Assembly: GCA_030643665.1 (NCBI GenBank)
Contig: DAOWKS010000004.1
Coordinates: 1 to 14,805 of the forward strand
Length of the DNA: 14,805 nucleotides
Direction of reading: 5' to 3'
Origin: a bacterium
Lineage (GTDB): Bacteria > Patescibacteriota > Minisyncoccia > Minisyncoccales > JAGMAB01
Made by a program: the position numbers and the translations under genes. Within the stretch, counting starts at the first letter, position 1. Each line of letters starts with the position of its first letter. Positions 1 to 14,805 of the stretch are shown here, in pieces. Under the pieces are notes generated by a model, which was not told the DNA's origin, made no database searches, and saw nothing but the letters and a program-made list of their open reading frames with translations.

Positions 1-437
1 AATTGAGGCGAAGTATTATCTCTAAAATAAGGATGAGTAGGAGAAACCAAAGTTGGCAAAATAAGAATTTTTGTATCTTGATTTATCTCTATTCCTCCTA
101 ATAATTCAATGTTTTTCTCAATTGCTTCCAAAATATCGTATTTTATCCGCCAGACAGCTACTGCGTTTTTATCTGAGCTTTTTTCAATATCAAAATCTTC
201 TCCGATTTTGTACTCCTTAATGCTTTTATGCGCCCATTTGTTTCCTTTTTCATCTTCTAACAACAAAATAAAATAAGGCGTTTTTGGATGAAGCAGGGTA
301 GGAATAATTGTTTTACAAACCCCGATTACTTTGGCTTTTTGGCTGCTCCTAACCCGTTCCAATTCCAAAAAACAATCCGGACATTTTTCAATCGGATACT
401 GCCAAACTTTTTTACATTTTGGGCATTTGTAAAACAT
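1..437 (-). CDS. Partial CDS (3' end runs off the left edge): DUF35-like zinc-ribbon/OB-fold module continuing into a DUF362-like segment
   Basis: Not in the supplied ORF track because it is open at the window edge. My translation from the ATG at 437-435 begins MFYKCPKCKKVWQYPIEKCPDCFLELERV (a C-x2-C-x10-C-x2-C ribbon). It continues KVIGVCKTIIPTLLHPKTPYFILLLEDEKGNKW (OB-like), then AVAVWRIKYDILEAIEKNIELLGGIEINQDTKILILPTLVSPTHPYFRDNTSPQ, which resembles the N-terminus of DUF362 proteins (..ELLGG..kvlIKPNlv..). No stop occurs down to position 3. The coding call is solid; the domain calls are by eye. Confidence 0.6.
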   Translation of the reverse strand, partial: MFYKCPKCKKVWQYPIEKCPDCFLELERVRSSQKAKVIGVCKTIIPTLLHPKTPYFILLLEDEKGNKWAHKSIKEYKIGEDFDIEKSSDKNAVAVWRIKYDILEAIEKNIELLGGIEINQDTKILILPTLVSPTHPYFRDNTSPQ

Positions 438-486
438 AAAAAATCGCTACTCATAGAATAGCAAATTATGATTTGAAAAACAACAC

Positions 487-515
487 TTGACAAATTTGAT
501 AAGATATGCTTTACT
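487..515 (+). promoter_or_regulatory. Candidate sigma70-type promoter for the 599..1003 ORF
   Basis: TTGACA (487-492), a 17-nt spacer, then TTTACT (510-515). TG at 507-508 sits in the extended -10 position. A purine-rich GAGAGGTGA (580-588) lies upstream of the ATG at 599. Confidence 0.35.
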
Positions 516-598
516 TTTAAGTAGAAGATGAAAGAAGTATTTCTTATTTTATCTTCTCCCAATTATTTGGGTAAAAAAAGAGAGGTGAAGAAAAAAAA

Positions 599-1003
599 AT
601 GAGTGAGGGAATAAAAAAATTGGTTGGAGAGATTGGAAGAGTAGCAAAGGAAGAAAAGCAAAAGGAAGAAAAAGAATGGAAAGAAAAGGAAGATATCATA
701 AATGGTATCTACCTGGCAATTAAAGAAGTTAGAGACGATCGAGTGATAGAGATTAAAGTAGAAAATGAGAAAAGCAGATTGAGAATAACAAAAAATTCTT
801 TATCTGTCGGCAGTGGTGATAATTTTTCGCCATTGGTATCCACCGATTTAGAAGGAGATGAAACGGACATAGAAGTAGCAGTGAAAAACCAAATAAGGCT
901 GAATATAGTGGAAAAAAAGGGAAGTGTTGTGAGAAAACTATGGCTAAAAGCCATAGAAGAGATAGAAAAAGGAGCCGGGAAAGTACAAATAAGAGCGGTA
1001 TAA
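599..1003 (+). CDS. Hypothetical Lys/Glu-rich 134-aa protein (no family recognised)
   Basis: ORF with an RBS-like GAGAGGTGA upstream and a hairpin terminator downstream. The opposite-strand ORF 709..1047 has shadow-ORF composition (S/F/T/L-rich). It is the only plus-strand gene in a long minus-strand run. Confidence 0.55.
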   Translation: MSEGIKKLVGEIGRVAKEEKQKEEKEWKEKEDIINGIYLAIKEVRDDRVIEIKVENEKSRLRITKNSLSVGSGDNFSPLVSTDLEGDETDIEVAVKNQIRLNIVEKKGSVVRKLWLKAIEEIEKGAGKVQIRAV

Positions 1004-1027
1004 TTTTCTTTCTTTTCTTTAAAATAA

Positions 1028-1078
1028 GGGACGAAAGTTGAATTCATATTGAATACAACTCTCTCGTCCTGTTTTTTA
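1028..1078 (+). terminator. Long imperfect hairpin plus T-run; probable bidirectional terminator between convergent genes
   Basis: GGACGA (1029-1034) pairs with TCGTCC (1064-1069). An inner arm GTTGAATTCA / TGAATACAAC has one mismatch. The stem is followed by TGTTTTTT (T-run 1072-1077). The reverse strand ends in TTATTTT after the same stem. It sits between the stop of 599..1003 (+) and the stop of the thiolase gene at 1128 (-). Confidence 0.5.
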
Positions 1079-1127
1079 TTCTAAAATGAAATTTATGACA
1101 AAATCGTGCGATCGTCCAATTTTGTCA

Positions 1128-2249
1128 TTAGGATTTTTTAAGTATATGAACTATTACGCTGCCGCCGGCGCCGCCAATATTATGGCACAAGCCAATTTTG
1201 GGATTATTTTTTACCTGTCTTTCTTTACATTTCCCTCGCAGTTGATTGGTAATTTCATAAATCTGCGCGAGTCCGGTTGCTGAAATCGGATGTCCTTTAG
1301 CTTTTAAACCGCCTGAAACATTAACCGGCAATTTTCCATTCAAATTAACCATACCTGTTCTTATTAAATCCTTGCCTTTCCCAATTTCGGCAAAGCCCAA
1401 ATCCTCATAAGAAAAAAGTTCTACTGAAGTAAAAGCGTCGTGGACTTCCGCCACATCAATTTGTTCCGGTTTAATTCCTGCCTGTTTATACGCTTGCTGA
1501 GCCGCGAGACGGGTTGCCTTAAAATGAGTAAGAATCTGCCTGCCAAAAGTTAAAAGATAATCTGTGGCAAAGCCGGAGCCAATAATTTCAATGTCAGTTT
1601 TTTCTTGGGATAAAATTGCGGCGGCTCCTCCGTTCACTGAAAGAGAACAATCAAACAAACGAAAAGGCGAAGCAATTATCGCTGAGTTTTTTATTTTTTC
1701 CAGAGAAACCGGCCTTTTATAATAATACGCTTTTGGATTTAAAACAGCGTTTTCATGGTTTTTGAAAGCAATTAAAGCCAAATCATCTTCTGTCGCGCCA
1801 TATTTTCTCATATATTGCTGGGCAACCAAAGCATTTTGCACCGGAAAAATCATTCCCTCTGTTTGTTCAATATCTCTCTCCGCGGCTGATAAAATCCAAT
1901 CAACGGTCACCTCGCTGCGATTATCAACTAATTTTTCGCCGGCCACAACCAAAACATTTTTAAGATTTAAATGATTAGCAGTCCATAAGGCAAGTCCGCC
2001 GCCGCTGCAAACCGAAGGCGTCTCAATAATCGGCACATTTGTTTTGAATAAATCAGACACAAGAGAGATTTTATGGGTCTGGTGTTCGCCGCCGGCCGCG
2101 CTGGAAACAGTGCTCAAAACAATTGCGTCAATGTCAGAAATTTTCATTTTCGCGTCTTCCAACGCCTCTATTGCCGCGTCAAAAGCAAACCGCCACCAGG
2201 GTTTCTGAGAATAATTAAATTTTGTCATTCCAACGCCTTTAATATACAT
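1128..2249 (-). CDS. Thiolase-fold protein, archaeal-type acetyl-CoA acetyltransferase-like (373 aa)
   Basis: N-terminus MYIKGVGMTKF matches the thiolase I-x-G-x-G-x-T-x-F start. Candidate nucleophile Cys in PSVCSGGGLAL. GGLKAKGHPISATGLAQ carries the GHP-x-GATG-type His motif. C-terminal CHNIGGAGGSVIVHIL matches the HN-x-GG-type motif. The size (~370-390 aa) is typical of archaeal/SCP-x-type thiolases. Confidence 0.85.
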   Translation of the reverse strand: MYIKGVGMTKFNYSQKPWWRFAFDAAIEALEDAKMKISDIDAIVLSTVSSAAGGEHQTHKISLVSDLFKTNVPIIETPSVCSGGGLALWTANHLNLKNVLVVAGEKLVDNRSEVTVDWILSAAERDIEQTEGMIFPVQNALVAQQYMRKYGATEDDLALIAFKNHENAVLNPKAYYYKRPVSLEKIKNSAIIASPFRLFDCSLSVNGGAAAILSQEKTDIEIIGSGFATDYLLTFGRQILTHFKATRLAAQQAYKQAGIKPEQIDVAEVHDAFTSVELFSYEDLGFAEIGKGKDLIRTGMVNLNGKLPVNVSGGLKAKGHPISATGLAQIYEITNQLRGKCKERQVKNNPKIGLCHNIGGAGGSVIVHILKKS

Positions 2250-2259
2250 AAAATGAATA

Positions 2260-2287
2260 GCGAAAAGCTAAAAGCGAAAAACGAAAA
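2260..2287. repeat. Four tandem heptamers GCGAAAA/GCTAAAA/GCGAAAA/ACGAAAA, directly upstream of the thiolase ATG (as GCTTTTC-type repeats on the minus strand)
   Basis: Read directly: 2260-2266, 2267-2273, 2274-2280, 2281-2287. The block ends 10 nt from the thiolase start codon (2249). No purine-rich SD lies between the repeat and the ATG on the minus strand. Confidence 0.6.
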
Positions 2288-2327
2288 GCAACAACTTAAA
2301 GTTTAAAATATATTTTATTGTTTTGAA

Positions 2328-2370
2328 TTTTACACTGTTACTTTACACTTTTCTTTTTACACTTTACGCT
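2328..2370. repeat. Four phased copies of TTTAC(A/G)CT (AGYGTAAA on the minus strand), spaced 14, 14 and 7 nt
   Basis: TTTACACT at 2328-2335, 2342-2349 and 2356-2363; TTTACGCT at 2363-2370. They lie in the 126-nt gap between the uppS stop (2376) and the thiolase start (2249). Confidence 0.6.
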
Positions 2371-2375
2371 TTTAT

Positions 2376-3086
2376 TCACTTACCTAATCTTCTTTGTCTT
2401 TTAAGAAAATTCTGGACTGCTTTTTCAAACTCTTCCGGAGAAAAATTCGGGAATAAGGTCTTGGTAAAATAATACTGCGAATTTGCCGTATGCCACATCA
2501 TAAATCCGGCTGAATTATGAGGGTCGCCCTGGCAGCCGGTTCTAATCACCAAATCAACCGGCGGCAGGTCTTTTGTCCATAAAAATCTTTTAATCAGTTC
2601 TCCGGTAATTCTGATTGCTTTTCTTTTGAGCCAGGCAGTAAGTCCTTTTGTCGCTTCCACCATTTCATCTGTGCCGTTATACGCCAAAAGAATGGTTAAA
2701 GAAAATATGTCGTATTTTTCCGTCTTTCTCATTAATTTCTCAATAATTCCTAAAGTTTTGGTTGGAAAAATTCCTTTGAAACGGCCTAAAATTCTAACCC
2801 GGACTTTATTTCTCTGAATTTTGGCGTCTTCAAGCAATCTTTGAAACTCTTTAGTCAGAAATTGAATCAGAAAATTTACCTCTTTTTTAGACCTATTAGT
2901 AAGATTATCATAAGAAGCGGCCCAAAATGTTAAATGAGGGATTTTCATTTCAATGGATTTATCCAAAAGTTTTTCTAATGTTTTTATGCCAACTCTGTGT
3001 CCTTGTTCAGGAGCAATCCCTTTTTCCTTTGCCCACCTCCGATTTCCATCAGGAATTATTGCCACATGATTAATTTGATTTTTCAT
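2376..3086 (-). CDS. uppS: Cis-prenyltransferase, undecaprenyl-diphosphate synthase family (236 aa)
   Basis: HVAIIPDGNRRWAKEKG matches the hallmark (I/M)DGNRRWA motif. Also present: WAASYDNLTNR (cf. FSSENWNR), VRVRILG, LLAYNG, PPVDLVIRTG and a C-terminal QRRLG. The block after RTG is divergent (RTGCQGDPHNSAGFMMWH versus the usual RTGGE-x-R-x-SNFLLWQ). Confidence 0.85.
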   Translation of the reverse strand: MKNQINHVAIIPDGNRRWAKEKGIAPEQGHRVGIKTLEKLLDKSIEMKIPHLTFWAASYDNLTNRSKKEVNFLIQFLTKEFQRLLEDAKIQRNKVRVRILGRFKGIFPTKTLGIIEKLMRKTEKYDIFSLTILLAYNGTDEMVEATKGLTAWLKRKAIRITGELIKRFLWTKDLPPVDLVIRTGCQGDPHNSAGFMMWHTANSQYYFTKTLFPNFSPEEFEKAVQNFLKRQRRLGK

Positions 3087-3135
3087 AATTTTGAATGTAA
3101 TGAAAAATTAGAAGACAAAATTTTAATTCTTGGGT

Positions 3136-4932
3136 TCATATTTCCTGCCAGGCAGCAAGCAACGTGCCGGGACCGGCCTGGGCGCAAATTACTGCTGGCG
3201 CTAAACTAATAAAAGATACCTCGGCTTTTAATTTTTGTTTTAACATTTTTTTTAATTTTTCCGCGTCGTTAATATTATCGGCATGATTAATTACTACTCT
3301 GATTGTTTTGCCTTGTTTTCTGGCTTTCTGGCTTTCTTTTGATATTTTCTTAAACAACGCTTCAGCCATATCTTTTGCCCAGACAATTCCTGCTTTGGCA
3401 ATAAGACCGTTTTTTATTGCCATCAAAGGATGAAAGCGTAATTTTTTCATTCTTCCAATCCATTTTGCCTGGGATTTAGTCACTCTGCCGCCGGCCTCAA
3501 TCCATTTCGGGTCGTCAAAAATAATATATAAATGTGTCTTGGGAATTAGATTTTTAAGTTCTTTTATAACCTCGCTAATTTCTCTTTGCTCCTGAATTAA
3601 TTCTATTGCCCGCAGAACTAAAAGCGCCTGTCCGGCTGCTGCGGTTAAAGAATCAAAAACAAAAATCCGCTGCGGCTCTTTTACCATTGTTTCGGCCTGC
3701 TTGGCTGAATTATAGCAGCCGGAAAGCTTGGAAGTTATAGTAATACAAAGAATTTTATCAAACTTATTAAGCTGTTTTTCATAAGCGTCTAAATAAGATT
3801 TTGGCGCTGCCTGAGAGGTCTTAGGAAAGGCCTTAATTCCTTGCTTGTCTGCTTCTCGCATTTTTTGATAAATATTCTCGCCCGGTAAATTTTCGCCGGC
3901 TGACCAATCATATTTGGCAAAAGCCAGTTCAATTTGATATTTTTCAATAATCTTTGGCAAAAGCGCGGTAACATCTTCAGTAACAATGCCAATGGAAACT
4001 TTTCTCACTGATTCCTCTCCAGCCACTTCTTTAGCCATATCTTCTTCTCTTAAATTTAGAATTTTTCCGGCTGTGTTAATAACTTTTTTCACTTCGTCCG
4101 GATAATCAGTATGAATATGGATTTTCATTTTATTTCCGTGCCTGACTAAAACCAAAGAATTACCCAGACGATTTAATTTTTCTTTTATTTCTTCATCGCT
4201 TAATTTAGGTTCTTCAATTAAAGCCACTACTTCGTAGCGATTCACAAGAATCTGGACAAATCTTTTAATTTGTTCCGATGGTTTAACTGCCTCGCCCGCC
4301 ATAGCTTTAGCAACAATGGGTTTTTCTTCTTCTAACACATCTAAATAGCTCTCCAAAATCATTAAAAATCCCAAGCCGCCGGCATCAACCACATTAGCTT
4401 TTCTAAAAATTTCCATTTTTTCCCGGGTAGCTAAAAGAGCTTGTTGCGCTTTCTCAATTGCTTTTCTGAAAAGAATAATAATATCTGTTTCTTTGGCTGA
4501 TTCTTTTTTAATGGTTTCTGCGGCTGCTTCAATAACATCTAAAATTGTTCCCTCTACTGGGTTTTGAATTGACTGTCTGGCTTTTTCTTCGCCTTTTTCA
4601 AAAGCCAGGGCTAATTTTTTGGCATCTGTTGAATTTTTATCAAGACAGGGTAAAAATCCAGATAAAAAACCGGTATAAATTACGCCGGCATTGCCTTGAG
4701 CAAAAGCTAATGCTCCGTTCAAAGCAGCTTGGGAAAATTCCTCTAAGTCATTAAAATCCCTGTTTTCAATTGCTTGTTTTATTCCTTTTAAAGTAGCCGC
4801 TAAATTGTTTCCTGTATCCTGGTCAGGAACCGGGAAAACATTTATTTTGTTAATTTGCTCTTTTTCTCTCTCTATTTTTTCATAAGAAGAAAAAATCATT
4901 TTTTTAAACTCCTTTTGAGTTAAATGTTCCAT
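3136..4932 (-). CDS. Single-chain fusion: DAK2/DhaL-like (FakA/YloV-type N-terminal and central domains) plus a DegV/FakB-like fatty-acid-binding domain (598 aa)
   Basis: N-terminal part: INVFPVPDQDTGNNLAATLKG (cf. PDGDTGTN of YloV/FakA). Middle part: LGNSLVLVRHGNKMKIHIHTDYPDEVKKVINTAGKILNLREEDM (the YloV/FakA central block). From about aa 312 to the end it is DegV-like: VSIGIVTEDV, FPKTSQAAPKSY, ITITSKLSGCYNSAKQA, IFVFDSLTAAAGQALLV, IEAGGRVTK, VVINHADN, AGPGTLLAAW. Confidence 0.8.
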   Translation of the reverse strand: MEHLTQKEFKKMIFSSYEKIEREKEQINKINVFPVPDQDTGNNLAATLKGIKQAIENRDFNDLEEFSQAALNGALAFAQGNAGVIYTGFLSGFLPCLDKNSTDAKKLALAFEKGEEKARQSIQNPVEGTILDVIEAAAETIKKESAKETDIIILFRKAIEKAQQALLATREKMEIFRKANVVDAGGLGFLMILESYLDVLEEEKPIVAKAMAGEAVKPSEQIKRFVQILVNRYEVVALIEEPKLSDEEIKEKLNRLGNSLVLVRHGNKMKIHIHTDYPDEVKKVINTAGKILNLREEDMAKEVAGEESVRKVSIGIVTEDVTALLPKIIEKYQIELAFAKYDWSAGENLPGENIYQKMREADKQGIKAFPKTSQAAPKSYLDAYEKQLNKFDKILCITITSKLSGCYNSAKQAETMVKEPQRIFVFDSLTAAAGQALLVLRAIELIQEQREISEVIKELKNLIPKTHLYIIFDDPKWIEAGGRVTKSQAKWIGRMKKLRFHPLMAIKNGLIAKAGIVWAKDMAEALFKKISKESQKARKQGKTIRVVINHADNINDAEKLKKMLKQKLKAEVSFISLAPAVICAQAGPGTLLAAWQEI

Positions 4933-4958
4933 TGGTTTTATTTCAAAACTACTTCAAG

Positions 4959-4986
4959 ATTATATGATTATTCCTTAGCGAAGCAA
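4959..4986 (-). promoter_or_regulatory. Candidate promoter for the DAK2-DegV fusion gene
   Basis: Read on the minus strand: TTGCTT (4986-4981), a 16-nt spacer, then TATAAT (4964-4959). This is about 27 nt upstream of the ATG at 4932. The -35 element overlaps the recurring GCTTCGCT core. Confidence 0.35.
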
Positions 4987-5015
4987 GGTTCTGCCGAGCG
5001 AAGAGAGGCAGGTCC

Positions 5016-5693
5016 TTATTTGAATTTTTCTTCTAACTCTTTCAAAATTTTAGACGCTAAATCTTTTCCTCCCAAACCAAAAGCAATTCCTACTGCCAAA
5101 GCAATCATAGTAGTTACACCGATAAAAATAACCAAAATTAAAGTCGGGACAATATTTAACTGGTAAAGAATAGCCAAAATTACCAAAATCCAAATTGCCC
5201 AAGAAATTCCTTTTCCTAAAAAACGGGAATAAATGATTTTTTCTTTTTCCAAAGTGCCGATGACAATTTTTTGGGAAAAATTAACCAAGAAAACAGCCAC
5301 AATAAAAATCAAAACAGCAATAAAAATATTGTAAAAATAACCAATCACTTTTTCTAAAAAATGGCTTACTTGAAAAAGCCCGACAATTTCCGTGCAAGCC
5401 ATTAAAAACAAGATAACAACAAACCACCTGACTAATTCCCCGAAAATTCTTGATATTGGAATGTGAATATCTATTTTAGTCAGCGCTTCCTGCCAGCCCA
5501 TGCGCTTGAACAAATGATTTAGGCGAATCTTGTCCAGAAAAACATCTACTACTTTTCCAGCAACCTTAGCTGCAAACCAACCAATAAGAAAAACCAAAAT
5601 AGCCCACAAAATCTGAGGCAAAAACCCAATAAAACTTTGTAAAAACGTTGTAAAAATCTCTGACATAATATAATAATAATTATATTCTACCAT
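5016..5693 (-). CDS. Multi-pass membrane protein with conserved TM-helix repeats (MscS-N-terminal-like / TM_helix family); start ambiguous
   Basis: Repeated hydrophobic helix followed by a basic segment, e.g. ILWAILVFLIGWFAAKVAGKVVDVFLDK. Similar units occur later and the C-terminus is GLGGKDLASKILKELEEKFK. The ATG at 5693 overlaps the upstream gene by 7 nt. An alternative start MSEIF at 5666 is equally plausible. Confidence 0.55.
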   Translation of the reverse strand: MVEYNYYYIMSEIFTTFLQSFIGFLPQILWAILVFLIGWFAAKVAGKVVDVFLDKIRLNHLFKRMGWQEALTKIDIHIPISRIFGELVRWFVVILFLMACTEIVGLFQVSHFLEKVIGYFYNIFIAVLIFIVAVFLVNFSQKIVIGTLEKEKIIYSRFLGKGISWAIWILVILAILYQLNIVPTLILVIFIGVTTMIALAVGIAFGLGGKDLASKILKELEEKFK

Positions 5694-6235
5694 TTAGCTT
5701 TATGCAAGCCAAGTAAGAAGCCGATTCTATTAAAAATTATGTGTAAAAAAAAGGTTAAAATAAAAATAGTAACCCAAATAAATATATCAATTTTCAAAAA
5801 GCACGTCAAGAACAGCGCGGCGCCAAGCACATAATTTGTCTGGTCAAAAGGCAAGAATTTAGCGCCCGGCTTTAATTGCAAGCGGCGTTTAATAAAAGCA
5901 AAAAATAAATCGCCGAAAACAGCGCCGCCGGAAATCAAAAAACCAAAAAGAAAAATGTTGATTTGCTGATAATTAAGAAAAGAAATTTTTTGTATAAAAG
6001 AAAATTGAAAAAGTTCTGCCTGAAGCATAACTGTTAAAATTCCCATCAGCATTGCGAAAATTACTCCGCGCCAGGTTTTGTGGCTTCCTAAAATCGGCTT
6101 AGAGAGAAATTTTTTATTAAAATCAACCGGCTTGCCTAAAAAATCAAAAATCTTAATCCTGGCGATTAAAGGCGGAGTCATATTAGTAAAATACGCAGGG
6201 AGAAAAAAGTATAAGCAAGATAAAATGAATAACAT
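5687..6235 (-). CDS. CDP-archaeol synthase family (CarS / former DUF46-like) CTP-transferase membrane protein (182 aa)
   Basis: FFLPAYFTNMTPPL, then PVDFNKKFLSKPILGSHKTWRGV (cf. CarS D-x-G..GdGKTwrG). FGDLFFAFIKRRLQLKPGAKFLPFDQTNYVLGA matches GD-x-x-SF-x-KRR.....P..DQ. Several TM segments. The size is typical of CarS (~170-190 aa). Confidence 0.65.
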   Translation of the reverse strand: MLFILSCLYFFLPAYFTNMTPPLIARIKIFDFLGKPVDFNKKFLSKPILGSHKTWRGVIFAMLMGILTVMLQAELFQFSFIQKISFLNYQQINIFLFGFLISGGAVFGDLFFAFIKRRLQLKPGAKFLPFDQTNYVLGAALFLTCFLKIDIFIWVTIFILTFFLHIIFNRIGFLLGLHKAKW

Positions 6236-6322
6236 AATTTAAGAAAAAAATAAGAACCTTTCGCTTCGCTCAAGAACCTTGATTACTTCGTAATTAGAAA
6301 CATGAAATAATAAAAAGAAAAC

Positions 6323-6715
6323 TCATAAAGAAACAGCGTTTTCAAAATGGGAAATTTCAGATTGATTGTCTGGATTTATTTTAATGGCAATTACATCAAT
6401 CTGCCATTTTATGTCTAAAGGAATCTTGTTTTTTACCAGCCAAACTTCAGATACTTTTATCAATTTTCTCTGCTTGGCAAAATTTACTTTTTCCTCCGGT
6501 AAAATAATAGATTTATATCCGGGTCTAATTCTAATCGTTTTTACCTCAAAAAAACAAAAACTGTCTCCTTTCTTGGCAATAATATCTATTTCTCCCTTTT
6601 GAGGGCTTGATGAAAAACGAAAACAATAATTCCTGTCTAAAATTTTATAGCCCTTGTTTTTCAAATAACTCTCGGCGATTTTCTCGCCCAAATTGCCTGT
6701 TTGCCTTGTGTTCAT
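6323..6715 (-). CDS. yraN: YraN family (UPF0102) endonuclease-like protein; start placed at the internal Met
   Basis: TGNLGEKIAESYLKNKGYKILDRNY, GEIDIIAKKGDSFCFFEVKT, QRKLIKVSEVWL, QIDVIAI and HFENA match the YraN pattern G..GE..A..yL...Gy.il.rN...GEIDlI....l.FVEVK.R. The track ORF extends to 6781, but that extension overlaps the upstream NUDIX gene (stop at 6726). Met23 at 6715 avoids the overlap. Confidence 0.8.
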   Translation of the reverse strand: MNTRQTGNLGEKIAESYLKNKGYKILDRNYCFRFSSSPQKGEIDIIAKKGDSFCFFEVKTIRIRPGYKSIILPEEKVNFAKQRKLIKVSEVWLVKNKIPLDIKWQIDVIAIKINPDNQSEISHFENAVSL

Positions 6716-6725
6716 ATAGCATTTA

Positions 6726-7229
6726 TTAGAAAAAACTCTGAATTTTTTCCAAGCTATTTTCAAGATTGGAAACGCTCTCAAAATTTTTAATCTCTTCCGG
6801 CTTAATCCATTTATACTCTGTATGCTCCCAATCTAATTTTATTTCTGGCTTATTCCTTAATTTTATTAAAACAGGATGAACAATCCAAGTCTTTTTTACC
6901 TCAGTATCTGTAAACTGATAAGATTCTCCGAGATGAATTGATAATATATTATTATCGCGCTCAATTCCTAACTCCTCCCTAATTTCTTCAAGGACTTTTT
7001 CTTGAATTGGTTTTATTTCATCTAAATAACCGGCAACTGTGTTCCATTTTTCCTGATATGTTCTAACCTTATCGCTTCTTTTCAAAAGAAGGATTTTATC
7101 TTGGTGTTTAATAAAAATAGTAATTACTGGCGCGGTGTCAGAATTTGAATAATTAATTCTTCCATCTGGAAATTTAGGCAGTTTTTCAGCGAATTGTTTT
7201 ATGGTTTCTAACATTTTCTGCTCATCCAT
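6726..7229 (-). CDS. NUDIX-fold hydrolase-like protein (167 aa) with a variant Nudix box
   Basis: GYLDEIKPIQEKVLEEIREELGI aligns to G-x5-E-x7-REUxEExGU. It has K at the first E position and E at the R position; the EE-x-G-I core is kept. Confidence 0.6.
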   Translation of the reverse strand: MDEQKMLETIKQFAEKLPKFPDGRINYSNSDTAPVITIFIKHQDKILLLKRSDKVRTYQEKWNTVAGYLDEIKPIQEKVLEEIREELGIERDNNILSIHLGESYQFTDTEVKKTWIVHPVLIKLRNKPEIKLDWEHTEYKWIKPEEIKNFESVSNLENSLEKIQSFF

Positions 7230-7300
7230 AATTATAATGATTATAAATTAATTGGCTTTTTTTCTTTAAAATCGTCTGCTTTAAGTCCGTTGAACGAGAG

Positions 7301-7873
7301 TTAATTTGGGGCGCGTAAAAATTCCTTTTTTCTCTCATTTAATTCTTTATTAAAAATTATTTTTGCTGTTTTTGTATAAAATTGATTGTTTTTTCTAAAA
7401 TTATAAAGTTCCTCGGGTGTTGTTTTATATGCTTTAATATCACTAAAAAATTGTTTCCTAAAAGCATCAGATAAAGTATCAGCGTCAATCAGTAATCGTT
7501 TATCCAATCGTCTTGGATTTTTGAACTTATGCGCTAAAACTATATCAATTATTTTTTTGATTTGATTTTCATTATATTCACATTTGATTAAAACTTCTTT
7601 AATAATCAAAGGAGCGTATTTTAAATGCAACTCTAACGCCTTTATCTTTCCTGCTTTATCATTGCTCATTTGTAAGTTTAAGGGGACTTTTGACCATCCA
7701 ACATCATGCAATATCGCTGCCGGAATTAAAATATTTTCATCTCCTTTTTCTTGTTTTAGCAATAATTCCATAGCTTTAATAACTCCTTTAGTATGAACTA
7801 CAAAATCTTTCCTTTTACCTTTTTTCAAATATGGAAGCGCTAATTTCCAAATTTTTTCAAAAATTTCTTTCAT
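7301..7873 (-). CDS. HD-domain phosphohydrolase-like protein (190 aa)
   Basis: An H residue in FVVHTKGV, followed by AAILHDVGW (the HD doublet) and a later DIVLAHKF. This is the typical HD superfamily layout. Confidence 0.7.
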   Translation of the reverse strand: MKEIFEKIWKLALPYLKKGKRKDFVVHTKGVIKAMELLLKQEKGDENILIPAAILHDVGWSKVPLNLQMSNDKAGKIKALELHLKYAPLIIKEVLIKCEYNENQIKKIIDIVLAHKFKNPRRLDKRLLIDADTLSDAFRKQFFSDIKAYKTTPEELYNFRKNNQFYTKTAKIIFNKELNERKKEFLRAPN

Positions 7874-7969
7874 AAATTTAATAAATTTATTTAAATATTC
7901 TGTAAGGCCTAAAATTTATTTCACATAACAAGTTTTAAACGCGCTTTATTAAAATTTGCCTTGTATTTG

Positions 7970-9040
7970 CTATAAATTTGAAACAAAATAATTTTTAACG
8001 GCAAATTCAAATTGCTCAATAAAAAGATTTTTGAAATAACTAATATTGTTTTGTTCGTAAAATAAAATAATCGCTTTTTTGTATTCTTCTTCTTTAACAC
8101 TGCGATAAGAAAGCGGACAAATATTATTAGTCATTAAAATAGCGTTAGCAGCCAATCTGCTTGTTCGTTTATTGCCATCGTCAAATGGTTGAATATAAGC
8201 AACCATTACCATTAAAATAACGGCTTTGGCAAAAATGTTTTTTTCTTGATTAACTATTGCGCAAGTTTTTTCTAACGCTTCTTTAATTTGAAAAACATTA
8301 TCTATTGGCCGATATGCGGTGCCGGTGATTCCAACCGGTGATTTTCTAAGCCCGCGGCCAATATCCAAATCTTTAGTCAAAAGAAAATGTATGTCTTCCA
8401 GTTTGGCAACTGTAATTTTTTTAAACGCCAAAAGACTTTTCCTGATATATTCCAAAACATTTTTATGATTCAAAATCATAATTGCTTCTTTTTTTTTGCG
8501 TCCCTTGGCTCGCTTATTATGTTTAATTAAAAATTCTGTCTCTAAAAGAGTATAAGTATTTCCTTCAATAGCAGAAGATTTCCAACTTAATTCTACGACT
8601 AAGCGCTCAAATTCGCGCTTAAAATTGGCTTCTGGTAATTCTTTGATATTTTTTTGATATTCTAAAGCAAGCTGGCTAAGATATTTTTTTTCATCAACAA
8701 TAAAAATATTTTTGAAAATACTAACAAGTTCAAAATTAAAACTTTTTTTAGCCCTTCTTTGATCCGGCGCAATTTTGAAATAATCATTTACATTAATCGG
8801 TTTTAAAAGATTATATTGATTAGATAATTGGTAAACTACGCTTCTGCCTTTGCCAATTCGTTTAACAAAATTAAATTTTAACAATTGATTCAAATCTCTA
8901 ATTATTGTAATTCTGGAAATTTTAGAAAGTTTTTGAGCCAAACTAAAAACCATTTCGGAAACGGAGATTTTCCCTTGCTCATCAATTAAATTCAGAATTA
9001 TTTCTTGTCTTTTATTTAATTGGCTAAACTTTAATTCCAT
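7970..9040 (-). CDS. Fic/Doc-family protein with an N-terminal winged-HTH and a non-canonical active-site motif (356 aa)
   Basis: N-terminus: LNKRQEIILNLIDEQGKISVSEMVFSLAQKLSKISRITIIRDLNQL.....GKGRSVVYQL (DeoR/MarR-like wHTH). SWKSSAIEGNTYT matches the (S/T)xxxE(G/N) inhibitory-helix motif. The core is YIQPFDDGNKRTSRLAANAIL, versus the canonical HPFx(D/E)GNGRxxR. Confidence 0.85.
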   Translation of the reverse strand: MELKFSQLNKRQEIILNLIDEQGKISVSEMVFSLAQKLSKISRITIIRDLNQLLKFNFVKRIGKGRSVVYQLSNQYNLLKPINVNDYFKIAPDQRRAKKSFNFELVSIFKNIFIVDEKKYLSQLALEYQKNIKELPEANFKREFERLVVELSWKSSAIEGNTYTLLETEFLIKHNKRAKGRKKKEAIMILNHKNVLEYIRKSLLAFKKITVAKLEDIHFLLTKDLDIGRGLRKSPVGITGTAYRPIDNVFQIKEALEKTCAIVNQEKNIFAKAVILMVMVAYIQPFDDGNKRTSRLAANAILMTNNICPLSYRSVKEEEYKKAIILFYEQNNISYFKNLFIEQFEFAVKNYFVSNL

Positions 9041-9116
9041 AATTTAAGAACTCCCGCTTTCAGCGGGAAACCTTGAATACTTCGTATTTAATAATCGTAT
9101 CATTTTTATACTCTAA

Positions 9117-9136
9117 TTGTATCATAAATGATACAA
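9117..9136. promoter_or_regulatory. Perfect 9+9 bp palindrome TTGTATCAT-AA-ATGATACAA, with an extra GTATCAT half-site at 9097-9103; operator-like
   Basis: Read directly. It lies between tRNA-Ala (3' end at 9159) and the wHTH-Fic start (9040), all minus-strand. Confidence 0.4.
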
Positions 9137-9158
9137 AACGCAACCAATTATACCTTTG

Positions 9159-9229
9159 TGGACTCAGCGAGAATTGAACTCGCATTTCCGCAATGCGAAT
9201 GCGGTGTAATACCATTATACTATGAGCCC
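9159..9229 (-). tRNA. tRNA-Ala (anticodon CGC), 71 nt, CCA not encoded
   Basis: Manual fold of the reverse complement: GGGCTCA TA GTAT AATGGTA TTAC A CCGCA TTCGCAT TGCGG AAAT GCGAG TTCAATT CTCGC TGAGTCC A. It has a G3:U70 Ala identity pair, T33 and A37. Downstream sequence is CAAAGG. Confidence 0.85.
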
Positions 9230-9240
9230 GGATAAAATTT

Positions 9241-9726
9241 CTAAACTAATATATTTTTAAGTTCAGACAAAGAATTAATTTTAATGCCTGAATAATTTTT
9301 AATTTTGTTCTCGCGGTCAATCAGTATGGCTTTTATGCCTAATTTTTCAGCCGGTAAAATATCTCTTTCTATTTCATCGCCAACCATTACTGCTTGTTCC
9401 GGCTTAACGTTAAACTTTTCCAAAACTATTAAAAACGCTCTCTGGTCCGGCTTTATAAATTTTGTTTCTTCTGGAGTGAAAATTTTAAAATGTTTTTCCA
9501 AATCAAGCCCTGAAAACAAAAAAGCAGAACCAGTGGTCAAAATCGCTTTTTGACAAGGCAATTTTATTGCTTCTTTTATATCATCAAAAAGCTCACAATC
9601 AACATTTTCCTTGAGAAAATCCTGTTTTTTGACTTCTTTTGTGAAAAACCCCAAAGTCCCAAAAAAATCAAATATTATCAGTTTCGGTTTCATATATTTA
9701 ATTTCATAAATTTCTATCTTTCCCAC
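9241..9726 (-). CDS. HAD-superfamily hydrolase, small-cap subfamily IA-like (161 aa; start may be Met12 at 9693)
   Basis: Motif I LIIFDFFGTL (D-x-aromatic-G-T-L variant, as in the dehalogenase-like IA subfamily). Motif II AILTTGS. Motif III FIKPDQRAF. Motif IV MVGDEIERDI. The ATG at 9726 overlaps the upstream gene by 13 nt; the ATG at 9693 does not. Confidence 0.7.
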   Translation of the reverse strand: MGKIEIYEIKYMKPKLIIFDFFGTLGFFTKEVKKQDFLKENVDCELFDDIKEAIKLPCQKAILTTGSAFLFSGLDLEKHFKIFTPEETKFIKPDQRAFLIVLEKFNVKPEQAVMVGDEIERDILPAEKLGIKAILIDRENKIKNYSGIKINSLSELKNILV

Positions 9727-10112
9727 TCCGCAATGTCAGGATGAAAATCAACCTGATGCTCTGGTATGCCGAGCGAGATACCATAATGCTTCGCTTCGTC
9801 ATATTGTTTTTTCTTTTTCCGGTCTATGTAAAAAATTTTATCGCGAAAAATAATGTAACAATGAGTATCATTTTTGAAATCGGCATACCATGAGCCACTG
9901 TGAGTATGGTCAAGTGATTTGCTAATTTCTTCGGCAATTTTTTTTGCTTCGTCTTCTGAAATTTCAACAGTATGTAAAGTCCATTGCGAAAGCCACGGGG
10001 TTTTGTGTTTCTCCACAACTTTTTCAACTCTCGTTGAAATAATTTTTACTTTCTTGAGAACATCTTTATTTTCAAGAGACTCCTCAATAATAACGCCTTG
10101 ATAATTTTTCAT
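9714..10112 (-). CDS. Hypothetical 132-aa protein, family not recognised; second gene of the XRE-led operon
   Basis: The ORF starts 5 nt after the XRE gene stop. The sequence is soluble and charged (GVIIEESLENKDVL..., WYADFKNDTHCYIIFRDKIFYIDRKKK, GIPEHQVDFHPDI). Internal and antisense ORFs (9824..10027, 9919..10101) look like shadows. Confidence 0.6.
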   Translation of the reverse strand: MKNYQGVIIEESLENKDVLKKVKIISTRVEKVVEKHKTPWLSQWTLHTVEISEDEAKKIAEEISKSLDHTHSGSWYADFKNDTHCYIIFRDKIFYIDRKKKKQYDEAKHYGISLGIPEHQVDFHPDIAEWER

Positions 10113-10117
10113 AGCTC

Positions 10118-10339
10118 TTACTTTAATAAATCGTCAATTTTAATATCCAGCGCCTTAGCGATTTTTTGCAGGGTTGCGAGGGTTGGGTTAGAATTATTGC
10201 CGACTTCAATATTCACAATTGTGTTCAAAGATAAATCGGCCAGTTTTGACAACCTGTCTTGAGAAATTCCTTTCTTTTGTCTCAATTTCTTTATATTTTT
10301 AGCAATATTTGATTTTGAAGTATTATTTTGACTTGACAT
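10118..10339 (-). CDS. XRE/Cro-C1-type helix-turn-helix transcriptional regulator (73 aa)
   Basis: IAKNIKKLRQKKGISQDRLSKLADLSLNTIVNIEVGNNSNPTLATLQKIAKALDIKIDDLL is a textbook HTH_XRE pattern. SD-like AAAGAGGA lies just upstream of the ATG. Confidence 0.85.
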   Translation of the reverse strand: MSSQNNTSKSNIAKNIKKLRQKKGISQDRLSKLADLSLNTIVNIEVGNNSNPTLATLQKIAKALDIKIDDLLK

Positions 10340-10358
10340 ATCCTCTTTAATAATATAC

Positions 10359-10402
10359 CATTATAATGTATAGGATAAATTGTAAATTATCTACCTTATC
10401 TA
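10359..10402. promoter_or_regulatory. Divergent promoter/operator region: 10-bp palindrome CATTATAATG (TATAAT on both strands) plus TAGGATAA / TTATCTA / TTATCTA repeats
   Basis: CATTATAATG at 10359-10368, TAGGATAA at 10371-10378, and TTATCTA at 10387-10393 and 10396-10402. These lie between the XRE gene (start 10339, -) and the zinc-ribbon gene (start 10466, +). Confidence 0.35.
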
Positions 10403-10465
10403 TTTTAATAATAATCCAAATTAAAAAGAAAATCAATCAGATTTTTAACCTTTTAATAAATTTTT

Positions 10466-11362
10466 ATGGCTAAATTAAAAAAAGTTTTTTGCGCAATCTG
10501 TAAAAAACCTATTTATCGAAGCACAGGACGCATTAACGAAAATCTAAAACTGGGACACAATTTTTATTGTTCAAGAAAATGCTTATCTCAATACAGAACC
10601 AAAAAACAAGTAATTACTTGTGAAAATTGTGGCAAGCGTTTTGAACGAACTCCTTGCAAAATCTCTCCTCATAATTATTGTTCTCAATCTTGTACTGCAC
10701 AGGTCAATAACAAAAAATATCCAAAGAGAAAAGCAGAGTTAAAGACCTGTATAAAATGCGGCAAACAGTTTAAAAAAGGAAATGGAAATTCAAAATACTG
10801 TTCTGTAAAGTGCAGAAGAGAAGCGGAAAAACATGCTCCTCAACAACTCATAAAAATTATAAAGCAAACCGCTCAAGAATTAAAAAGAGTTCCGGCAAAA
10901 CGAGAACTAGAAAAAATTGCTGAGATTTGTAGGGATATTTTTGGCTCATGGAACAATGCTGTTATTGCTGCCGGTCTTCAACCGAACCGTTCACACAGTC
11001 AACGAATGTATAAACGCATAAATACCATAGCATCAGATGGACATATCTGTGATTCTATTTCTGAAGCTATTATTGATAATTGGCTTACAAAAAACAATAT
11101 TTCTCACGAAAGAAATGTATCCTATCCTGAAACAAATCACAAAGCAGATTGGGGCATTAAGTTTAGAGAAAAATATATATTTGTTGAATATTTCGGCCTT
11201 GCCGGAGATAGCCCTCGTTATGATCGTGCTATAAGAAAAAAGAGGAAACTTTGTCAAAAGCACAATCTTACTTTGGTTGCAATTTATCCACAAGATATTT
11301 ATCCTAAAAAATATCTTGATGGTAAATTAAGAGATAAATTTAAGGAACTAATAACTCTTTAA
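10466..11362 (+). CDS. Triple zinc-ribbon protein with a homing-endonuclease-associated repeat and a C-terminal Vsr/DUF559-like (PD-(D/E)xK-type) nuclease-like domain (298 aa)
   Basis: Three C-x2-C...(F/Y)CS-x2-C units (FCS/TRASH-like): C9/C12/C35/C39, C52/C55/C72/C76 and C95/C98/C112/C116. AQELKRVPAKRELEKIAEICRDIFGSWNNAVIAAGL resembles the 'grvPt..ey......i.r.FGSWn.AlraAGl' repeat found in homing endonucleases. The C-terminus is DSISEAIIDNWLTKNNISHERNV....HKADWGI....IFVEYFGL.....YDRAIRKKRKLCQKHNLTLVAIYPQDI (E...D...E-x-x-G, restriction-endonuclease-like). Confidence 0.6.
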   Translation: MAKLKKVFCAICKKPIYRSTGRINENLKLGHNFYCSRKCLSQYRTKKQVITCENCGKRFERTPCKISPHNYCSQSCTAQVNNKKYPKRKAELKTCIKCGKQFKKGNGNSKYCSVKCRREAEKHAPQQLIKIIKQTAQELKRVPAKRELEKIAEICRDIFGSWNNAVIAAGLQPNRSHSQRMYKRINTIASDGHICDSISEAIIDNWLTKNNISHERNVSYPETNHKADWGIKFREKYIFVEYFGLAGDSPRYDRAIRKKRKLCQKHNLTLVAIYPQDIYPKKYLDGKLRDKFKELITL

Positions 11363-11367
11363 TTTTG

Positions 11368-11441
11368 TCGGAGCGACTGGATTCGCACCAGCGATCTCCT
11401 CGTCCCGAACGAGGTGCGTTAGGCTACTACGCTACGCTCCG
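11368..11441 (-). tRNA. tRNA-Pro (anticodon CGG), 74 nt, CCA not encoded, atypical D- and T-loops
   Basis: Manual fold of the reverse complement: CGGAGCG TA GCGT AGTAGCCTA ACGC A CCTCG TTCGGGA CGAGG AGATC GCTGG TGCGAAT CCAGT CGCTCCG A. Acceptor, D and anticodon stems are perfect; the T stem has one G:U pair. G37 is present. The T-loop reads TGCGAAT rather than TTCGAAT, and the D-loop lacks the GG pair. Confidence 0.75.
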
Positions 11442-11447
11442 AATAAT

Positions 11448-12914
11448 CTATGTCACCCAGTATTTTTTCTTGGTCATCTCATCTTTCTTCATCTCTAATT
11501 TTTCTCTTTGTTTTTTTGCTTCATTTGTTTTTGATTTTAATTTTTCAACAGATAATTTGCCTAATTTTTTAATTTCTTTTTCTAAAAACTCCTTTTTGTT
11601 TTTTTGCGGGTCTTCTAAAACATAACCAAGCAGGACATCTAAAACTTGTCCTACCTTAAGACAAGGTTTGATTTTTAAAATCCTCATTATGTCATCGCCT
11701 TTAACTCTTAATTTTTTGACTGAAATCGGGTCCTGGGCAACTTTCTCAATTAAATACCTTAAATGCCTTAATTTATACGGTTCTGCTTTGGGACAACCGG
11801 AACCAATCCTATCGCACATTCTCACTTGAAGCAATTCATTTATGTTTTCCGTACCTACCTGACGCACCAATCTCCTTACCGATGCTTTGCCAACTTCGTC
11901 AACATTGTAATAAAACAAATGAAATCTTACTAATTTAAAAATTTTTTCAATATCTTTTTTGGAAAATTTCAACCGATTTAATAATTGAACAGTCATTTTC
12001 GCTCCAACAATTTCGTGGTTATAAAAAGTAGCTTCTGGTCCTTCACCCCGCTTAGTTCGCGGTTTGCCAATATCATGAAGCAAAGCGGCCAAACGAACAT
12101 ATTTGTTAAAATTGCTCTTAACCGCAAAATCCAAAGAACGCAAACTATGTTCATAACAGTCATAAATATGATGCTTGTTTTGGCTTATTCCATAACTCTC
12201 TTCTAATTCAGGCATAATATATTTTAACATTTGAAGCTGCCTTAAAAGCTCTATGCCTTCAGACGCTTTTTCAGACATAATAATCTTGAGCAATTCATCC
12301 CTGATTCGTTCTTTTGAAATCGCCTGTAATAAGAAAGAATTTTTTTTGATTGCTTGGTTGGTTTTTTCTTTAATTTGCCATCCGCCAGCTTCTAAGTTAC
12401 CAAGAACAGATGTTAATCTAACCGCCCTGAGCATTCTCAAAGCATCCTCTGAAAACCTATCTTCGGCTTTTCCTACTGTTTGAATAATTTTATTTTCTAA
12501 ATCTTTTTGTCCGTTAAATAAGTCAATAATTTTCAATTTTTCATCCATTGCCAAAGCATTGACTGTAAAATCCCTTCTATGCAAATCTTCCTCAATTGTC
12601 TTGGCAAACTTGATTTCGTCAGGATGACGTTTGTCAGTGTATTTTGCTTCACAACGATAAGTGGTAATTTCAATTTCTTTAAGTTCCGGCTTATTACTGC
12701 CAGTTTGAACGGTTACTGTTAAAAACTTGTTCTCGTAAAAATTTTTGGGAAATATTTTTTGAATCTCTTTCGGCTTGGCATTAGTAGCCACATCCCAATC
12801 TTGGGGTTTAATTCCTCTTAAAAAATCCCTGACGCACCCGCCGACAATATGAGCGCTAAAGCGCTCTTTCTTTAATTTTTCAATGACAAGTTTTACTTCT
12901 TTTGGGATATTCAT
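11448..12914 (-). CDS. cca: CCA-adding tRNA nucleotidyltransferase (class II, with HD domain) and a Lys-rich C-terminal tail (488 aa)
   Basis: AHIVGGCVRDFLRGIKPQDWDVATNAKPKEIQKIF matches GG-x-VRD-x-L-x-G....D-x-D..T.A.P. RRDFTVNALA matches the RRDFT-x-NA motif. An HD domain is present (AALLHDIGKP, YNHEIVGA). The C-terminal ~45 aa is a K/E-rich extension. Confidence 0.85.
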   Translation of the reverse strand: MNIPKEVKLVIEKLKKERFSAHIVGGCVRDFLRGIKPQDWDVATNAKPKEIQKIFPKNFYENKFLTVTVQTGSNKPELKEIEITTYRCEAKYTDKRHPDEIKFAKTIEEDLHRRDFTVNALAMDEKLKIIDLFNGQKDLENKIIQTVGKAEDRFSEDALRMLRAVRLTSVLGNLEAGGWQIKEKTNQAIKKNSFLLQAISKERIRDELLKIIMSEKASEGIELLRQLQMLKYIMPELEESYGISQNKHHIYDCYEHSLRSLDFAVKSNFNKYVRLAALLHDIGKPRTKRGEGPEATFYNHEIVGAKMTVQLLNRLKFSKKDIEKIFKLVRFHLFYYNVDEVGKASVRRLVRQVGTENINELLQVRMCDRIGSGCPKAEPYKLRHLRYLIEKVAQDPISVKKLRVKGDDIMRILKIKPCLKVGQVLDVLLGYVLEDPQKNKKEFLEKEIKKLGKLSVEKLKSKTNEAKKQREKLEMKKDEMTKKKYWVT

Positions 12915-12920
12915 AATCTA

Positions 12921-12949
12921 ATCTTAACTCAAAAATTTGCTTTTTTCAA
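12921..12949 (-). promoter_or_regulatory. Candidate promoter for cca, placing the transcription start at or next to the ATG (possibly leaderless)
   Basis: Read on the minus strand: TTGAAA (12949-12944), a 17-nt spacer, TAAGAT (12926-12921), 6 nt (TAGATT), then ATG (12914). No SD-like purine tract is present. Confidence 0.35.
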
Positions 12950-12958
12950 TTGGTTTGG

Positions 12959-13034
12959 CCTGCCCCGTTAGAAATGACATCACTTTCTCTTATAATTACA
13001 TAAAGAGTTGACCTTAAATTTCTAATGGGGTAGG
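12959..13034 (+). repeat. 17-bp inverted repeat enclosing a 42-nt segment with an inner hairpin; structured element just upstream of tRNA-Arg
   Basis: CCTGCCCCGTTAGAAAT (12959-12975) pairs with ATTTCTAATGGGGTAGG (13018-13034). It has 15 Watson-Crick pairs plus 2 G:U pairs when read as plus-strand RNA; these become C:A mismatches on the other strand. An inner CTCTTAT...ATAAAGAG hairpin is present. The right arm ends 10 nt before the tRNA. Confidence 0.6.
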
Positions 13035-13036
13035 AT
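13008..13036 (+). promoter_or_regulatory. Candidate promoter for tRNA-Arg
   Basis: TTGACC (13008-13013), a 17-nt spacer, TAGGAT (13031-13036), then 8 nt to the tRNA 5' end. A second candidate is TTAGAA (12968-12973), 17 nt, then a perfect TATAAT (12991-12996). Both lie inside the inverted-repeat element. Confidence 0.35.
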
Positions 13037-13044
13037 AATTAAAT

Positions 13045-13116
13045 GTCCCCGTGGTATAATGGATAACACGAGGCGCTTCGGACGCCTAGTTGAGGGTTCG
13101 AGTCCTTCCGGGGGCA
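13045..13116 (+). tRNA. tRNA-Arg (anticodon TCG), 72 nt, CCA not encoded
   Basis: Manual fold: GTCCCCG TG GTAT AATGGATA ACAC G AGGCG CTTCGGA CGCCT AGTT GAGGG TTCGAGT CCTTC CGGGGGC A. It has T33 and G37, a canonical GG D-loop and a canonical TTCGAGT T-loop. Downstream sequence is CAAACG. Confidence 0.85.
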
Positions 13117-13161
13117 CAAACGCTTCACTAAATTAAAAGTGAAAAATTATTTTATATTAAA

Positions 13162-13629
13162 ATGATGAAGAAATTATTTTTAATTATTGTATTAGCAGGC
13201 ATTGTTTTTATTCCTTTAATTACGCAGGCGGCTGGCTTGGTTCCTTGCGGCGGTTGTGAAGAATATAATGAAGCAACCGGTGTATGTATAACAGAAGAGC
13301 CGGATTGTCAATTCTGTCATTTTTTTGAATTGGTTGATAATATTATTGATTTTGTTTTAATAAAATTAGTTCCGCCCTTGGCAGTCCTGATGCTGGTAAT
13401 CGGCGGAATAATGTTTATAGGCGCGACTCTGGAATTTTTGCCCGGCGGACCAACCCTTCTTAGCGACGCAAAAAAATTAATGACTTCAGTAGTTATCGGC
13501 TTAATTATAATTTACGGCGGCTGGATTATTATAGGTTTATTCTTGCAAACAATTGGTTTAGATGTTTGGGCTGAAAATATTTTTAAAAGTTGGTGGGAAA
13601 CAGGTTTTTTCACAATTCCTTGCGAATAA
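13162..13629 (+). CDS. Secreted/membrane pilin-like protein of the 'LVPCG' TrbC/VirB2-like (T4SS-pilin-like) type common in CPR genomes (155 aa)
   Basis: Signal peptide MMKKLFLIIVLAGIVFIPLITQAAG. Then LVPCGGCEE....CQFCHFFELVDNIIDFVLIKLVPPLAVLMLVIGGIMFIGA, followed by a second TM helix VVIGLIIIYGGWIIIGLF. The two-helix pilin-like layout with conserved Cys pairs was recognised by eye only. Confidence 0.5.
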   Translation: MMKKLFLIIVLAGIVFIPLITQAAGLVPCGGCEEYNEATGVCITEEPDCQFCHFFELVDNIIDFVLIKLVPPLAVLMLVIGGIMFIGATLEFLPGGPTLLSDAKKLMTSVVIGLIIIYGGWIIIGLFLQTIGLDVWAENIFKSWWETGFFTIPCE

Positions 13630-13680
13630 TTTCCCCCGCCCCCATGACTTAATGGAAAAGTAGTAAATAGAAAAAATGAA

Positions 13681-14436
13681 ATGGATAAATCAAAGTATTC
13701 AAAATTAAAAAAGGAAGCAATTAAATTACGAAAGAAAGGATTAAGTTATAGAGAAATAGGAAAAGAGTTAGATGTAGCAAAGAGTACAGTTAGGTTTTGG
13801 TGTATAAATGTTCCTTTAAGTCTTGAAGACCGAGAACGGCTTTATACAAAACAAGTTTTACTTTTAGCCAGAGGACCAAATAGTCAAAAAGAAAGAAGAA
13901 AAAGAGAAATAGCAAAAATTATTAAAGAAGCCGAAAAAGAAATTCATCTTCCTCTTTCTTTTGAAACATATCGCTTTTTAGGAGCAGCTTTATATTGGTC
14001 AGAAGGAAGTAAAACAAATCATTTTGCTATTACAAATTCCGATCCTCATTTTATACTTTTTATGGTAAGATGGTTTAACCAAATTTTCAAAGTTTCTACG
14101 AAATATCTAAAAGCGAAACTTAATATCTATCCTCAACAAAATGAACAGGAAATAAAACAATTTTGGTCGCAATTAACTGGTATTCCTCTTGAAAATTTTG
14201 GCAAAAGTTTCGTAAAACCTCCCAATAAAGGATATAAGAAAAACAATCTTTATTACGGAACAATAAGAATTGTGGTTCCAAGGGGAACTGATATGCGTCA
14301 TAGGGTTTTCGGCTGGGTAAAGGCAATACTAAAAAATATAGAACCTCAAACAGAATTAGTACAAAAAGAATGGAAATCACTTAGAGAAGTTCCTCGACCG
14401 ATAAATATCCCTGAAAAATTAAATTTGCCCCGCTAG
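13681..14436 (+). CDS. HTH plus LAGLIDADG-like putative homing endonuclease (251 aa); the stop codon lies inside tRNA-Lys
   Basis: N-terminus: LRKKGLSYREIGKELDVAKSTVRFW (resolvase/sigma-r4-like HTH). The core FLGAALYWSEGSK resembles a single LAGLIDADG-type helix ending in an acidic residue plus Gly (..lyw(A/S)EGs). The downstream basic beta-rich region YYGTIRIVVPRG is consistent with that fold. The last 10 nt (14427-14436) overlap the tRNA. Confidence 0.45.
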   Translation: MDKSKYSKLKKEAIKLRKKGLSYREIGKELDVAKSTVRFWCINVPLSLEDRERLYTKQVLLLARGPNSQKERRKREIAKIIKEAEKEIHLPLSFETYRFLGAALYWSEGSKTNHFAITNSDPHFILFMVRWFNQIFKVSTKYLKAKLNIYPQQNEQEIKQFWSQLTGIPLENFGKSFVKPPNKGYKKNNLYYGTIRIVVPRGTDMRHRVFGWVKAILKNIEPQTELVQKEWKSLREVPRPINIPEKLNLPR

Positions 14437-14499
14437 CTCAATTGGTAGAGCAGGAAACTCTTAATTTCAAGGTTGTAGGTTCGAGTCCTGCGCGGGGCA
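14427..14499 (+). tRNA. tRNA-Lys (anticodon CTT), 73 nt, CCA not encoded
   Basis: Manual fold: GCCCCGC TA GCTC AATTGGTA GAGC A GGAAA CTCTTAA TTTCA AGGTT GTAGG TTCGAGT CCTGC GCGGGGC A. It has T33 and A37, and one G-A mismatch at 27:43. Downstream sequence is CAAGCG. Confidence 0.85.
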
Positions 14500-14538
14500 C
14501 AAGCGCTTCGCTAAATGAAAAACTAAAAATTTAAAATT

Positions 14539-14805
14539 ATGTTAACTCCAGAAGAAAAAACAAAAACAATCAAAAAATACAAAGTTCATGAAACAGACAC
14601 CGGATCTCCGGAAGTGCAGATTGCTTTGCTTTCTGAAGAAATTAAAAGGCTGCTTTTACATTTGAAAAAACACTCTAAAGATTTTCATTCAAAAAGAGGA
14701 TTGTTAAAAATGGTTGCAAATAGAAGAAAACTTTTAAAATACTTAAAAGAAGAAAGCACAAGGAGATATAACATTATTATTAAAAAAATCGGATTAAAAA
14801 AGTAA
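14539..14805 (+). CDS. rpsO: 30S ribosomal protein S15 (88 aa)
   Basis: [61 protein letters not shown] matches the bacterial S15 signature (DTGS-x-EVQ-x-A-x-L...H...H.KD.HS.RGLL..V..RR.LL.YL......Y). It ends with TAA at 14803-14805. Confidence 0.95.

Follow-up and report, generated by a model that had tools for sequence, protein, structure and literature searches.

A predicted single-chain fatty acid kinase of Patescibacteria with a complete FakB-like DegV domain in the place of the FakA C-terminal domain

Main finding

In a 14,805-nt stretch of Patescibacteria DNA (henceforth the window) we found a gene whose 598-residue product, as judged by three independent methods (profile, PDB sequence and structure comparisons), consists of FakA-type Dak2 and middle domains followed by a complete FakB-type DegV domain, which stands in the place of the FakA C-terminal domain (FakA_C). 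FakB-like residues and segments, triple fusions with PlsY and a phospholipid gene cluster at orthologous loci lead us to read it as a gene that probably encodes a single-chain fatty acid kinase feeding acyl-phosphate to PlsY, a reading to which we give a probability of roughly 70%. The fusion appears to be a previously undescribed arrangement of known FakA and FakB domains: no paper describing it was found in the openly accessible literature, where the closest mention was a brief aside that DegV sometimes occurs among the domains of a multidomain protein (PMC12288450). Database labels for the fused proteins read merely “DegV family” or “DAK2 domain” protein.

Domain architecture of the 598-aa protein

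The ORF list and its translation give one ATG-started, continuous frame (Table 1), in agreement with the uninterrupted 598-codon ORF described in an initial annotation made from the sequence; that annotation left out the strand, which is minus. All the motifs it quoted were found in the translation, both in the kinase part (PVPDQDTGNN at aa 34–43, KIHIHTDYP at 270–278 and LREEDM at 294–299) and in the DegV part (IGIVTED at 314–320, FPKTSQAAP at 369–377, ITITSKLSGCYNSA at 397–410, GGRV at 481–484, VINHADN at 547–553 and AGPGTLLAAW at 586–595). Pfam searches, which had been proposed as a way to define the domain borders, returned the order Dak2/DhaL, FakA middle and complete DegV/FakB with the borders listed in Table 1, and the profile and PDB match scores of the protein are far beyond chance.

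Table 1. Features of the fused gene and its neighbours (positions are those of the window).
Feature	Position	Strand	Basis
Whole ORF, single-chain FakA(N+M)-FakB(DegV) protein	3136..4932	-	ORF list, translation, Pfam/NCBIfam/PDB matches
Dak2/DhaL-type ATP-Mg domain, aa 34-196	4345..4833	-	Pfam Dak2, E 2.5e-31
PVPDQDTGNN motif	4804-4833	-	Inside Dak2 domain
FakA-like middle (dimerisation / metal-site) domain, aa 232-303	4024..4239	-	Pfam PF21645, E 2.1e-13
Linker between middle domain and DegV, aa 304-313	3994..4023	-	Without stop or frameshift
Complete DegV/FakB-like fatty-acid-binding domain (predicted), aa 314-591	3160..3993	-	Pfam, TIGR00762, FakB1 alignment, Foldseek
225-aa membrane protein, MS_channel TM-helix repeats, upstream	5016..5693	-	Pfam PF05552
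CarS-like / CTP_transf_1 cytidylyltransferase	5687..6235	-	PF01864, E 8e-30; PF01148, E 8e-8
Undecaprenyl-diphosphate synthase (UppS), immediately downstream	2376..3086	-	Pfam Prenyltransf, E 3e-52
Thiolase-like protein, downstream	1128..2249	-	Pfam Thiolase_C_1, E 6e-44

In the kinase half, the Dak2 and PF21645 matches bear out two earlier assignments, namely a DhaL/DAK2-type Mg-ATP motif in the N-terminal part and a YloV/FakA central-domain block (KIHIHTDYP...LREEDM). A PDB sequence search aligned aa 2–303 to residues 2–320 of Streptococcus suis FakA (E 3e-36), and the Dak2 domain aligned with Staphylococcus aureus FakA_N structures (Foldseek TM 0.85–0.91). The NCBIfam YloV model (TIGR03599) was matched over positions 1–301 of its 530 (258.9 bits vs. 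a cutoff of 396.1), and the FakA_VfrB score (NF038248) fell far below its cutoff (146.1 vs. 975 bits).

In the C-terminal half, Pfam DegV (PF02645) matched over model positions 2–273 of 280 (E 5.2e-45, 154 bits vs. a cutoff of 27) and DegV TIGR00762 scored 181 bits (cutoff 99.7); a Pfam search for FakA-like_C (PF13684) in the 598-aa protein gave no match even at E≤1. In the PDB sequence search, the match of residues 313–591 to S. aureus FakB1 extends over its whole length (E 1e-25, 27% identity), and the predicted structure, which had been suggested for comparison with FakB, aligned with whole FakB1 and other DegV structures at Foldseek TM 0.79–0.85 over ~288 residues; the solved DegV proteins matched in this way are all fatty-acid binders. 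The domain also retains three FakB-specific segments that FakA_C lacks; in FakB they make up the fatty-acid tunnel (PMC9136124), and S. suis FakA_C has deletions in their place. FakB1 T62, S95 and R173 align with T372, S404 and R483, all of them conserved; phosphotransfer depends on FakB1 R173 (PMC9136124). Where this domain has Ser and Arg at the S95 and R173 positions, FakA_C has Leu and Ser. An ordinary FakA_C is thus ruled out by the DegV scores, the zero PF13684 match and the retained FakB segments, and the S95 and R173 equivalents likewise uphold the original assignment of the C-terminal ~290 aa to DegV. The accompanying suggestion that the FakA C-domain appears to be “replaced” by FakB is borne out as to position; the direction of evolution that the word implies is conjecture, FakA_C itself being a decayed domain that is structurally FakB-like and binds FakB (PMC9136124).

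Conservation and variation of functional residues

Across ~350 fused homologues, with identity down to 27%, conservation of 97–100% was found for D37, D39, T40 and N43 of the Dak2 domain, for H272 and H274 (the HxH of KIHIHTD) of the middle domain and for T/S372, S404 and R483 of the DegV domain; the alignments indicate that the functional residues of both halves are under purifying selection. The equivalent of FakB1 H270 is Q585, and Gln is rare here, occurring in 2 of 120 close relatives; His occupies the position in 88 of the 120, and it is variable in free DegV paralogs. The canonical FakA_M Cys is Glu234 in this protein and Glu in 120/120 close relatives, and it is Cys in Clostridia-type fused forms and canonical FakA. 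Mutation of this Cys inactivates the FakA of both S. aureus and S. suis, and two structural papers dispute its role (catalytic triad vs. structural zinc finger). For S. suis H226, the fourth metal ligand, the alignment offered no reliable equivalent position. The score against the FakB1 equivalog (NF038249) was far below cutoff (129.3 vs. 350 bits).

The junction and the reality of the fused gene

Residues 294–318, which span the junction, are almost all invariant or at least 90% conserved among 48 homologues, and AlphaFold pLDDT is below 50 across aa 298–312, which suggests that in the modelled chain this stretch may act as a flexible tether. The individual domains of the AlphaFold model are well folded, and its interdomain arrangement is not trustworthy (pTM 0.52); superposition of the whole chain on S. 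suis FakA (PDB 7W7H) gave an rmsd of 31 Å.

Could adjacent fakA-like and degV genes have been joined at the junction by a sequencing or assembly error? Natural split forms in some lineages would speak for such an artefact, as N+M-only proteins of ~271–299 aa end at the junction (e.g., the P0184 cluster with 11 members) and free DegV proteins start at it. However, the frame is continuous, a 99%-identical protein is present in an independent assembly, and the three-domain architecture occurs in 120/120 best database homologues (64–99% identity, 581–617 aa; drawn from JGI, ENA, NCBI and Logan assemblies). More than 120 homologues at 64–87% identity are all fused, a full-length fused gene occurs in ~29 GTDB species genomes, and the Dak2-M-DegV architecture is common to hundreds of independently assembled Patescibacteria proteins. 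Together with the nearly invariant junction peptide, the fused homologues rule out a merged gene, to which we attach a vanishingly small probability. Orthologous loci, where the initial annotation had allowed for two separate genes, overwhelmingly carry a single one. Scans for promoters and terminators yielded signal no higher than background.

Gene neighbourhood and triple fusions point to PlsY

The 225-aa membrane protein lies directly 5' of the fusion in ~25 Patescibacteria loci and the CarS-like cytidylyltransferase is syntenic in ~22, the gene order CarS-like, membrane protein, fusion being conserved in ~22–25 loci; within this lipid cluster the CarS-like protein is probably an analogue of CDP-diacylglycerol synthase. 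UppS is found downstream of the fusion in loci L001, L019, L020 and L029, and a thiolase-like protein (70–97% identical) is downstream in most. Orthologous loci belong to a phospholipid gene cluster comprising PlsY, a CarS-like cytidylyltransferase and a CDP-alcohol phosphatidyltransferase, and in 13 of the 34 genome loci a full-length PlsY gene is no more than a few kb away from the fusion. Within the 14,805-nt window neither PlsY nor a free DegV is present.

Patescibacteria also carry triple fusions in which PlsY (PF02660) precedes the Dak2-M-DegV module (e.g., MEK7482616.1 and MDD5144625.1). One cluster of these has 12 independently assembled members (866–868 aa), others are located on 197-kb and 235-kb contigs, and the T, S and R of their DegV domain are intact. 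Following the Rosetta-stone principle, these proteins suggest a functional link between the kinase-carrier module and PlsY, and together with the PlsY-containing clusters they lend independent, comparative support to the proposed function.

A survey of the architecture, as the initial annotation had suggested, found it across Patescibacteria and also in Clostridia, Halanaerobiales and Bipolaricaulota (Anoxynatronum, Tindallia, Clostridium tagluense, Anaerotalea, Alkalibacter and Halanaerobium among them), and more distant fused clusters exist at 27–37% identity to the 598-aa protein. Since cultured, ordinary Clostridia and Halanaerobiales carry the fusion, it cannot be regarded as peculiar to reduced genomes, and the idea of a CPR-specific genome-reduction trait is rejected. 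For the same reason, the description of Firmicute fatty acid kinase as a two-protein system is incomplete: it holds for canonical FakA and FakB but omits the fused forms of Clostridia and Halanaerobiales.

The Clostridial fused genes are not near PlsY, and the gene that follows them encodes, in every case, a DUF1295/steroid-reductase/PEMT-like membrane protein; with this neighbour, their status as positional orthologues of yloV is unsupported. Their context gives some weight to a rival reading in which the protein phosphorylates or senses a different ligand (another carboxylate or lipid), or serves signalling like the FakA-dependent SaeRS effects, outside the PlsY pathway. The FakB1 equivalog score under cutoff and the Cys-to-Glu and His-to-Gln changes are compatible with such an altered function, which we nevertheless hold to be improbable given the direct PlsY links in the window's own clade, by fusion as well as synteny, and the fatty-acid binding of every solved DegV protein matched.

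Free DegV paralogs and the role of the fused domain

Many relatives encode one to three free DegV paralogs beside or near the fusion, and because of these the earlier term “self-contained” is only partly apt. This raises an alternative in which the fused DegV mainly serves for docking or regulation, as a functional equivalent of FakA_C that has decayed less and is not itself productively phosphorylated, and the free DegV/FakB paralogs are the true substrates. The free paralogs need a kinase, FakA_C sets a precedent for a FakB-like fold that binds FakB (PMC9136124), the His270-equivalent position is variable, and in a neighbour-joining (NJ) tree the DegV domains of the Patescibacteria fusions are closest to the free DegV proteins of Patescibacteria, and vice versa. 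Our NJ trees are rough, carry no bootstrap and serve as hints only; in the N+M tree, canonical FakA is a single lineage, of streptococcal sequences at ≥90% identity. On the other hand, divergent fusions keep T372, S404, R483 and the tunnel segments (97–100%), which FakA_C has lost, the triple PlsY fusions keep T, S and R, and no free DegV lies near the fusion in the window and several other loci. We consider this docking role unlikely.

Proposed mechanism

If the protein is the single-chain kinase we propose, a free fatty acid would enter the DegV tunnel, its carboxylate held by T372 and S404 beneath R483. The protein would dimerise through the middle domain, and the ~15-residue tether would bring DegV to a Dak2 domain of the same or the partner chain, as DhaK meets DhaL; whether phosphotransfer runs in cis or in trans is conjecture, because AlphaFold gives no confident interdomain geometry. 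ATP-Mg held at D37/D39 would then phosphorylate the carboxylate, and the acyl-phosphate would be passed at the membrane to PlsY, which would acylate glycerol-3-phosphate. Later lipid steps would fall to cluster enzymes, the CarS-like one here and PlsY and CDP-alcohol phosphatidyltransferase at orthologous loci. The kinase module may additionally serve the free DegV paralogs of many relatives.

Biochemical precedent exists for the kinase part, as S. aureus FakA_NL, which has no C-domain, phosphorylates FakB-bound fatty acid with a Km of 0.99 vs. 0.09 µM (PMC9136124), a 10-fold deficit of the kind that a covalent tether would remove. In those Patescibacteria that are reported to be without PlsX and ACP, scavenged fatty acids would reach phospholipid by way of the fusion. 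In Nealsonbacteria, specifically, PlsY and PlsC are present and PlsX is absent, and the authors of that study asked where acyl-phosphate comes from (PMC7242380); Nealsonbacteria carry the fusion (homologue P0015; loci L009 and L028). Several points would count against the kinase reading, namely the Gln at the His270 position, so rare among close relatives, the clade-wide Glu in place of a Cys that is essential in S. aureus and S. suis FakA, the FakA and FakB1 equivalog scores far below cutoff and the absence of both PlsY and a free DegV from the window.

Evolution and significance

A broader proposal, which we offer tentatively and hold to be possible rather than likely, joins two ideas: that the fusion is the sole acyl-phosphate source in Patescibacteria lacking PlsX, ACP and type II FAS, and that its architecture is the one ancestral to fatty acid kinases, preserved without decay. 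Under the first, it would be the obligatory gate for every membrane acyl chain; under the second, the DegV domain would have duplicated to give free FakBs while the resident copy degenerated into FakA_C. Were the sole-source part true, it could help to account for the enrichment of lysolipids that has been reported in CPR bacteria, because only the PlsY step would be supplied.

The fusion offers a testable answer to the published puzzle of acyl-phosphate supply in Nealsonbacteria and other CPR bacteria, which possess PlsY and PlsC and lack both PlsX and ACP (PMC7242380), and it is relevant to the way in which ultra-small symbionts make their membranes out of scavenged lipids. It would also be a natural experiment on the Fak mechanism, in which the FakA C-domain is dispensable once the carrier is tethered, a whole clade is presumably functional with Glu for the disputed Cys, and N+M-only split forms exist. 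If our reading is correct, a single-polypeptide or PlsY-fused kinase would be convenient for building lipid synthesis into synthetic cells, and the fused enzyme could be useful for biochemical or structural capture of the phosphotransfer complex. More informative annotation could follow for thousands of “DegV family protein” and “DAK2 domain-containing protein” entries.

Comparison with known systems

The protein resembles FakA (YloV/VfrB; S. aureus, and S. suis PDB 7W7H) in its Dak2/DhaL domain with PVPDxDTGxN and its FakA_M with HxH. It differs from FakA in having a full 287-aa DegV instead of FakA_C (PF13684, ~220 aa, no tunnel) and Glu instead of the Zn-ligand/catalytic Cys. With FakB1 and FakB2 it shares the full DegV fold (TM ~0.8), residues equivalent to T62, S95 and R173, and the inserts that form the tunnel; FakB1 and FakB2 are free, diffusible proteins of ~290 aa, whereas here the domain is tethered to its kinase and has Gln for His270.

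The triple PlsY-Dak2-M-DegV fusions share this kinase-plus-carrier module and fall into the Glu-for-Cys clade as well, but add an N-terminal integral-membrane acyl-phosphate:G3P acyltransferase, which in the window is neither fused nor nearby. Engineered S. aureus FakA_NL shows that the N-plus-middle module alone is a competent kinase for FakB-bound fatty acid (Subramanian et al. 2022, PMC9136124), and it has natural counterparts in N+M-only proteins of ~281 aa from the same Patescibacteria clade. FakA_NL was made by truncation in the laboratory, and its Km for FakB is 10-fold poorer; in the fusion, kinase and substrate domain are covalently joined. Finally, the DhaK-DhaL dihydroxyacetone kinase of Citrobacter freundii is likewise a single chain, working as a dimer, in which an EDD-fold substrate domain is joined to a nucleotide domain of the DhaL/Dak2 type (PMC10848957). 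Its order is K-L rather than L-M-DegV, it is without the middle domain, and it holds dihydroxyacetone as a hemiaminal, whereas the substrate here is predicted to be a fatty acid in the DegV tunnel.

Domain make-up of the fusion protein

A single open reading frame of 598 codons, with an ATG start and no internal stop, occupies positions 3136-4932; the initial annotation had described it as uninterrupted without stating its strand (minus), and all ten of the peptide motifs it quoted were found at their stated positions. Profile searches divided the protein into a Dak2/DhaL domain (N), a FakA-like middle domain (M) and a full-length DegV domain (see table). The NCBIfam DegV domain model agreed with this result (181 bits against a cutoff of 99.7), and the NCBIfam YloV model was matched over the first 301 of its 530 positions only. 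The initial annotation had read the C-terminal ~290 amino acids as DegV in place of the usual FakA C-terminal domain (FakA_C), and this reading held: the model for the latter, PF13684, had no match in the fusion even at E ≤ 1. In sequence searches of solved structures, S. suis FakA residues 2-320 aligned with aa 2-303, while aa 313-591 aligned with S. aureus FakB1 end to end. An AlphaFold2 model (mean pLDDT 79.9) had well-folded domains and low-confidence linkers at aa 204-232 and 298-312; in Foldseek comparisons, the C-terminal domain matched whole FakB1/DegV structures (TM 0.79-0.85 over ~288 residues) and the N-terminal domain matched FakA_N (TM ~0.9). By straightforward inference from the domain annotation, we classify the fusion as a predicted single-chain fatty acid kinase.

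Features of the fusion protein, the window and related loci
Feature	Position	Strand	Details
Dak2/DhaL domain	aa 34-196		E 2.5e-31 (profile search)
FakA-like middle domain	aa 232-303		E 2.1e-13 (profile search)
Full-length DegV domain	aa 314-591		E 5.2e-45 (profile search); model positions 2-273 of 280
UppS and thiolase-like protein	window 1128-3086	minus	downstream of fusion, gaps 49 and 126 nt
CarS-like (CDP-archaeol synthase family) cytidylyltransferase and 225-aa membrane protein	window 5016-6235	minus	7-nt overlap
Cys-rich 298-aa protein	window 10466-11362	plus	homing-endonuclease-associated HNH_repeat
251-aa HTH protein	window 13681-14436	plus	central ...YWSEGSK... segment, resembles L033 ORF 6455-7081
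Four tRNA genes	window 9158-9229, 11367-11441, 13045-13117, 14427-14500		Ala-CGC, Pro-CGG, Arg-TCG, Lys-CTT
Stand-alone DegV paralogs	L019 9687-12970; L029 9258-12526; L025 13216-15055; L033 9962-11810; L032 9938-10870		adjoining or near fusion
N+M-only proteins	P0184 cluster, P0147, P0164, P0171		end just past middle domain; P0184 cluster has 11 members, mostly 281 aa
Free DegV P0131	starts at junction (MIQKTSIGVVTEDI...)		apparent natural split counterpart

The window has a G+C content of 33.6% and is most closely related to a Candidatus Parcubacteria MAG whose fusion is 87% identical. The HNH_repeat and HTH proteins, each of which adjoins tRNA genes, may be mobile-element-related.

Conservation of the fused architecture

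A protein of this kind could arise artefactually from the merging of two genes. This was ruled out by the distribution of the fused form and the conservation of its junction: all of the best 120 homologues (64-99% identity, 581-617 aa), drawn from JGI, ENA, NCBI and Logan assemblies, shared this three-domain Pfam architecture; scanning a single genome for each GTDB species recovered ~29 full-length copies of the fused gene, every one from Patescibacteria (Parcubacteria, Paceibacterota, Nealsonbacteria), including one in a complete 689-kb genome; and the junction-spanning residues 294-318 were nearly all invariant in 48 homologues. An exhaustive search of 50%-identity representatives gave 900 clusters at E ≤ 1e-30, with N+M+DegV fusions making up 119 of the best 150. 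The junction peptide (L)REEDMAKEVxGEESVRKVS (window 3994-4053; aa 294-313) is near-invariant in the close family despite an AlphaFold pLDDT below 50. A tether that is conserved yet apparently flexible in the model suggests docking somewhere during catalysis.

The initial annotation had related the fusion to genome reduction, but it is not confined to reduced genomes. A search with P0219, a distant fused relative at 27% identity to the query, revealed the same architecture in cultured members of the Clostridia and Halanaerobiales (Anoxynatronum, Tindallia, Clostridium tagluense, Anaerotalea, Alkalibacter, Halanaerobium) and in Bipolaricaulota. In Anoxynatronum buryatiense (L035 8001-10581) and C. 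tagluense (L037 8001-10593), the fused gene is directly followed by one for a ~258-aa DUF1295/steroid-5-alpha-reductase/PEMT-like membrane protein, a conserved two-gene module in ordinary Firmicute genomes. Given this neighbour and the lack of a PlsY gene near the fused gene in these two genomes, the Clostridia-type clade may have a different role.

Free DegV paralogs and split forms

In many Patescibacteria, 1-3 free DegV genes lie beside the fusion, at times in tandem. These paralogs number at most three per locus; they share 38-61% identity with the DegV domain of the fusion, retain T, S and R in 22 of 22 cases, and nest with fused DegV domains in a rough NJ tree. The fusion's kinase may serve them too, or its DegV domain may help to recruit them. 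N+M-only proteins of ~271-299 aa, ending at the junction, group within the same clade as the fused Patescibacteria forms; judged by sequence, these and the free DegV P0131 look like natural split versions.

Association with PlsY and lipid genes

Some Patescibacteria relatives encode triple fusions, PlsY (PF02660)-Dak2-M-DegV. One cluster of this type comprises 12 proteins (866-868 aa) from independent assemblies, and further examples (NCBI MEK7482616.1, MDD5144625.1) lie on contigs as long as 197-235 kb. Since acyl-phosphate is the substrate that PlsY consumes, the triple fusions provide Rosetta-stone evidence for the fusion's product. In 13 loci, full-length PlsY is also encoded no more than a few kb away from the fusion; the L002 locus additionally carries genes for free DegV and CDP-alcohol phosphatidyltransferase.

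Gene order is conserved in ~22-25 Patescibacteria loci: CarS-like cytidylyltransferase, small membrane protein, fusion, UppS or DegV paralogs, and thiolase, the most conserved neighbour (70-97% identity). The fusion, UppS and the thiolase-like gene are probably in one transcription unit. The 225-aa membrane protein has MS-channel TM-helix repeats and no assigned function; it might work together with the kinase at the membrane. Between YraN and the CarS-like gene, orthologous loci (for example L002 5054-8717) carry a block of genes for PlsY, HAD hydrolase, free DegV, CDP-alcohol phosphatidyltransferase and PHP proteins. This block is absent from the window locus, where YraN directly abuts the CarS-like gene (6235-6323).

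According to Probst et al., Nealsonbacteria encode PlsY and PlsC and lack PlsX; the authors asked explicitly where the acyl-phosphate of these bacteria comes from (PMC7242380). Both the homologue search and the species scan found the fusion in Nealsonbacteria, making it the obvious candidate for the missing acyl-phosphate maker. Reading the fusion as a single-chain kinase would fill a gap pointed out in the lipid biology of CPR bacteria and bear on FakA mechanism and evolution. Thousands of such proteins carry generic database names ('DegV family protein', 'DAK2 domain-containing protein', 'DhaL domain-containing protein'). [quoted passage not shown]

Proposed mechanism and comparison with FakA and FakB

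Removal of the C-domain leaves FakA (as FakA_NL) able to phosphorylate fatty acid bound to FakB, with only a 10-fold worse Km (PMC9136124). With the carrier tethered, a recruiting domain would no longer be needed. The fusion would dimerise through its middle domain and, by analogy with DhaK and DhaL, a DegV domain would present the fatty-acid carboxylate to ATP-Mg on a Dak2 domain; the acyl-phosphate would then pass to PlsY at the membrane. Phosphotransfer could occur in cis or in trans; the inter-domain geometry of the AlphaFold2 model is unreliable (pTM 0.52).

The middle-domain Cys of FakA (S. aureus C240, S. suis C244) is essential in both species, with two papers differing on whether it is catalytic or a zinc-finger ligand (PMC9136124 among sources). 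At this position the fusion has Glu234 (codon 4231-4233, minus strand), as do 120 of 120 close relatives. The replacement extends across the Patescibacteria clade, in fused, split and PlsY-fused triple forms (signature RYEVV, versus RYCTE in canonical FakA and Clostridia-type fused forms), although HxH is kept. A thiol-based role in catalysis is unlikely, provided that the Glu-bearing proteins are active.

Published structures show that FakA_C itself has a FakB-like fold, without the three segments that roof the FakB fatty-acid tunnel (PMC9136124; PMC10848957). In a census of ~350 fused homologues, the most divergent at 27% identity, the ATP-site residues D37, D39, T40 and N43 and the middle-domain HxH (H272, H274) were essentially invariant, and equivalents of FakB1 T62, S95 and R173 were 97-100% conserved. 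This conservation pattern fits a working substrate-carrying domain and not a docking remnant. The equivalent of the FakB1 carboxylate ligand His270 is Gln585 (codon 3178-3180, minus strand), a residue seen there in just 2 of 120 close relatives; His is usual among fused relatives, with N, S or A in Clostridia-type fused forms and mostly L, I or H in free Patescibacteria DegVs. Joint alignment of the C-terminal domain with S. aureus FakB1 and S. suis FakA_C, together with the missing PF13684 match, ruled out an ordinary FakA_C. Like FakB1, the query domain retains the T62, S95 and R173 equivalents and all three tunnel segments (roughly aa 338-368, 465-480 and 572-581), whereas S. suis FakA_C lacks these segments and has Leu and Ser where the query has Ser404 and Arg483.
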